Of a DNA stretch of 64,000 bases, positions 1 to 64,000 are shown piece after piece. Below the pieces are notes generated by a model. That model did no database searches. It was not told the DNA's origin and worked only from the letters and a program-made list of their open reading frames with translations. The first letter of the stretch is position 1. Each line of letters starts with the position of its first letter. Position numbers and translations under genes: made by a program. Origin of the DNA: a virus; IMG/VR virus record IMGVR_UViG_3300049215_000802, positions 14,533 to 78,532 of that record, one strand, 5' to 3'.

Positions 1-350
1 TTGCCGGGAATCGCCGTCATATCGACCGCGCCCCAGATCGGCATCTGCTTGACGATCCACTCGGCCAGAAAGTCCGAAACCTCATCCGCCTGGCGCTCGA
101 CGTTCGACTGCGCCTGGTGGTACGGCTGCGTAGCGTAGATCATCGTGCCGTCGTTCAGGTCGCCAAGTAAGGCGATGTGGAGTCTTTCGATCTCATAATC
201 GCTTTGGAGATCGCGGAGCCGCTTGAGCCGCTCGCCAGCGCGATCGAAGCGCTGTTTGCAGACGTCCATATCGAACGTCGGCGTCTTCTTGCCCCAATGG
301 ACGTCGGTGATCGCCAGGACCGCGTCCTCGCGCTGGCTGCGGCCTTCCAT
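1..350 (-). CDS. Calcineurin-like metallophosphoesterase (partial, runs off left edge; not in ORF track)
   Basis: Manual translation from ATG at 350: MEGRSQREDAVLAITDVHWGK...LLGDLNDG...IPG(N), giving the DxH, GDxxD and start of GNH motifs. TAATG overlap with the upstream gene. Confidence 0.8.
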   Translation of the reverse strand, partial: MEGRSQREDAVLAITDVHWGKKTPTFDMDVCKQRFDRAGERLKRLRDLQSDYEIERLHIALLGDLNDGTMIYATQPYHQAQSNVERQADEVSDFLAEWIVKQMPIWGAVDMTAIPG

Positions 351-565
351 TACGACGTCTCCCGCAATGGCCCCTCGACGAGCATCGATCCATCGTCGTT
401 CAGCTCAATCAGGTCGCCGCTTTCACCCATTCCGTCCAAGACACCGTTGAGGTACGTCGCGATCCTGAGGTCGATCTGCGCCTTAGCGGCGAGCATCTTT
501 GCCAGGGTGGGCCTCGCCGCCGCTGGCACCGGAACGATGTGCGTTGGCTTGTCGTCCATCATCAC
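350..565 (-). CDS. Small hypothetical phage protein downstream of tail fibre
   Basis: 71 aa ORF, translationally coupled to neighbours; no recognised motif. Confidence 0.55.
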   Translation of the reverse strand: MMMDDKPTHIVPVPAAARPTLAKMLAAKAQIDLRIATYLNGVLDGMGESGDLIELNDDGSMLVEGPLRETS

Positions 566-568
566 TCC

Positions 569-1207
569 TTAGCTTGACGTCCCAATCGCCATCCACGCGA
601 TCTGAATGTGAGTTGAACCGGAGCCGTTGTTTGCCCAGTTAGCGGTAAAGCCACTCGCGCTGGCGCTGCTCGTCCACATATTCTGGACGTTCTGGCTGTT
701 GCTCCACCCAAGAAAGATCGTCGGCGTCGAGGCGAAAGCGTGGGTAAATGTGATCGCCTGATTGCCCGAGACGGACGTGCTGTCGGTCGTCAAGCCAAAC
801 TCGACGTGCAGCTCAGCGCTCAGGCTGTCCAGGTAGCGGAGCGCTCGATACTGGGTGCCGCCGCCGCTGTTCAGCTTGAGATGTGGCCCGTAGAGTGTCA
901 GGTCGCCGCTCGTGTCCAGGTTCGCGTAGGTCGTGCTACCTGCGATGTTCTTCCAAAAGAATCCGTTGTTGCCGGCGATGATCACGTCATTGGAGCCGTC
1001 CAAGCCGATCAGCCACTGAGCAACGCCGCCAGACGTCTTGGCTTGGTACGGGTAGGTGTTCTCCATAATGATGCTGGCGGCAATCCCGCCGTTGAGCAGC
1101 GTCCACAGGTAAAGGTCGTTGTCGGAGAGATAGGTTTCAAGGTCGGATGCCGTGACGACGTAGGCATCGGCCCAGTCTCGCGGTGCCGTCCAGGTCGCGG
1201 ATGCCAT
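569..1207 (-). CDS. Putative tail fibre / receptor-binding protein
   Basis: Follows the tail hub gene. The C-terminal ITFTHAFASTPTIFLG...SGFTANW...IAWMAIG resembles gp53-like/H-type lectin tail-fibre ends. Confidence 0.6.
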   Translation of the reverse strand: MASATWTAPRDWADAYVVTASDLETYLSDNDLYLWTLLNGGIAASIIMENTYPYQAKTSGGVAQWLIGLDGSNDVIIAGNNGFFWKNIAGSTTYANLDTSGDLTLYGPHLKLNSGGGTQYRALRYLDSLSAELHVEFGLTTDSTSVSGNQAITFTHAFASTPTIFLGWSNSQNVQNMWTSSASASGFTANWANNGSGSTHIQIAWMAIGTSS

Positions 1208-1216
1208 GGTGTCCTC

Positions 1217-2512
1217 CTAGTAGGCCAGGCGTGTCGTCGACGTCAAAGCGCTTGTGCCGAGCACCCAGTAGGTCTGTGTGTCGAGTAGGCTGAGGGATAG
1301 CGTGATGCGCCAATTCCACGGCGTCTCATCGATCTGGATCCCTTCAACGCGGTTCGTCGTCACGATTGGCGCGAGTCCAGGCGCGCTCTGTGGCGTCCGG
1401 TACACCGTCACGACGTCGCCAATCTCGCGCGCCAGCACCGCAGGCCAGAGCGGATCGTCGATTCCGCCCTGGAACTCGAGCGTCGGCACGCGAAGCTGCG
1501 GCTCCTGATAGACGTTGACGATATGCTGGAGCCGGTTGTTGACCTCGTTGCCGACGCCGGATATGTCTACGAGTATCAGGGCGCTATCGTCGTGCGACCG
1601 GAGAAAGTACTCCTGGATCGAGGTGCCGCTCGGATCCTGATAGGCGTATTGCGTGCTCGATCCATCGTTGGCAATGGTCGCCGTCGCGCGATTGTAGATG
1701 TACTGATCGTCGAGCTGGAACGTCGGCGGGGTCTTGCCACGGTAGGGAATCTGGCCGGCGCCGCCGCCGAAGACGGCCTGCACGTTCCGATTCGAGTAGA
1801 GCGTCTGCCGTCCCTGAAAACAGAACGTCCCATCCGCCTTGACGAAGGCGACACCAAACTCCGCGTTCACAACATCGCCGAGATGCTGTATCGCCTTGGT
1901 CGTGTTTGATCCGGTGAACGCCTGGATCGTCGTTGATCCGGTATCAATGGCTCGATCGCCAACTGGCGCGAGCGCGGTCGTGTGCCCAAGGACGCCATTC
2001 GTCGGATCGCCGAGGACCCACGCCTGGCCGGTCGTCCAGCTAATCGTGTCGAGGATGTTATTGATCCGAGATCCGCTCAGCTCCTGGGAATAGCTCACCG
2101 TCGCATCGAGGATCGCGCCGGCCACCATCTTCCATCCGTCCGAGCACTGAATCTCCATCAGTCCGTCGAACAGACCCGGCGTCGTCAGAATGTAGCGTTC
2201 GATGAAGCCGGTATAGAGGATGTACGTCGCGGAGCCGAAGGTGGCGCTCAACTGAACCTTGCGCGCGACCTTCAAGTCGCCGTAGTAGGGCCCGGAAACG
2301 TTCGTCGGGTCGAAGCGGCGATCGCGGTTATCGAGCCGTACGCTCAAGGTTCCCGCCTGCACCTGATCGAGCTCGTGTTGCCGGCCGCGCTTCAGGCTCC
2401 ACCCGCGCACGTAGTCAGACACATCCGTCCACGACGGCGCGACGGTCGGGTTGCTGCCAAAGGAAATCTGCAGCTGGATCGTCGGGAATCCCGGCTCATT
2501 CGCAACCGTCAT
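1217..2512 (-). CDS. Siphovirus tail tip / baseplate hub protein
   Basis: Directly after the tape measure gene; WTDVSDYVRGWSLKRGR...AGTLSVRLDNRDRRFDP N-terminus typical of siphovirus tail proteins. Confidence 0.7.
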   Translation of the reverse strand: MTVANEPGFPTIQLQISFGSNPTVAPSWTDVSDYVRGWSLKRGRQHELDQVQAGTLSVRLDNRDRRFDPTNVSGPYYGDLKVARKVQLSATFGSATYILYTGFIERYILTTPGLFDGLMEIQCSDGWKMVAGAILDATVSYSQELSGSRINNILDTISWTTGQAWVLGDPTNGVLGHTTALAPVGDRAIDTGSTTIQAFTGSNTTKAIQHLGDVVNAEFGVAFVKADGTFCFQGRQTLYSNRNVQAVFGGGAGQIPYRGKTPPTFQLDDQYIYNRATATIANDGSSTQYAYQDPSGTSIQEYFLRSHDDSALILVDISGVGNEVNNRLQHIVNVYQEPQLRVPTLEFQGGIDDPLWPAVLAREIGDVVTVYRTPQSAPGLAPIVTTNRVEGIQIDETPWNWRITLSLSLLDTQTYWVLGTSALTSTTRLAY

Positions 2513-5500
2513 GCGTTCGATCCCAAGATCGAGCCGTTGCGCGAGCCGTAGCGCAGGAGAGATTGCTGGACGTACGACGTCAGGTTCTGGCCGTCGACGT
2601 AGATATTCGGCGGATTGTTCTGTAAAGCTGTTGCGACCGCCGCGCCAAGTTGGTCATAATTCACGCTGCCCGTCTGACCATCGGGAACGGTGCCGCTCAG
2701 ATTGCTGGGCGGAGCCGGAATAACCCCCGGCACGGTGAGTGCGGCCCCGCCAACTGGCCCAAGCAGCGCCGCCATCGCGTAGCTAACCAGATTGGGAAGC
2801 GCCGCTTGCAATGACGATTCGAGCGAGGCGATGTCGATCTGTCCGAGCGACACCGGGTTGAGGATCGGACTGTCGATCGTCGGCAGGCCCAACGCGCGAA
2901 GCCCCTGATTGATGAAGTTGACCATCGGGCCGAGAATCTTGGCGATTCCGTTGATCACCTTGTTGACCAACTGCTCGACGGTCGAGAGGATGCTATTGAT
3001 CGTGCCAGCGATTGCAACCGCAGCCTGGACGATCGCGTTGACGATTCCATCCCGGATGTTCTGCCAGGCGTCCTGAAACTTACGCTCGAGCCAGTCGAGC
3101 GTGTCGCCAACCCAAGTGATGACGCCATTCCAAACCCTGGCTATCGTCGAGCTCATGCTGTTCCAGACGTTGGTGATCGTGTCTCGGATACCGAACCAGT
3201 TGTTGGTCCACGCGAGATAGAGCAGCGCGACTGCCCCGGCAATCAGCCCGACGATGATGAGGATTGGTGAGAGCGGTAAGAGAGCCAGTCCCTCGGCAAC
3301 GCCTAGACCAGTGAAGATGACGGACAGCCCTTCGATGATGCCGCCAATCGTCACGAACGCTTCGCCGATCGTTGTCAGGATCTGCCAGCCAATGAACGTG
3401 ACCAGCAACGCCCCCGCGATGTCCTTGAACTTGTTCCAGGTATCGAGACCATCTTTGACCGTGTTGATCACGCTCTCGAGGTCGTTGTACAGGTCAGTCG
3501 CGTGACTGCTCACCGTGCGAATCGTGTCGCCGAGCGAGGCAAAGTCCTTTTCCGCCTGCCCGCTGGCGAACCACTGCTCGATCTGGCCGGCGATGCGTTC
3601 GATCACGGGCGCCAGGTCGGTGAACGCCTGATGTAGCTTGTCGCGAATCGTCGCGGCAACCTCCGCGATCTTGTCCTGGTTCTTACTTGCCCACTCGTAA
3701 ATCTTCCGAAGCTCGTCCTCAATGTCGGTGTACAAGCCCTTCGGCTGAGCAGCGCCCTCTTGATTCCGTCCCTCATCGCCGCGGCGCGGTGCCGGTGGCG
3801 ACATCGGGACGCCGCCGATGATTCCCTGGACGATCAGCCCGAGGTCGGCGAAGTTGGACAGGAGCCCCGGCAGTGTTTGCGCCTGGCTCGCCGCCATTCC
3901 CTTGAAGCGGCTTTGCAGCCCCGACATAATCAGCGGGAGCGCCTGCGAAGCCGGCAACGTCAATGCGTTCGCCGAATCGAACGATCCTTTCGGCAGGATG
4001 TCTTGGAGCGGCACGCCCAGTTGAGCGAACTCGTACGCTGCACGTCCACCTTCGCCCGTCGAGATCCGCCCCAGAAGCGATGCGATCATCTGCGGTGTCT
4101 GGCCGGTTGCCGCCGCCGTGTTGACGATCGTGTCCAGCCACTTGGTCGTATCCAGCTTGAAGCCGGTCAACGTGCGCGAGGCCTTCCGCAAGTCATCGGC
4201 GGTGAACGGTGTCCCGAACGTCGCCTGCATCAAGAACTCGTTGAGCGCTTCGGCGTACTCCTGGCCGTTCTTCAGCTTCTGGCCGGTGTAGTCTTCGAGC
4301 GCCTTCTTCTCGTCGGGTAGTTCGTTGACCTCGGGCCCGGCCATCCGCTTTGCCGCCGCGCTCGGCTTGCCGCCACCACCTGCGCCCGCGTGGTCAATCT
4401 GCTCATTCAGGTCACGGATGTGGCGCTCGTACATCAGGTTCTCTTGGTCGAACCGCTGTTGGAGCGCCGCGAGTTTGTCTTGCTCGGCTTTCTTGGCGTT
4501 GGCGACGTCCTTGTCGTAGGTGGCCTGCTTGACCGCCACCTGCTTCTCGTATGCCGACTGTTCGCTCGCCATCTGCTGATTCGTCTCGGCGAGCTTCTTC
4601 GCCAACGATTCCCGGAGACTGGCGACTTCGGCGTTGTACGAATCCTGGAGCTTCTTGACCCGATCGGCGTAGGACGCCTCTTCCGTCGCCTGTTCTTGCT
4701 GGATCTTCTGAACTTTGAGCTGATACGCCTGATCTGCCGCGGCTTGGGTCGCAGCTTGCTGGGCGTGCAGGTTGGCCAGGTAACTGTCGTAGTTCTCGCC
4801 GGCCAGCGCCTGCTCTTGTTGAATCCGATTTTCGAGTGCGGCGACTAGGTCGCTGTCGCCCGCGGCCCGCGCGTCGGCTAGGTCCGATTGCAAGCTCTTC
4901 GCGTCGGCGAGCGCCTTCTTGCGCTGCGCCTCGTAGGTGTCCGGCGCGGACTGATCCTGCGCCAGAAACGTCGCGTCGCGCTTCTCTTGCTCTTGCTGGT
5001 AGGTCTCGGTCAGTTGCTCGAGCTGATCCGCCAGCGATTGCATCGTCTTCTGGTGGCTATCCTGAAGCGACTGCATGGCGTCATTGAACGCCTGGGTCCG
5101 CTGCGCCAACTGCTCGTTGAACTGCTGGGTCGCGTCCGCTTCGCCCTGCTTGAGTTTGTCCATCGCCGCATCGTGTGACGCGGTGAGGTCACTCATCGAC
5201 TGCTCGTAGGCTTGGGCAAGCTCTTGTAGCGTCGCCGTCAGCGTGTCGCGAGCTTTCTGGGCTTCGTCGTTGATCTGGGCAATCGCGCGCGCGTGATCTT
5301 GCGCGGCGTCGGCCATCGACTGCTGCGCCCGAGCGATCGTGTAGCCCGCACTGCTCGTGCGACTGGCCGCGGCATCGGACGCCTGGCCGGTGTTATTCAT
5401 CGACGTCGAGGCGTTGTCGAACAAGACGCCCATCTGGGTGTTGAACTGTTCGATCGCCGAGTTGACGTCCATCATCGAGCTGAAGAGCTCGTGAACCGCG

Positions 5501-5664
5501 TCGATCGCGCCATCAACTGACGCGACGAAGGCCTCGCCGATGACCAGCCCGGTCGCGATCTCGGCAACCGCGTTGAGCGCACTGCCGACCGAATTGACCG
5601 ACGCGAGCGCGCCCGAGGCATCGCCGAGTAGTCGAAAGGTGACGTCGCCGCCGCTGACACTCAT
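2509..5664 (-). CDS. Tail tape measure protein
   Basis: 1051 aa, Ala/Gln-rich helical, with a TPF-containing tape-measure motif and Trp/hydrophobic repeats; follows the tail chaperones. Confidence 0.9.
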   Translation of the reverse strand: MSVSGGDVTFRLLGDASGALASVNSVGSALNAVAEIATGLVIGEAFVASVDGAIDAVHELFSSMMDVNSAIEQFNTQMGVLFDNASTSMNNTGQASDAAASRTSSAGYTIARAQQSMADAAQDHARAIAQINDEAQKARDTLTATLQELAQAYEQSMSDLTASHDAAMDKLKQGEADATQQFNEQLAQRTQAFNDAMQSLQDSHQKTMQSLADQLEQLTETYQQEQEKRDATFLAQDQSAPDTYEAQRKKALADAKSLQSDLADARAAGDSDLVAALENRIQQEQALAGENYDSYLANLHAQQAATQAAADQAYQLKVQKIQQEQATEEASYADRVKKLQDSYNAEVASLRESLAKKLAETNQQMASEQSAYEKQVAVKQATYDKDVANAKKAEQDKLAALQQRFDQENLMYERHIRDLNEQIDHAGAGGGGKPSAAAKRMAGPEVNELPDEKKALEDYTGQKLKNGQEYAEALNEFLMQATFGTPFTADDLRKASRTLTGFKLDTTKWLDTIVNTAAATGQTPQMIASLLGRISTGEGGRAAYEFAQLGVPLQDILPKGSFDSANALTLPASQALPLIMSGLQSRFKGMAASQAQTLPGLLSNFADLGLIVQGIIGGVPMSPPAPRRGDEGRNQEGAAQPKGLYTDIEDELRKIYEWASKNQDKIAEVAATIRDKLHQAFTDLAPVIERIAGQIEQWFASGQAEKDFASLGDTIRTVSSHATDLYNDLESVINTVKDGLDTWNKFKDIAGALLVTFIGWQILTTIGEAFVTIGGIIEGLSVIFTGLGVAEGLALLPLSPILIIVGLIAGAVALLYLAWTNNWFGIRDTITNVWNSMSSTIARVWNGVITWVGDTLDWLERKFQDAWQNIRDGIVNAIVQAAVAIAGTINSILSTVEQLVNKVINGIAKILGPMVNFINQGLRALGLPTIDSPILNPVSLGQIDIASLESSLQAALPNLVSYAMAALLGPVGGAALTVPGVIPAPPSNLSGTVPDGQTGSVNYDQLGAAVATALQNNPPNIYVDGQNLTSYVQQSLLRYGSRNGSILGSNA

Positions 5665-6030
5665 CTAGCCGAACACCTTGGCGAAGGCAGCATCCATCGC
5701 CGCTTGCTTGGGGTCTCGGTTCTTGCGCTCATCGCGACCTCCAAACACGGCGTTCAATTGCTCAATCTTCGCTAGTAAATCGGTGGGCTTGGCCGGCTCT
5801 TTCTTGTGGAACGGCATAAAGTCGATCGGTTGGAACGGCTCGGTGTCCGGTCCGCGGTTGACGTTGGCGATGACGCTCGCGAGCATCGCCGCCCGCCAGT
5901 CCTGCCGCTCGATCATGCCTTCGCGTCGTTGCAGAAGCGCGTCGAACTCTTTGAGCGTGAGCCGCCAGAAGGTATCATCGCTCAGGCCGAGATCGTGAAC
6001 GCCGATCGACCACAGGTCTAGCCAGCTAAA
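5665..6030 (-). CDS. Tail assembly chaperone, C-terminal (T) part reached by -1 frameshift
   Basis: The frame stays open upstream of the track ORF to the slippery site: SWLDLWSIGVHDLGLSDDTFWRLTLKEFDALL... Confidence 0.75.
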   Translation of the reverse strand, partial: FSWLDLWSIGVHDLGLSDDTFWRLTLKEFDALLQRREGMIERQDWRAAMLASVIANVNRGPDTEPFQPIDFMPFHKKEPAKPTDLLAKIEQLNAVFGGRDERKNRDPKQAAMDAAFAKVFG

Positions 6031-6350
6031 GGGGTCTCAGGTTCGGCCTGCTCGCCCTTCGCTTCGGGCATCGCCGCGCTGAACGCGCGCCTGAAGGCGT
6101 CCGACACATCGGCCAGGTTGTGCAAGTCGATCATGTCGCCGACCTGTTCCGGCGTGAGCGTCGGATCCTCGTGGATCAGCGCTGCCCAGACGTAGACCCT
6201 CAGATCCTTGAGACCAATCTGGGTGGCCTTCGTGTTGAGCATCGATCGCCCAGTCCGCTCCTCACACTCGATCATCGCGTTGAGGGTGAAGCGCAGGTGC
6301 CGCGTCTTGTCCAGTTCGATCGGCACGAGAGGGACGGCTGACTTTGGCAT
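6018..6350 (-). CDS. Tail assembly chaperone (G)
   Basis: Between tail tube and tape measure genes; LRFTLNAMIECEE motif. Confidence 0.8.
   Translation of the reverse strand: MPKSAVPLVPIELDKTRHLRFTLNAMIECEERTGRSMLNTKATQIGLKDLRVYVWAALIHEDPTLTPEQVGDMIDLHNLADVSDAFRRAFSAAMPEAKGEQAEPETPLAG
6027..6033 (-). other. Programmed -1 frameshift slippery site C CCT TTA
   Basis: X XXY YYZ heptamer in frame three codons before the G stop; the -1 frame is the T ORF. Confidence 0.75.
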
Positions 6351-6361
6351 AACCTCTCCGC

Positions 6362-6389
6362 GCCCGGGACTGCTCGCACAGTCCCGGGC
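6362..6389. other. 11-bp stem hairpin between tail tube and chaperone genes
   Basis: GCCCGGGACTG-ctcgca-CAGTCCCGGGC with no U-tract, so an attenuation or stability element rather than a clear terminator. Confidence 0.5.
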
Positions 6390-6397
6390 TATTCCGA

Positions 6398-6832
6398 TTA
6401 GGCGAGGGTCGGCTGGCCGGTGATCTTGAGCGTGGCGTCCAGCGACAGCTTGTCTTTAGTCGGCGCCTTCGGCGCGTAATCGGTCACGTAGGTCGCAAAC
6501 TGCCACGTCGTCGAGTTCGGGTCGGTGAACACGAGCTTGTAATTCCGCTTGTTGCGGTTCACCTGGTCGCGGAGGATGCCCGAGCTAAACGACTGGGTTG
6601 CCGCCTGGGGAATGAAGTTCGCGGTGATCTTGATGTCGCCGCCGTGCAGCAGGGTGGGAATGGATTCATCCCAATCTCCTGAGCTGTCGTGGCTGGTGCC
6701 GTCGGCGACGTCGAGCTTGATGCTCGGTCCGGTGATGTCGACGACTTCGGCGACCGTCGTAAAGTTTTCAGGACTTTGGCCGTCGCCGATCTTGAGCAGG
6801 GTTCCCTGCGCGCGTACGCCTTGCGTGGCCAT
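6398..6832 (-). CDS. Major tail tube protein
   Basis: GTLLKIGDG..PENFTTVAEVVDITGP...D.TSHDS.G.W.E.IP.L..GG motif of siphovirus tail tube proteins. Confidence 0.85.
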   Translation of the reverse strand: MATQGVRAQGTLLKIGDGQSPENFTTVAEVVDITGPSIKLDVADGTSHDSSGDWDESIPTLLHGGDIKITANFIPQAATQSFSSGILRDQVNRNKRNYKLVFTDPNSTTWQFATYVTDYAPKAPTKDKLSLDATLKITGQPTLA

Positions 6833-6857
6833 TGCTTCCTCCTTGCCTTACGGCGCG

Positions 6858-7214
6858 TTACGGCAGAATGATCGGCGAAAACAGAATCGCCGCGTTGTTT
6901 GCCTGGTAATACAGATTGCCGTCCGGCTGACGCCAACCCGTCTGTTGGAACGGTCCGAAGATCGCGATCTTGCCGTGCGCGATCGAGAACGCTGAAATGT
7001 CGCCGGTCCGGCCGAGCGGGTCGGCGACCGACGTGACGGTGACGGTGTAGGTGTTGGCGCCGTCCGAGTTGTACGCGACGAGCAGTTCCTTGCCGGTCGA
7101 TGGCGTCGAGTTATTGTTGCCCGTATCGGCTGCTGTCTGGGTGAGAATCAGGCCGGTCACGCCGGCGCCAGTGCAACCCGGAGCCGCTTGGCCTGCGATT
7201 GCTGTTCGTGCCAT
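6858..7214 (-). CDS. ~118 aa beta-rich putative virion protein (copy 1 of a repeated domain)
   Basis: Paralogous to 9553-9903 and to the C-terminus of 10112-12190 (N.D....TV.S..DP..RTGD....GPF...GW...G.L). Confidence 0.6.
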   Translation of the reverse strand: MARTAIAGQAAPGCTGAGVTGLILTQTAADTGNNNSTPSTGKELLVAYNSDGANTYTVTVTSVADPLGRTGDISAFSIAHGKIAIFGPFQQTGWRQPDGNLYYQANNAAILFSPIILP

Positions 7215-7228
7215 TCGTCAGATCTCCT

Positions 7229-7666
7229 TTAGCGGCCGCGTGACCGCGTATTCTCTCGTGTGCCATCGGGTCGGAGTGGATGCGCTTCGTCGAAATGGGT
7301 CGCGATGACCTCTTCGTCGAGGCAATCAAACGGACAGTACGCGCACTGGTAATTCAGCAACCCGCCCCACGTGCTCGCCGTCCAGTGCCCGATCGGCTTC
7401 GGCCGGTCGGCAACTGGCGCTGGCGCAGGCTCCGGTTCGCGTGTCGGATCCTCCAGCAGCACTGGCGCTTGCTCTGCACTGTCGCTGGGTAGCGATGTGA
7501 CACTGGTGACCGGTTCGACCGGCGGTTCGTCAGCGACAGGTGATGTCGGTGGGTCCGGGGTTGGCGCCGGTTCAGGCATTCCCGCAACCGATTCGACCGG
7601 TTTGTCGTCGATGGCAGGAGCGCTTGGCGCCTCCTGAAGTTCAACTTCTTGTGGCACGTACTCCAT
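7229..7666 (-). CDS. Pro/Glu-rich protein with C-terminal C2H2-type zinc finger
   Basis: YQCAYCPFDCLDEEVIATHFDEAH = C-x2-C-x12-H-x4-H. Confidence 0.6.
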   Translation of the reverse strand: MEYVPQEVELQEAPSAPAIDDKPVESVAGMPEPAPTPDPPTSPVADEPPVEPVTSVTSLPSDSAEQAPVLLEDPTREPEPAPAPVADRPKPIGHWTASTWGGLLNYQCAYCPFDCLDEEVIATHFDEAHPLRPDGTRENTRSRGR

Positions 7667-7681
7667 CTGTCACCCCACCAA

Positions 7682-8098
7682 TCAGGACGGTTCTTTGACG
7701 ACTTGACAGTTGAATCCGATAATCACTCGCTCTTTCAAATCGCGCCGCAACTCGAATGGCGACTGCAGCGGCACGATCTCGCGATACCAAACCTGTTCTC
7801 CGTCACTCGCGGTCAAGAACGTGTTTTTGACGATCATCAGCGCGAGGTAGACCGCCCTCGCCCGGGCGCGTGGTCCGTCGTAATCCTGCGGTTCGCCGCG
7901 GCACGCCACCTGGAACCGCGGCCGCTCATAAGCCACCCCGGGAATGTCGTGGGTATACTCACCGTCCATCCCGCCATAGTCGCGAACCACGGTGCAGACA
8001 TTGGGCTGATCTGGTTCTTGCGAATAGAACAGGTTCGTCCCGAGCGTTCCGAGACCCAGGCCCTGGAGATAGGTTGTCACTTCGTCGCACAGCGACAT
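7682..8098 (-). CDS. Tail terminator / minor capsid-3-like protein
   Basis: YLQGLGLGTLGTNLF...PDQP...YERPRFQV.CRG; position before the tail tube gene. Confidence 0.75.
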   Translation of the reverse strand: MSLCDEVTTYLQGLGLGTLGTNLFYSQEPDQPNVCTVVRDYGGMDGEYTHDIPGVAYERPRFQVACRGEPQDYDGPRARARAVYLALMIVKNTFLTASDGEQVWYREIVPLQSPFELRRDLKERVIIGFNCQVVKEPS

Positions 8099-8487
8099 CA
8101 GAGTTCGCTCCGCAGCTTGTCACCGATTCGTCCGGCCATTCCGTTCGCGGCCTTCAGCAACGGCTCCTCGAGATACTTGGCCTGGCCAACGGTGTGGCGA
8201 TAACTCAAATCCTCGTGCTGGCGTAGCGCATACGGCGCGCTCGGGCCACCATAGCCAAGGGTCACGCTCACCTGGTTGCCGCTCATCTGAGGCGGATCGA
8301 CGTGACCAGTTGAGCGGAGCATGCCGGTATCGACGGGCACATAGTTGGCTTTCGAATCGGTCATCACCAACTCAGCCTCCTGGTAGAGCGCGGCTCCAAG
8401 TGCCTGGGAAGCATTCTGCCCAAACTGGTTGAGTACCCCCTGGAGCGCGCTCAACCCGTCGACCTGGACGTTCACAATCCCGGCCAT
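8098..8487 (-). CDS. HK97 gp10-like neck protein
   Basis: VPVDTGMLRSTG...PYALRQHE...GQAKYLE motif. Confidence 0.8.
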   Translation of the reverse strand: MAGIVNVQVDGLSALQGVLNQFGQNASQALGAALYQEAELVMTDSKANYVPVDTGMLRSTGHVDPPQMSGNQVSVTLGYGGPSAPYALRQHEDLSYRHTVGQAKYLEEPLLKAANGMAGRIGDKLRSEL

Positions 8488-8826
8488 TTAGGCCCCTCGC
8501 TTGTGCCAGGTATAGATAATCGTCGCGTACCCGCCAAACTCATCCGGACTGCTGTTCACGCTCTGCACGATCGGTTGCGTCCCGTCCGGTAGCGTGACCC
8601 GATCCTCCGACGTGATTGACGGTGTGTAGTTCAGGTAGATCGACGCCCAGTTCACCAGATCCACCTGGCCATCGTGGTAAAACGATCGGACCGAATTGAC
8701 GACCCGCGCTTGGTAGGTTACCGGCGAGCCAAAGACCGGCGAGCCATCGCCCTTTCTCACGTTGAAGGGCTCGACCGTGACCGTCTGCGTCAGCAGCTCC
8801 AAAAGCTGCGGGTCCAGTCCAGCCAT
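8488..8826 (-). CDS. Head closure / head-tail joining protein
   Basis: LLTQTVTVEP...G.PVFG.PVTYQARV; position in the neck cluster. Confidence 0.7.
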   Translation of the reverse strand: MAGLDPQLLELLTQTVTVEPFNVRKGDGSPVFGSPVTYQARVVNSVRSFYHDGQVDLVNWASIYLNYTPSITSEDRVTLPDGTQPIVQSVNSSPDEFGGYATIIYTWHKRGA

Positions 8827-9278
8827 CAGGTCGTTGTTCCTGCCGGCGCGTACTCAACAGTCGCCGCGGTCACTGGATACGTATTGGTCATCGTCGCCAA
8901 TTGCGATGGATTCGCCGGCTGTGAGATGGTCGCGGGCGTCGCGGCTGGCGTCGGTGTTGTCGGCATTGGCAACACGGCGTGGACGTTCACCACCGGAGCC
9001 GGAGTCCCTTTTAGCGCATCAACGAGCTGCACAATTGCACTGATGAGAGAGGACTCCTGCGGTGACGGGTTGGGTCCCGCGACCGATTGAAGCAAGCTCG
9101 GTAGCAGGATCGTCAACAGTGTCACCGCAAAACCAAGTAGCGGCAGGAGTGCCGCGGCGACGAGAGCCAAACTCGATGGCAGCAACGCTGTGTTCGCCCC
9201 GAGAACGTTCGCGACGATGATCAGTCCGCCGACACCGAGCGCAATCGCGAGGTACTTGAGCAGATGGCTGGTTTGCAC
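8826..9278 (-). CDS. Membrane protein, possible holin
   Basis: Two N-terminal hydrophobic helices and a Pro/Thr-rich tail; GTG start with GGAGG. Confidence 0.5.
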   Translation of the reverse strand: MQTSHLLKYLAIALGVGGLIIVANVLGANTALLPSSLALVAAALLPLLGFAVTLLTILLPSLLQSVAGPNPSPQESSLISAIVQLVDALKGTPAPVVNVHAVLPMPTTPTPAATPATISQPANPSQLATMTNTYPVTAATVEYAPAGTTT

Positions 9279-9287
9279 GTTGCCTCC

Positions 9288-9551
9288 CTAATGGACAAAC
9301 TGCTTGATGAGCGCCACGGTAATCGTGACCGCTGCCGGGAAACCCACGATCAGGAGTGCGACGGCACCAATGACGCGGTTCTGCCACTTCTCCAGATCGG
9401 ACAGGCGATCATCGCGTACCTTATCGTCCTTGACGTCGTTATCGCGCGTCTGCTGGATCGTCGTCTTGAGATCGACGATCCCCTGGGTCAACTGGCGGAT
9501 CTGCTCTTCCAGGTGCGCGATTGCGACCGCTGTCGACGTCGTCGCTGCCAT
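9288..9551 (-). CDS. Coiled-coil plus C-terminal TM protein (XhlA/holin-associated type)
   Basis: Heptad N-terminus, LSDLEKWQNRVIGAVALLIVG transmembrane end. Confidence 0.55.
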   Translation of the reverse strand: MAATTSTAVAIAHLEEQIRQLTQGIVDLKTTIQQTRDNDVKDDKVRDDRLSDLEKWQNRVIGAVALLIVGFPAAVTITVALIKQFVH

Positions 9552-9552
9552 C

Positions 9553-9903
9553 TCACCACCCCGTTAGCGTCACGAGCGCGACCTGGAGCGCCGAGTTGTC
9601 GCCACTGAACCAAAGCTTTCCGTCGGATTGGATCCATCCCGCGACCGGGAAGGGCCCAAGCGCCTGGAATCCGCCGGCGGGAACCGCCGCCACGAGATCG
9701 CCCGTACGCAGACTGGGGTCACTCGACGACGTGACCGTCAGATTGTGCGCTGACGAATCGGTGTTCTGGACGACAATCACCTGACCGCCGGTTAGGACGC
9801 AGGCGTTGCCGTTGGCAACGTCAACCGCCGTGAAGGTGAGCGCCACGCCCGCAGTTGCGTAGGGTCCAGTCGCGACGGCCGGCGTTATGACAGTTCGCGC
9901 CAT
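9553..9903 (-). CDS. ~116 aa beta-rich putative virion protein (copy 2)
   Basis: MART start and DP.LRTGD / GPF...GW motifs shared with 6858-7214. Confidence 0.6.
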   Translation of the reverse strand: MARTVITPAVATGPYATAGVALTFTAVDVANGNACVLTGGQVIVVQNTDSSAHNLTVTSSSDPSLRTGDLVAAVPAGGFQALGPFPVAGWIQSDGKLWFSGDNSALQVALVTLTGW

Positions 9904-10104
9904 CTAGACCTCGCGCGTCCCAACGAGATTCCCGAAGCGGTCGTAGTGATTCAGCGTCGCCGTGATCCGCGCCGGCGGTTCGCCGTGGACCTTCTCCTGG
10001 TGCTCGATCATCGCCTCGCGGCTCAGCGTGTCGAACTGACAAAGCGCGCACTCAAAGAGCGGATGCTCTTGCCAGTTGCGCTCGACAAATGCTGCGTTTG
10101 CCAT
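9904..10104 (-). CDS. Small C2H2-type zinc finger protein
   Basis: FECALCQFDTLSREAMIEHQEKVH = C-x2-C-x12-H-x4-H; ATG at 10104 with GGAC-rich RBS. Confidence 0.6.
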   Translation of the reverse strand: MANAAFVERNWQEHPLFECALCQFDTLSREAMIEHQEKVHGEPPARITATLNHYDRFGNLVGTREV

Positions 10105-10111
10105 CGTGTCC

Positions 10112-12190
10112 TCACTTCCCCGTGCCGCGCAAATCAAGCGCAGTCAGCTGGAGCGCGATATTGTCCACGCTTACCAACAGCGTTCCGCCTGGACTCGCCC
10201 AGCCCGAAACGTGGAGTGGCCCCACCGCGACGGTTGTATTTGCCGGAATCGACTGGATGAGGTTGTTCGTTCGCCCTTGCGAGTCCGGATATGCGATGAC
10301 GGTGAGCATATGGGCGTTGTTGGCGTCGGTGTTGCGCGCTAGAAGAAGTTGCCGCCCGAGCATCGAGATCTGGACGCTCAGATTCGGATCGCCTGCTTGC
10401 CAAGTCAACGTCGCCCCGGTCGTGCCGTAGGGCGCAGTCGCCTTCACTGGCGTCATCTTGATCGGTAGGATCTCGTAGGGGCCGATCGTCGGCGTCACGC
10501 TAAACGGATGGCCGTCGTAGCCGAGCGAACTCGCGCTGGCGAACGTTCCGGCCAGGTACAGCGGCGAGCCGACCTGCTGGTGATAGTCGCCACCGGAGAA
10601 GTTGGCGAAGGACGGCGTCACGCCGAGCGCCCCGGTTTCCTTCGCCGCCTGCCACGCGCCCAGGTTCGCGTAGTTGGTTGCCTGGTAAACCCACGCGTTG
10701 TTCGCGAAGCCGGGAACGGAGTAGTAGTCGTTGGTGAAGAACGTCGCGGTTGACCCGTCGTTGCCGACCGACACGGCCGCTGTCGCCGCGCTCGCTCCCG
10801 TGACGTAGAGCAGGTTATTCGCGTACACGATGCCGCTGGCGGCGACGACCGTTCCTGACGGATCGTTTGCCGCCTTGAGGAAGATTGACCCGTTGCTCGT
10901 CGCGTCGAGCAGAACCAGATTGTTCGCGAAGATCGTGCCGACTGAGGCCTTCGCGTACAAGCAACTGGATCCGGCCAGGTTCGCGCCGTTGCTCACGAAG
11001 TTGACGATGTTGCCACACCACAGGTTCGGTATCCCGTTGTAGGTGCCGCCATAGTTGGTCCCGCAGTGCTTGTCGACCAATCCCAAGATCGTCCCGGTGA
11101 CCGTGTTCCCCCACGACAGGGCACCGCTCAACCACGCGATCAAGATGCCGTGGTTGCCGCCGGTCACGCTGTTCTGGCTGACCACGACGCCAGTCGCGCC
11201 GTTATATCCTGTCGGCCCAACCGGCCCCGCACTCGCCTGGGTGTCCGCGCCGACGATAATGCCGTGCCCGCCAAACGCGGTCGAGGCGGTGGGAAGCGTG
11301 ACGGTGTTTTTGTTGACGACCACACTCGTACTGGTCAGGCCGGTTGCCGAGACACCAACCGCGATGCCGTCGATCAGATTGCTCGTCGTCGCGGCTGTCT
11401 GCGCTACCGTGACGGCGTTGTTCTTGATCGCCAGCTGCGCGCCGATGTTGAACATCATCCCTTGCTGCGTGCCGCTCGTCGCAGCCGTGGAGACGTTGAC
11501 GTTGACGTTCTCGACGTCAACCGTCACACCGGCCGCGCCCGGGTTCGCCTGGAAGATGCCATAGGCGTTCGTGCTGACGCTCGATGCGAACGTGCCGGTG
11601 ATCGAGCCGTTCTTGATCGTGTAGACGTCAGTCGCGCTGCCCGGATCGAGGCGGATCGCCGCGCTGGTTGCATTCGAGCACGCCCCAACCGTCACGAGCC
11701 AGTTCGCATCGATCATCACGAACGCCGCGCACTTGAATACTCGGATGCCATACTGGGTGAAGTTGATCGCGTGGACGCCGATCAGCGTCAGTGACGATAG
11801 TTGGTTCGACGAATCGGTCGTGAGGCACCCGCTGTTTTGGCTGCGGCCGTCCAAGACGATCGTCGAGCCAGGGTCGCCCAGGATCGAGCCCTGCGCGGCC
11901 TGCGCGAAGTGGATGACCCGCGAATCGCTGTTCGTCGCGTCCTGGATGGTCGCGGTTAGCCCCGCGTCGGCCTTGATCGTCAGTTGCTTGCCGACGTTGA
12001 CGAACGCCGTCTCGGAGTACGTACCGGCGTTGAGGATGATCGTGTCGCCGTTCACCACGGCGCTGTTCCCGACAGCGCCGGCGAGCGTCAGCCATGGCGT
12101 GCTCTTGCTCTGTGCCTGCACCGACGTGTTGGAGTTGTTGCCAACGGCGTAGCCGTTCGTCGCTGCGTTCGAGACGTAGTACGTCGTCAT
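10112..12190 (-). CDS. Right-handed beta-helix (pectin-lyase-like) protein, putative depolymerase/spike, with C-terminal copy 3 of the repeated domain
   Basis: TYYVS...GNNSN...STPWLTLAGAV...GDTIILNAGTY start, followed by Asn/Gly/Thr-rich helical repeats. Confidence 0.75.
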   Translation of the reverse strand: MTTYYVSNAATNGYAVGNNSNTSVQAQSKSTPWLTLAGAVGNSAVVNGDTIILNAGTYSETAFVNVGKQLTIKADAGLTATIQDATNSDSRVIHFAQAAQGSILGDPGSTIVLDGRSQNSGCLTTDSSNQLSSLTLIGVHAINFTQYGIRVFKCAAFVMIDANWLVTVGACSNATSAAIRLDPGSATDVYTIKNGSITGTFASSVSTNAYGIFQANPGAAGVTVDVENVNVNVSTAATSGTQQGMMFNIGAQLAIKNNAVTVAQTAATTSNLIDGIAVGVSATGLTSTSVVVNKNTVTLPTASTAFGGHGIIVGADTQASAGPVGPTGYNGATGVVVSQNSVTGGNHGILIAWLSGALSWGNTVTGTILGLVDKHCGTNYGGTYNGIPNLWCGNIVNFVSNGANLAGSSCLYAKASVGTIFANNLVLLDATSNGSIFLKAANDPSGTVVAASGIVYANNLLYVTGASAATAAVSVGNDGSTATFFTNDYYSVPGFANNAWVYQATNYANLGAWQAAKETGALGVTPSFANFSGGDYHQQVGSPLYLAGTFASASSLGYDGHPFSVTPTIGPYEILPIKMTPVKATAPYGTTGATLTWQAGDPNLSVQISMLGRQLLLARNTDANNAHMLTVIAYPDSQGRTNNLIQSIPANTTVAVGPLHVSGWASPGGTLLVSVDNIALQLTALDLRGTGK

Positions 12191-12199
12191 CGGGGCTCC

Positions 12200-13651
12200 T
12201 TAGCTACTCGCCTTGCCGGTCGCGGCGAGCCGCGCCAGGACGTTCGCGGTGATCTGCTGGAGCCGACTATCCGCCGTGGCCTGATTGCCCGCCGGCAGGT
12301 AGTTGTCCAAACCCCAGGTCCAGGAGACGGTTCCCGCGCCAAACACGCCCGCTCCGCTCTTGTGCTGGTAGTAGGTGGAGTAGTGAGACGTATCACCTCC
12401 ACTCACCGAGATCCCCGTTGTCGAGGCGATCGTCTGGATGCCAGCGGGCGACGGCGCGCACACCGGCGTTCCGCCCGGCTGGAGCGTGTCAAACTCGTAG
12501 CCGACGATTCCCGCGATCGTGTCGTTGGTCGCCATCCCGGTCCCGGCGAACGCCCAGTTCGCGGCGTCCGCGCAGGTGAAGGCGACCGTCCCGTTGGCGG
12601 TGACGACGCCGCCAAAACCGACCCCGAACAGCGCGTTCGGCCAGTCGCCGTTCCATTGGGCGCGGCCGGCTCGTTCGGAAGTATCCGCGAGCGGATCCGC
12701 GTAAGGAAAGTGCTCGTAGCACTCGAACATTCGGCGCGGGCCGGTGTACTGGTCCGAATCGAGCCAGCGAATTCGCTTGTAGGCGGTGTTCGCGCAGAAC
12801 GCCCCGAGCGACGTCCCGTTGTCGCGCGCTTTCCGAAAAGCGTTCCACATCGTCTTAGACCAGTATTCGGCGTGCCCGGCGGTCAGGACGACTGCGTGCC
12901 GCCGCAGGACCGAGGGATCGTACTCGACGTCGGCGCACCCGACGTACGTGACGTCGTAGCCGTTCTTCTCGAGCCAGCGCACCCACTGGAGCTCCCAGTT
13001 GGTGAAGGCCTGGTTGAGCGCGGTCGTGTTGACCGTCCAGGGCCGATCGTAGCTTACCCGCGCACCGAAGTTTCCGGCGGTTGCCGCGTAGATGCTGTAC
13101 CCACCGACCGCCGAGTAGGCTTGCCAGGTCGTATCGTTGAACATATTGACGAACGTGCTCTGGCTAAACGGGTTGGTCACGATGAACGGCACCCAGGTCG
13201 GGAAGCTGCCGCTACCTTGGTAAATCCGGGCGAGATAAAGGCCGCTCACCCAGCTGTTCGGGATCGCCAGGGAGAAGCCGTGCTGATACTGAGCCGTGTA
13301 GTAGTTGTAGAGCACGCCGACCGAGCCACCGAGTGAGTAGGTCGTGTTGACCGTCGTGCTCGACAGCTTGTTCGTCGCGTTGAAGGAGATCGTCTGGATC
13401 TTGCGGCCACCCGCGCCGTTGTACCAGCCGAGCCGGTAGATGTCAGCGGTACAGGCTGCGGAATCGCTTGCGACGTAGAAGTTGATCGTGCCACCAAGGG
13501 CGACACTCATCGCGTCGGCGAACGCGGCCAGGTGCGCCTGGTTCGCGCCGGTGATGTTGTTCCAGGTGCTATCGCCGGCCAGGGCGTTCTCGACCTGGAT
13601 CGGGTTCGGCGCGGGAGACGGCGGGTTGATTGCGCTGACAGGATATGGCAT
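12200..13651 (-). CDS. N,N-dimethylformamidase beta-subunit-like (DUF6605-type) protein
   Basis: ENALAG...YRLGWY.G.GGR...SGLYLA...TWQAY...GG.SIY...VSYDRP...WLEKNGYDVTY...GHAEYWS motifs. Confidence 0.75.
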   Translation of the reverse strand: MPYPVSAINPPSPAPNPIQVENALAGDSTWNNITGANQAHLAAFADAMSVALGGTINFYVASDSAACTADIYRLGWYNGAGGRKIQTISFNATNKLSSTTVNTTYSLGGSVGVLYNYYTAQYQHGFSLAIPNSWVSGLYLARIYQGSGSFPTWVPFIVTNPFSQSTFVNMFNDTTWQAYSAVGGYSIYAATAGNFGARVSYDRPWTVNTTALNQAFTNWELQWVRWLEKNGYDVTYVGCADVEYDPSVLRRHAVVLTAGHAEYWSKTMWNAFRKARDNGTSLGAFCANTAYKRIRWLDSDQYTGPRRMFECYEHFPYADPLADTSERAGRAQWNGDWPNALFGVGFGGVVTANGTVAFTCADAANWAFAGTGMATNDTIAGIVGYEFDTLQPGGTPVCAPSPAGIQTIASTTGISVSGGDTSHYSTYYQHKSGAGVFGAGTVSWTWGLDNYLPAGNQATADSRLQQITANVLARLAATGKASS

Positions 13652-14220
13652 TAGGCCGTCGCCTCCGTCCACTCGATGTCCATATCGAGCAATTCACCAC
13701 CGGCGAGCGTTGCGCCATTCAAGTTGATCGCGAGCACGTCGGCCGTCCCGAACAGCTCGATCGCTTTGCCCGGTCGGTTCTCAAACGTCCACTCGATCCG
13801 ATCGCCCGGCGTCGTCGCGGCGGCAGCGGAAATGCCGAGCCGCGACGCCCGAATCGTGCCAACGGCTGTTCCAACGGACGGCGGCGTCGAGGTCCAGTTG
13901 TTCACCGTCGCGACGGCGGCAGGGCTGGTCTTGTTGTGCGGGACGGCCGTCATCGCGTTCGGCGTGCCGGACGTATCAGCAGCAGACCGCTTGATAAGGC
14001 AGACGGCGATCACCGCGCCAGACGTCGAGAAACCCGAGACGCCCACGCGGGTTACGCGAACGACCTTGCCGGCGGCACCAGCAATCGTGAGAACGTCGGT
14101 CGCGGCCGAGCCTGGCGTGTAGCCGACGACCGACGCCGAGTAGGTGTCGATCGTCGAATGGCCGAGCGCGGTGAGCCACGCCTCGGACGGATCGCCGGGC
14201 GCTCCCTGGTTGACGTACAT
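13651..14220 (-). CDS. Hypothetical virion-associated beta-sandwich protein
   Basis: 189 aa Ala/Thr/Gly-rich ORF, coupled to neighbours. Confidence 0.55.
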   Translation of the reverse strand: MYVNQGAPGDPSEAWLTALGHSTIDTYSASVVGYTPGSAATDVLTIAGAAGKVVRVTRVGVSGFSTSGAVIAVCLIKRSAADTSGTPNAMTAVPHNKTSPAAVATVNNWTSTPPSVGTAVGTIRASRLGISAAAATTPGDRIEWTFENRPGKAIELFGTADVLAINLNGATLAGGELLDMDIEWTEATA

Positions 14221-15650
14221 CAGACCGCCTCCTGGTAGCGCCGTAGCGCGAGCAACTGATTCGAGATCGCGCTAATCCGCCGTGACGACAGGGCGCTGTT
14301 GGCGTAGACGAACGGGCCGATCCATCCCTTGAACGGCGTCGTCAACGTCGCGTCTGGAATGATCCCGTAGCTGCCCTGGATCGCGCCCAACGTCGCCGGC
14401 GCTGCCTGGAGCATCAGGCCGTTCCCCGCCGTCCCGTTGACTGAGCCGACCAGGTAGCCGTCCTTGTACAGACAGGTCTTGTTCGGTCCCGCGCCGTAGG
14501 CAAACGTCATCGCCCAGACGTGATACTGCTTCGGGTTCTGGTTCAGCGCGATGTTCAGGTTCGCCGCCCCGCTATCTTCCTGAACCGACTGCCAGGTGTT
14601 CGCCGAGTTGACCCGGAACTGGCAAATCCACCCGCCGATCGTGCTGGAGATGTCGAGCAGGTAGCCCGACGTGCCCATCACCATATCGGACTTCGCGCCC
14701 AGAATGACGGTGTAACTAGACGTGCTCGGGTTGGCCGTGCCCAGGTCCAGCGCGTCCTTGTCGTAGAGCTCGAACGCGAAGCTGGTTCCGGTCTGCACCG
14801 TCCAGGACGAGCCGTTGTAGGTGGCGCGATTGAGACCGAACGTTCCGGCGACGTCGTAATACCAGTCGACGTGGTCCGATCCGTCGATGCCGGACGGCGA
14901 CGTGTACTCGATCACCACCCAGTAGGTCGTCCCCGCGACCAGCGACGGCCCAGTGTTGAAGGTCAGGCCGACCCACCCGGCCGAGGCGATCGAACTGTTC
15001 GCCAGGTTATTCGTCGTGCCCGACGTGATGACCGCGTTGGGCTGGCCGGCGTTGTCCGAGTAGATCTGGACGGCGATGTTGCCGCCGGGCGAGCCGGTCT
15101 TGCGAATGTAGACGCGAGCGAAGCCCAGGACACACGACGCGGGCGCGATGAACTGCTGCGCCAGCAGGTTCGTGTTTGCCGTCAGCGACGTGTCGTAGGT
15201 GCCGCCGACCGGGTTGGCGATCACCGGATCCTGGACGATGTACGCGGTCGATCCGTCCAGATAGGGGATCGGATGCGGCCCGCCTGGTTGTCCGAACAGG
15301 ACTTGACCGCGTGGGGAAAACGTCTTGTCGTAGTTGACGATATTGCGGAACGGCCCGCCCTCGAGCTCCCACATCGGCAGGACGCATTTCAGGTTCTGCA
15401 AGCCGATGTCGTCGATGATCTCTTCGTAGACGCGCGCCGCAACGTCACGCCACCCGCGTCGGGTGTACAGGTGACGGTGGCTGTCGATCCGTGGCTTGGC
15501 GACCCATCCTTTCGGAACTCGCAACGGATCGAAATCATTAGGCAGGTTGTATCCGAAATCGTCACCCGGATCGACCGGCACGCCGCCGCCGCTTGACGGA
15601 GATGCTGTCCGTCGAGCGGCTAGCAATTGTTCTGTGTTGAGGGTTGCCAT
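14220..15650 (-). CDS. LamG/concanavalin-like protein with choice-of-anchor-R-like insert
   Basis: LAQQFIAP...ARVYIRKTGSPGG.IAVQIYSDNAGQP insert; YHVWAMTF...LYKDGYLVG...FKGWIG..VY.NSALS lectin-like end. Confidence 0.6.
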   Translation of the reverse strand: MATLNTEQLLAARRTASPSSGGGVPVDPGDDFGYNLPNDFDPLRVPKGWVAKPRIDSHRHLYTRRGWRDVAARVYEEIIDDIGLQNLKCVLPMWELEGGPFRNIVNYDKTFSPRGQVLFGQPGGPHPIPYLDGSTAYIVQDPVIANPVGGTYDTSLTANTNLLAQQFIAPASCVLGFARVYIRKTGSPGGNIAVQIYSDNAGQPNAVITSGTTNNLANSSIASAGWVGLTFNTGPSLVAGTTYWVVIEYTSPSGIDGSDHVDWYYDVAGTFGLNRATYNGSSWTVQTGTSFAFELYDKDALDLGTANPSTSSYTVILGAKSDMVMGTSGYLLDISSTIGGWICQFRVNSANTWQSVQEDSGAANLNIALNQNPKQYHVWAMTFAYGAGPNKTCLYKDGYLVGSVNGTAGNGLMLQAAPATLGAIQGSYGIIPDATLTTPFKGWIGPFVYANSALSSRRISAISNQLLALRRYQEAV

Positions 15651-15662
15651 AACCAGCCTGCC

Positions 15663-16118
15663 TTACGGTTCGCTTCCCAGGATTGGCTCAACCGACGCCT
15701 GTACCGGCAGATCAGCACCTGGAATCTCGAACAGATCGCGATTGAAGAAGGGTACCGTCGAATCGGAATTGTCTTGCTGGACCTGCTTATCGCTAACCGA
15801 GATCCCGCCGGCGTATGGTGTGACCGTTTCGGTAAGAGCCCGACGGCGCAGCCGTACCGCCAAATCGAGATACTGCTTGTGCTGCTGACTGGCCGAGATC
15901 TTCAGGTCGCCAACCGCCTTATCCGCCTTGCGCGCGTAGTAGGCGGCAATACCGTTAGCCGCTTCCACCGCCGCGTAAAACGGTGTCGCATTCTCGGTCA
16001 GCAACCAATTGATCTCCGCGTCCTGAAGGATCGGGTCACTTGATTGGGTATCCCCAATGAGGAATCGCACCTGATCCTTCGTCGACGTCGAGGGATCCCC
16101 GCTATACGTCCAGGTCAC
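15663..16118 (-). CDS. Head-tail adaptor / connector
   Basis: GTG start; TWTYSGDP....DQVRFLIGDT...PILQDAEI motif. Confidence 0.75.
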   Translation of the reverse strand: MTWTYSGDPSTSTKDQVRFLIGDTQSSDPILQDAEINWLLTENATPFYAAVEAANGIAAYYARKADKAVGDLKISASQQHKQYLDLAVRLRRRALTETVTPYAGGISVSDKQVQQDNSDSTVPFFNRDLFEIPGADLPVQASVEPILGSEP

Positions 16119-16126
16119 AGCCCACC

Positions 16127-16624
16127 TTATGCCAGGAAGTAGGAGATGTAGAGCGTCCCGACGAAGCCAGCCGACGCGCCCGCGTCTGCCATCGACGCCG
16201 TAATCCACTTACCTGACGCGAGCTTGCCCGTCGATTTGCCGTTCGACCCCTTGTTCGAGAAGTTATCGAACTGACCCGTAGCCGAGTGAATGTCCGCGCC
16301 GTCGATCAGGTTGTCGGAGAGTGTCGTCGCGTTCGTGTTCGTAGTTCCGACGTCGATGTTGCACGCGGCCGACGCGACGACGGTCACATCGACGACCACA
16401 TCTTCGATGATGATGGCGGCGCCTTCGGGGTTTTGCCACGAGCCGAGACCGCCACCGGTGTCCGTACCGCCGGCCAGCGCGACGGCAACTGTCTTTGATG
16501 TGCGCCGCGCCGCCGCGCTTTGGCCGGCAATCGTATTGAGATCAGCTCCCGACGCCGTGAGTTTCGTGGTACCCAGCGCGAGATTGCCGACCTGGGCCGT
16601 CCCTTTGGTCAATCGGTTAGGCAT
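16127..16624 (-). CDS. Putative head decoration / fibre protein
   Basis: Gly/Ala/Thr-rich, immediately downstream of the capsid gene. Confidence 0.5.
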   Translation of the reverse strand: MPNRLTKGTAQVGNLALGTTKLTASGADLNTIAGQSAAARRTSKTVAVALAGGTDTGGGLGSWQNPEGAAIIIEDVVVDVTVVASAACNIDVGTTNTNATTLSDNLIDGADIHSATGQFDNFSNKGSNGKSTGKLASGKWITASMADAGASAGFVGTLYISYFLA

Positions 16625-16814
16625 GACGCACCTCCCGCGGTCGCCGTGTGCTCGCGGTAGGATCCTCCTCCGGCCGCACAATCACGTACCGACAGCGTCC
16701 TTGTTCGACGAGCTTCTGAGTATTCCGCCAGGACGTCGCATCGACGACCTGGCCGGGCCGCAGTGTCTCAGCTCCGGCCTGGATGGGCCGGAGCACCTCC
16801 ACCTGAATCTGCAT
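16617..16814 (-). CDS. Small phage protein after capsid gene
   Basis: 65 aa ORF with RBS, coupled to the next gene. Confidence 0.55.
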   Translation of the reverse strand: MQIQVEVLRPIQAGAETLRPGQVVDATSWRNTQKLVEQGRCRYVIVRPEEDPTASTRRPREVRHA

Positions 16815-16853
16815 CGTGCCGCTCCTCTCTGCCGATCAGATCGGCCTTAGCTA

Positions 16854-17798
16854 TCAGGCTGCCGAGTTGAAGTAGTAGCCGAGGTCCGAGCCAACAACGT
16901 GCTGGTCCCAGGCACTCTCACCCTCGACGCGGGTCGACTCGAGCCACTGCAGGTAGAAGCTCTTGATCCGGACGTTGCTCCCAAGTGCCGCGGCGAGGCC
17001 CTTCCACGCGAAGGTGTAGCCGCCACTCGGCATCCGGAGGCCCGGTCGCGGGTTGGCGTAGACCAGCAGTGCGTTGTTGCCCTGAACGAACGAGTACGCC
17101 TCGGTCTCGTTCTCGATGTTGGTCGCCTTCACCGCCTTGGCCACGAGGACGCGATCGACCTGGAACAGCCGCGCGAGCATGTCCTCAGTGATCGCGTCGG
17201 CCGTCGTGTACTTGTAGCGATCGACGACGTCCGGATGGTTCCGGAGGGCCTCAAAGACGTTGAAGCCAAGCACCAACGTGTTCGGGAGGTACCCGGTGTT
17301 CTGCAGCACCGTCGCCCGCCCGGTCTTGATGTCGGTGATCGGATCCGAGCTCGTGTAGTTGCTCCACGCCGTCGGCGTGACGTCGGTGCCCCAGATGCCC
17401 GTTCCGAAATACTGGCTGGTCCAGGTGATCTCCTGCTTGAGCAGAAGCTTCTGGGTGCACAGCAGTGTCGCGTCCTGGTCTGGGTCGAGCGGCTGGTCGG
17501 AGTTCTCGCGGGTCTGGTCCGGAACGTCTTCGTGCCACGCGTAGACGGTGCAGTTGTAGCTATCCGTGGTCAGGTTGTGACCACCGCCGGCCGATTCGCT
17601 TCCCGGCGCGCGCTCCTGCGCCTCGTCGCGGAACCAGTCGTTTTTGGTGTACTTGAAGTACAAGTCGCTCTTTTTGTCGACCGGAATGATGGGAAAGACC
17701 TTCGTGCTGATGAAATCTTTCTGGTCCTGAATGTACGCCGTGCTGATCATGGTCAGCGGTCGGTTTACATGGACCTGTTGTAAAGTAGGTTGCGGAAT
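16854..17798 (-). CDS. Major capsid protein, apparent ATT start
   Basis: AGGAGGT SD 8 nt before ATT-CCG-CAA-CCT (MPQPT..VHVNRPLT.ISTAY, typical capsid N-terminus); in-frame TAG just upstream; FPIIPVDKKSD.YF capsid motif. Confidence 0.85.
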   Translation of the reverse strand: MPQPTLQQVHVNRPLTMISTAYIQDQKDFISTKVFPIIPVDKKSDLYFKYTKNDWFRDEAQERAPGSESAGGGHNLTTDSYNCTVYAWHEDVPDQTRENSDQPLDPDQDATLLCTQKLLLKQEITWTSQYFGTGIWGTDVTPTAWSNYTSSDPITDIKTGRATVLQNTGYLPNTLVLGFNVFEALRNHPDVVDRYKYTTADAITEDMLARLFQVDRVLVAKAVKATNIENETEAYSFVQGNNALLVYANPRPGLRMPSGGYTFAWKGLAAALGSNVRIKSFYLQWLESTRVEGESAWDQHVVGSDLGYYFNSAA

Positions 17799-17813
17799 GG
17801 GATCCTACCTCCT

Positions 17814-17852
17814 AATGTCCACGTGGACATTCGAGACGATTTGCGATAGAAT
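17814..17852 (+). promoter_or_regulatory. Sigma70-type promoter for the HNH gene overlapped by an 18-bp perfect palindrome
   Basis: TGGACA(17824-29)-17 nt-TAGAAT(17847-52); palindrome AATGTCCACGTGGACATT at 17814-17831. Confidence 0.6.
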
Positions 17853-17871
17853 CAGGCTCGGAGGTAATCCC

Positions 17872-18570
17872 ATGCCGAGCCGCACACCCGTCGATGAGCA
17901 ACCCATCGTTGACAGCTACGCCCGCCTGCAGTCCGGCCGAGCCGTAGCGCGTGAACTTGGTATCCACGAAAACACCGTCTATGCCGTGCTCAGGCGGCAC
18001 CGTGGCGCCTGTGTTCGCTGCTCTGCACCCGTTGCTCCCGGCAAGAAGCACTGCCCGTCCTGCACCGAGTGGAATCGGGACCGAATGCGCGAACGGCGCA
18101 AGGAAGCCCGCCATCGCGGAATCTGTGTCGTCTGCGATAGGCCACGATCCCCCCTCTCGCGGAACTACTGTGAAGAGCATCGACTGGCCGATCTGGAAGC
18201 CGGCCGAGCCTACAATGAACGGCAAAAACTCAAGCGAGGAACCCCAGAAGATGGCATCCCCAGTAACCGACAGAGGGAGCGAGCACTTCGGGATCGTTAC
18301 GGCCCGGATGCTGTTGCCCTCTGGCGTGAGACCGGCGGAAAGTGTCAGTTGTGCGGAATCCAACACCGCCAACGCGCGGTCTGCCTGCACCATATCGACA
18401 GTGATCCCACTCACAACGAGCGAAGCAACTTCGCCCTGTTGTGCGTGATCTGCCATAAACTGGTGCATCTGCTGACCGAACATCCGAACCTTCCCGCCGT
18501 CCTCGATTGGGTAAAGCGAAGTCAGGCCGCGCGGTGCGGCGACGCGGAATTGATCAGCGCGGTGACGTAG
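17872..18570 (+). CDS. Free-standing HNH homing endonuclease (HTH + Cys ribbons + HNH), antisense to the head operon
   Basis: GGAGGT RBS; RAVARELGIHENTVY HTH; CQLCG...LHHIDSDPTHNERSNFALLCVICHKLVH. Its 3' end overlaps the 3' end of the cement gene. Confidence 0.85.
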   Translation: MPSRTPVDEQPIVDSYARLQSGRAVARELGIHENTVYAVLRRHRGACVRCSAPVAPGKKHCPSCTEWNRDRMRERRKEARHRGICVVCDRPRSPLSRNYCEEHRLADLEAGRAYNERQKLKRGTPEDGIPSNRQRERALRDRYGPDAVALWRETGGKCQLCGIQHRQRAVCLHHIDSDPTHNERSNFALLCVICHKLVHLLTEHPNLPAVLDWVKRSQAARCGDAELISAVT

Positions 18571-18917
18571 CCACCAGAGTTCGCGTTTGCAACCAGGACC
18601 ACCCCGATGACGTACTTGGTCGTATCAGTGCCTGGCGTCAGCGCGACTGCCTGGCCGGAGGCGTTCGGTCCGATCTGGTTGCCGATGGCCAGTGCCGCGC
18701 CGGCCTGCACCTTGGAGACGCCTCCGAAAGCAATCTCGGCCGCATCGTTGTTAGCCGGCGTGTTCTGGAGAACGCCGATCGGCACATCGGTCGTCGCGGC
18801 GCAGAGCACAGCATTTCCGTTGCTGTCGAGCTTGACCAACTTGTACTGGTTGGCCGCCGCCGACAGGTCCGCTCCAGCCTTCAGCGTGAAGGTCTGAAGT
18901 CCAACTTCGTAGGCCAT
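18522..18917 (-). CDS. Capsid cement / DUF2190-family protein
   Basis: AGADLSAA.QYKLVKLD...IGVLQNTP...GVSKVQAGAAL motif; upstream of the capsid gene. Confidence 0.75.
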   Translation of the reverse strand: MAYEVGLQTFTLKAGADLSAAANQYKLVKLDSNGNAVLCAATTDVPIGVLQNTPANNDAAEIAFGGVSKVQAGAALAIGNQIGPNASGQAVALTPGTDTTKYVIGVVLVANANSGGYVTALINSASPHRAA

Positions 18918-18920
18918 CGC

Positions 18921-20888
18921 TTACCGACCTCCCCGCATCTGCTCGCTGAATCGCCGCGCCAGCGCGGGGTTGTCGCGCTGGACTCGACTGAACGCGGTGC
19001 CGTAGTCGAGTTTGTGCTCGGCCATCGCGCGCTTCACCGCGGCGTCAAACTCGGACTCGGCGTCGCCATCCCCGCCGAATGCCTCCGAACCGCGCTCACT
19101 GAAGAGGCCCGAGGTTCGCATCTGCTCGGCGTGCGCCCGGTTCTGCTCGATCTCGTAGCGCACTTCCTCGGAATCCTCGCCAAATGCCTTGGCGAGCTTC
19201 TTCAGGTGGCCGACGTGCTTGGCGGTATCGCCGATCCAGCGGATGCCGTTCGCGGAATTGCGACCGAGGACTTCATCGGTGAATCGCTTCGTCTGCGCCT
19301 CGTCGGTCATCGTGGCCAGTCGATCCGTCGCGGCCTTCAGCTCCGCGGCCTGCTTCGCCGACTCCGCCGCCTGCTTTTCGAGCTGCTCTTTGAAGGCTTT
19401 GTTCTGAGCCTCCATCTCGGCGAAGCGCTTCTCACTCATCGCCTTGTCCTCGCCTCCCTCGTGATCGTGTCGATGCGCCTCCGGGTGTCCGTCGCCCTGC
19501 GGCACGTCACCGCCGTGATCGTGCTCGTGCGAGTGGGTTTCATCCCCGTGGCTGTGCTCGTGGGTATGGCTGTAGTCCTCGGCCGCGCGGCGCTGCTGCG
19601 TTGGCATAGTCGCTCCTTTCGATTGGATGGGTAACCAGGTCCGCGGCGTCGCCGTTTCGCCGGCAGCCAACGGCCGTAAGACGCTCTCTTTGAAAAAGGG
19701 GCGCGTGGTGAGTGCCCCGCCAATCACCACGTCGCGGTAGGTCTTGGTCGTCGCCGGGTCCGTCCAGTCGTCGTACCATTCCGGTGAGACAAACTTGTAG
19801 CGGTTTGCCTCGAGGAACGACCGCCCCCGATCGGTCCACTCGACCATCGCGTCGACGGACCCGTCCGGATTCTGCGAAAGCTGCTTGACCCAGCCGACTG
19901 CGCCGCTGAGCTTCGTCTGGTGCTCGGCGTCCAGCGGCACTTGCTTCTGGTAGATCCCGGCGTTGAAGTTCTTGACGAAGTTCGCCAACCGCTCCGGCGT
20001 GAGCCGAATCTCGCCATAGCTTGGGTGCGTGTACCGCCCTGGCATCGGCAGAAAGGGGATCCGCGTAGGCGCGTCGGCGAAGCAAAGACGCTCGGTAGAC
20101 TCCTTGAAAGTTCGCTCGCGGTAGACGTTCTCGCGACTATGGAAGAGGTCGCACACACCGTTCGGATCGATCGAGCCTTCCACGAGCGTGCAGGTCGCGC
20201 CACAGAAAAACCGGCAGCCACTGCACGCCTGGTCCGGATCCGTCGACGCACGGTAATGAACAGCAGGATCATCTTTCCGCAGATGCGGCTCGTCACCCTC
20301 TTCCTGCTCGCCCATCCACTCAGCACTTTGACGTGCATCCGATCGCGCTCTCCCGCCGGCGTGCGCGCGCGCCTTCCGCATTGCCTCGTCGTACTGGTCC
20401 GGTCGAACCATCCCGCGCAGGTGCTCGATCATCTTGGTCAGAAATGGCCGGCCCGGCTTCTCGGCGGTTGGCTCAGCGTCTTGGTCTTCGCCTTCCTCTT
20501 CGTCGTCCTCGTCATCATCCTGGCCATCACCCATCGGCTCGGCCCGCACAGCGCCCAGCGGCGCATTGACGTGGACCTGGGTAAGTGTCGGTTCGGCCGC
20601 CTTCAGCGCCTCCGGCATCTCATCGTCTTTGGCATCCGGGTGGAACTTCTTCCACGCTGCGCGTACTTTGGCGACGACTTTGGAACGATCGGCGTCGGGG
20701 ATCTCGGCCTTCTCGCCACGGTAACCCGGTCCGAGAGCGGCGGCAGCTCCGCCGACGTGCTCGGCATCGTCAATGCGGAGCTTCCACGTGCTCGACTTGG
20801 TCGGATCAGGCACGTAGGCGTAGTGCTCGGCGGGGTGCTCCCCGTCCGCTTCTTTCTTGGTGACCCGCTCCGCCATTCGCGTCGGCAT
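18921..20888 (-). CDS. Prohead protease (Mu gpI-like) / scaffold with extra N-terminal domains including a HiPIP-like Cys cluster
   Basis: PLDAEH...GAVGWV...VEWT..G....RYKFVSPE...ALTTRPF protease; His-rich linker; C-terminal coiled coil. Confidence 0.8.
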   Translation of the reverse strand: MPTRMAERVTKKEADGEHPAEHYAYVPDPTKSSTWKLRIDDAEHVGGAAAALGPGYRGEKAEIPDADRSKVVAKVRAAWKKFHPDAKDDEMPEALKAAEPTLTQVHVNAPLGAVRAEPMGDGQDDDEDDEEEGEDQDAEPTAEKPGRPFLTKMIEHLRGMVRPDQYDEAMRKARAHAGGRARSDARQSAEWMGEQEEGDEPHLRKDDPAVHYRASTDPDQACSGCRFFCGATCTLVEGSIDPNGVCDLFHSRENVYRERTFKESTERLCFADAPTRIPFLPMPGRYTHPSYGEIRLTPERLANFVKNFNAGIYQKQVPLDAEHQTKLSGAVGWVKQLSQNPDGSVDAMVEWTDRGRSFLEANRYKFVSPEWYDDWTDPATTKTYRDVVIGGALTTRPFFKESVLRPLAAGETATPRTWLPIQSKGATMPTQQRRAAEDYSHTHEHSHGDETHSHEHDHGGDVPQGDGHPEAHRHDHEGGEDKAMSEKRFAEMEAQNKAFKEQLEKQAAESAKQAAELKAATDRLATMTDEAQTKRFTDEVLGRNSANGIRWIGDTAKHVGHLKKLAKAFGEDSEEVRYEIEQNRAHAEQMRTSGLFSERGSEAFGGDGDAESEFDAAVKRAMAEHKLDYGTAFSRVQRDNPALARRFSEQMRGGR

Positions 20889-20916
20889 CAGCCTCTCCAT
20901 CGGCTTGAAACTTGGA

Positions 20917-20963
20917 CAAAACAAAAACGGCGAGCCACTTGCCGAAGCAAGCAACTCGCCGTT
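20917..20963 (-). terminator. Intrinsic terminator-like hairpin between tRNAs and protease gene
   Basis: Minus strand AACGGCGAG...CTTGC-TTCG-GCAAG...CTCGCCGTT followed by TTTGTTTTG. Confidence 0.6.
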
Positions 20964-21006
20964 CTACTGACCTAGGCGACAGGTGGTATTCAATTTCGAT
21001 GGAATC

Positions 21007-21079
21007 AGCCGGTGGCGCGGAATCGAACCCGCTACCCACCGCTTACAAGGCGGTTGCTCTACCGATGAGCTACACCGGC
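21007..21079 (-). tRNA. tRNA-Thr (UGU)
   Basis: GCCGGTG/CACCGGC acceptor stem, D arm, ACCGC-CTTGTAA-GCGGT anticodon arm, GGTTCGATTCC T arm; CCA not encoded. Confidence 0.92.
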
Positions 21080-21088
21080 CTATCCCGG

Positions 21089-21162
21089 TTGCGGGAGGCG
21101 GATTTGGACCGCCGACCTTCGGGTTATGAGCCCGATGAGCTGCCAGACTGCTCCATCCCGCT
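21089..21162 (-). tRNA. Initiator tRNA-Met (CAU)
   Basis: TCGGG-CTCATAA-CCCGA anticodon arm with three G-C pairs, unpaired 1:72 (A:A), T loop TCCAAAT; followed by CCG rather than CCA. Confidence 0.88.
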
Positions 21163-21169
21163 AATTCCT

Positions 21170-21199
21170 ACCCTAACATTTGTTCGAGAGGCTTGTCAA
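21170..21199 (-). promoter_or_regulatory. Putative promoter for the tRNA pair
   Basis: TTGACA-18 nt-(TGT)TAGGGT ending about 8 nt before the tRNA-Met 5' end. Confidence 0.5.
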
Positions 21200-21214
21200 T
21201 AGTCTGAACGAAAC

Positions 21215-21403
21215 TCACTCCCGCACGTCGCGTTGGCTCTCGGGTCGCCACATCACCTGCTCGGGTCGGCCCGTTCGCCGGTTCAACACGACGATCACGG
21301 TTACGCGCGCCAGGTCGATATCGCCGTCAATCTCTTCCTGACGACGATCCAGTTCATCGCAAATAGCCCCGCGGATACCGTCGGTGCGGCTCCTCGTCGC
21401 CAT
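21215..21403 (-). CDS. Small hypothetical phage protein
   Basis: 62 aa, abuts the head morphogenesis gene. Confidence 0.5.
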   Translation of the reverse strand: MATRSRTDGIRGAICDELDRRQEEIDGDIDLARVTVIVVLNRRTGRPEQVMWRPESQRDVRE

Positions 21404-22495
21404 TCAGGAATCTGCCTCACCGTTGGTAATCCCGGCTGTACAACGACATCGCGGGTGTCCGGGGGGCATCATCACCGGTCCGTACATCGTGCTAAACGGC
21501 TGATCCCACGGAACCACTTGCCCGGCGGCTGCACGACATCCATCGCACGTGCGACCGTCTCCCGTGTCGATCCAGACTTTGCGCGCTAACTTCGGCAACA
21601 GTCCCTGATCGACTGCCTGCGACCACAGTAGCCACGTTCCCTGGTTCGCCGCGCCGAGAAGCTCCGTCCGTGCGATCGTCTCGGCCCGTTCGCGGATCAG
21701 GCGCCGGCGGTAGCCGTCCACCAACTGATCGATGCGATCGGCACTCAGTCCGGTGCGCTGCAGCCTCGGGATTTGGTTGCGGCGCATTCCGCCGCGGAGC
21801 AACCGTTCGATATCGGTCTGGCTCAAGCCGGCCAGCGGATCGGTCCCTTTGCCGGCCAGCCACGCCCGATAGTTGTAGACAGCGTTCGCACCGCGGTCGG
21901 TCAATCCAATCGTCGCACGAAGTAGTCGTGCTGTCTCCGCCGGCGTCACGCCATCCTGAAAGGCACGTCGCATCAACATGCGGATCGTCGAGCGGGTGTC
22001 CTCCGTAATCTCGCGGACCAACTCGCCCGCACTGCCGTCAATCCACGCCAACGACTGGGGATTCACCAGGTCAAAACGAGCAACAAAACGCCCGACCGGT
22101 TCAGGACTCGAGAGCCCGGTCACCTTTGGTGCGCGCGGTGGCGGTGGCGGCAAGAGCGTCAACTGGGCCCGTAACTGCTGGTAGAGTGCCCGCGCCGCCA
22201 CATCGCCGGCCGCAGGAATGACGTCGGCGAGCACCTCGCGCGCCGCTTCTAGGACAGTCGAGGTGAAGTCCTCCCACGCAATCGCGTCGAGAGCCGCGTT
22301 GATATCGTGGGATTGAACCGCATCCGTGAGATCGCCGTCGTCGACGTCGTCGCCCAGCCCCATCAGTGTTGATTCGAGGGTATCGGTCAGGTCGGGCACC
22401 TGCGCATCGGCGAGATCCAGCGTCGCTTGCACGTCGGGCGCGATGGGCTCGTCGAAGCGACGGAGCTGGGGAAGACGCGCGACGAAGCGAATCAC
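21404..22495 (-). CDS. Head morphogenesis protein (SPP1 gp7 / Mu gpF-like)
   Basis: RAETIARTE...KVWIDTGDGRTCDGC...PPGHPRCRC; probable GTG start at 22495. Confidence 0.85.
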   Translation of the reverse strand: MIRFVARLPQLRRFDEPIAPDVQATLDLADAQVPDLTDTLESTLMGLGDDVDDGDLTDAVQSHDINAALDAIAWEDFTSTVLEAAREVLADVIPAAGDVAARALYQQLRAQLTLLPPPPPRAPKVTGLSSPEPVGRFVARFDLVNPQSLAWIDGSAGELVREITEDTRSTIRMLMRRAFQDGVTPAETARLLRATIGLTDRGANAVYNYRAWLAGKGTDPLAGLSQTDIERLLRGGMRRNQIPRLQRTGLSADRIDQLVDGYRRRLIRERAETIARTELLGAANQGTWLLWSQAVDQGLLPKLARKVWIDTGDGRTCDGCRAAAGQVVPWDQPFSTMYGPVMMPPGHPRCRCTAGITNGEADS

Positions 22496-22499
22496 CGAG

Positions 22500-22781
22500 T
22501 TAGGCTTTCTCGATCCAATGCCAGGTGCCGTGTTTGTGGCTATCGTCGTGGAGAACCGATGTCTTCCAAACGGCCGCCAGGAACCCATCGACGGGCATGG
22601 TCGCGTAATCGTTCGTGCCGTCGACGAAAACAGCCAGTTGGCAGCAGCCGTTTTCTGGCGGGTGCCCATTGTGGTCGCGCCACACGCGTACGACGATCGC
22701 CGGCCGATGCTGACCGGGGTTTCGGCCGTCATTCATCACAAAGTGAACGATGCGACCTTCCGTGAGACCTTCCATTTCCAC
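22500..22781 (-). CDS. Small phage protein
   Basis: GRIVHFV...RPAIVVRVW...QLAVFVDG motif, familiar from phage hypothetical proteins. Confidence 0.6.
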   Translation of the reverse strand: MEMEGLTEGRIVHFVMNDGRNPGQHRPAIVVRVWRDHNGHPPENGCCQLAVFVDGTNDYATMPVDGFLAAVWKTSVLHDDSHKHGTWHWIEKA

Positions 22782-22932
22782 TCTCCTAGTTCTTACTCAC
22801 CAACCGTCGCTGAACCACCTTCGCCGTTGGCGTCTCGATCGTCAGACACCGCACGCTATAGCCACGGGCATAGGCGGCGTTGAGGAAGCGAAGCGAGTAC
22901 CGATACCACATCGAGAGCCCTATTTCCTTCCC

Positions 22933-23199
22933 CTACGACCCTGGATAGACGAAGCGACATCGCCCAAACTGGTACGAGTTTGCGCCGTAGACTTGGCTCT
23001 CGCAGGCTTCGTACGTTTCCCGTGCCTCGATCTGTGCGATCTCATCCGGGTCAACAGTGACGAACATGCCGTCAGGTATCGGTGTCGCCATGTCAGGCGA
23101 AGCGGCCGGCGAAGCCAACCCAAACACAACCAGCGCGGCAACCAAGAAGATCGCCGCGACAAGCCAGGTCAGGCAGCCCAGACAACTACGCGTCAACAC
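22933..23199 (-). CDS. Small membrane-anchored protein
   Basis: Single N-terminal TM helix, two Cys in the soluble part. Confidence 0.45.
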   Translation of the reverse strand: MLTRSCLGCLTWLVAAIFLVAALVVFGLASPAASPDMATPIPDGMFVTVDPDEIAQIEARETYEACESQVYGANSYQFGRCRFVYPGS

Positions 23200-23495
23200 A
23201 GAGGTGCGCCCACCTGGAACAGGGCAAGCAATCGTTCCTGGATCGCATCGACCGAGACAATCGGCCCGGGCATAACCGCTTGCACCTCTGCGGGAGTAAG
23301 CTTGAACCACTTGCCGTCGTAGCCGCTTTCGTCATCCCGGTAGACGATGACCAGAACCTTGATCAATGCCCCTTCCGGTTTCGACCAGATCGCCTTTTTG
23401 GTCAGAGGATCACACCCGTGGAATGCCCACACCTCGTTATCGGTCGGTGGCTTGAATGTCCAGATCGTCGGCTCCATTGCTTCCATTAGTGACAC
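23193..23495 (-). CDS. Hypothetical protein
   Basis: ORF coupled to neighbours; no motif recognised. Confidence 0.45.
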   Translation of the reverse strand: MSLMEAMEPTIWTFKPPTDNEVWAFHGCDPLTKKAIWSKPEGALIKVLVIVYRDDESGYDGKWFKLTPAEVQAVMPGPIVSVDAIQERLLALFQVGAPLC

Positions 23496-23607
23496 CCCAC
23501 CGCGCAGAATCCAAACGTCTGGGTGAACGTCGTCACGAGGATGGCTACTCCGAGCGCGATCGTGATCAGTAGCTCGGGTGGTGGATCGTACCAGTCAAAG
23601 CGGTCGT

Positions 23608-24117
23608 TCACGTCGCGGCTACCAGTCCATACGGCGTTGAGCTGGCCGTCGCCCGAAACCCGAACAGGCCGAGCAAACGAGACCAGATCGGTCGCGGTGG
23701 GAAGTAGGCGAAGTTGTGAGAGATCACGAAGTCGGTGGCCTTGGTGGTCGCACGAATCGCGCAATCACCCGATTCCATTCGCATCGTGCAAGACGCTACC
23801 CCGACCTTTGGCCCATCAAGCAGGATCGCGGAGCCAGTTCCGCGATAGATCAGTTCGGTTCCGTTGCCAATCAGGATCACGTTGCCAGCGAGCTTGATCG
23901 TTCGAGACAAGACATAACGGCCTGCGGCCAGAGTGATCGTGCCGCCCTTGTCGATCTGCGCTTGCAACCAGTCGGTAATGTCGATCAGGCGATCCGTATC
24001 GATTAGCCGATACTGTTCGGCCGTCGCGGCCCGGGCCTGCGGCGTGCCGACTGTCGTAAGAGTCGCTCCCAGAAGGGCAACACCCATCCCGGCGATGAAG
24101 CGTCGTCGACTAGCCAT
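23608..24117 (-). CDS. Tat-signal protein with short beta-helix-like domain
   Basis: MASRRRFIAGMGVALLG...ARA twin-arginine signal; GGTITLAAGRYVLSRTIKL...VILIGNG beta-helix start. Confidence 0.6.
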   Translation of the reverse strand: MASRRRFIAGMGVALLGATLTTVGTPQARAATAEQYRLIDTDRLIDITDWLQAQIDKGGTITLAAGRYVLSRTIKLAGNVILIGNGTELIYRGTGSAILLDGPKVGVASCTMRMESGDCAIRATTKATDFVISHNFAYFPPRPIWSRLLGLFGFRATASSTPYGLVAAT

Positions 24118-24297
24118 TTACGGCTTCCTCCGTTCCCGAATCACCTGCAACTGCTCAGCGTGTTGATCGGCATATAGCCGGAGTGCCTTGGCGAGCATGT
24201 ACCCGGCTTGCTCCGGTAACTGCCGCCGTTCGTTCTCGGCGATGAGGTCGAGCAGGTCGATCTCTTCCGCCGTCACCTGAGCGTGGATGTATTTCAC
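24118..24297 (-). CDS. Small ribbon-helix-helix-like DNA-binding protein (not in track)
   Basis: GTG start: MKYIHAQVTAEEIDLLDLIAENERRQLPEQAGYMLAKAL... Confidence 0.45.
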   Translation of the reverse strand: MKYIHAQVTAEEIDLLDLIAENERRQLPEQAGYMLAKALRLYADQHAEQLQVIRERRKP

Positions 24298-24442
24298 TCA
24301 GCCTTCACCGAGGTCGTGTGGCAGCTACACCCGCACGATGCTTTCTTTTGGCGCGGTGGATCAATCTTCGGATCGCGCGTGCGATTGTTCGTCGATCGCG
24401 GCCCCTTCCGGTGTTGGCAAGCGTGGCAGCGTTCCGGTGCAC

Positions 24443-25813
24443 TCACGCGCTGTCCTCCTCTTCCGTGCTCCCTTGACCACCAATGGTTTGCGCCTGGCGG
24501 TTCGGCAACGGTGAATAGCCCTCATCCGGTGGCTCCGGTAGACTAGCCACCTGCATCAGTCGCTTCTCGAGCGACCCATCCGCCGATGGGAACAACGGGA
24601 AGCCGGCTTGCGAGAGCTGCTGAATGTACATACCTAGTTCGCCGAGGTTCGGCTGCTCGATGTCGCCGTGCTCCAGAGTCGGCGTGCCGGCCGAGATGTC
24701 GCGCCCGTTCAGCAGCAGGAGCTCCGGTACGGCAAACCGATTGAATGTGCTGGCGATGATGTCGAGGATCGAGCCGATCGCCGTCGCGAAGAGGTCGGTC
24801 TGATCAGATGACAGCGCCCACGAGCCGTGCTGGTTGCTGCCGAGTAAGAGGAATGACGCCAACATCGAGAGCGCCATCCGCGATTCGTACCGCTGGATGA
24901 CCTCGTTCGCGTTGACCTGGCGCGTGCCGCCCGTGCTCAGTAGCTTGAAGTCGTAGAGCGGTTTGCCCTGGTCGTCGTACTCCATCGGCCAGACAATACC
25001 CATCTGCTCGTCGACGCGAACACCGGTCACCGTCTGCTTGATCTTCGCGAGCACGGCTTGCTGATTCGGGGTGGCGGTGCTCGACAGAAGCTCGGCCGGC
25101 ACGTAGGCGATCGGCAAGCCGGCCAGGTCGCGCTCGATGCCGATCGCCTCGACCTTGCGGAGATTCGAGGCGTAATACCAGCTCGTGTACGCGCCGCGCA
25201 GGATTGAGTAGCCTTCAGGGTTATTGAGCCGGCTCGTCGTTCGAAAGAGCAGCGACTTGGCGATCGGGATGTAGCGAATCTGGTAGTCGGGCGGCGGCAG
25301 CTGGACCATGCCACGCAGACCGCCACTTTCGTCGAAGTCCCAGTGGAGCAGTGTCTCTTGCGACCGCGGCGCAAACTTTCGCCAGCCAATCCGTCCGTCC
25401 GAATACTTGCTGTCCTGGGCCGGGTCCGCGCTCCGCCCACTGCGAATCTTGAACACTTTCTCGGACAGCTGCCAGCCAAAGCCCAGCATCGTCAGGACCT
25501 CGGCGACGGTGTCCTCCCACGTCATCGCCATATCCTCGCGACACTGCTCGACGAACTCGGCGTCGTCTTGCGCATCCGGACTCGAGCCGGCCGGCTGAAC
25601 AAACCAGTCAACTTGCCGGATGAGCATCTCGATCGCGCGGAGACAGCCCGCGATGATGGGGTCGTTGTCCATCATCTCGCGGTAGATCTTGCGACCTTGG
25701 AACTGTTGGAGCTCCGGCAGCCGCTCTTCGTAGATGTACCCGGAGAACCGGGTTAAGCCGGTGTTACCGAACTCCCCCAGGTCGACGCGGGGCCGCTTCT
25801 TCTCGTCCGCCAT
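24443..25813 (-). CDS. Portal protein (DUF935 / Mu gp29-like)
   Basis: E.G.TGL....G.I.EE..PEL...YREM..NDP...NNPEG.SILRGAY..W...ERDLAGLP. Confidence 0.9.
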   Translation of the reverse strand: MADEKKRPRVDLGEFGNTGLTRFSGYIYEERLPELQQFQGRKIYREMMDNDPIIAGCLRAIEMLIRQVDWFVQPAGSSPDAQDDAEFVEQCREDMAMTWEDTVAEVLTMLGFGWQLSEKVFKIRSGRSADPAQDSKYSDGRIGWRKFAPRSQETLLHWDFDESGGLRGMVQLPPPDYQIRYIPIAKSLLFRTTSRLNNPEGYSILRGAYTSWYYASNLRKVEAIGIERDLAGLPIAYVPAELLSSTATPNQQAVLAKIKQTVTGVRVDEQMGIVWPMEYDDQGKPLYDFKLLSTGGTRQVNANEVIQRYESRMALSMLASFLLLGSNQHGSWALSSDQTDLFATAIGSILDIIASTFNRFAVPELLLLNGRDISAGTPTLEHGDIEQPNLGELGMYIQQLSQAGFPLFPSADGSLEKRLMQVASLPEPPDEGYSPLPNRQAQTIGGQGSTEEEDSA

Positions 25814-25816
25814 CTG

Positions 25817-27259
25817 CTACCTCCAGCGGCTCGGCGCGGTCAATGGGTCACGACGATTCGGAACGCGCGGCGATGGAGACGACGTCGTATCAGGTCGTTC
25901 CGATCCTGGCGACCACGGGCTCACGCGTGTCATTGAATCAGGGGCGGCATCGCGCGCGTGCTTGCCCAGATCGAGCTCAGCGGCCATGTAGCGCACACAG
26001 TCCATTCCGTGATCGCGCTCCTTGACCGGCTCTTCGCCCTTGTTCCGCCCGCCCGCGACATTCCAGATGTAGCCCTCGACCTCTTCCTCGGCACACGTCG
26101 GCTGAGCCGATTCCGCCAGATACGGATCGCGTTCGACGAGGGCATCGCGTACCAGGAATAGGCGCGGTTTCCCATCGCCGGCGACCTTCAACCGGCTCGC
26201 GACTGCCTGGATCCCCGGCGAGACGTCCTTGCGTGCCGCCTTCGTCGTCATTCCGAGGTGCTTCTCCAGCGTCGCCCGGTCCTCGGCATCGTGATCACAG
26301 ATGATCGAGACCGGGCGCGGGAGATCGCGGGTGATCTCCTTGATGTGACGTGCGTGGTCCTCAACGAGCCGCTGCGTCCGATAGATCTCGCGCAAGCGAT
26401 ACAGCCGCCCGTCGGGGTCCTCGGCCCACTCCTGCCAGACAAACGGATGGGTGAACCCGAAGTCGACGACCCAGTAGCGTCGCCAGCTCGCTGGTACCGA
26501 AAAACGATCGATCAGGTGGATCGCCCGGTCCCAACCGTCGTAGACCAGCCCTTCGGCCGCGGCCCAGATCCCCTTGCGCAGTCGGAGATAACGCACCCCG
26601 GTCAAGGCGTCGAGCTTCGCCATGTATGCCGCACCATACTCGGTTGGCTGCCCCGCGTCATCGAACAGAGCCGGGTTATCCTCGTGGCGGCTCTCGAGCA
26701 TCGCCGTCTTACCCGCATCCGCTCGCCGCTTGAGCCAGTGGGTCGGCATATCCGGGTTACAGTCGCCGACGAGCTGCTGGTACGGCATTCGTCCGTGTCG
26801 GAGGCGCGTAGTCAGCGATTCCCAGTCGTTCTCGGTTGCTTCGGCCGCTTCGTTGACGTAGATCAGGTCGTACTCGCCCGACATAATCTTCTTCGGGTTG
26901 TCGAGGCCACCAATCATCAGGCGGGAACCGTTCGGGTAGCGAAACTGGGGAGGCTCGGCCGCGGAGCCACCGTAAAACTCGACGCCGTCGAGCGTGTGCA
27001 ACACGCGTTGCTGATAGGTCACCAAGGCGGTACCACTCAACGCCGCGTGGGTCTTGCGGACCATCAAGCCACGCATCCCGCCATACTTCAGCGCGCAGAG
27101 GTGAACTTTGTGGAGCGCGGCGTAGGTCTTCCCGGTCCCAGCCGGCCCGGACAGCACGACCTCGGGATCACGGCGCGAGAACACGGCCTTGGCCGCGCCA
27201 CGCGGCCGGTAGGTCACGACCGTGGTCTTCGACGTCGCGCGATTAGACCTCGTCGACAT
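25817..27259 (-). CDS. Terminase large subunit (PBSX-like)
   Basis: Walker A SGPAGTGKT, YVNEA, DCNP, VDFGFTHP nuclease motif, DHGMDCVRY. Confidence 0.93.
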   Translation of the reverse strand: MSTRSNRATSKTTVVTYRPRGAAKAVFSRRDPEVVLSGPAGTGKTYAALHKVHLCALKYGGMRGLMVRKTHAALSGTALVTYQQRVLHTLDGVEFYGGSAAEPPQFRYPNGSRLMIGGLDNPKKIMSGEYDLIYVNEAAEATENDWESLTTRLRHGRMPYQQLVGDCNPDMPTHWLKRRADAGKTAMLESRHEDNPALFDDAGQPTEYGAAYMAKLDALTGVRYLRLRKGIWAAAEGLVYDGWDRAIHLIDRFSVPASWRRYWVVDFGFTHPFVWQEWAEDPDGRLYRLREIYRTQRLVEDHARHIKEITRDLPRPVSIICDHDAEDRATLEKHLGMTTKAARKDVSPGIQAVASRLKVAGDGKPRLFLVRDALVERDPYLAESAQPTCAEEEVEGYIWNVAGGRNKGEEPVKERDHGMDCVRYMAAELDLGKHARDAAPDSMTRVSPWSPGSERPDTTSSPSPRVPNRRDPLTAPSRWR

Positions 27260-27827
27260 CGACCCCTTCATAGCGGCGGACAATGATCTCCCCTGAATGC
27301 TCTTGCTTTTCGGTCCACTGGCCCAGGTCCTGGGCGACCTGCTTCTCGAGCGCGCGCATCTCGGCCGACAATCCGGTGTCGACGCCGTATTTCAAGACCA
27401 ACTCAGATTCTTTGGTCGGAATCAGGATCTCTTGCCCTTCGGGATCGACCGCGCTGCGGTAGGCCTTGACCAGGACTGGCTCAGCGACAAGCAGCCCTGT
27501 TCGCCCACCCGGTATATCGGCCATCGCCGGATCCGCCGCACGCTCGTCGATCACCTGCTGCATCCGCCGGTGACGATCATTCGCGGCATCAACGCGGTTC
27601 TGTCGTTCGGCGATCCCGCGCGCGCGAATCGCCGCGGCGTAGTCGTCCCGAATCTCTTTGATCCGCGCGGCAAACTCCGGGTGTAGCTTCCAGATCGCGA
27701 GAGTACGTCGAATGACGCCGACCTTGGCCGCAATCTCGTGATCGGGCAGCTCGTCGTCGGCGAGAAGCTGCGCGGCTTCCGCGCGACGGTTGGTCCAGAC
27801 AAAAGGACTGGCGACGTCCATCGGCAC
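27243..27827 (-). CDS. Terminase small subunit
   Basis: N-terminal HTH (DHEIAAKVGVIRRTLAIWKLHPEF), GQWTEKQEHSG end, upstream of TerL. Confidence 0.75.
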   Translation of the reverse strand: MPMDVASPFVWTNRRAEAAQLLADDELPDHEIAAKVGVIRRTLAIWKLHPEFAARIKEIRDDYAAAIRARGIAERQNRVDAANDRHRRMQQVIDERAADPAMADIPGGRTGLLVAEPVLVKAYRSAVDPEGQEILIPTKESELVLKYGVDTGLSAEMRALEKQVAQDLGQWTEKQEHSGEIIVRRYEGVDVDEV

Positions 27828-27980
27828 CTAAAATCGCTCCCGACACTTGGCACAAATGCCGTGGCTGACCAGTTCTGTGTCGGCCGGCACGCGCCCTGTG
27901 GTTGTGCCGTCGCCGTTCATCTCGAGGCCGCACCAGGCGCAGGCGTAGATGATTCCGCCGGCGTCCACACGGTCTTGCAC
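27828..27980 (-). CDS. Small Cys-rich protein (CAWC...SHGICxxC)
   Basis: Conserved-looking Zn motif; overlaps the 3' end of the Com-like gene in another frame; start uncertain. Confidence 0.5.
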   Translation of the reverse strand: MQDRVDAGGIIYACAWCGLEMNGDGTTTGRVPADTELVSHGICAKCRERF

Positions 27981-28102
27981 TTCTCGCAGCGGATCCCGCG
28001 AATCACTCCCCAGAGTTCGCGACCCCGGTGCAGAACCACCACCTGACCACCACTGATCTGCCCGAGCAGGTTGTTGCATGTCGCGCATCGAATCCACGCC
28101 AC
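27917..28102 (-). CDS. Com-like zinc-ribbon regulator
   Basis: WIRCATCNNLLG...IRCEKCKTVW, the Mu Com-type CxxC...CxxC pattern; GTG start. Confidence 0.6.
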   Translation of the reverse strand: MAWIRCATCNNLLGQISGGQVVVLHRGRELWGVIRGIRCEKCKTVWTPAESSTPAPGAASR

Positions 28103-28114
28103 GCCAGATTCAGA

Positions 28115-28163
28115 CAAAGAAAAAGCCGTCAGCTCAGGACGTGATTCGTCCAAAACTGACGGC
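28115..28163 (-). terminator. Terminator/attenuator-like hairpin at the start of the late operon
   Basis: GCCGTCAG-[GGACG-aatca-CGTCC]-CTGACGGC followed by TTTTTCTTTG on the minus strand. Confidence 0.5.
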
Positions 28164-28254
28164 AGAACAGCCGTGCGTGTTTCCGACATTGTAGCACACT
28201 CCCAAGCGCCGTTCTATAGTCCAGCCGCTAGACAGCCAAAGCCCCAAAAAAGAG

Positions 28255-28397
28255 AGGACAGTGAGGATTCGGACCCCCAGGGCTCCATCACCAGGCTGAC
28301 GGAGAGGCTAGCCGTCCGAGAAGCAGTGTGCGTTGCCACCCAAGCCAGACGCACACCCCCAGCCACTTCGGCATCGCTCCAAGCGACCACCTGTCCC
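28255..28397 (-). ncRNA. Candidate tRNA-like structured ncRNA (143 nt)
   Basis: 7-bp GGGACAG/CTGTCCT closing stem, T-arm-like GGGGG-TCCGAAT-CCTCA, three internal hairpins, downstream U-tract. Confidence 0.4.
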
Positions 28398-28409
28398 ACG
28401 ATCACCGCG

Positions 28410-29012
28410 TTACTTCACCGGCCAAGGCAACCCAAAGTCGCGGCGCTTAAGCTTGACCATATCAGGATCAGCACTCCTATCTCGATGCCACACGATGCCT
28501 TCGACATTCGGATGTACCGAGAGCCACTCTCGAATACCTGCAAAGTCACGCGGCACATCGTCTAAAACAGTTTCACCGTGTCGCCACAGCGCGTGTTTTG
28601 CCAAGCCGTAGGGATTGCCCTGCACTTTTGGTCCGACAAGTTCGTAGGTACCTTCGGCCGGCCCGATGTACTCGGTTACTTCACCATCGAACGTTGGATG
28701 ATATGCGGATATCCACGCTTCGCGAAACCACTGATCTTCCGTTCCTTCACCAACTTTCAGCCAGCCCGGCCAGTGGCCAGTAACCGGGTCAGGCTCCTGT
28801 GCAGGTACAAATCCCGTTGGCGGCTGTTTGCCTTTCTTGGCATCGTAACGCTTGAACAACGCACCATCTTCCACGAGGCAGCACGTGCCATCGTACTTTT
28901 CGGATGCAAAACCTTCCCCATCTACGACCCACTCAGCGCCCGGTACGATTTCATCGCGTACCAATCGATCGCCATCGTAATTGCGCGCAAACAAACTGAT
29001 GATTTTCTTCAT
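28410..29012 (-). CDS. ATP-dependent RNA ligase-like protein (DUF5565 / Rlig1-type)
   Basis: Nucleotidyltransferase motifs EKYDGT, YELVGPKVQGNP, EGIVWH, MVKLKRRDF. Confidence 0.8.
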   Translation of the reverse strand: MKKIISLFARNYDGDRLVRDEIVPGAEWVVDGEGFASEKYDGTCCLVEDGALFKRYDAKKGKQPPTGFVPAQEPDPVTGHWPGWLKVGEGTEDQWFREAWISAYHPTFDGEVTEYIGPAEGTYELVGPKVQGNPYGLAKHALWRHGETVLDDVPRDFAGIREWLSVHPNVEGIVWHRDRSADPDMVKLKRRDFGLPWPVK

Positions 29013-29030
29013 TGCACCTGTCCCACGAGA

Positions 29031-29420
29031 TTAGGATGATTCCGATGGTTTCAACACTTCCGCGCCAAGGGCGTCGACCGCGAGACGGCGCTTATCAGTC
29101 TTGTCCTGCCAATCTCGCGTTAGTTGGATGTACTCGCGAGGGCGCTTCGTTGGATCACCCTTGAATGCCCTAACTGCTCGCTCTGCCTCTCGCTCAATTT
29201 GGCACGCCTCAACTACCGCTCGCCACCGCTCGATCATCGCGCGGGCCGTGGCGAGGTCGCGTTGAGCCATGGCGAGCGTGGCGTAGATGGCCCCGCCGTC
29301 AATGTCGTCGCAGTAGTAACGTTCGCTTCGGATCAGGTCCAGAAGATCGCCAATTGGCTCGGCGTCCACGTCGGTTGGCTCTTTTGTCCAGGGCTTCGAG
29401 TACAGATCATCTCGCGGCAC
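29031..29420 (-). CDS. Hypothetical protein
   Basis: Coupled ORF in accessory cluster; GTG start. Confidence 0.45.
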   Translation of the reverse strand: MPRDDLYSKPWTKEPTDVDAEPIGDLLDLIRSERYYCDDIDGGAIYATLAMAQRDLATARAMIERWRAVVEACQIEREAERAVRAFKGDPTKRPREYIQLTRDWQDKTDKRRLAVDALGAEVLKPSESS

Positions 29421-29949
29421 TCCGTTCCCCTCCTTGCCCCTCGCCCGTGGCTGGCTGGCCGAGAGCGGCACGTATCGCATCGCGTAGTTCGATCAGTGCA
29501 GGTTCACGCCACGTACTGACGCCAAGGCCCCAACCGTTGTCGGCAATGTGGACGTGAAACCATCCGTCTTTTCCAAGGTTAACGCTCGCAGTGTCAGCGC
29601 CCTCCGCTACGGCCTTTTTCGCCGCCTTGTCAGCATCTTCGCGTTTGACGTAAGATTCCCAACGATGTTTCGGCATCTTGAACGGCTGACCGGCTTTCGC
29701 TGCATCAACCGCTTTCTGCCACGTCGCCCGTTCTGCCTCGGTTGAGCACTCAGGATCGGGCTTGAAGTCGCGCGGGTCTTCCACGTGTGCGCCACCGTAT
29801 GTTTCGGATTCGGCCTCCATCTCAACCAGTGGCAGCGCCTTTGCGAGCAATTCCTCGAGAGTTGTCATTCTCGCCACCGCGCACTCGTGATGCCGTGGGT
29901 CGCGCCAGCAGGTGGGGGAGTGGGTCATTTGCATGCCGTCGAGGTTCAT
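29407..29949 (-). CDS. Hypothetical protein
   Basis: ATGA-coupled ORF, 180 aa. Confidence 0.5.
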   Translation of the reverse strand: MNLDGMQMTHSPTCWRDPRHHECAVARMTTLEELLAKALPLVEMEAESETYGGAHVEDPRDFKPDPECSTEAERATWQKAVDAAKAGQPFKMPKHRWESYVKREDADKAAKKAVAEGADTASVNLGKDGWFHVHIADNGWGLGVSTWREPALIELRDAIRAALGQPATGEGQGGERSAAR

Positions 29950-30557
29950 CGTCGTGCCTCAACGAGCACTTGCCGTGAGTGACTTTTCGCTGTCGAGCGA
30001 ATGATAGTAGCCGTTGTCAGCACGCCCCCAACAACCGCGAAAATGACGAGCGCAATAGCCAGGATAACGGCTGCTGCCCCCAACTCACCCTCTTCGCTGT
30101 CGCTGCTGGAATCAGACCCTTTGAACAGATCACCGATGGCACTGAACACACCTGGTAGCGATTCGATCGCCTCGTAAGTGTTGTAAACCTGCGCGAAAGT
30201 GTTGTAGCCGGCTGCCGCGATATTTCCGAATGATCGTGTACGCCACGCCGTTGCCCACGAATCGAGAGCGATAGCTAGACCTGAGCCTAGGACGGGCAGA
30301 ATAATGATGGCATAGCCAAGCGCCACCATTCCGCTCACTTGGCGTGGCCCCAAAAGACCAGCAGCCTGAGCAACAATAGCCAGCACGATCAGATAGACCC
30401 AGGTGAAACCGCACGCGCTCATTGTCGCGCCCATCCACGACATAAAGCGTGCCCATCCGCCCATTTTCTTGGTTTCCGCCCAGGACTTACCTACCGTGTA
30501 GGCATTAAGCCAACTGATGCCAAAGTTAAGGACCATCAAGACGGCAATCACAAACAC
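29946..30557 (-). CDS. Multi-pass membrane protein
   Basis: About four hydrophobic helices. Confidence 0.6.
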   Translation of the reverse strand: MFVIAVLMVLNFGISWLNAYTVGKSWAETKKMGGWARFMSWMGATMSACGFTWVYLIVLAIVAQAAGLLGPRQVSGMVALGYAIIILPVLGSGLAIALDSWATAWRTRSFGNIAAAGYNTFAQVYNTYEAIESLPGVFSAIGDLFKGSDSSSDSEEGELGAAAVILAIALVIFAVVGGVLTTATIIRSTAKSHSRQVLVEARR

Positions 30558-30568
30558 CTTTTTTCTCC

Positions 30569-30826
30569 CTACACCTGATAATGTTCCACCACATTCGTCA
30601 ACCCGTCCTCGCGGGTCGTGGCACGCTGGCGCATATGCGGATAGATTGCTAAGTAGCGTTCATCCGACCACATACAGTCATCGCAGATAACCGTTTCACC
30701 AGGGTTCGCGAATTGTGAGCACATCCCATCCGGCGAGATGCGGTAGAAGCCGCTCGTGGCCGTCTTGTCCTCATAGCCGTCGACTTGGCGACCACAGCGC
30801 GAGCAGGTAACAGTGAGATCAGGCAT
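30569..30826 (-). CDS. Small Cys-rich protein
   Basis: CSRC...ICDDC zinc-type motif; GGAGG RBS. Confidence 0.5.
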   Translation of the reverse strand: MPDLTVTCSRCGRQVDGYEDKTATSGFYRISPDGMCSQFANPGETVICDDCMWSDERYLAIYPHMRQRATTREDGLTNVVEHYQV

Positions 30827-30835
30827 TGCAACCTC

Positions 30836-31273
30836 CTAAAGTCGATCAGCGCACAGTAGTTCGAGATCGTGGGCGCGTTTTCGCCACCCGTCGCGGCTTT
30901 CCGTAATCTGGGCCAGCGTCGCCTCGGCACCGCGTACGTAGTTACCGTAAGCCTCGCGGAGCTTCGCTAATTCTTCGCTAGTCTGCTCCCAAAGCTTGAC
31001 GTAAGCATCGCGGTCAGAGGCTGCCTTCTTTGCTAGGCTCATCGTCTCGTCATTGCGGAGTTCCAGTACCGCCTTGTCCCGCGTAACCGCCACGAGGTCA
31101 GCGGTCAGCGTGGCGATAGCACGCTGGTCCTGCTCCCGCTGGGCTTCGAGGAAGCGGTATCGCCTAAATATGGCGTTCATCGGATGGTCTAGACGGCGAA
31201 TGGTTGATTGATACTGCTCCTCGTCACGCAGCCAGCGTTCTTGTTCCTCGGTCAGCCGTGGCTCATCGCTCAT
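30836..31273 (-). CDS. Coiled-coil hypothetical protein
   Basis: Heptad-rich; GGAGGGACCG start motif. Confidence 0.5.
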   Translation of the reverse strand: MSDEPRLTEEQERWLRDEEQYQSTIRRLDHPMNAIFRRYRFLEAQREQDQRAIATLTADLVAVTRDKAVLELRNDETMSLAKKAASDRDAYVKLWEQTSEELAKLREAYGNYVRGAEATLAQITESRDGWRKRAHDLELLCADRL

Positions 31274-31508
31274 CGGTCCCTCCCGCCATATCTAGTGGCG
31301 CTTCAGGCCAGGTGTATCGGCAGTTTTGACACTGGCGCTCAATGTGCTCGACGTAATCCGCGAAAAATCCTCGCATTGGCGGCTTAGCGTGGCAACCACA
31401 GGAGACAGGCCAGCCATCAGTCCTGCGTCCGTTGTAAAATCGAGTCTTTATATCAGTGTTCCCGCACTTTGGGCACGTTGCGAACTCTTGAAACGGTTTA
31501 AGTGGCAT
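31263..31508 (-). CDS. Zinc-ribbon protein
   Basis: CPKCG...CQNC; GGAGGGACCG start motif. Confidence 0.5.
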   Translation of the reverse strand: MPLKPFQEFATCPKCGNTDIKTRFYNGRRTDGWPVSCGCHAKPPMRGFFADYVEHIERQCQNCRYTWPEAPLDMAGGTDER

Positions 31509-31704
31509 CGGTCCCTCCCTGCATTCTCGGACCCCTCGCTTCCTCCATCTTGAACTTCGCATATTCTCGTGCGCGCTCTTCCGCAAGCGGTCCACTGAAG
31601 ATGGCAACAAAGATTGCCCCAGCATCATATTCGCCGTCATGGTCAATTGCGTTCGCACACCACTCGCCGGGGTGTTGATCGCATTCAAAGACTTCGTACA
31701 CCAT
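31498..31704 (-). CDS. Small hypothetical protein
   Basis: ATGA overlap; WCANAIDHDGE...AIFSGPLAEERAREYA. Confidence 0.5.
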   Translation of the reverse strand: MVYEVFECDQHPGEWCANAIDHDGEYDAGAIFVAIFSGPLAEERAREYAKFKMEEARGPRMQGGTDAT

Positions 31705-31883
31705 CAGTGCGTCCCTACCCCCGTTGATCTCGTATCCAGGTGAATATGAATCGGCAGGCACGGCAAGAGGCAAAACCACACGTCAGTCACACGCGGGTCG
31801 TCGATGCCGTTCTTCCAAAACACGCCAATCCAGAAGTCTTGCGGCTTGAACTCCAAGCGAATCCAGAAGCGCCCGCTACCCAT
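31704..31883 (-). CDS. Small hypothetical protein
   Basis: FKPQDFWIGVFW...CLLPCLPI; GGAGGGACCG start motif. Confidence 0.5.
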   Translation of the reverse strand: MGSGRFWIRLEFKPQDFWIGVFWKNGIDDPRVTDVWFCLLPCLPIHIHLDTRSTGVGTH

Positions 31884-32619
31884 CGGTCCCTCCCGCCGCA
31901 GCCGTGCGCGCGGCACGCAGCGCATCGACGGCGGCTAGTAGATCAGCAACGAGCTTTGCCCCTTCGTCGGGCACCTTGACCACTCCCTCGAAGTCTTTGG
32001 GCAAGCCATACAACACTACGAGGTAAGGCCCAGTCGTTTGATGCGAGACGTGCGTCCCTAATCTCTCAGCGCACGCGATCACCGCACCCGCGAGGGCGGC
32101 GAGCGGGGTAGCGGCGAGGGCATTGGCGCTTACACGTTGGAGCGACGTATCTTCGTCAATCTCATCGTCGGCACCGTCGGGATACTTGGCGACATACTTA
32201 GGCACGTCGAGTGTTGTGAAGTCGTGATGCCGTTGCAGCGCCTCCCTCAGCACCGCCTCCTCGCCCAGCGCTCGATCCCGCTCGGACATTACCCGTCCGA
32301 GGCTATCGGCAGCGTTGCTCAATTCACAGCGGTACGTATCCCGCTCGGCCTCGACGGTGGCGAGGCGGGCGCGGAGGTCGGCAATCTCTTGGGTATCGCC
32401 ATGCTCAAAGCGATCTATCGCCTCCTGCACCGTTCTGAATGGCCCTTCCCACCGGTGCTCTTCGCCTTTCTTCCAGTAGACGAGGTAGAAGCCATCCGTT
32501 TTCCGGCCCAGGTCAATTGTTTCGATAACATCCTCACCATCGCCGATCTCGTTAAGAGGAATCAGGTTCCCTGGATCGATACTGTTGAGGAAAGTCCAAT
32601 CCCATTCAATCTCGCTCAT
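31876..32619 (-). CDS. Hypothetical protein with coiled coil
   Basis: ATGA overlap, RBS. Confidence 0.45.
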   Translation of the reverse strand: MSEIEWDWTFLNSIDPGNLIPLNEIGDGEDVIETIDLGRKTDGFYLVYWKKGEEHRWEGPFRTVQEAIDRFEHGDTQEIADLRARLATVEAERDTYRCELSNAADSLGRVMSERDRALGEEAVLREALQRHHDFTTLDVPKYVAKYPDGADDEIDEDTSLQRVSANALAATPLAALAGAVIACAERLGTHVSHQTTGPYLVVLYGLPKDFEGVVKVPDEGAKLVADLLAAVDALRAARTAAAGGTDG

Positions 32620-32885
32620 CGTCCCTCGCCTCGCGCATGGCCCCCCCGTTGATGCCGATACCTCAGCTCTCGATCCAAAGCTTTGCAGGCGTTTGAATAC
32701 TTGTAGATCAAGGCACACGCACGCCTAGCGGTAAGTCGATCCGACCCACTGTCGATCAACCGCTCCACTGCGACGTCACACCTCTCCTGGCACTCGACCA
32801 GACGTAAACGAAGATCGAACGTCTCGGCAGTATCGGGCCATCGCTCCGGTGTCGTGCCCCACCGCGTGCCTTGGGGCAGGCTCAT
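32616..32885 (-). CDS. Hypothetical protein
   Basis: ATGA-coupled ORF. Confidence 0.4.
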   Translation of the reverse strand: MSLPQGTRWGTTPERWPDTAETFDLRLRLVECQERCDVAVERLIDSGSDRLTARRACALIYKYSNACKALDRELRYRHQRGGHARGEGR

Positions 32886-33649
32886 GCCACCATCTCCTTT
32901 CGCCGCGACTTCGGAAACATCCGATCGGCTTGCGCGATGCGTGGACCATCAAGGCCCAGCTGCTTGCACCGATTCATCACCGATGTTGACGACCGCGCCA
33001 GTGCCACGGCCAGGTGGCACATCGGCTGATACGGTCGCCACGCGCGCAGAAACGCATCGTCGAGTGCGGAGAACCTCCAGAAGCGCTCCACGATGCGAGG
33101 CGCCTCGACCGGCGTCTCGTCAAGCCAGTCCGAGCGCACGACGTACGAGGTGTCCAGGCATTGAAGCGCTCGAATGTAGCCCTTCCCGATCCGCCAGAGC
33201 ACGGTTGCCTGCGTTAGTCCTAACCGTTGGCCGACGTCCTTCGTCGTCAAAAACGTCAGTCCGTGACGCACGTCGGTCGCGTGCTCACGCCAGTTCGCGT
33301 CTGTCATCGCCAAAGGTTCCCATTCGTGCCAGTGGACTTCGTTCTCGATGAAGTCGGTCAAATCTTGCTCGGTGATGATCCGAACCGTTCCTTTTCCCAC
33401 CGGAATCGACTGGCCGAACCACCCCGCGTCAAACCATCGGCACATCGTCATGAAGCCAACACCAAATAATCGTGCCAACCGAGCCCGTGTGTAGCCAGTC
33501 TCCTGTGCCGGTGCGAGCTGCTCACGAACCCGCTTCGCCTTGATCGAACCTGCCGACCGGTGCAGCCGCGCCGCTATTTGTCGATCGGTTTTGTTTTCCT
33601 CGACCAGCGATTCGAGGAGTTCTTGTTCTTCGGATGTCCAGTACCGCAC
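32882..33649 (-). CDS. Multi-HTH DNA-binding protein
   Basis: WTSEEQELL..RQIAARLHRS (Myb-like), TRARLARLFGVG, TTKDVGQRLGLT and a terminal LAVALARS HTH. Confidence 0.65.
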   Translation of the reverse strand: MRYWTSEEQELLESLVEENKTDRQIAARLHRSAGSIKAKRVREQLAPAQETGYTRARLARLFGVGFMTMCRWFDAGWFGQSIPVGKGTVRIITEQDLTDFIENEVHWHEWEPLAMTDANWREHATDVRHGLTFLTTKDVGQRLGLTQATVLWRIGKGYIRALQCLDTSYVVRSDWLDETPVEAPRIVERFWRFSALDDAFLRAWRPYQPMCHLAVALARSSTSVMNRCKQLGLDGPRIAQADRMFPKSRRKEMVA

Positions 33650-33846
33650 TATCTAGCCTCTTGCGCGCGCAAATCGCCGGTCCGCATGTGGCCGACGTGA
33701 TACCGCCGGCAGAACGGGCACTGGTAGACGTGGAGCCGGTCCGATCCTTTTCGGACCAATGCGTCCATCGCGTGCTCGGCGATCCGTGGATTGGTCCAGC
33801 CTTGCTTGGCGTCGCATTGACGGCGACGATAACGCTTTGAAGCCAT
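33649..33846 (-). CDS. Small Cys/His protein
   Basis: C...W.....A......YQCPFCRRYHVGH motif. Confidence 0.55.
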   Translation of the reverse strand: MASKRYRRRQCDAKQGWTNPRIAEHAMDALVRKGSDRLHVYQCPFCRRYHVGHMRTGDLRAQEAR

Positions 33847-33936
33847 TGAACGTCTGTAACTACCTCCTTGCTTCGATGAGCCCCAACCGGGCCATTCTGG
33901 CGCGTCTACCAGCCAATTTCACGCTAAATCCCACGA

Positions 33937-34218
33937 TCATTTGTTCTCCGATGATGATGCGATCGCCCCGATCGCGACCAGCGCCTCGTCGACGCTCGAC
34001 CAGAAGACAAGTGGCCAGCCCTCGGCTACCAGCGCGCGTTGCGCCTTCGTTCGCGGGGCTTTGGGGCCCGACTTGAAATCGACCAGGTACAGCCCTTTGC
34101 GAAACCAGACCAGCGCGTCGATGGTTCCGTTGATGAGCAGAACCCGCGCTCCCACCTGGCGCAACGCCGCGACGATCTCGCCCTGGTTGGCATCGAGTGA
34201 AACGCTGTATCGGCTCAT
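33937..34218 (-). CDS. VRR-NUC-like PD-(D/E)XK nuclease
   Basis: DANQGEIVAALRQVG...IDALV...LVDFK...TKAQ...SVDEAL. Confidence 0.65.
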   Translation of the reverse strand: MSRYSVSLDANQGEIVAALRQVGARVLLINGTIDALVWFRKGLYLVDFKSGPKAPRTKAQRALVAEGWPLVFWSSVDEALVAIGAIASSSENK

Positions 34219-34781
34219 CCGCGCAGCTCGCCCAGCAGCGTCTTGAGCCGGTCCGCATGCGGGAGTAGCTTCTCCTTGCGCCAGAATGCCCAGTCGCTCT
34301 CGCTGATCGTGCCGCGCTCGAGCTTGGCTCCGCCGGTTGACACCGCGACCAGCTGTGCCCCGAGACACCGGAAGCCATGGAGCGCTTGGAAGAGACCCTT
34401 CGGGTCGGCGCGATCGGAGCCAGTTGCGAACAGTAGTTGCACCCACAAATCGTGGTCATCGACGCGATCTGGACGCGGATCGGGCCAGCCCGGCCACGGA
34501 AGCAGCTCTTTGTTTTGTGCAGTTTTGGTGTTTTCTAGTGAATCGGTCGCCTGAGCGCTTACCACCTGCATCGGTGCAGTTGGCACGCCGTCAGTCGGAT
34601 TAGTCAAGAACGTTTGCTGGGTCGTCCTCTCCGCGCGCAACGCCTCGATGATGAGCCCCCGGTTCGCCGTAATGCGATCGCGCCACGCGCTATCAACCGA
34701 ACGCGGTCCGCGCGCAACGAGGCTGTCGCCATTCAGGGTGAAGATGATCCCGGCCGCGCGGGCTTCGGCGAGCAGGCTCAT
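34215..34781 (-). CDS. TubC-N-like docking domain protein adjacent to primase
   Basis: LLAEARAAGI.FTLNGDSL.ARGP...ITANR..IIEAL. Confidence 0.55.
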   Translation of the reverse strand: MSLLAEARAAGIIFTLNGDSLVARGPRSVDSAWRDRITANRGLIIEALRAERTTQQTFLTNPTDGVPTAPMQVVSAQATDSLENTKTAQNKELLPWPGWPDPRPDRVDDHDLWVQLLFATGSDRADPKGLFQALHGFRCLGAQLVAVSTGGAKLERGTISESDWAFWRKEKLLPHADRLKTLLGELRG

Positions 34782-37552
34782 AGTGACCACTCGAAGGATT
34801 CGTCAGCATCGGTTTTATGTCCGCCGGACAATGCCGTGCCGTCATAGGAAGGAGCCGGAGGAAATAGTGGCGTAGTGGCGTCAAGTGGCGCGTCTTTGGG
34901 AAAAGTGGCGTGAGTGGCGCCAAGTGGCGCGTCTTTCGATAAACCTAAACCATGATTCTTCTCATGTAGAGAGTTTCCCGAAATCACGCCACTTTGCGCC
35001 ATCGCGCCACTATTTGATGCCACTTCATCCTCCTGAAGGGGTCGAATACCTTTCCATAGTCGCGTGCCGCCTGTCCCTTTGGCTGATACGCATCCGTATG
35101 CGCGTAAACGATCGGCCCAGGCACGACCACTGATCGGATTTCGGACGCCGTTTTCTTTGGTCCACTCCTCGTAGAGATCGCGTAATCGCTTCGCCGGCGT
35201 CTCCGCTTGTGCCTCAACGACACAGCAATCACGGACAAAATCGCGCAACGGGTCCATCGTTTGGCGCAGCGACAGGGTCGCGTTTTCGACGATCGGCGGG
35301 ATTCCGAGGCCGTGTTTGGTCCATTCCACGCACCCGCGAACCGCCCAGGCGAGAATCGCCGGGCCCGCCAGCTTCGGATTGCGCAGGGTTTCTTTGACCT
35401 TTGGATCGCGCTTCTCGAGTGGGATCTCGTGTTCGAACGGTAATCGCTTGATCCGGTTCCAGATCGCCTGATCGTCCTCGCGGATCTTCGGCGCGTGGTT
35501 CGCCGCCAGCCAGAGCGTGAAGGACGGGAGGAACTCGAACTCCTGGGCGTAGAGGAAGCGCGCGACAATCACATCCCCGCCGGTAAGGCTCTTGACCAGG
35601 CCCTCGGCAAGCTTCTTCCCCTCGTCGACTTCGACGCTCGTGACGATCCGTGCACCAGCGAGGCGTGCCAGGTCCGGCCGCGGTCCACCGACATCGCGTC
35701 GCGCGAGCCAGGTTTCGAAATCTGCCGACGCTGCATAGTCGCCGAGGGTTGCCTTCAGCGCCTCGATGAGCGTCGTCTTGCCAGCCTTTGACGGACCGTG
35801 CAGGAAGAACAAGACCTCTTCGGGATTCGTTCCGAGTAGGCTGTAGCCAATCGCGCGCTGAAGGAACGCCTGATACTCGACGTCGCCTTCGGTCGCAGTG
35901 TCGAGATAGCTGGTCCACATCGGATGGGCCGCGTTCGCGTCGTAGACGACGGGCGCCTGTTTCGTGATGAGGTAGGCAGGATCGTGCGGGAGCAGCGCGC
36001 CGGTGCGCAAATCGATCGTACCGTTCAGGACGTTGAGGAGGTAGGGATCGGCGTCGAGCTCCTTCGGAACAACCGGGATTGTCGCTTCCGATTGAGCCAG
36101 CCGAATAATCGCCTCGATCGACTTGCGCGATTCGGATTTTCGAGCGTGGTCGACGATCGCCTTCCGGAGCTTCTCGTCCTGGACGTCCGCGGCGTCCCGA
36201 TAGATCGTTCGGACCGTTTCTTTGACCAAACGCTCGATTTCGCCGGTCGCATCGCGCTTCCACCGACTACCATCCCAGACGTACCAGGCGTTCTGGGCAT
36301 AGCAGTAGTGAACGTTCTTGCCGTGGCGATCGACGAAACGCTCAGCGTTACCGAGGTCGGTCAGATGGTAGTAGTCGTCGGACTCTTGAACGGACTCCTT
36401 ATTAGAGGCACTGTCCGTGGTGCTATCGTTCTTCGTCTGACGATACGTTGCCGCGAGCGCTTTACCTGCAGCGTGGAAATCGCCGCCGTGGTTCAGGACG
36501 GCGTAGGCCGCGAACTTGGTGTAGGACGTCTCGGGCTCGAAAAGCGTCGATGTCGAAAAGACGTACAAACAATCACTGCCCTTGTAGTTCGTCGTCGCGC
36601 TAACGCCGTGTGCTTTGTCTGGCCGCGTCCAAAGACCTTTCCCATTCCCCTCTCCGATAAAGCGCCAGCCGTGCGGCTCTAAAATCTCGCGCCAGCTGGT
36701 CTCCGCGTTGAAGCGATCGCCGGGGCGGTCACCGCCTTTCGTCGCCGATGTGAGTGGAATCGGATCATCGATCGCCTTTTTCGGCATCTCGTCGAACGCG
36801 CGCGCCAGGTCGAACAGGCTTTCGCGCTCGTCGGGCGTGATCGTCGCGATCGAGGCAAATCCGCCGGCGAGGAGCTCGTAGGGCTTTCCCGATTGATGCA
36901 CCTTGCCGAAGCTCGGAGCAGTGACGACAAAGCCACCTTCACCGCGGGTCTCGATCAGCACTTCGACTGTTGGCCGGCCGTTCTTGTCTGGTAGGCCTGG
37001 CCGGCGCGCGAGCTTCGTGTTGCCGGCGATCTCGGGACAGACGTACAGCCAGTGAATCCCGCCACCGGGCGTCTTCTCTTCGTAGCCCTGGCGGATTCGT
37101 GCGACCAGCTCGCCGAGTCCGGCAGCCTCGGCCGTGTCGCAGAAGGTCTGGTAGGTTGCGAGGTCGTCGAACTCGAGCACTTCGAGGTTGCCGCTGATCG
37201 CGCCAGCGACGATGCCGAGGCCGGTCAGACCATTCTGGTAGTTAGCGTTGACCTCGTCGGTGGTCATCCGCAGGTGCTGTCGATGGACCCAGGTCCGACC
37301 CTCGCCATCCGGGAGCGCGTCGAGCGCGATCGCGTTCGCGCGCTCCTCGCCGACCACGGGCGCCAGATAGTCGGTCAGGCTCGCGACGGTGAAGTGGCGC
37401 GTCCGCGGCCGCTTCGTCCCGTCTTCGTACGGAGGCAAGACCGAAAGGCCAGCCGCGTGGGCAGCCAGGGCCGCGGCGAGAATACTCGGATCCGTTCCGA
37501 GATCCATTGACAACTCCAAGCCCGCGATGCGAATGGATCTCCGAACTGTCAT
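34778..37552 (-). CDS. Bifunctional primase-polymerase fused to P4/D5-family SF3 helicase
   Basis: GLGIVAGAISGNLEVLEFD, TPGGGIHW, ETRGEGGFVVTAPS; TDLGNAERF, GPSKAGKTT, TGGDVIVARFLY. Confidence 0.9.
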   Translation of the reverse strand: MTVRRSIRIAGLELSMDLGTDPSILAAALAAHAAGLSVLPPYEDGTKRPRTRHFTVASLTDYLAPVVGEERANAIALDALPDGEGRTWVHRQHLRMTTDEVNANYQNGLTGLGIVAGAISGNLEVLEFDDLATYQTFCDTAEAAGLGELVARIRQGYEEKTPGGGIHWLYVCPEIAGNTKLARRPGLPDKNGRPTVEVLIETRGEGGFVVTAPSFGKVHQSGKPYELLAGGFASIATITPDERESLFDLARAFDEMPKKAIDDPIPLTSATKGGDRPGDRFNAETSWREILEPHGWRFIGEGNGKGLWTRPDKAHGVSATTNYKGSDCLYVFSTSTLFEPETSYTKFAAYAVLNHGGDFHAAGKALAATYRQTKNDSTTDSASNKESVQESDDYYHLTDLGNAERFVDRHGKNVHYCYAQNAWYVWDGSRWKRDATGEIERLVKETVRTIYRDAADVQDEKLRKAIVDHARKSESRKSIEAIIRLAQSEATIPVVPKELDADPYLLNVLNGTIDLRTGALLPHDPAYLITKQAPVVYDANAAHPMWTSYLDTATEGDVEYQAFLQRAIGYSLLGTNPEEVLFFLHGPSKAGKTTLIEALKATLGDYAASADFETWLARRDVGGPRPDLARLAGARIVTSVEVDEGKKLAEGLVKSLTGGDVIVARFLYAQEFEFLPSFTLWLAANHAPKIREDDQAIWNRIKRLPFEHEIPLEKRDPKVKETLRNPKLAGPAILAWAVRGCVEWTKHGLGIPPIVENATLSLRQTMDPLRDFVRDCCVVEAQAETPAKRLRDLYEEWTKENGVRNPISGRAWADRLRAYGCVSAKGTGGTRLWKGIRPLQEDEVASNSGAMAQSGVISGNSLHEKNHGLGLSKDAPLGATHATFPKDAPLDATTPLFPPAPSYDGTALSGGHKTDADESFEWSL

Positions 37553-37569
37553 AGTTCGGCGCCAAATAA

Positions 37570-39780
37570 CTAGGCGGTAGCGACGTCGATGCCCATGAAT
37601 GAGAACAGGTCGCCACCTTTGGCTAACTGCTCTGCTTGACGTAGATTCTTGACCGCAACCCGCCAGTACTCGGGTTTCAGCTCGCAACCCCAGAAGCGCC
37701 GTCCACTGAGAATCGACTGATAGCCTTCGCTACCAATGCCACCAAACGGCGATAAGACCAGTTCCCCGCGGTTGCTCCACAGCCGCACGCAGCGTTCAAT
37801 CGTGCCGAGCTGCAACGGACAGATGTGCCGCTCGTCCTTTTCCGACCGCGCCTCGACCACGTTCAGCGTGTCGGATTCCTTGATCCCGTACCAGATCGGA
37901 CGCGCGTACTCGATCCATTGGTCGTTCGTCAGGTCAGGTTGAATGGGCGTCGGGTTGTCGCCGGGCTTGCGAAACAGGATGATGTAGTCGGCGAAGGCCG
38001 GCCGTGACCAACTAGAATCCTTCCGAAACTGCGCGAACAGCAACCCTTTCGAGTGGGTCCGAATCGCCTGCGCCTGCGGGTCTTTGTCGATGCACACCTC
38101 GCCGTGGTAGACAAAGCCCTGGCTCTCGAAGTGGCGGATCAGGTCGCCGCGGAAGTCCTTCATTCCGATCACGCCGTCACTCGCCAGATGCGAAGCGAGC
38201 TGCTGGCAGTGGCAGCAGATGTTGCGCCCTGGCTTCATCACGCGCAGCAACTCGCGGGTGATGAAGCCAAAGTGCTCGAAGAACTCGGCATAGTCGCGGC
38301 CGTTGCCCAGGTCACGTTCACTCGCCGAATAGGTGTACAGTTGCGCGAACGGCGGTGAGAAGATCGACAGGTCCACGCTCGAGTCGGCTAGCTCCTTGAG
38401 TCGTTCCGCCGAATCCCCCAAGTGCATGGTCCAGTCGTGACCGCTGGCTGTCTTTTCCTCGTAGACAAAAGAATCCACGCGCCCGCTCCTGATTTCGGCC
38501 CGCTCAAACTCCGCGACGTTCGCAATCAACTCCCGCGCGATGGCATCCGCGTCGGCTTCCTTCCGTACGATATTCTGGTAGATGGCTTCCTCGGCATCCG
38601 ACAACACGACGTAGGCAGTCACTGGCTGCGTCTGCCCAAACCGCCAGCTTCGCCGAATCGCTTGGTAGTACTGCTCGTAACTGTCCGACAAGCCCACGAA
38701 GGCCATGCGGCTGGCGCACTGCAAGTTCAGTCCGTGTCCAATGATCGACGGCTTGCTAATCAGCACCCGCGCGCCGCCATCGAGAAACGTCGTGATGCGT
38801 TCCTCTTTCTGCTGGATCGTCTGCCCGCCTTCGATAATCAGCGCCTCTTCAATCAGCCGATGGAGCGCGTGCCCTTCCTCGTTCAGCCCACACCAGATGA
38901 TCCACTGGTGCCCCTTGTCGCGGTTCACCATCTGCGCGGTTCGGAACACTCGATCGTTGAGTGTTGAGCGCCGTACCTTCGCGCGGTCGGTGACGCCCTT
39001 TAACCCTGTCGAGAACAGTTGGCCTTCTGGCACGTAATCACTCGCGACGATCACCGGTGCGATGGTCAGCGCTGGTAGGTTGTACCCATCGTCGGCGTAT
39101 CCCAAATCGGATGGCTTCCGCAGCGCCATTGCCCACGACGCGAGCCATTGGTAGAACGGCTCCCGCGCGTGGCCCTTCAGCCGCCAGCCCTCGTCGTCGT
39201 GGACGAAGTAGGTCGCGAGCATTTCCTGACGGGTCATCACGCCCAGGAATTCGGCGTGGTTGGCGATCTCAGTATGATCGTTGGGCGCCGGCGTCGCCGT
39301 GCAGCACAGTCGGTACGGCGTGTCTTTGAACGCCTCAATCAGTGCTTTTCGCGTTTTACCTTCGAAGTTCTTGAGAATCGAACTTTCGTCCAGTACGACC
39401 GCGCCAAACGTCGACGGGTCCATCTTGTCGAGCATCTCGTAGTTCGTCACCACGATCCGCCCGCGCACGTCCCGCTGGTGGCGTACGTACTGGACGTTCA
39501 CGCCCAGCTTCGCCGCTTCGCGCACGGTCTGCTGTGCCACCGCTAGCGGCGCGAGTATCAGCGTCGGTACTCCGATCAGCCGTGCCCACTCGACTTGCTG
39601 AAACGTCTTACCGAGGCCGCAATCCTCGAACAGTGCCGCGCGCCCCTTGCGAAGCGCCCACCTAACCATGTCGCGCTGGAAGGGAAAGAGCAGCGGGTTG
39701 ATTCGGTCAACGCTGACTTCGATGCCACTGGCTTGCACTGTAACTTGCTTCGACGCCAGGAAATCCGTGTAGTCGCTCAC
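37570..39780 (-). CDS. SNF2-like helicase fused to N4/N6 DNA methyltransferase
   Basis: DCGLGKT, LDESS, GHGLNLQ, QAIRRSWRFGQ; C-terminal SPPF and LSPFGGIGSEG (beta-class order). Confidence 0.88.
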   Translation of the reverse strand: MSDYTDFLASKQVTVQASGIEVSVDRINPLLFPFQRDMVRWALRKGRAALFEDCGLGKTFQQVEWARLIGVPTLILAPLAVAQQTVREAAKLGVNVQYVRHQRDVRGRIVVTNYEMLDKMDPSTFGAVVLDESSILKNFEGKTRKALIEAFKDTPYRLCCTATPAPNDHTEIANHAEFLGVMTRQEMLATYFVHDDEGWRLKGHAREPFYQWLASWAMALRKPSDLGYADDGYNLPALTIAPVIVASDYVPEGQLFSTGLKGVTDRAKVRRSTLNDRVFRTAQMVNRDKGHQWIIWCGLNEEGHALHRLIEEALIIEGGQTIQQKEERITTFLDGGARVLISKPSIIGHGLNLQCASRMAFVGLSDSYEQYYQAIRRSWRFGQTQPVTAYVVLSDAEEAIYQNIVRKEADADAIARELIANVAEFERAEIRSGRVDSFVYEEKTASGHDWTMHLGDSAERLKELADSSVDLSIFSPPFAQLYTYSASERDLGNGRDYAEFFEHFGFITRELLRVMKPGRNICCHCQQLASHLASDGVIGMKDFRGDLIRHFESQGFVYHGEVCIDKDPQAQAIRTHSKGLLFAQFRKDSSWSRPAFADYIILFRKPGDNPTPIQPDLTNDQWIEYARPIWYGIKESDTLNVVEARSEKDERHICPLQLGTIERCVRLWSNRGELVLSPFGGIGSEGYQSILSGRRFWGCELKPEYWRVAVKNLRQAEQLAKGGDLFSFMGIDVATA

Positions 39781-40082
39781 GTTTCGGACTCGAGCCGCTG
39801 GATCGTTTCGTCAATAACCTCGATCATTCCCGCCTTGCCGAGTGTTCGCTCAGCATCTTCGACTGACCGAAACCCCCGAAGCCGCACGGTGTGCGCGAGG
39901 TCAACGAATGCCTCGGACGAATCCACACCGATGTACGCTTTCGGCCACGCTGCCGAAAAGCTATCGAACTGCGGGGTTTTATCGTTGGTATCCTCCGACG
40001 GCACCAGGTGCCGTCGGAGCCAACGCAACGCCCGCAGTGAACGCTGCTGGACCGTCGAAACATCAGTTGTCATCAAACTCAC
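39777..40082 (-). CDS. Hypothetical protein
   Basis: Coupled between the two methylase genes. Confidence 0.45.
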   Translation of the reverse strand: MSLMTTDVSTVQQRSLRALRWLRRHLVPSEDTNDKTPQFDSFSAAWPKAYIGVDSSEAFVDLAHTVRLRGFRSVEDAERTLGKAGMIEVIDETIQRLESET

Positions 40083-40891
40083 TCCAAAACTCGATCAGCC
40101 ACATCAGCCACAAGCGTGGTATGGTCGGTAGTGTGGGAAGAGATCGCCTTCCGAATAGCGCGAGCGATTGCACGGCCGGTGAAAAGCGGCACACCGTTAC
40201 CGATAACCTGATATTTTCCGCTCGCCGTAAACGGTGCATCTTTGAGAAAATCTCGCGGCAACCCCTGGAGTTCGGCACATCGCTCCACTGTACGTCTGGG
40301 CGTCTGTCCTGCCAGGACAGACGCGGCTCGCTTCATTCGCGGGCTAATACCGTTTCGTAGTTCTTCCTGAGATTTAGCTAGCGCTCCTTCCTTGCTAGAC
40401 GTCGCGACAACCGCTCGCTCATAACTCGGATTTTCCATAGCACAACACTCGATCTGGATACGCCGACCGTCTCGCGTGCCAAAGGCAAACAGGCGTTCGC
40501 GGTTCTGCTCGGGCGCTTCGGGTGCCCATCGGTTGTTGTACAGGTGCGCGTCGATCAAATAGCCATCGACGTTAGGCACGGGAGCCTGCGGCACGTTCTC
40601 CATCAGGAACCACTCGGGCTGAGCTTCGCGGATCACCCGCTCAAACTCCGGTATCAGGTTCGGCTTGGGCGTCTGTCCCTTTGCTCGAACAATATGGACT
40701 AGTCGCGAAAAAGACTGGCACGGGGGCCCTCCGATCACACCCGCGAATACGCCCGCAGGCGGATGGAAGCTGTGAATGTCGCCACCCCATAGCACATCGG
40801 GACCGCGGACCACCGTGAAGCCCTCCTCCTCGAAGGCCCGGCCGAGTAGGTCGATGCCTGGAAAGATCGAGAGAATGAGTGGTGCACTCAC
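40079..40891 (-). CDS. C5-cytosine DNA methyltransferase
   Basis: FPGID motif I variant, GGPPCQSFS, ENV, RER, GNGVP. Confidence 0.9.
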   Translation of the reverse strand: MSAPLILSIFPGIDLLGRAFEEEGFTVVRGPDVLWGGDIHSFHPPAGVFAGVIGGPPCQSFSRLVHIVRAKGQTPKPNLIPEFERVIREAQPEWFLMENVPQAPVPNVDGYLIDAHLYNNRWAPEAPEQNRERLFAFGTRDGRRIQIECCAMENPSYERAVVATSSKEGALAKSQEELRNGISPRMKRAASVLAGQTPRRTVERCAELQGLPRDFLKDAPFTASGKYQVIGNGVPLFTGRAIARAIRKAISSHTTDHTTLVADVADRVLE

Positions 40892-41136
40892 CCGAATGCC
40901 ACCAGAAATTCTTGGTCGTTCAGCGCATCGGCCCATTCCTGGCTGTCGAATCTGCTGGCCGGTGATACGGGGAACAGCGGAAGATCCGCGTGGCTCGCGT
41001 CGGCCTGCTCTTCGAGGTAGATGTGGATGCGAGTCGACATGATTTCGTCTTGAACGTGCGCGAGCAGCCGTTCGAGAATTGCCTCTTCCTCGCGAGCCAG
41101 CTCAAGGTCGCGTCGTAGTCCAGCCAACCCTTTCAC
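40888..41136 (-). CDS. Hypothetical protein
   Basis: GTGA-coupled ORF. Confidence 0.4.
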   Translation of the reverse strand: MKGLAGLRRDLELAREEEAILERLLAHVQDEIMSTRIHIYLEEQADASHADLPLFPVSPASRFDSQEWADALNDQEFLVAFG

Positions 41137-41369
41137 CGGAACAACTCCTGCATCTCCTTTTCGAGCTTTGCCGCGCTCGCCTTCGGAAGCTCCTTCTGGA
41201 GCAAGTCGACATCGACGACAACCGTTTTGCCGAAATAGCCGGCCGCGTCGCCGACAACATCAGGTGTGACGATCGCCTCAACGGTCAGCGTCAGGACCGC
41301 GACCGGTTCATCGGTCTCGACCTTTGGCGGCTTCGCAGTAATCGCGCTGATCTTGCCTCGCAGCTCCAC
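41133..41369 (-). CDS. Hypothetical protein
   Basis: GTG start with GGAGAG RBS. Confidence 0.5.
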   Translation of the reverse strand: MELRGKISAITAKPPKVETDEPVAVLTLTVEAIVTPDVVGDAAGYFGKTVVVDVDLLQKELPKASAAKLEKEMQELFR

Positions 41370-41423
41370 TGTCTCTCTCCCGCAAAAGATCAGGCCGGCT
41401 CGATCGAGCCGGCCTGTCCGAAT

Positions 41424-44400
41424 CTAGCCCGCGCCGAAGAAAGCCCGCACGACGTCGAGTGACCGCGTCTGTTTGGCCGGCGGAAGGCTCCGAATAATCC
41501 CGGTCCCGTAGCCCTTCGTCGTCAGTCGGCCGTCGAGCAACGCGACCACGCCGCGATCGCTCTTGGTACGAATGAGCCGGCCGAAGCCTTGCTTGAACTG
41601 GATCGCACAGAGCGGAAGCGCCAGCCCGCTGAACCACGCCCACTTGTCGTTCTTCTGGCGATTCAGCAGATCGCAGCGCGCCTGATAGACCGGCTCGTCG
41701 GGTGTGGGGAATGGCAGCTTGTCGATGATGACGAGCGAGAGCGCTTCCCCCTGGACGTCGACGCCGGCCCAGAATGTCCGAAGCCCGAACAGAACTGCGT
41801 GGCCGTCCTCGCGGAATCGGCGAATTGTTTCCTGCGTTCCGAACTCGCCCTGGCGCAAGACGGTCCAGCGCAGCCGTGAATCGAGCCGGTTGTAGACCTC
41901 GTCGAGCGCCTTTCGGCTCGTGAACAGGCAGAACGCTCGGCCGTCCGAAGCTAGGAGCAACGCCTCGATCTCGTTGGCGAGCCGATCGAAATACTCGATC
42001 GAGCCATCCTCGCGAAACTTCGACGGATCGAATGCGCTGCCATTGGCCGGCAGGTAGAGGAGCGCGTTGCGGCCAAAGTCGAACGGGGAATCAACGATGA
42101 TCTCGCGGCCGTTTTCACAGCCGGTTCGACCGCGGAAATAGCTGAAGTTCCCGTGCGTCGAGAGCGTCGCCGACGTCGCGACGGTCGGCCACCGTGTCCA
42201 TAACGCGCGATCGAGATCCTCCGCGACCGAGATCGGCGCGCACCTGAGCGCCGTCGTCGTGTTGCCCTTGCGTCCGACTGACTTCTCGACAAACGTCACG
42301 TGGGTATCGGCATCGCCCTGAAGCACCTGGCCGAACACATCGGCCCAGCCGCGGATCCGGCTCGCGTAGTTTTCGAGCTGCTTTGCGTTGCGGGTCGGCT
42401 CAAGGTCTTTTAGATTCGGATCAAAGCTAATTCCGGTTAGGGGTTCATCGGTCGCCGCCCGCTTCGCCTGGCCGGCCAGCGCAAGAAGCGCCAACCGCAC
42501 CTTTTCGGCGCGCGACGTGAGCCGTTCAGTCGCGGTGACAGAAAACGTCTGCCGTTGATCCGGTGCGAACTGCGCGAAGAACTCTTCGCTGGCCTCGCGT
42601 GCCGTGGCCATCTGCTCATCGGTGAAGCCAGCCTTGATCGGAAGCTTTCCGCGCAGCAACGACGGCACGGTCCAGTTCGTCGCCTCGATCGTGAACGCTT
42701 TGGTCGCGACGTCTTCGAGCGAGTGCGCTTCGTCGACGACAATCAGGTCACGATCAGGAAGAACGGCAACGCCGTCACTCGTCTTATCGCGCAAGGCAAG
42801 GTCGAGGCTGAGAAGAGTGTGGTTGACGACGATGACGTCGGCATCTTTCGCCGCGGCGCGCGCCTTCATCGCGAAGCAGGCATCGTACAGCGGGCACTCT
42901 TTGCCGAGGCACTCATCGGTCGTCGAGGTCACGTTACTCCGCAGCTCGGGCGTGATCGTGAACGTCAGTTCGGCGAGATCGCCAACGAGCGTCTCCTCGG
43001 CCCATTTGTCGATTTGGGAAAACTCCCACGATTGGCCGAGCGCGAGCTGCGCGCCGCGTTCCTCGTCGAGTTTGAACAGGCAGAGATAGTTGCTCAGCCC
43101 CTTGAGGACAGCAAACTGGAACTGGACTGGCAAAACGTTTTTGAGAAAGGGCAGGTCCTTGCTGCAGTTGTGAGACGCCAAGCCCTCGGCAATGTAGGTC
43201 CGCGATGACGTTCGAATAGCTCGAACTGTTTTAGTCCCAACGAAGGTTTTTCGGATGACGCGGTTACCATTCGCACTGTCACCGCTAACGGCCGGGATAG
43301 TTCCAACAAGATCTGGGTTGAACTTCTCCAACAACCGAGCCGGCCTAACTTGCCCCAGAAACCGCAGCATGTCCTTGCGATTGCCGAAGTAAAGGGCGAA
43401 CATATCCTTGTGGCCCTCATCAGATCGCGTATGAAGCTGCGCCCGATAATCGAAGCCAAGTGCGGTTAGATAGCCACGAACGCGGTCAAGCATTGCGTTG
43501 GGCGACTGCGCGAACGCTAGGTGATTCGAGTGGCCGCCAGCGAGATTAGTCACTTTCTTCTGACTGAGATGGCCTTCGCCGTCAAAAGCCGCAGCGAGAT
43601 AGCCGGCCTCGTAGCTTGTATCTATCTCCCACACGTCGGCAATTCGGATAATCTTTGAACCAAGCCGCTTACCAGCCGTTGAACAAAGTTGCTCCGTCGT
43701 CATCCATTTGATTTCCATGCGGTGCCCGACCAACCAGCGATGCTCGTCTGAACAGGTTACAGTCGTTCCGTCTTCGAGTTCGATTTCGTAACAGGGGCGC
43801 TCGATGTCCTGGACCGATTCAACGACGGAATCGCAAAAATGGCGGCGATTACCGACTCGCTCCTCTTCAAAGGCAAGAAGGTGCATCCCTTCGGTAATGT
43901 CCTTGGCCGGAATGTAACGGAGATCGGCGGTCAGAATCTTTGTCTCAGGCGCAACGCAAAGCTGATCCTGAAGCGCTTTGCCTTCGGTCGAGACGATCGT
44001 TTTCTTCCCGGAGTAGATCGCAGGGATCAGGTAAGCTAGGCTTTTGCCGGTCCCGGTCCCCGCTTCGGCCAGGACGTTTTCGCCGTGAACCATGCCATCG
44101 GCAATCGCCTGCGCCAGCTGGACCTGGGTGGGCCGGCTCTCGTAGCCCGGCATCCGCTCGGCGATGACACCATTCGGCCCGAGGATCGCGGCCATATCGA
44201 GACGCGGCACATCATCGGTTTCGTCTTCGACGGACGCGAGGCTGTTGACCGGAACGGCGATCTCGTCGTCGTCCTCGTCGTCTTCGTCGTCGGGTATTGC
44301 GTGTGCCGCGCGCTCGAGCGTCTCCAGATTAAAGCCCAACTCGCCCAACTGACGGTGATACCGACGTAGCAGGCGAAGCAGGGCAAATCCCTGATCGCGC

Positions 44401-44567
44401 GTGACGCGCCCGGTCGCATCGACCTCGCTGAGGATGGCCGCGGCGCGCGGGTAGTCGAACGCGCTGAACCCGACGTTGTTGCGATCGATCGGAACGCCGC
44501 CGTCGTCACCGCGGTGCAGGAGACTGTCGGCGACGCGAACGAGCGGGTTATCCAGGTGCGTGATCAT
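41424..44567 (-). CDS. dinG: DinG-family helicase containing an intein
   Basis: Q motif RPTQ, EAGTGTGKS, Fe-S Cys residues, DEAH, SATL, CLFTS, FWAGVDV, KLPF, QGFGRLIR. Confidence 0.9.
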   Translation of the reverse strand: MITHLDNPLVRVADSLLHRGDDGGVPIDRNNVGFSAFDYPRAAAILSEVDATGRVTRDQGFALLRLLRRYHRQLGELGFNLETLERAAHAIPDDEDDEDDDEIAVPVNSLASVEDETDDVPRLDMAAILGPNGVIAERMPGYESRPTQVQLAQAIADGMVHGENVLAEAGTGTGKSLAYLIPAIYSGKKTIVSTEGKALQDQLCVAPETKILTADLRYIPAKDITEGMHLLAFEEERVGNRRHFCDSVVESVQDIERPCYEIELEDGTTVTCSDEHRWLVGHRMEIKWMTTEQLCSTAGKRLGSKIIRIADVWEIDTSYEAGYLAAAFDGEGHLSQKKVTNLAGGHSNHLAFAQSPNAMLDRVRGYLTALGFDYRAQLHTRSDEGHKDMFALYFGNRKDMLRFLGQVRPARLLEKFNPDLVGTIPAVSGDSANGNRVIRKTFVGTKTVRAIRTSSRTYIAEGLASHNCSKDLPFLKNVLPVQFQFAVLKGLSNYLCLFKLDEERGAQLALGQSWEFSQIDKWAEETLVGDLAELTFTITPELRSNVTSTTDECLGKECPLYDACFAMKARAAAKDADVIVVNHTLLSLDLALRDKTSDGVAVLPDRDLIVVDEAHSLEDVATKAFTIEATNWTVPSLLRGKLPIKAGFTDEQMATAREASEEFFAQFAPDQRQTFSVTATERLTSRAEKVRLALLALAGQAKRAATDEPLTGISFDPNLKDLEPTRNAKQLENYASRIRGWADVFGQVLQGDADTHVTFVEKSVGRKGNTTTALRCAPISVAEDLDRALWTRWPTVATSATLSTHGNFSYFRGRTGCENGREIIVDSPFDFGRNALLYLPANGSAFDPSKFREDGSIEYFDRLANEIEALLLASDGRAFCLFTSRKALDEVYNRLDSRLRWTVLRQGEFGTQETIRRFREDGHAVLFGLRTFWAGVDVQGEALSLVIIDKLPFPTPDEPVYQARCDLLNRQKNDKWAWFSGLALPLCAIQFKQGFGRLIRTKSDRGVVALLDGRLTTKGYGTGIIRSLPPAKQTRSLDVVRAFFGAG
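43167..43958 (-). mobile_element. Intein (264 aa) with LAGLIDADG-type endonuclease motif
   Basis: Starts CVAPETKIL, block B TCSDEHRW, YLAAAFDGEGHL, ends ASHN before extein Cys; splicing restores ALQDQL-CSKDLP. Confidence 0.88.
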
Positions 44568-44652
44568 CTGCGCTATACTCCAACCGTCCAGGGTCTGTGA
44601 AGGGGTCTGGACAAGAAGTCGGGGAAGGTGATGACTTCCCCGGCTTCGGCGT

Positions 44653-45306
44653 TTAGAACGGCAAGTCTGGATCGTCGTCGACCGGATTGTCAGCCAACTT
44701 GTTCAGCAGCTCCGGATCGTGCCGCTTGAAGCACTCGATCAGCTTTTCGCGATTCGGCTTTTCGTACTCGTCGAGCGCCTGCGGCGTGACATTGACGTAG
44801 ACGCCGCCGTTCGGATTCGCGGCGTGCTCGACGATGCCACGGAAAACCATCCCCTTGAACCAGTCCGGATCGAGCGTGCCGCCGGCCAGGAGCCACTTCT
44901 TCATATCGCTCTTGACCAGCATCCCGCCGACGTCGGCGCAGAAGTCGAACAGCTTCGACGAGTGGAACGTGCCCTGGCGATCGACCCAGCCCCAGGTGTA
45001 ATTTCCGCTGTGCCAGCACGTAATCGACTGTTCCTGTCCCTCGGCGAGCTTGGACTTCGTCTTCTCCTTCAGCTTGATCGCGTGCTCCTCGACCAATTTG
45101 CAGGTGAAGAGCACCCGCGGATAGGTCTTCTGCGGCTTGCCGTCCGGCCCCTTCTTGCCTTCGAGCGGTGCCTTCATCGTGGTGAGCTCGATGTGCATCC
45201 GGAACTTACCCTCGGGAACCGGCGCGAAGTCGGATCCTTCGCCGCCGCCCTGGCTCAGTCCCTTTGGCTCGTAGTCGATGCCTTGCCGTGTTGCCGTGTC
45301 GGTCAT
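44653..45306 (-). CDS. Putative ssDNA-binding protein (DUF669-like)
   Basis: DFAPVPEGKF N-terminus and acidic DDDPDLPF C-terminal tail. Confidence 0.55.
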   Translation of the reverse strand: MTDTATRQGIDYEPKGLSQGGGEGSDFAPVPEGKFRMHIELTTMKAPLEGKKGPDGKPQKTYPRVLFTCKLVEEHAIKLKEKTKSKLAEGQEQSITCWHSGNYTWGWVDRQGTFHSSKLFDFCADVGGMLVKSDMKKWLLAGGTLDPDWFKGMVFRGIVEHAANPNGGVYVNVTPQALDEYEKPNREKLIECFKRHDPELLNKLADNPVDDDPDLPF

Positions 45307-45364
45307 TTTGCTTATCTCCGTGGCCTCTTCTGGCCGGCCACCAGCCGATTCGTGCTCAGCCGAA

Positions 45365-45814
45365 TCACTCGGCTGGCGAGGATTCACCCGCGAGAAAGCG
45401 AAGGGATACTTCAACGAGGCGTAGCCGCTGACTGCTGGTCGCAATCTGGCGTTCGAGTTGGACGATGTCCGCGTCGAGCTCGGCCTGGTATGCCGTGAGT
45501 TCGCTCACCTCCTTTACGAGCTTCTGGTGCCTTTCATCTTCGCTGAGAGCAATCACCAGCCGCGCCTTGCGCTCGTCGGCGTTCTTGCCTTCGATGGTGA
45601 GGGACAAATGTGCCTCGCTAACGTCCAGGCGCTGGCGCAACTCGGACAGCTTTTCGTCGACTTCGATGCGTTCGGTCGCCTTCAGGCGCGCGTCGAGAAT
45701 GAGATCGTCTTGCCCCATGAGAGACGCCTTGATGCGGAAACTGTCGATGATGGTTTGACGCGAAGGAAGGCTTTGCCAGGAGCGGGGGATGTCGATACCA
45801 TTTGCAACTGTCAT
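45365..45814 (-). CDS. Coiled-coil hypothetical protein
   Basis: Heptad-rich, ATGA overlap. Confidence 0.5.
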   Translation of the reverse strand: MTVANGIDIPRSWQSLPSRQTIIDSFRIKASLMGQDDLILDARLKATERIEVDEKLSELRQRLDVSEAHLSLTIEGKNADERKARLVIALSEDERHQKLVKEVSELTAYQAELDADIVQLERQIATSSQRLRLVEVSLRFLAGESSPAE

Positions 45815-46002
45815 CGTGTCGGCCACCGGCGAGCATTGCGCCAGATACGTCGTTTCTCAACTGCAAAGAAGCTTTGATCAACGATGGGTTTCGCCTCGAC
45901 TCGCTGGGCACACCAGAGACAGGCAAGTGCGGGGTCGACCGGATCGTCATCAGTGACCATCGGTCCGCCACATCGGTTGCAGCGCGGAATCTGTTGGTTC
46001 AT
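45811..46002 (-). CDS. Small zinc-ribbon protein
   Basis: RCNRCGG...CLWCA. Confidence 0.5.
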   Translation of the reverse strand: MNQQIPRCNRCGGPMVTDDDPVDPALACLWCAQRVEAKPIVDQSFFAVEKRRIWRNARRWPTR

Positions 46003-46430
46003 CGGTCCTCCGCTTCCCAGCGCAGTACCCAAATGCGAATGTTGCTCATCGAAAAGCCGAGGGATTTGCCAATCTGTCGATAAGTTTGTCCGGCTTTTCG
46101 AGAGGCCAGAATCGTCTCTTTGAACTGGGGTATTTGCGCCGGGATCTGGCCGCCATCTTTCTTGCCGTGGCAGCGACAACAGAGGCACTGAAGATTCGAT
46201 GGATCATTGTTTTGGCGGTTGTGGTCTATGTGGTCGATCGTGAGTGGCCATCCCCACCGCTGACGATGCTCAATTTCGGTCATCCCACACCGAACGCAGG
46301 TTCGACCGTCGCGGTCCAGTACGGTGTCACGAGCCTTGTCGAACTCGTAGTGCTTATCCAGGCTAAAGCCGTGTTCAGCAGCGAATCGCGCTCGCTTTTG
46401 TCGGTTCCATTCACGGTAGTCGAATGGCAT
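45999..46430 (-). CDS. HNH endonuclease with C-terminal HTH
   Basis: RDGRTCVRCG...IDHIDHNRQNNDPSNLQCLCCRCHGKK; TYRQIGKSLG HTH. Confidence 0.85.
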   Translation of the reverse strand: MPFDYREWNRQKRARFAAEHGFSLDKHYEFDKARDTVLDRDGRTCVRCGMTEIEHRQRWGWPLTIDHIDHNRQNNDPSNLQCLCCRCHGKKDGGQIPAQIPQFKETILASRKAGQTYRQIGKSLGFSMSNIRIWVLRWEAEDR

Positions 46431-46742
46431 CTAGCGGTCCTCCGCCAGGTCCGACAACACCGTTCGCTGCGCAAAGGGCTGGCGCGTGTTCCGTCGGGCA
46501 CTTTCCCATACGCGAACAAGCGTGTGTAGCGTTGTGGTCGCCTGCTTCACCTGGTCGTCGTAGTAGCCGGACCACTCATGGACACCCATTTCACGCGCGC
46601 GGTCGCGCTTCTTGCGCCACTGCTCCCGGCCGCGCCAGTGATACGAAATCTCCGCACGAAGAGCAGCGTTGATCGCATCAGGAAGGACGCCGATAGCCTG
46701 TTCGCGTGGGGGTGGGGCGATAAATCGAAAAAAAACGCTCAT
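46431..46742 (-). CDS. Early hypothetical protein
   Basis: Coupled ORF downstream of Cro. Confidence 0.4.
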   Translation of the reverse strand: MSVFFRFIAPPPREQAIGVLPDAINAALRAEISYHWRGREQWRKKRDRAREMGVHEWSGYYDDQVKQATTTLHTLVRVWESARRNTRQPFAQRTVLSDLAEDR

Positions 46743-46933
46743 CTAGCCACCAGCCCTAGCGCCTTTGGCGCCCGAACCTGCTCAATCCGTCGATCGACGT
46801 TCGCGAGCAGCTCCTCGTCGAACGCGATCATTCCCAGTCGATCGGGAAAACCGTCAGCCACCGCGCGCCGTCGTTCCGCCAGCCGGACGGAGACTTCCTC
46901 GCGCAAATCCAAGAGCCGTGATAGACTTGACAT
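46739..46933 (-). CDS. Early hypothetical protein
   Basis: ATG at 46933, TAG overlap with next gene. Confidence 0.35.
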   Translation of the reverse strand: MSSLSRLLDLREEVSVRLAERRRAVADGFPDRLGMIAFDEELLANVDRRIEQVRAPKALGLVAR

Positions 46934-47003
46934 ATGAGGTTCCCTCCCACGGAATCTCATTGATTGCCGCTCGGCGTGTACCAGACGTCGGGCGGTTAAA
47001 TAT

Positions 47004-47204
47004 TTAGGCCGCGAGTTTCGCGCGAGCCCGAAGCGGCACGACATTCGCGACCGGTTCGGGATCAGGACTTGTGAGAAGCACACAGGCACGAAGGACGAGC
47101 GCCGCAATGTCCTGGTGGCCGCGCTCATTCGCAAGCACCTGCGCCTCGACGAGCAGTTCCTCCGCGAGCGCTCGACGACGAGCGGCAAGGTTTACGATCG
47201 TCAC
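47004..47204 (-). CDS. Early hypothetical protein
   Basis: GTG start with GGAGGAAGG RBS. Confidence 0.45.
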   Translation of the reverse strand: MTIVNLAARRRALAEELLVEAQVLANERGHQDIAALVLRACVLLTSPDPEPVANVVPLRARAKLAA

Positions 47205-47437
47205 CCCTTCCCTCCTACAGCGATAATTTCTTCAGCCCGCGCCTCGACCTGACGCGCGTTCTCTTCCATCTTTGCGTCGGCATATTGGGCAAGGGCCCGT
47301 CCCCAACGCTCGACGTCTCGCGGCCGATTTCCCACGATCAGCCAGCACTCACCTCGCGTTGCCGCGGCGACGACGTCGGCCGGCGGCTGCTCGTCGAGGA
47401 AGATGTAGACATTCTTTGCCGGCAAGTTGGATCTCAT
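47201..47437 (-). CDS. Early hypothetical protein
   Basis: ATGA overlap with Cro. Confidence 0.45.
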   Translation of the reverse strand: MRSNLPAKNVYIFLDEQPPADVVAAATRGECWLIVGNRPRDVERWGRALAQYADAKMEENARQVEARAEEIIAVGGKG

Positions 47438-47685
47438 CGGTCTGAGCCTGCGCTCTTACGCACGGTGCTTGCAAGTTCAGGCACATCTGATTGCAAAAAA
47501 AGAAGCACGAGCGGCTGGAGTTCGGGATATGCCCGCGTAACGCCACGTAGGATTGCCTCGCCGATGCGCTGCTCCTCGGTCCGCGTCTTTTGCCACATTT
47601 GGCGCGAAACGCCCAGGACCGCCGCGAACTCCTCGTCAGTCAGCTCGTCTTTGCGCTGGCGTTCGATCAGTCGCTCTAGAAGCAT
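47434..47685 (-). CDS. cro: Cro-like HTH regulator
   Basis: LTDEEFAAVLGVSRQMW HTH; divergent from CI. Confidence 0.75.
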   Translation of the reverse strand: MLLERLIERQRKDELTDEEFAAVLGVSRQMWQKTRTEEQRIGEAILRGVTRAYPELQPLVLLFLQSDVPELASTVRKSAGSDR

Positions 47686-47699
47686 CTGCCCCTCCGGTG

Positions 47700-47795
47700 T
47701 GTGCTAGTACATTAGCAGATAGTGCGAGCGAATGCAATACCTATTTGAGGCAGGTTTCAACCACTTCTAGCAAAATCTGCTAACTTGTTAGCACA
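47700..47795. promoter_or_regulatory. Pair of inverted 20-bp operators in the CI/Cro switch
   Basis: TGTGCTAGTACATTAGCAGA (47700-19) and TCTGCTAACTTGTTAGCACA (47776-95); each has a TGCTA...TAGCA dyad. Confidence 0.7.
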
Positions 47796-47816
47796 CCACA
47801 CAAGGGAACAGGTGGT

Positions 47817-48494
47817 ATGCCTCGCCATAGTCGTCTGGGTAACCTTATTCGGGAATATCGGGAGAAACGCGGGCTGACGCAAGGGCAGTTGGCCCAATAT
47901 GCCCAGGTCCCGCGCCCTTGGCTATCGGTCGTGGAAACGGGTCGAATAGAAAAGCCCGAGCGTGACCGTCTGACTGCGGTCGCAAAGGTGCTCCGTATCG
48001 ATCCTGAGAGGTTCCTTGACGCGGCTGGCTATAACATTACCCCTGGCCAGGCAACTCACGAAATGTCGACGGCTGACCTGGCTCGCGAACTCCTCGCACG
48101 ACTAGAAGTTGAAGCAGAGGTAAAGCCAGTGCTGGTTCCGATTGTTCCGAATGTCACGGTTTCGGCTGGCGCCGGAGGCGTTGGGAACGAAGTGGTCGCC
48201 TATTTGCCGAAGGCCGAAGCGCGTGAGCACGAGTTTCTTGCCGTTCGAGTGATCGGCGATTGTATGGAACCGGACATTCACCGCGGCGAAGTCGTCGTGG
48301 TCGATACGTCGGCGGACCCGCGTGCTGGCGATATTGTGGTTGCTGAACGCGAGGGTGAAATGCTTATCAAGCGACTGCGGCGACGCGGCGCTGATCTTTT
48401 TCTTGAGCCAAATCAGTCAGATTATGAGACGGTTCAGGTCGACGAGCACACCCGTATTGTCGGCGTGGTCCGCTGGTCGGGCCGCGAACACTAG
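47817..48494 (+). CDS. cI: CI-like repressor (XRE HTH + S24 peptidase)
   Basis: RGLTQGQLAQYAQV HTH, SAGAG cleavage site, GDCMEP (Cys for Ser), LIKRL. Confidence 0.88.
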   Translation: MPRHSRLGNLIREYREKRGLTQGQLAQYAQVPRPWLSVVETGRIEKPERDRLTAVAKVLRIDPERFLDAAGYNITPGQATHEMSTADLARELLARLEVEAEVKPVLVPIVPNVTVSAGAGGVGNEVVAYLPKAEAREHEFLAVRVIGDCMEPDIHRGEVVVVDTSADPRAGDIVVAEREGEMLIKRLRRRGADLFLEPNQSDYETVQVDEHTRIVGVVRWSGREH

Positions 48495-48496
48495 GC

Positions 48497-50131
48497 ATGC
48501 CTGCCTTTCGCTGCGTCATCCTCGCCGCCGTCAGCTCCACGGCCCAGGTCGCCGATTTGGCCGGCGATGAGAAGGAATCCATCCCGTACCAGCTGCGCCG
48601 CGGCCGCGAGATCATCGAAGCACGCGGCTGGTCCGAGGTTGCCGAGCCACTCGTCATCCCCGGCCAGTCACGCTCGCTCAATTGGCTGCACGAGGCGCTG
48701 GAGCAGATCGACGCCTATCGCCAACTACGCGACCTCGCCGACGCCCGACGGATCGACCTGGTGATCTGCCGCAACTACGACCGTCTCGCCCGGACCTCGA
48801 CGCTCCAGCAGCAGGTGTCGGCCTATCTGAAGGAGCGCGGCGTCCAGATTTACGCGCTCGAAATGCCTGTCGAGCCGCACGACCCGCGCAGCTGGCGCCC
48901 GCGGTCCGACAGCACCCGCCTCTGGGTGGAGGCGATCGCCGGCGCACAGTCCGAATCCTACGTCAACCAGCTCAGCAACTTCCACCGCTTCGGGATGGAG
49001 GGACGCACGAAGAAGGGCTGGCACGCCGAGGGGACGCCGGTCTACGGCTATCGCGACATCGTGACACCCGATGGTTACGGGAAGATCCCGAAAAAGCGTG
49101 TTCCCGATCCAGAGACCTTTCCCGTCGCCCAGCGCATTTTTCGGATGCTCCTCGACGGAAAGACGGGCGTCTACGTGATGCGCTGGCTCAACGGCATCGC
49201 CGACAATCCGGGCGGCACGCGTGCTCCGATCCCTAGCGCCCGCGGTGGTCTCTGGTCGACCCAGGCCGTGGTCAGCCTCGCCCGCAATCCCTTCTACGCC
49301 GGCAAAGTCGCCCGCTATCGCTTCACCCTGAGTCAGGATGGTCGGCGGCGCCGCAAGAGCACGCGCGAGCAGCCAGGGTTACTTGTCGATGGTGTCCACG
49401 AACCGGCCATTTTGTGGGAGGAGTGGCTTCGCGTTCAGGAGATTCTCACCGCACGCGGCAAGGTGGCCCCCCGCCTTCGCCGGCGCGATTACCTTTGGAG
49501 TGGCCTCGCCGTCTGCGGGTACTGTCTCGATCGCGGCGAGGCTGCTCCGAGTATGCGGTATTGCCACGACAAGCAGGCTAATCTTGATGGGCGCGTCCGC
49601 CACTACGAATACTTGGTCTGTTCCCATTATTCGGTATCGAGTGGCACCTACTGCCAGCGCAACTACATCCCGATCGACGCCTTCTGCACTGCGGTAAAGG
49701 AGTGGCTACACGCCGTCCTCTCCGATCCGCGGCTCATCGAACGCGCCGCGGCCGGCGATGAGGACGATCCGCACCAGCCAATCCGTGCGGACCTGGCGCG
49801 CGTCGACGAGGCCATCGCGCGTCTGAGTGGCGAGGAACGACGATGGGACCAGGCCTATCGGCAGGGAGTAATTTCGCTCGAGCGGTACGGACAGGGCCTG
49901 CAGGACATGCAGCAGCAGCGTCAACGAGCCGAGTTAGAGCGGGCGACGTTAGCCAGCGCGCTAGAACGTGCGAGCTCCGCCGAGCTGCGCCGCGCTCAGC
50001 GCGATCGTGCCCTCGCCGATCTTCGCTCAATCGAGATCGACCCCGCCGATCCCGCCGTCGTTCGGCTGATCCACCAGGTGCTCGCCCAGATCCAGATCCG
50101 CAGTCGAATCCTGACGTTCGTTCCATACTAG
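48497..50131 (+). CDS. Large serine recombinase (integrase)
   Basis: VSSTAQ...SIPYQ catalytic region, YDRLAR, PVYGY recombinase domain, NPFYAG, CGYC/CSHY...C zinc ribbon, coiled coil. Confidence 0.92.
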   Translation: MPAFRCVILAAVSSTAQVADLAGDEKESIPYQLRRGREIIEARGWSEVAEPLVIPGQSRSLNWLHEALEQIDAYRQLRDLADARRIDLVICRNYDRLARTSTLQQQVSAYLKERGVQIYALEMPVEPHDPRSWRPRSDSTRLWVEAIAGAQSESYVNQLSNFHRFGMEGRTKKGWHAEGTPVYGYRDIVTPDGYGKIPKKRVPDPETFPVAQRIFRMLLDGKTGVYVMRWLNGIADNPGGTRAPIPSARGGLWSTQAVVSLARNPFYAGKVARYRFTLSQDGRRRRKSTREQPGLLVDGVHEPAILWEEWLRVQEILTARGKVAPRLRRRDYLWSGLAVCGYCLDRGEAAPSMRYCHDKQANLDGRVRHYEYLVCSHYSVSSGTYCQRNYIPIDAFCTAVKEWLHAVLSDPRLIERAAAGDEDDPHQPIRADLARVDEAIARLSGEERRWDQAYRQGVISLERYGQGLQDMQQQRQRAELERATLASALERASSAELRRAQRDRALADLRSIEIDPADPAVVRLIHQVLAQIQIRSRILTFVPY

Positions 50132-50164
50132 CCACTCCTCGCGCTCGCCAGCCACGGCGAGAGG

Positions 50165-50200
50165 TCACCTACCTGCAATTACACGTTACGCTTTCGAGGG
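50165..50200. other. Probable prophage attachment junction (approximate)
   Basis: The capsid reading frame turns into junk (VVTLE|SVTCNCR*) in a short AT-richer patch 40-60 bp past the integrase stop. Confidence 0.6.
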
Positions 50201-52073
50201 TCACCACAACCAGGTTGCCGAACTTCGACGGCGTGTAGTTTTCACGCGCGTCGCCCCAGGCCGCGTTCGTGTAGCTCGCGTCTTCGTTCACCGTCGAGAG
50301 CGACGCAAAGTCGTTCAACCGGATCCGGTTCTGCTGCTTCATGTCCAGAATCGGCACCTTGATCGTGAACGGCTCCCACCACTTCGGCTGCGCCTGATAG
50401 TCCCGGACAATGCGCTTGGTCATGCTGTTGAGCACGACGTTGGAGAGAACCGACGTCGTGACCTCGTTCGCTTCACGGACGATCGACTCTTCCCAGTGGT
50501 AATTCCCGGTGAAGAACTTGTCGCCCGTGATCAAAACGTACGCCTCGCGGATCCCGGTCAGCCGCGGAATCCCGGTCAGGTGCGACGGCACGTCCAGCCC
50601 GAACAGCCGATCAAACGCCGCCTGCACCTTGTCGAGCGCCGTCGTGCCCTGCACGTAGCCCGGATCGAGGATGCTCGCGCCAACGCCCCGAATCGCCCGT
50701 TGGCCGAACACGTCGCCGAGTAGCCCGCGCAAACCGGCGATCGCGCCGTCCACCTCGCTCGCCTCGAACACCCGACCCGCGAACTGTTGGCGCACGTGCG
50801 CCTGCGCCGCCGACGGCAAGCCGCTCGCCGCCAACCGCGACTCCAGCTGCGCCGCGGCCATCTGCTGGCGCATGGGCGCCATCGCCGCCTCGACCGCCCG
50901 TTGCACCGCCGACTGAAACCCCGCGTCCAACCCGTTCCCCACTCCGCGTGCCCCGTCTGGCCTCCTCTCCCCTTGAGAGAGGGTTAGGGTGAGGGAGTCC
51001 CTCGACCCCGCCGACGGTTGAACCACGGTCGAACCTTGAATCTGCGCGTTCTGCCCCTCGCGAACGTCGCCGACCACCGCGCTCACACCAAGCTGCCCGG
51101 TCACGCCATTCCCTCCTCTCGCGTCCCCCACCACCCGAAACCCGACACCCGACACCCCTCCGTCCTGTCTCGACACCCGAAACCCGACACCCACCCCCTC
51201 GTCCTCTAGCCCCCACCCGGTATAATCGACCTCGGCCGGTCGCTCGGCCTGCTGGGCTTCCAGAATGCGATCAAACGACCCGCCAGCAGACGGCCGAATG
51301 ACCAGGTCGCCCGAGTTGACCGACACCACCGCGTGCACGTCGAACCTGGCTTTGCCCCCGGCCTTGCTCGGCGACCGCAGCAGCTTCCAATCCGCCGAGA
51401 TCCCGATCGGCGGCGCCGGGTGACCAGCGCTCGACGCCGACAGCGCTTCCCGGATCGTCTGAAAGACGCCGTGATCGTTCTCGCTCAACCGCAGCCGAGC
51501 GCGAATGCCGCGCCCAACTTCGTAGCGCGCGCCCTCGTATACCCCGACGAGATCCCGAAGACTGCGCGAGCCAGCCCGCGTCAGGTCCAGCGCCGTCGGG
51601 TGATCCAGAAACGCCGGCGCCCCGTTCCACAGCGGTGTCGCCTCGCGCAGCACCGAGTCCGAGTACACGTACCCGTTCTCGCTCACGCCCGGCCGCGCGA
51701 TTGTCACCTCGACCAGCCGATGCGTTTCGTCCACGACAACCGCCTCGAGCGCCCGATCGGCGACCTGCCCCGCGGCCGCCCCGGTCGAGCTAAAGCCGCC
51801 GACGTTCAATTGCCGATGCGCCTCTTCCTCGACGCCGTGCCCCAGCTTCACCCCGAACCGATGCAGCGCCCGGGCAATTCGGTGCCGGGCGTCGCGCCGC
51901 TCGCCGTCCTCCAGCCCGCCCGTGCGGTCCAGCATGTCCCACGCCAGTCGCGCGTGGCTCTCGTCGTGAATCGGCAGCACCCGCTTCTCCGGCACCGCGA
52001 ACTCCGCGTCCGGCAGCAGCGACCGCTCGTGCTCCGTCAACGTCGCCTCCCGCACCACCGTCCCAATCGTCAC
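50169..52073 (-). pseudogene. Protease-scaffold-major capsid fusion, C-terminally truncated
   Basis: N-terminal DUF6582-like LPIHDESHARLA; GAPAFLDHP protease region; capsid part EANEVTT...YQAQPKWW...LSTVNEDASY...KFGNLVVVT ends abruptly. Confidence 0.75.
50960..51001. repeat. REP-like CCCTCACCCTAACCCTCTC element, in frame within the capsid gene
   Basis: cctctccccttgagagagggttagggtgaggg; related copies at 53285-53325 and 53370-53412. Confidence 0.55.
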
Positions 52074-52103
52074 TCCACCCTCCCGATTCCCCGCCCCACG
52101 GAG

Positions 52104-52263
52104 CTAGGTGCTAGGTGCTAGGTGCTAGGTGCTGGGTACTGGGGTTCAGGTGTCGGGTATCGGGTATCGGGTGTCAGGAGACAGTGGCTTATCTGACACC
52201 CGATACCCGATACCCGATACCCGTTCCCCACAACCTAGCACCAAGCACCTAGCACCTCGCACC
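52104..52263. repeat. Large hairpin built from heptamer repeats
   Basis: (CTAGGTG)n...(TCGGGTA)n-GTCAG loop CTGAC-(ACCCGAT)n...(CTAGCAC)n; perfect 25-bp inner stem 52153-52177/52193-52217. Confidence 0.85.
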
Positions 52264-52266
52264 GAT

Positions 52267-53160
52267 CTACCGATTCCCCTCGAACGCCGCCGGCGGCACG
52301 TAGCCCAGCTCGTACACCGAGCCCGCGGCCCGCCTGGGCCGGCGCCAGCCGCTTTCCTCGTCCGGGTCAACGCCCTGGTCGTACTCGTCGCCCGGATCAA
52401 CCTCGCGGAACAGCGGCCGCCCTTGCGCCGATAGTGCCGCCGGCCCGAAATCGCCGCCGCTCCCCGAGCGCTCCATCGGCGCAAAATCCCGATCCCCACG
52501 TCCGTCGTAGATCGCGCCGTACGCGCCGCGGCCGCCGCGCAGCCCCGGGTTCAGTATCCCTTGATAACCGCCGTAGACGTCGATCCCCGTCTCGATCGTG
52601 CTCTGCAGATGCTCCGGGCTCACCCCCGATCCCTGGTACTCCAGCGGCGCCGCGCCCTGCGCGTGGTGCGGCCCCACGTACTCACCGTTCGAGCGCGGGC
52701 CAAGGCCCGTCGGTCTCATCCCCAGGTCCTCCTTCCGCGCAACCTCGCCCGGCCGCGCAAAGCTGCCGGGAACGCCCCCCAGCGCCGGCCCGTATACCCG
52801 GCTCTCATCAGCCAACGCGCCACCCGGCACCGGCCCGTGCACCTGCCCGTACGAGCTGGGCGCCAGGGTACCCACCAGCAACGCATCGCCCGGCGTCCCA
52901 ATCGCCCCGGGCGGCGGCGTGCCGATCACTCGCGGCGGCCCCAGCGGCGCGGTCACGTCGTCGGGAATCATCCCGTCGGCGAGCCTCCCCGGCAGCTCCA
53001 AATCCCGAAGGCTATAGCCCGTCGGGTCGATCGCGTCCGGCTGACTGTAGCCGGGCATCTGCCCGGCAAAGACACTCGTCCCCGCCGGCGAGCTCGCAAA
53101 CCACGGATCGATGAAAGGCCGCCGATCGTCAAACCGCGCGTTACGCTCACCCCGAGCCAT
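52267..53160 (-). CDS. Gly/Pro-rich hypothetical protein between portal and capsid genes
   Basis: ATG at 53160 with GGAG-rich RBS; low complexity; no motif recognised. Confidence 0.55.
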   Translation of the reverse strand: MARGERNARFDDRRPFIDPWFASSPAGTSVFAGQMPGYSQPDAIDPTGYSLRDLELPGRLADGMIPDDVTAPLGPPRVIGTPPPGAIGTPGDALLVGTLAPSSYGQVHGPVPGGALADESRVYGPALGGVPGSFARPGEVARKEDLGMRPTGLGPRSNGEYVGPHHAQGAAPLEYQGSGVSPEHLQSTIETGIDVYGGYQGILNPGLRGGRGAYGAIYDGRGDRDFAPMERSGSGGDFGPAALSAQGRPLFREVDPGDEYDQGVDPDEESGWRRPRRAAGSVYELGYVPPAAFEGNR

Positions 53161-53169
53161 TAGGCCCCT

Positions 53170-53462
53170 CCTTTGCCCCACGTCCCCAGGTTCTAGGTGC
53201 TCCCCTTCCCCGCCACCCCACCTCTCCAGGTGCTCTCCCCCTCTCTACCCCACCTCCCCAGGTTCTAGGTTCCAGGTGTTAGTCCCCTCCCTCACCCGCC
53301 CGCAGGCGGCCTCTCCCGCTGGGAGAGGCGGAAGACGCGCGTCCCCGCTTATTCGCCGCCCGTTGCCAGTTCCCCCTCTCCAGCCAGGCTGGAGAGGGAG
53401 CGAGGGGGTGAGGCCCGACCCCGCCCCCGACACCCGATACCTGACACCCGACACCCATCCCA
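53170..53462. repeat. Intergenic cluster of heptamer and REP-like repeats
   Basis: ccccaggttctagg twice, two CCTCTCC...GGAGAGG hairpins, cccgacacccgatacctgacacccgacaccc. Confidence 0.65.
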
Positions 53463-53464
53463 CG

Positions 53465-55045
53465 TCACACCCGCACCGTCGGATCCGGCACGACCGTCCC
53501 CCGCCCCGGGTAGGGTGGCGGCTTCGGCTCGGCGAAACGCGGGTCGCGCTCGTCGAGCGGGTCCGGGCCGCGCAACGGTCCCGCGCGCCGCCGCGCCCTC
53601 GCGTTACGCCAGCTCGTCGTCGGCCCCGCCGCGCCGCTTGACGGCCCCGCGCCCGGGTCCGCGCCCGGCAGACTCGCGACCTCGCCGAGGAAGTGCTGGA
53701 AAACCCGCGAGGCCTCCTCGTTCGTCACCCACTGCCGATCGACGGCAATCGCCAAAGAATCGGTCAGGTTCTCGATCCCCTGCGCCACCTGCAGGCTCGC
53801 GTCCGGGTCCAGCTCCGGGAACTCGGCCGTGATGTCGTCGATTCCCACGTCGACAAGGCCGCGCCGATGCAGCGCCTCGACCGCGAGCGTCCGCATCACG
53901 CTCCCGAAAAAGAGCTGCCGCTCGCGGTAATGGAGGTACGTCGGCGCCGACATTTCCGAGGCGGTCCCCCGCGCGGTCCGCTCGGCCTCGGCGAGGAAGT
54001 ACAGTGGCACGCCCGCTCCCGCCGCGATCATCAGCCGAATGGCGAGGCCGTCGTCGGCAACCTGCGGCGCCTGAATCTGCGGCAGCACCGCCGTCCACGT
54101 CTCGTTCTCGTTGCTCACGATCACGCTGCCGGGTGGCGGGGGGACGGCAAGCTCGGCCATCCGCTGGGTGACCGCCCGCCGATCCGCCCCCTTGATCTGA
54201 ACGTGCCAGACGAACGCCGTCCGGTACTTGTTCAGCCGTACCCGGTCCGTGAGCCAATCGCGATACCGTCGCAGCCAGGGAAGAATGGGCGCCAGGTCGC
54301 TCATTCCGCGGACAACGCCCGCCGGGCGGTTGACCGCGAAATGGAACATATCGCCTTTGTCCCACCACCGTCCCTCGGCCTGCAGCGCGCTCGGCATCCG
54401 CATCAACGTGTCCGGCGTCATTGGCTGCGCGGTCTGGTGGTACTTCAGCTCGTCTTCCAGATCGTCCGGGTTCGTCTCAATCCGATCGATGAGTGCCGCC
54501 GGCACCAGCCGAACGTAGCTCGTCAGGTCGTAGGGATTCGTGTGGACCGTGACGAAGATCTCGCCGTCGAGCGACAGCGCCGTCATCAGCGTGAACTGCC
54601 GCAGCCCCAAATCGTTCAGCGGGTGATGCCACCACAGGTCAATCTCCGCCTGAACCTTCGGGTCCGCCGCCTTCAGCTGCATCCCGTCGCCGAGCACGTG
54701 GTCCACCTGAAGCTGTACCAACCGGAATGCCAGCGGATTCGTCCGGTAATAGTCGGTCGCATTGTTCAGGTTCTCGATGATCTGGGCCCAGGTCAGCTCG
54801 CGCATCCCGCCCGAGATCAGCGAGCGCCAGCCGCGGTCTTCGTCGATAATGCTCTGGCTGAACGCCTGCGGGTTCACCTGCTCCGCGACGTCGGCCAGCG
54901 CCGCGCCCACCTTCCCATCGTTGGACACGAAAAAACTCGACGAGCCTGCCGAATCAGCAGAACGAGGCACCGCCACGCTCGGGCCGCCCGGGGCGGCAGC
55001 CGGCTCGTCGTAGACAATCCTCCGCAACCGATCCCGAAAACCCAT
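53465..55045 (-). CDS. Phage portal protein (second element)
   Basis: YYRTNPLAFRLV....DHVLGDG...LDGEIFV...RGMSDLAPILPWL..Y..W; follows the terminase. Confidence 0.85.
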   Translation of the reverse strand: MGFRDRLRRIVYDEPAAAPGGPSVAVPRSADSAGSSSFFVSNDGKVGAALADVAEQVNPQAFSQSIIDEDRGWRSLISGGMRELTWAQIIENLNNATDYYRTNPLAFRLVQLQVDHVLGDGMQLKAADPKVQAEIDLWWHHPLNDLGLRQFTLMTALSLDGEIFVTVHTNPYDLTSYVRLVPAALIDRIETNPDDLEDELKYHQTAQPMTPDTLMRMPSALQAEGRWWDKGDMFHFAVNRPAGVVRGMSDLAPILPWLRRYRDWLTDRVRLNKYRTAFVWHVQIKGADRRAVTQRMAELAVPPPPGSVIVSNENETWTAVLPQIQAPQVADDGLAIRLMIAAGAGVPLYFLAEAERTARGTASEMSAPTYLHYRERQLFFGSVMRTLAVEALHRRGLVDVGIDDITAEFPELDPDASLQVAQGIENLTDSLAIAVDRQWVTNEEASRVFQHFLGEVASLPGADPGAGPSSGAAGPTTSWRNARARRRAGPLRGPDPLDERDPRFAEPKPPPYPGRGTVVPDPTVRV

Positions 55046-55059
55046 CGCTCACCCGCCCC

Positions 55060-55153
55060 CTAAACCCCGTTCCCCAACGCCCCGGTCACCAGAACCCGTC
55101 CCCCAGAACCCGTACCCTAGAACCCAGCACCTAGCACCTAGCACCTAGCACCC
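55060..55153. repeat. Heptamer repeat tract (AGAACCC / CTAGCAC)
   Basis: agaacccg...ctagaacccagcacctagcacctagcacctagcacc. Confidence 0.7.
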
Positions 55154-55175
55154 ATTCGTTCCGTCCCACTGCCGC

Positions 55176-56220
55176 TCAATCCCGAAACCGCATCCGCCAA
55201 TCCCGATCCGGGTCCGTCGCCGCGATCACCGCCGACACAGCGGGGCCAGTCGAGGACTTGGCCGCCTCGACCAGGAGCGCGACCGAGCTGAGAAAGTCGT
55301 CGTGTCCGCTCGTCTCCGGGACGTAGAAGCGCATCTGCCGGTTACCGGTCACTTCGCGGCGGGCGCATTCCACCTCGTGCCACCACTCCGTCGCCTCGCG
55401 ATCGTCGGCGCCGTGAGCGTACCAGCGCAACCTCCCGCCGCCCGCGGCGGCCAACAGCTGATAGCCCAGCTCGGACTTGCGCGACGCCGAGAACGCGATT
55501 GAATCGACCACGTCCTCGCCCAGCGACAGCGTCAGAAACTCGGCTAACGGCGCGCCGATGCCGGTTTTGTCGATCGCGAGCTTGCTCACGTGCCAGTCGT
55601 GGCGAAGTAGCGTCGCCAGCTCCGCCCGCTGTCCCTCGTGGCTCCGCCCGGTCCACCAGTACACCCCTTCCACCTCGACCACCGGCTCCCGATCGTCCAG
55701 CCCAACCTCCACCCACTCCACCCGCCCGATCGTCAGCACCGTCGAATCCCGCCGCGGCGCCCGCTCCCGTACCGCGGCATCACTCCCCGCCCGTCCCTCG
55801 TCCACCGACACTCGAGCCTCGCCTCCCGCCCCCCGTTCTCCATCCCCGGAAGCCCGAAACCCGATACCCGACACCCCGGTCGGTTCTTCGCTCGCCCCGG
55901 CCACGTCCAGCCCGGCCACCCAGGTCCCGTCGCCCTCGGCCCGCTCCCTCCGGCGGTGCGTCCCGCGCATCGCCTCGACCATCGCCCGGGTAAACAGCCC
56001 GGCCTCCTGGCCCAGCGGCCGCAGCTCAAACTGGGTCGTGAACATCGGGTGCTCCGGCCCGAGCCGCTCCCGCTCGCCTTCGACGAATCGGCCGTAGGCG
56101 GGATTGCTCTGGGCCACGACGTGCCAGGGATAGGCGAAATGCCGCCGCCGGCCGTCGCGCTTCTCCGCCTCGATCGCGACCTGAATCTGCTGGTGGAGCA
56201 AGGTCTGGTCGTCCCAGGCC
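55176..56220 (-). pseudogene. Terminase large subunit, C-terminal fragment lacking the ATPase N-terminus
   Basis: AWDDQTLL...WVAGLDVAG...IDKTGIGAP...HDDFLSS nuclease motifs; frame breaks where composition shifts at ~56220. Confidence 0.8.
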
Positions 56221-56365
56221 GAGAGAGGCTGTACAGCACCAAAGTAGTATTCTCAACCCGGAGATCATGTTTGACCTGGCCAGGATGTTGGCTCATGGAA
56301 ATAATGAAGTAGGGGAGACGAGATCGTAGGAACCAGAAAACTTCTTGGTTCATTTGCCACACACG

Positions 56366-56427
56366 AGTAAGCATACTTACTGGCTAATACTTGACAATAA
56401 GTAAGGAGTAGGATATACTGTCCTTAC
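56366..56427 (+). promoter_or_regulatory. Consensus sigma70 promoter with antitoxin-type inverted repeats
   Basis: TTGACA(56391-96)-17 nt-TATACT(56414-19); AGTAAG-cata-CTTACT (56366-81) and GTAAGGA...TCCTTAC (56401-27). Confidence 0.8.
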
Positions 56428-56429
56428 CT

Positions 56430-56717
56430 ATGTTTCATCGTGTGCCAAATCAAGCAGAAGTGGGGGAGATCGACTCAACCGTTACTAGTAAGGGCCAGAT
56501 CACAATCCCAGTTTCCGTGCGCCGACAGCTAGGCATCGATCCGGGAGACAAGCTGACCTTTGCCGTTGCAAAGAGTGGAGAAGTTAATCTCAGAACCACG
56601 CGTTACCCTACAGTTGCCTCAGTCCGCGGCGCAGCAGGTGCTCTGAAAACACCGCTCACTTGGCAGGAAGTTCGCCAGATCGCCCGCGAGGATAAGTTGA
56701 AAGCGGGGAAACTATAA
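56430..56717 (+). CDS. vapB: AbrB/MazE/SpoVT-family antitoxin
   Basis: STVTSKGQITIPVSVRRQLGIDPGDKL. Confidence 0.9.
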   Translation: MFHRVPNQAEVGEIDSTVTSKGQITIPVSVRRQLGIDPGDKLTFAVAKSGEVNLRTTRYPTVASVRGAAGALKTPLTWQEVRQIAREDKLKAGKL

Positions 56718-56721
56718 GACT

Positions 56722-57156
56722 ATGGCTAATCCATTCGTTGACACCGATGTAATAATTCGACTATTGACTAATGATGATCCCGTCAAACAAGCAGAAGCGG
56801 CCCAGCTCTTTCAAGCAGTAGAAGACGGTGATCTTACTCTATCAGCTCCAGACACGGTCATCGCCGACGCAGTCTATGTACTTTCCTCTGTTCGGCTTTA
56901 CAACGTCCAGCGTCCACAGGTAAGGAGCTTGCTCCTCCCACTTCTTCGGCTACCTGGCTTTAATGTCGGTAACAAGCGTGCTGTAACTAGGGCGCTTGAC
57001 CTCTATTCTTCATCTACTCTCGACTTTTCTGACGCCCTAATTGTCGCCTCGATGCAACGGGCCAGTGCTGACAATCTGTACTCCTACGACACAGACTTTG
57101 ACACTATCGCTGGGCTTAAGCGACTTGAACCAAAGGAGGCAAGCAAGTCAGCTTGA
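56722..57156 (+). CDS. vapC: PIN-domain toxin
   Basis: FVDTDVIIRLL...DFSDALIVA...YSYDTDFD. Confidence 0.9.
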   Translation: MANPFVDTDVIIRLLTNDDPVKQAEAAQLFQAVEDGDLTLSAPDTVIADAVYVLSSVRLYNVQRPQVRSLLLPLLRLPGFNVGNKRAVTRALDLYSSSTLDFSDALIVASMQRASADNLYSYDTDFDTIAGLKRLEPKEASKSA

Positions 57157-57165
57157 TTTGAGCTA

Positions 57166-57648
57166 ATGAGTAGTCACCCCAACAATTCCCCCAAGACCGG
57201 CCGCACTAAGCTTCTGTTCATGCCAAACCGTGAACTCCGTCGAGTGCCCCTTACCTGGCAGCACCCTCAAGATAGTATGGGAGAGAGTATCCCACTCTTG
57301 CCCCGCAACTATTACACAGATCGGGAGATTCGAGATCTCCTCGCCCAAGGCCACACCAAAGATGAAGTTGAGAGCTGGATGATGCCGGACTTCACCAATA
57401 TTCCGAAGAGTAAGATGGGAATCTGCCTCTATGAGACAACTACCGAGGGCACGCCGAAAAGCCCGGTGTATCCTGATACCGAATCCGGACGGATCGCCTT
57501 GGTCAGGTATTGCGCTGTCAAAGTTCCTGCATTTGGCTTTTACTACGTCCACGCCCAAACCCGGGCACAAGTCCTATTTGGCGAAGATCTGATGGTCTTT
57601 AATCCAGAAGAAGGGGACTTTGAGCCGGCTGTCCGAAAGGAGTCCTGA
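57166..57648 (+). CDS. MGE-associated hypothetical protein
   Basis: RRVP..WQHP...WMMP...LYETTTEGTP.SPV motif typical of phage-type hypotheticals. Confidence 0.6.
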   Translation: MSSHPNNSPKTGRTKLLFMPNRELRRVPLTWQHPQDSMGESIPLLPRNYYTDREIRDLLAQGHTKDEVESWMMPDFTNIPKSKMGICLYETTTEGTPKSPVYPDTESGRIALVRYCAVKVPAFGFYYVHAQTRAQVLFGEDLMVFNPEEGDFEPAVRKES

Positions 57649-57840
57649 TTGTCTGAAATGAAAGCGAATCGACGCAATAGACTACCAGCTCGGGTTTGCC
57701 CACTTTGTTATACCCGCTTTAGCGCTCATCCGGCGCTGTCACGAATCGACAATCGGACATTGATCTGCCCGGACTGTGGCACCAAGCAAGCTCTAGCAGT
57801 GTTTAGCCGATGGCCCATCACCCGAAAGAAAGCCGCCTGA
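57649..57840 (+). CDS. Small zinc-finger protein
   Basis: CPLC...PALSRIDNRTLICPDCG..QAL. Confidence 0.65.
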   Translation: MSEMKANRRNRLPARVCPLCYTRFSAHPALSRIDNRTLICPDCGTKQALAVFSRWPITRKKAA

Positions 57841-58221
57841 ACTGGCAATTGCGCAATGGACTGAACTATAGCTGGATTAGATTTGCTTCGGGCATTTAGT
57901 GGACGACCTTTGGCGAGCGGAACCTCTTTCGATTCACCTAATAGACCATATGAAATCCTCTAGTCAGCCCTAGCACATGGGCCACATTGAACAGTCGATT
58001 AAGCACTAGATTGAACTAGTGATAGACGCGAACACAATTGTTACTCAGTACCATAGGTAAAAATGGCGTTGGGTTGAGGGCGACGATATCAGTCAACATT
58101 TTGACCTCAGTAGACGCAGATTGGCCCATCCATTCGCCACAATCGTTTCTGGAGAATTGCTTGGGTATGCCAATGACTTTACACAGTCATAAAGCAGTCT
58201 TTCTACTAACCCGGCGGTCGT

Positions 58222-59121
58222 GTGATAATTATCCATATGGATAGGCCCACCCCCGTTGGTCACGTAATGCAAATCGACTTAACTCAGACGAAACTACTGG
58301 AGCTCATCGGCCGACTCGGCGTAGCAGATATTCACCAGATTAACGACTGCTATTTCGCTCAAGGTTCATGGAAGACGACCCACACACGACATATTCGGCC
58401 CCTTGAGAGGGACGGCTATTTGGAACACACCAACATTTGGCGAACAGATCTCTGGACCAGTCACCAGAAACGAGCTGCTGGCAGCCCCCGCTACGGTTAC
58501 AAACTATCCACCCAGGGTTATCGATATCTTGTCCGAACTGGGATATCGCGGGCCGATCTGATTCTGCCATCCGACAACCAAGGCAGCGCTCACACTCTCC
58601 AAGCCAACGACCTGATTGTCTTTGCTCACAGACTTATTCGACACTATCCCCACCTTCATCTGCAGTTTCGTAGCGAAAAGATACTGCGACGAATGAAGGT
58701 AGACGGCGTCATCCCAGACGCCTGGCTGAAGATCTGGCAGTCGCCAGCACGAAATGGGGCTTTCGCGCTTGAGCGAGACAAGGAGACGATTCCTCTCACT
58801 GAAAGTCCTTATGCCCCATCTTATCGATCGATCCGCCATCGAATCGAAGCCTATCTGCAACTGATGAACTCGCCACGGTACTCTGCCGCCTTTGGTACCG
58901 TCAGTCTTCTGTCGGTTTGGGTTTGCAATACCGAGAAACGCCAGAATGTCCTCGCCCAACTCGCGAAAAAGCTGTTGGAGGAAACTGGCCGTCGAGACCT
59001 TAACGCCCGATTCTATTTTGGTTTACGAACCGATGATCCTGATGTCTTCTTCTTTGCTAAGCGTTGGCTCCAACCAGGAGGGGAGGTGGTTTCGCTACTA
59101 CCCGAGCGATGGCGCGACTAA
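58222..59121 (+). CDS. Replication-relaxation family protein
   Basis: N-terminal wHTH, HTLQANDL, PDAWL, ALERDKET motifs. Confidence 0.75.
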   Translation: MIIIHMDRPTPVGHVMQIDLTQTKLLELIGRLGVADIHQINDCYFAQGSWKTTHTRHIRPLERDGYLEHTNIWRTDLWTSHQKRAAGSPRYGYKLSTQGYRYLVRTGISRADLILPSDNQGSAHTLQANDLIVFAHRLIRHYPHLHLQFRSEKILRRMKVDGVIPDAWLKIWQSPARNGAFALERDKETIPLTESPYAPSYRSIRHRIEAYLQLMNSPRYSAAFGTVSLLSVWVCNTEKRQNVLAQLAKKLLEETGRRDLNARFYFGLRTDDPDVFFFAKRWLQPGGEVVSLLPERWRD

Positions 59122-60515
59122 AGGTTCGGCTGGGGCGGATCTCCCACTCAAACCTGATCCCTGGGATTCCTCTTCTAAACCCTTCTGGTTGGCTCCACCA
59201 TTATCTGGAATTGGACGAGCGAGCGGTCAAATCGATGTGGCACTGCCTGGGTGCCCCCGGCAAAGGCAAAACAAAACTACTGGAAAGCGTTTGGCATCAA
59301 CTATTCGCCCAAAGACAGGCAGTCAGCTATGTCGATCCACGGGGCGGAGCATTCTGGAATATCCTTCGCACTTTAAAGCATCAACGCTATTTTGACCGTC
59401 CCGATGCCTTCGAGAAGCTGATCGTGATCAATTTCAGCGCCCATCCACATTACCTCAAGATGAACATCCTCGACAACAGGTGGATCCATCAGGACGAGCT
59501 AATCCGTGTCATTATCGAGGCGCTAAAGCGAGCGTTTCCCGAGCTTCACGAGGACGTGGCTCAGACTGGCACCTCGGTCTTTGACCAACTCATCGATGCA
59601 GGACTACGAGTGCTCTATGCTAACCGGCTGCCAATCTACTATCTCTACGAGCTTCTCTCAAATCCTTCTAGCCGCAGTGAGTGGTTGAAAGCCCCCGTAG
59701 ATGAAGTGGTGCGAAGCTTTTGGACGCAGCATTGGAACCGGTTGCGATTGGACCAGCAGTACGAGATCGGGGGGTCGGCGATTCGCCGTGCCTACTGGTT
59801 TGCCGTTACAGAGCGTTTGAAGTACTGTCTGGGGCAGAAGGAGAATATCCTACAGTTTCGCACGTTAATGGACCAGGGTGTCTCGTTTCTAATTAATCTC
59901 GGTGGCATTGTCTCAGAAAAGGACAAACAGCTTCTTGCCGGGCTATTGATGCACGGATTCGAGGTGGGGACTCTGAGCCGTCGACCTAACAGCAAGATCC
60001 TCCCACCGCACTTTCTCATCGTCGACGAGTTTGCTGAGATGGTCCGCCACAGCCCGCAGAGCCTGATGACCTTACTTGATATGGCCCGCCAACACGGGTT
60101 GTTCATCTATGCCGCGCACCAATCGTTCTCTCAGGCAGTCAATCCGCGATTGGTGGGAGCACTCCAGAACACGCACACTAGAATTACCTTCGGGGCCGGC
60201 CATCTCGATGCCAAGATTCAGGCTGGTTCGATCGGGCATTACGTGTCCAGATCGGAGGGTTACACGCCCAGTCCAATCGAGCAAGAGCAGGATTGGCAGC
60301 AACGCATAATGGATTTGCCAGATCAACACGCCTTGGTAAAAGTTGGAACAAATAAGGCTCTCGAGATCGACACGCTTCCTGTTCCCGAGTTCAATGAGGA
60401 CTTGCGCGACGTGATGGGAGAGTACTATCGCCGTTACTATTCGCACAAGGACAAGATCCAACTTACGACTACGCTCGTGGCACCCCCTACAGTCGGACTA
60501 GAGGATGATCAGTAA
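59109..60515 (+). CDS. VirD4/TraM-like coupling-protein ATPase
   Basis: GAPGKGKT Walker A, FLIVDEFAE Walker B, ARQHGL...AHQ..SQ, ITFG; overlaps the relaxase stop. Confidence 0.8.
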   Translation: MARLKVRLGRISHSNLIPGIPLLNPSGWLHHYLELDERAVKSMWHCLGAPGKGKTKLLESVWHQLFAQRQAVSYVDPRGGAFWNILRTLKHQRYFDRPDAFEKLIVINFSAHPHYLKMNILDNRWIHQDELIRVIIEALKRAFPELHEDVAQTGTSVFDQLIDAGLRVLYANRLPIYYLYELLSNPSSRSEWLKAPVDEVVRSFWTQHWNRLRLDQQYEIGGSAIRRAYWFAVTERLKYCLGQKENILQFRTLMDQGVSFLINLGGIVSEKDKQLLAGLLMHGFEVGTLSRRPNSKILPPHFLIVDEFAEMVRHSPQSLMTLLDMARQHGLFIYAAHQSFSQAVNPRLVGALQNTHTRITFGAGHLDAKIQAGSIGHYVSRSEGYTPSPIEQEQDWQQRIMDLPDQHALVKVGTNKALEIDTLPVPEFNEDLRDVMGEYYRRYYSHKDKIQLTTTLVAPPTVGLEDDQ

Positions 60516-60578
60516 CATTGCTCCAGCACTCAGAAGCTGACTTCGCCACAAAAAGCCCCCTTTTGCTAGTGGCACCCC

Positions 60579-60959
60579 ATGGGGTACAATCGCTCAAGCT
60601 ACCTAATGATCATAACTCTGATTGGTGAACGACCTATAAGCTGGAACAAGGTAAATGGCCGTGCGCACTGGTCGGTTCGGCGAGGAGAAACAGACCGCGT
60701 CCATGAACTTGTCCGGGATGCCTTAGCTAAGCTCAATCCACGGCGCTTGACTGGTCCGGTGAGCATTCGAATTACTGTGTACTTTAAAGATCGGCCGCTT
60801 GACAGTGACAATGTTTGCGATAAGCCTTATATCGACGCGTTGAAGGGTGTCATCATACCTGATGATCACTTCGGCATCGTTTGGGAAGCCACGACTTGCA
60901 GTCGAATCGACAAAAAGAACCCGAGACTTGAAATCAAGGTAGAGGAGATCGCCGCGTAA
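60579..60959 (+). CDS. rusA: RusA-like Holliday junction resolvase
   Basis: LDSDNV..K..IDAL.G..IPDD motif, NPRLEI end. Confidence 0.8.
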   Translation: MGYNRSSYLMIITLIGERPISWNKVNGRAHWSVRRGETDRVHELVRDALAKLNPRRLTGPVSIRITVYFKDRPLDSDNVCDKPYIDALKGVIIPDDHFGIVWEATTCSRIDKKNPRLEIKVEEIAA

Positions 60960-61116
60960 GAGTTTGCCACTTAGTCGCGTTCGGTGGGCCGAAACATTAT
61001 CGAGCAGGCGAGGAAGTGGTACAATCCGGAGCATGTCTTCCAGTCGCAATGACAAGTAAGAATGTGGCCGCAGTTCGGTCTTGTGGCCGGATTGTTGGTC
61101 GTTTGGGATGATCTGA

Positions 61117-61749
61117 GTGATCACTGGAAACGCCGCGCTTGATCCTCGCACGGCTCGATTGCAAATGGAGGAGAGGCTGGCAACTTTGCCTCTCCGATTT
61201 CTGCCTAATCGTGCCCGAAGTTGGGAGAACGCAGCGTTCCCAAACATGGCGGCAATCTATTGGAACCTGGCTCGCTCGTGCGTCGTTCCAGAACAGGATG
61301 TGTTTGCCGGGGCGGTGGCTGCGTTGATGGACCAGGGGAACAATCCTGCTGTTGTTGCTCGAGCCTCAAGAGCCTATCCAGCACTTGTTCGCCAGCATCA
61401 TTTCTACCTGATGCTAAGAGAACACTACCCAATAGTCGTCCGCTCGGAAGAACTTGACCTGAATGGTGTAGATCTGTTGATCGTCGAACAGGGGCGAGCG
61501 TATGGAATAGCGCTATCGGTCGAGACAGAGGCGGCACACTCATGGCAGCGGGTCAAGCAGCGTCGTCATCCCGAATCGCCCGAACGCCTACCGGTGCTGT
61601 ATTTGTACGCCAAGCGAAGTGAGTACCGAATAGGCAACTTCTGGCTTCATCATCCAGATCAGTGGAAGCTGGTTCGAGACTGGATGAATCGGCTGCGACA
61701 GGGCGAGGATTGGATCACGGCTAGCGAGCTTCGATATGCACTGCAATAG
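61117..61749 (+). CDS. TaqI-like PD-(D/E)XK restriction-endonuclease-fold protein
   Basis: ARASRAYPALVRQHHF...EELDLNGVDLLI...YGIAL matches my recollection of TaqI (ARLYRT..SIWTQFHF...PELDAQGIDALI...GIQIK); no cognate methylase nearby. Confidence 0.6.
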   Translation: MITGNAALDPRTARLQMEERLATLPLRFLPNRARSWENAAFPNMAAIYWNLARSCVVPEQDVFAGAVAALMDQGNNPAVVARASRAYPALVRQHHFYLMLREHYPIVVRSEELDLNGVDLLIVEQGRAYGIALSVETEAAHSWQRVKQRRHPESPERLPVLYLYAKRSEYRIGNFWLHHPDQWKLVRDWMNRLRQGEDWITASELRYALQ

Positions 61750-61867
61750 GACGTATTTGTAGTGCTGTGTCAGTTCATCGGCCGATGATAATGTCAAGTA
61801 ATGTTTCAGTGCATTCCAACGTATGGCTGGACTGCTCAGAAGTCGCGTTCTTACTGTGTGAGGGCGG

Positions 61868-62797
61868 GTGCAAACTGAATCGCTTCAGTTAAATTTCTTC
61901 CCTATCGCCTTGCCGGTTGGCCCTCTCCCATTTCTTACACGCACCTTGACTCAGAATGAAAAGTTGTGTGCAGGGGAACTCAGTTGGTCTGCTCCAGCCA
62001 TAGATCATCCTAGCCAGCCCACTAAGGCCGTATTGATTGGCACTGCTCCGGCTGACCTAAGAAGCTACACTACCGAACTCGTCCACGCTAACACAGCAAG
62101 CCCTTATGTCGTGAAATTGTTGTTGCAAGAATCGCTGGCAGCTGCCCTTGAGCGATTGGGACGCAAAGTCGTGCATGAGCGGGTTGGCCTCCTCTGCTAT
62201 CGGCCCGATGAGGTGGTAAGCGAGGGCGTGCCTGATCTAGTAGTAATGCATCGAGGCGTAGATATCAGAGTGGATCACTTCACAGCACAAGGTCGGCGGC
62301 TATTCGGATTCTTCATTACGACCAGAGTGCGCATGGCGTTTTCTAAACAAGTGCAAAGGGATCCCAGGTTGGTACGTGCGGCGCTGCAAGAGAGAGTCAC
62401 CGTTGAGCGCGACGGCCGCTTCGTATCGGCCGTTTTAGTCGCTGAAGGAAGGTCTGCGACACAAATTCGAGTTGCGGTGGACGACCAAATAATCGACTTG
62501 CCGCGGCCAGATATTCAGATTCCGGCAAGCCAATCAGTGTTATCGCACTACTGTGCATTGATTGGCGATCCTGAGGCAGCCACCCGAATACGAAGAGCGC
62601 TGCAGGTCGCCAGCTACCGATCGCGGCGCGACGGTCAACGGAATCGACGCTGGATCTCTGACCAGCTCGGGTATGTACGAAATTGGCTCAATTCCATTTC
62701 AACATATGAGAGATTCGCTTTGCAGTGGCCTCATAGCGACATCCAGTACTTTCTTCGAACACAGCCTCTTGAGGTTTACGCACGAGGTTCGCCGTGA
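61868..62797 (+). CDS. Argonaute N-lobe protein (N-L1-PAZ*-L2-like), partner of a split pAgo
   Basis: QLNFFPI N-terminus as in long pAgos, RGVDIRV...GFFITTRVR L1-like strands, short beta-rich PAZ*-like segment; stop overlaps the pAgo start (GTGA). Confidence 0.65.
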   Translation: MQTESLQLNFFPIALPVGPLPFLTRTLTQNEKLCAGELSWSAPAIDHPSQPTKAVLIGTAPADLRSYTTELVHANTASPYVVKLLLQESLAAALERLGRKVVHERVGLLCYRPDEVVSEGVPDLVVMHRGVDIRVDHFTAQGRRLFGFFITTRVRMAFSKQVQRDPRLVRAALQERVTVERDGRFVSAVLVAEGRSATQIRVAVDDQIIDLPRPDIQIPASQSVLSHYCALIGDPEAATRIRRALQVASYRSRRDGQRNRRWISDQLGYVRNWLNSISTYERFALQWPHSDIQYFLRTQPLEVYARGSP

Positions 62798-64000
62798 TTC
62801 AGCCGGCATTCACCTATCAGCGTCTTCCGCGCCCAAGCTACCTCTTTGCCAACGATCAAAGATTCGCGAGTGCACTTTCTGGACTTCGAGTAGCCGGCCC
62901 ATACAGTGTCGGTGACTGCCCAAAGGAACCACGGATTCTTTTTGTCTTTCCAGACGAACTTCGAGACAAGGCCAACCAACTATTCCTTGCCCTGAAGAAC
63001 GGGGTTGGACCGTTTAGAGGTACGGAGAGCCTATTGCGTGTTCAGTTATCGGCTGGAGCTGTCAAAAGACTTCAACCTTTTTCAGTACAAAACATGCCCC
63101 ATGATCATGCGGCTACTGCATATCGATCGGCAATTGAGAAGTACCTCGCTACCAACCACCTGGACATCGACCTTGCACTTGTTATTCACAAAAAGACAGA
63201 AAGAACAGACCAAACTGGTAATCCCTATTTGACCAGTAAGTTTCCCTTGTTAGTCCGGAACATTCCAACCCAAGTGGTAACTGAGGAGCTTCTGGAGAGA
63301 GCCGAGACTTTTCAGTGGTCAGTTGCAAACATAGCGCTTGCTATGTTTGCAAAGATGGGTGGCCAACCTTGGGCAGTGGAATCAGGGCTAAGTGATGACA
63401 CGTTGGTCGTGGGAATCAATCGGGCGACTGTTGGTCAATCACGGCTGTATGCGTTTGCCAGTATTTTCGCGCATAACGGAACTTATCTAGGCACAACGCT
63501 GTCCAAGCCTGCCAACGATCGCGCTACCTATCTGCAAGCATTGCGGTCGACGGTTACCGATTCATTGACCGAATGGCGAGATCGGTTTGGAACTCCAGTT
63601 AATCTCGTACTCCACATGCGGAAGGAGGCTAGCAAGGAAGAGCTTGAGGTAATTGAGACGTGTATTCGAAGCGTGAGCACTGATATTGTACGGGCGCATG
63701 TCGCGCTTAGGCTCGCCCCTGGCGACTATATGGCGATAATTGATCCACAGAATGAGACTGGCACGCCGCCATTAGGTACCTATATCCAGTTAGGGTCGCA
63801 TCGTGCCATGCTGCAAATCTCGGGACAAGACCCAGACGGCTCCGCCTTTGGCAGGATCGTTAACTCGGGACCGTGGCACATTAATCGGTTGTACGAGTCG
63901 GCAAACGCTCCGCCACTCGATGTTCTCTGCACCCATATTCTGGCACTCTCGGCAATGAATTGGGCGAGCTTAAATGCTGAAGCATCGCCGGTGACCATAA
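62794..64000 (+). CDS. Prokaryotic Argonaute MID-PIWI protein, catalytically inactive (partial, no stop in window; missed by ORF track)
   Basis: Open frame of 402 codons: LF...GL...GPY; MID NPYLTSK, IPTQVV, NIALAMFAKMGGQPW; PIWI VVGIN, LVLHMRK, PPLGTY, LSAMNWAS...PVTI. Confidence 0.93.
   Translation, partial: MIQPAFTYQRLPRPSYLFANDQRFASALSGLRVAGPYSVGDCPKEPRILFVFPDELRDKANQLFLALKNGVGPFRGTESLLRVQLSAGAVKRLQPFSVQNMPHDHAATAYRSAIEKYLATNHLDIDLALVIHKKTERTDQTGNPYLTSKFPLLVRNIPTQVVTEELLERAETFQWSVANIALAMFAKMGGQPWAVESGLSDDTLVVGINRATVGQSRLYAFASIFAHNGTYLGTTLSKPANDRATYLQALRSTVTDSLTEWRDRFGTPVNLVLHMRKEASKEELEVIETCIRSVSTDIVRAHVALRLAPGDYMAIIDPQNETGTPPLGTYIQLGSHRAMLQISGQDPDGSAFGRIVNSGPWHINRLYESANAPPLDVLCTHILALSAMNWASLNAEASPVTI

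Follow-up and report, generated by a model that had tools for sequence, protein, structure and literature searches.

A probable split version of the long-B Argonaute-SIR2 system on a low-GC mobile island

Described systems and the layout of the locus

Split long-B Argonautes (pAgos) and their Sir2-like downstream partners were catalogued in 2024 (Manakova et al., PMC10954474); in that survey, the partners encoded downstream of split and single-chain long-B pAgos alike are chiefly of two kinds, and Sir2-like (ThsA-like) proteins make up one of them. The pAgo-SIR2 complex BPAS and its mechanism were tested in 2023 (Song et al., PMC10620215). The SIR2 of GbBPAS is toxic on its own, and its toxicity is suppressed by the pAgo. 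The combination of a SIR2 NADase with a split long-B pAgo is known from computational cataloguing, and our literature search yielded no study that tests it in split form.

The locus described here lies at the end of the window, a stretch of 64,000 nucleotides from IMG/VR virus record IMGVR_UViG_3300049215_000802 (positions 14,533 to 78,532), and runs past its edge; the full open reading frames (ORFs) of the Argonaute and of the SIR2 protein were read from the parent record (82,888 bp). The locus is a new example of a system that has already been catalogued. The first-pass annotation, made from the window, had not recognized its architecture as a characterized one, but split long-B pAgos with Sir2-like partners and BPAS are described in the two studies cited above. 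We consider it very probable that three of the genes are coupled in translation and work together as an abortive-infection cassette, and that this cassette is the long-B pAgo-SIR2 system (BPAS) in split form.

The locus and GbBPAS share an inactive long-B-type pAgo and, directly behind it, a SIR2_2 protein that stands alone and carries the ThsA-like NADase Asn and His; by analogy, the mechanism expected here would be guide-directed recognition of an invader leading to NAD+ depletion. The locus differs in that two coupled genes (309 + 437 aa) encode the pAgo, in place of a single chain of about 630-760 aa. A similar division is found in fAfAgo, where an upstream N-L1-L2 protein and a MID-PIWI protein make up a bilobed inactive Argonaute (PDB 8pvv, 8ok9; the same arrangement is predicted here), and where an effector gene also follows immediately downstream (Af1317 in the Archaeoglobus fulgidus operon). 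However, AfAgo has an alpha-helical/TM protein as its effector, while the window locus has a SIR2; AfAgo-N is about 230 aa long and lacks PAZ wholly; and the split clade to which the window locus belongs forms a bacterial lineage of its own (Chloroflexota and Armatimonadota MAGs).

Two coupled genes for the halves of one Argonaute

The MID-PIWI frame opens with a GTG at 62794 on the plus strand and ends, by extrapolation, at 64107 (62794-64000 in the window; L003:7327-8640). The first 402 codons lie inside the window and the stop is 107 nt past the window end. The first-pass annotation had taken this frame for a MID-PIWI Argonaute, and the full 437-aa product bears this out, matching Pfam Piwi (2.2e-12), PADLOC pAgo over the full profile (8.6e-61), and pAgo_II (1e-52). 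Its closest solved relative is RsAgo (2.7e-27), followed by EcAgo (2.8e-18) and AfAgo (5e-12), versus 3.4e-6 for the short (SPARSA) pAgo 8in8_C and 1e-6 for the long-A CpAgo. Alignments to the PADLOC pAgo_II and NCBIfam RsAgo models cover their C-terminal halves, in the latter case positions 322-738 of 759. On these match scores and profiles, the protein groups with long-B and not with short or long-A pAgos.

The motifs from which an intact 5'-guide pocket had been read are present, and they align to NPY..K, PTQ, and AK..G of RsAgo. The pocket residues Y145, K149, Q160, and K187 (YKQK) are invariant across 15 relatives. In the same 15 relatives, the first and third Asp positions, which here are N209 (GIN) and R276 (HMRK), are never acidic, in agreement with the degenerate catalytic positions reported earlier. 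Judged from these residues, the PIWI domain is catalytically inactive: the DEDX tetrad is absent and the 5'-phosphate pocket is kept.

The gene immediately upstream (61868-62797, plus strand) encodes a 309-aa stand-alone protein, which we interpret as an N-L1-(PAZ*)-L2 half analogous to AfAgo-N. Its GTG start is preceded by a Shine-Dalgarno-like GAGGG, and its stop shares the sequence GTGA with the MID-PIWI start, confirming the overlap on which translational coupling had been proposed. A word-indexed homology search with this protein yielded the self-match alone, and exhaustive HMMER gave 25 cluster representatives, all of them stand-alone proteins of ~300 aa or fragments, with long pAgos absent from the matches. 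Seeing the homology to pAgo N-halves took a profile-profile comparison, with hhalign matching the protein to the N-halves of single-chain relatives at a probability of 95.3 (E 2e-8).

The fold agrees with this homology. An AF2 model of the 309-aa protein (pLDDT 88.9) has a Foldseek match to the Argonaute fold (E 3e-8) and, in VIA, matches AfAgo-N (8pvv_C) with Z 16.7 over 224 aligned residues and residues 19-325 of RsAgo (5awh) with Z 15.3 over 275. The roughly 50 additional residues aligned to RsAgo suggest that the protein probably keeps a PAZ* remnant. The APAZ of SPARTA/SPARSA scores lower (Z about 12, VIA), and no effector domain was found in Pfam or PADLOC, consistent with the earlier view that the protein is not an effector-APAZ fusion.

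We also predicted the complex of the N-half with the MID-PIWI protein, the pair being the scope of this prediction (the heterotrimer with SIR2 has 1118 residues). The pair reached an ipSAE of 0.81 versus 0.01 for the best control, a score that may partly reflect model memory of the fAfAgo and RsAgo structures; among solved complexes 58 of 80 attain the ipSAE mark itself, as do 2 of 110 mismatched pairs. Contact agreement between runs was at least 87% and partner pLDDT at least 83. In the predicted interface, the first strand and the C-terminus of the N-half lie against the pAgo N-terminus and PIWI residues 312-339. On this prediction, the two halves would come together as a bilobed Argonaute of the kind seen in fAfAgo or RsAgo. 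Altogether, fold, profile homology, and the predicted heterodimer support the first-pass assignment of the 309-aa protein as the missing N-L1-(PAZ*)-L2 half of a long pAgo, here one of long-B type.

The downstream SIR2 gene and related loci

The gene that follows the pAgo starts 95 nt beyond the edge of the window, out of sight of the first-pass annotation. It occupies 64095-65213 by extrapolation on the plus strand (L003:8628-9746; record G000:C1:78627-79745), its ATG has a GGAGGG motif in front, and it shares 13 nt with the end of the pAgo gene, stop codon included. Scans for promoters and terminators around the operon gave no signal above chance. The 372-aa product matches Pfam SIR2_2 (PF13289, 2.6e-13) and PADLOC Aga_SIR2 "Class II" (7.3e-57) and contains the motifs GAGAS, FTLNYD (N174), and KxHGS (H216). 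N174 and H216 are invariant in seven members of the SIR2 family and align to solved SIR2 defense proteins. The NADase Asn, equivalent to ThsA N112 and GbbAgaS N155, is intact, as is the His, which suggests that the protein is a bAgaS-like NADase.

The SIR2 gene is also found with related pAgos, which we gathered with the MID-PIWI alignment as the query. The split pAgos form one clade in the tree (support 100/99), and all 10 of its members are split; as defined here, the clade counts 11 loci, the window locus included, and its sources are MAGs of Chloroflexota and Armatimonadota together with metagenome contigs of unassigned origin. Eight loci carry the complete trio of N-half, MID-PIWI, and SIR2 (the window locus L003, L004, L006-L010, and L014), and the remaining three (L005, L015, and L023) are truncated where their contigs end and retain the parts within reach. 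SIR2 is present in the window locus and in every one of the related split loci with a downstream flank available (9/9). Among the single-chain relatives fetched from genomes, 13 of 14 have the same SIR2 family directly downstream, while L026 showed no SIR2 there.

These comparisons bear on whether the locus could instead be a SPARSA-type short-pAgo system, with Sir2 and APAZ separated into genes that flank the pAgo. The likeness to SPARSA (GsSir2/Ago, PDB 8in8) is real at the level of parts, as both have a MID-PIWI sensor, an N-lobe-like partner, and an output NADase of the SIR2 superfamily; the 437 aa of the MID-PIWI protein are also a short-pAgo length, and the N-half does resemble the SPARTA/SPARSA APAZ. 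However, SPARSA has a short-clade pAgo and a Sir2 of a different family, fused to APAZ and either encoded upstream of the pAgo or fused to it. Here, the pAgo matches the long-B RsAgo far better than the SPARSA pAgo and aligns to the C-terminal halves of long models, and the N-half scores higher against AfAgo-N and RsAgo (Z 15-17) than against APAZ, besides its homology to N-halves from single-chain relatives. Moreover, the SIR2 is of the SIR2_2/Aga_SIR2 "Class II" type and lies downstream as in BPAS, and the nearest neighbors of the split clade in the tree are single-chain pAgos of 620-760 aa. We therefore regard a SPARSA-type system as very unlikely. Membership in SPARSA proper was rejected, as the upstream 309-aa protein is an N-L1-L2 lobe alone and SIR2 has a gene of its own downstream.

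For the split long-B pAgo-SIR2 cassette that we favor, a mechanism can be proposed by analogy with GbBPAS. The 309-aa protein would supply the N-L1-(PAZ*)-L2 lobe and the 437-aa protein the inactive MID-PIWI lobe with its intact 5'-phosphate guide pocket, and the resulting heterodimer would hold SIR2 inactive in a complex. It would load small guides with a 5' phosphate, RNA being the probable type on the model of RsAgo; pairing of the guide with invading plasmid or phage DNA would then release or activate SIR2, and active SIR2 would deplete NAD+, leading to cell arrest or death. The MID-PIWI protein shares just 22-27% identity with SIR2-linked single-chain relatives (30% at best with any single-chain relative), so the transfer of this mechanism from GbBPAS is an extrapolation.

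The 210-aa neighbor and the mobile island

A fourth gene on the same strand (61117-61749) encodes a 210-aa protein and ends 118 nt before the 309-aa gene, as reported earlier. The first-pass annotation called it TaqI-like and proposed it as the guide-activated effector of the split pAgo. The TaqI label found no support: the protein has no match in Pfam (E up to 0.1), PADLOC, PHROG, or NCBIfam, and TaqI is missing from both structure match lists of its model (Foldseek against the PDB, and VIA). Among AFDB clusters, the model matches a generic restriction-endonuclease-like fold (TM 0.75, E 9.5e-11); its best Foldseek match in the PDB is a weak one to AvaII (E 4e-3, with none at ≤0.001), and Z is no higher than 5.6 VIA-wide. 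A weak PD-(D/E)XK-like fold is thus what can be assigned, and it sits in the C-terminal part of the protein. D119 is invariant in the family, and the canonical (D/E)xK position reads S134-V-x-T137. In the protein collection, it is represented by a 194-aa form spanning 92% of the 210-aa protein.

The proposed effector role draws on the position of the gene, on its weakly nuclease-like C-terminal part, and on the existence of long-B pAgos with nuclease effectors (BPAN). Its distribution argues otherwise. No homolog was found by tblastn (best E 1.7) or HMM in any of 10 related split-pAgo loci, whereas homologs with 64-69% identity occur without any pAgo at three loci (L011, L012, and L013), at the first two of which they lie right after Replic_Relax and ATPase genes. 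In addition, the gene lacks translational coupling to the pAgo genes, its family has S-V-x-T in place of the canonical (D/E)xK, and the conserved SIR2 effector accounts for the output of the system. We give the nuclease-effector reading almost no weight; the missing co-conservation and the SIR2 gene directly downstream are two of the findings that the first-pass annotation had itself named as counting against its proposal. Absent from related pAgo loci and present elsewhere without pAgo, the 210-aa gene is by its co-occurrence pattern a mobile-island gene that lies outside the Argonaute system. The supposed architecture of a split pAgo with a TaqI-fold effector vanishes once the 1.2 kb past the window are read.

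The island around the cassette is low in GC and carries Replic_Relax, TraD-like ATPase, RusA, and resolvase genes, as well as a VapBC-like pair. Between the 210-aa gene and the resolvase lies a variable slot, which holds the cassette here; in L011, counterparts of the genes on either side are present (69% and 82% identity) and the cassette is missing. The window's copy of the island is inserted into a prophage terminase gene.

The cassette rides on this island as cargo, and it could be mainly an addiction or competition module of that island, with a SIR2 toxin and an Argonaute restrainer, rather than a host anti-phage defense. The toxicity of the GbBPAS SIR2 alone and its suppression by the pAgo would fit such a module, as would the VapBC-like pair on the same island and the variable slot. 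In other genomes, however, the trio sits within ordinary defense islands, near type I R-M, BREX BrxL, DISARM-like, and MmeI-like genes, a context that argues for a general defense role. We consider it unlikely that addiction or competition is the main function, and the two roles are compatible, not exclusive. A broader suggestion, which we put forward tentatively, is that the cassette is exchangeable cargo in a defined slot, bounded by a highly conserved PD-(D/E)XK-like gene and a resolvase, of a family of mobilisable Replic_Relax/TraD-like islands, and serves conflict between mobile elements.

With its three genes complete, the locus offers a clear-cut and unbroken case of a split long-B pAgo paired with a putative SIR2 NADase, and its compact three-protein format could lend itself to biochemical or structural studies of the control of SIR2 effectors by long-B pAgos. 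No structure of a pAgo-SIR2_2 complex appeared in PDB searches, so the split heterotrimer could show a coupling mechanism unlike that of SPARSA. The island context presents a pAgo-SIR2 cassette that travels as mobile-island cargo; if its role in conflict between mobile elements is true, split pAgo-SIR2 would serve the exclusion of rival plasmids or phages, island addiction, or both.

A two-chain Argonaute

The frame left unannotated at the right edge of the window starts at GTG 62794 (+) and, read in the parent record, encodes a complete protein of 437 aa that ends 107 nt past the window. As the first-pass annotation proposed, it is a MID-PIWI Argonaute (hereafter pAgo): it matches Pfam Piwi (2.2e-12) and covers the whole 460-position PADLOC pAgo profile PDLC02436 (8.6e-61), with further matches to two PADLOC pAgo_II "Class II" models (1e-52 and 2e-50) over C-terminal halves only. 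The closest solved structure is RsAgo (2.7e-27, aligned on the RsAgo MID-PIWI), and the NCBIfam RsAgo model aligns via positions 322-738 of 759. Other long-B structures also match (EcAgo, 2.8e-18; AfAgo, 5e-12), with weaker matches to the long-A CpAgo (1e-6) and a SPARSA short pAgo (3e-6). By sequence, the best solved relatives are long-B pAgos, an assignment that rests on HMM and PDB comparisons since our tree was built without reference short or long-A pAgos. The pocket and catalytic motifs picked out earlier line up with the matching RsAgo motifs. Y145, K149, Q160, and K187 are invariant among 15 relatives, full-length pAgos included, while no family member has Asp or Glu at either of the two catalytic positions checked, N209 (GIN) and R276 (HMRK). 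At the sequence level, this confirms that the PIWI is inactive and that its 5'-phosphate pocket is intact.

The 309-aa ORF upstream (61868-62797, +), whose stop overlaps the pAgo start in a GTGA, had been read as the missing N-L1-(PAZ*)-L2 half of a long pAgo. This N-half has no match in Pfam, PADLOC, or NCBIfam; a word-indexed homology search returned only the protein itself, and the 25 cluster representatives found by exhaustive HMMER were either stand-alone proteins of ~300 aa or fragments. Its AlphaFold2 model, based on an 8-sequence alignment drawn from genes neighboring pAgo in related loci, is confident (pLDDT 88.9, pTM 0.81). The top Foldseek matches in the PDB are AfAgo-N (8pvv_C, 8olj; E 3e-8), which forms the split pair fAfAgo with AfAgo, and RsAgo (TM 0.62 by query). 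VIA-align gives Z 16.7 against AfAgo-N (224/229 residues aligned), Z 15.3 against RsAgo residues 19-325 (275 residues aligned), and Z ~12 against the APAZ of SPARTA and SPARSA. Because the alignment to RsAgo is ~50 residues longer than that to AfAgo-N, which lacks PAZ, the model suggests that the N-half keeps a PAZ*-like remnant. The N-half profile is also collinear, over 256 columns, with a profile of N-terminal halves from the closest single-chain relatives (probability 95.3, E 2e-8).

The predicted complex of N-half and pAgo has an ipSAE of 0.81 against 0.01 for the best control, a mark attained by 58/80 solved complexes and 2/110 mismatched pairs, with at least 87% contact agreement across three runs and partner pLDDT of at least 83. 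In the model, the first strand of the N-half (residues 5-9) lies paired with residues 312-318 of PIWI, and its C-terminus (residues 300-308) contacts the pAgo N-terminus (residues 2-9), as expected if one chain had been severed between L2 and MID. The prediction supports, rather than proves, binding of the two chains, and it may partly reproduce the fAfAgo or RsAgo structures. Together, fold, profile homology, and predicted complex favor the original reading of the upstream gene, and the split inactive Argonaute is well supported as real.

The probable effector and the 210-aa gene

The first-pass annotation proposed as guide-activated effector the "TaqI-like" 210-aa gene at 61117-61749 (+), 118 nt before the N-half, and named a downstream Sir2 among the findings that would speak against it. 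Past position 64000 we found such a gene: 95 nt after the window ends, a 372-aa ORF begins at an ATG preceded by a GGAGGG motif, with a 13-nt overlap at the pAgo stop. ORF reading bore out the rest of the layout, and by the GTGA and 13-nt overlaps the N-half, pAgo, and SIR2 genes are translationally coupled. The SIR2 protein matches Pfam SIR2_2 PF13289 (2.6e-13) and the PADLOC Argonaute-associated model Aga_SIR2 "Class II" (7.3e-57). It contains a GAGAS motif. Two residues, N174 (FTLNYD) and H216 (KxHGS), do not vary among seven family members, and both align with SIR2 defence proteins of solved structure. This protein, just outside the window, is most probably the true effector of the split pAgo.

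The 210-aa protein has no match in Pfam, PADLOC, PHROG, or NCBIfam. Its model is confident (pLDDT 88.9), and the fold match is generic only: AFDB clusters labelled "Restriction endonuclease" (TM 0.75, E 9.5e-11) and, in the PDB, AvaII as best match (E 4e-3). An exhaustive structural scan gave Z ≤5.6, and the top of the list is mostly PD-(D/E)XK enzymes (Bax1, PspGI, Vsr, Hjc), with TaqI absent from it. In the alignment of this family (copies at 61117-61749 in the window and, on other contigs, at L011:7001-7639, L012:7001-7612, and L013:4957-5532), R92, Q93, H94, D114, D119, S134, T137, K147, R150, and H151 are invariant, but S-V-x-T stands where the canonical (D/E)xK would be expected. Related pAgo loci contain no homolog by tblastn (best E 1.7) or HMM, and the three homologs (64-69% identity) have no pAgo nearby, a distribution that argues more decisively than the fold against the 210-aa protein as the split-pAgo effector.

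The island

The parent record is an 82,888-bp IMG/VR "provirus," of which the window spans bases 14533-78532; its last 12.9 kb form locus L003 (window coordinate = L003 coordinate + 55467). GC drops from ~0.65-0.70 to ~0.52 near position 56000 and stays low through to the record end, placing the pAgo locus in a compositionally foreign island. A high-GC ORF at 55176-56201 (-) matches a phage terminase large-subunit family over positions 137-260 of 285 only (phrog_5909, 2.2e-7) and ends where GC falls, so from sequence the island appears to lie against a prophage terminase gene or to break into it. The island's left edge holds a VapBC-like pair (56430-57156, +), a MazE/AbrB-type antitoxin of 95 aa and a PIN-domain toxin of 144 aa, 4 nt apart. 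By family matches, the island backbone (58222-60959, +) comprises Replic_Relax (299 aa), an ATPase (483 aa) that overlaps the Replic_Relax gene and has weak TrwB/TraD/TraG matches, and a RusA resolvase. Past SIR2 (L003:9958-12889) come an orphan MazE-like ORF (90 aa), a serine resolvase (186 aa), a 369-aa protein that matched no family, and a PARP-like/PD-T4-9_A-like protein on the minus strand, running to the last base of the record.

In contigs L011 and L012, the 210-aa homolog follows a Replic_Relax gene and a ~480-520-aa ATPase gene, in the same order as in the window, and this backbone adjoins a large serine recombinase and a DUF2958 gene. Identity between these backbone proteins and the window's is only 27-30%; identity within the 210-aa family is unusually high by comparison (64-75%). 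About 1 kb past the 210-aa homolog, L011 has a resolvase that shares 82% identity with the resolvase found here after the pAgo cassette. From this we infer that the pAgo-SIR2 cassette and the MazE-like ORF occupy a slot of variable content, flanked by two island genes that are conserved, and that the 210-aa gene belongs to the island and not to the Argonaute system.

Conservation and relation to known systems

The pAgo has ~35 relatives at 44-60% identity (395-443 aa). Seven contigs fetched around relatives all have an N-half homolog (27-38% identity) directly upstream and a SIR2 homolog (43-57%) directly downstream, although in L005 the contig end leaves only the first residues of SIR2 visible. 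In these other genomes, the trio sits among further defence genes: type I R-M HsdR (L006), an MmeI/Eco57I-type enzyme and HNH protein (L007), NTase/HEPN (L008), DUF1156/DUF499 DISARM-like genes (L009), and BREX BrxL (L010). Scanning GTDB species genomes added split loci in Chthonomonadaceae (L014) and Fimbriimonadaceae (L015 and L023, both cut by contig ends), plus 14 single-chain pAgos (~600-712 aa). Thirteen of these are directly followed by the same SIR2 family, the ordinary layout of BPAS (long-B pAgo with Sir2_2); the other, L026, shows no SIR2. We built a maximum-likelihood tree from MID-PIWI regions. Ten split pAgos, the window's among them, match over the full MID-PIWI length, and in this tree they form one clade (100/99 support) whose neighbors are single-chain relatives. 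Another group of short pAgos (~435 aa; L016:811-2520 and relatives P0037 and P0038) is more distant, with 31-34% identity to the window's pAgo. It falls outside the split clade, and no SIR2 homolog was detected downstream of the pAgo in L016 (Solirubrobacteraceae); this group may have arisen by a split of its own and may work with another partner.

The architecture had been described as not recognizably characterized. BPAS, however, was named and tested by Song et al. 2023 (PMC10620215), and the text of Manakova et al. 2024 (PMC10954474) states that bacterial and archaeal "truncated" long-B pAgos have their N-terminal part encoded upstream, that splitting happened several times, that split and single-chain forms alike keep the immediate downstream gene, and that a ThsA-like Sir2-like protein is one of two major downstream types. 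That text covers the combination of split pAgo and Sir2. Among the BPAS papers since 2023 that we searched, none studied the split version and none gave a pAgo-SIR2_2 structure. The tested example, GbBPAS, shares the SIR2_2 partner with this cassette, but the pAgo here is two chains; the cassette belongs to a distinct split clade within a known, partly tested system type.

In the GbBPAS study (PMC10620215), the Sir2_2 protein was toxic when alone and was suppressed by the pAgo, with which it co-purified; a plasmid with a CloDF13 origin set off a loss of NAD+ for which the catalytic Asn was needed. As predicted here, the N-half and the inactive MID-PIWI with its 5'-phosphate pocket would form a bilobed Argonaute, and the SIR2 protein, with its NADase residues, would be the output. 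The guide is probably 5'-phosphorylated RNA, as for RsAgo. By analogy, the GbBPAS logic would be expected to apply, and the N-half would be a third subunit that the complex needs.
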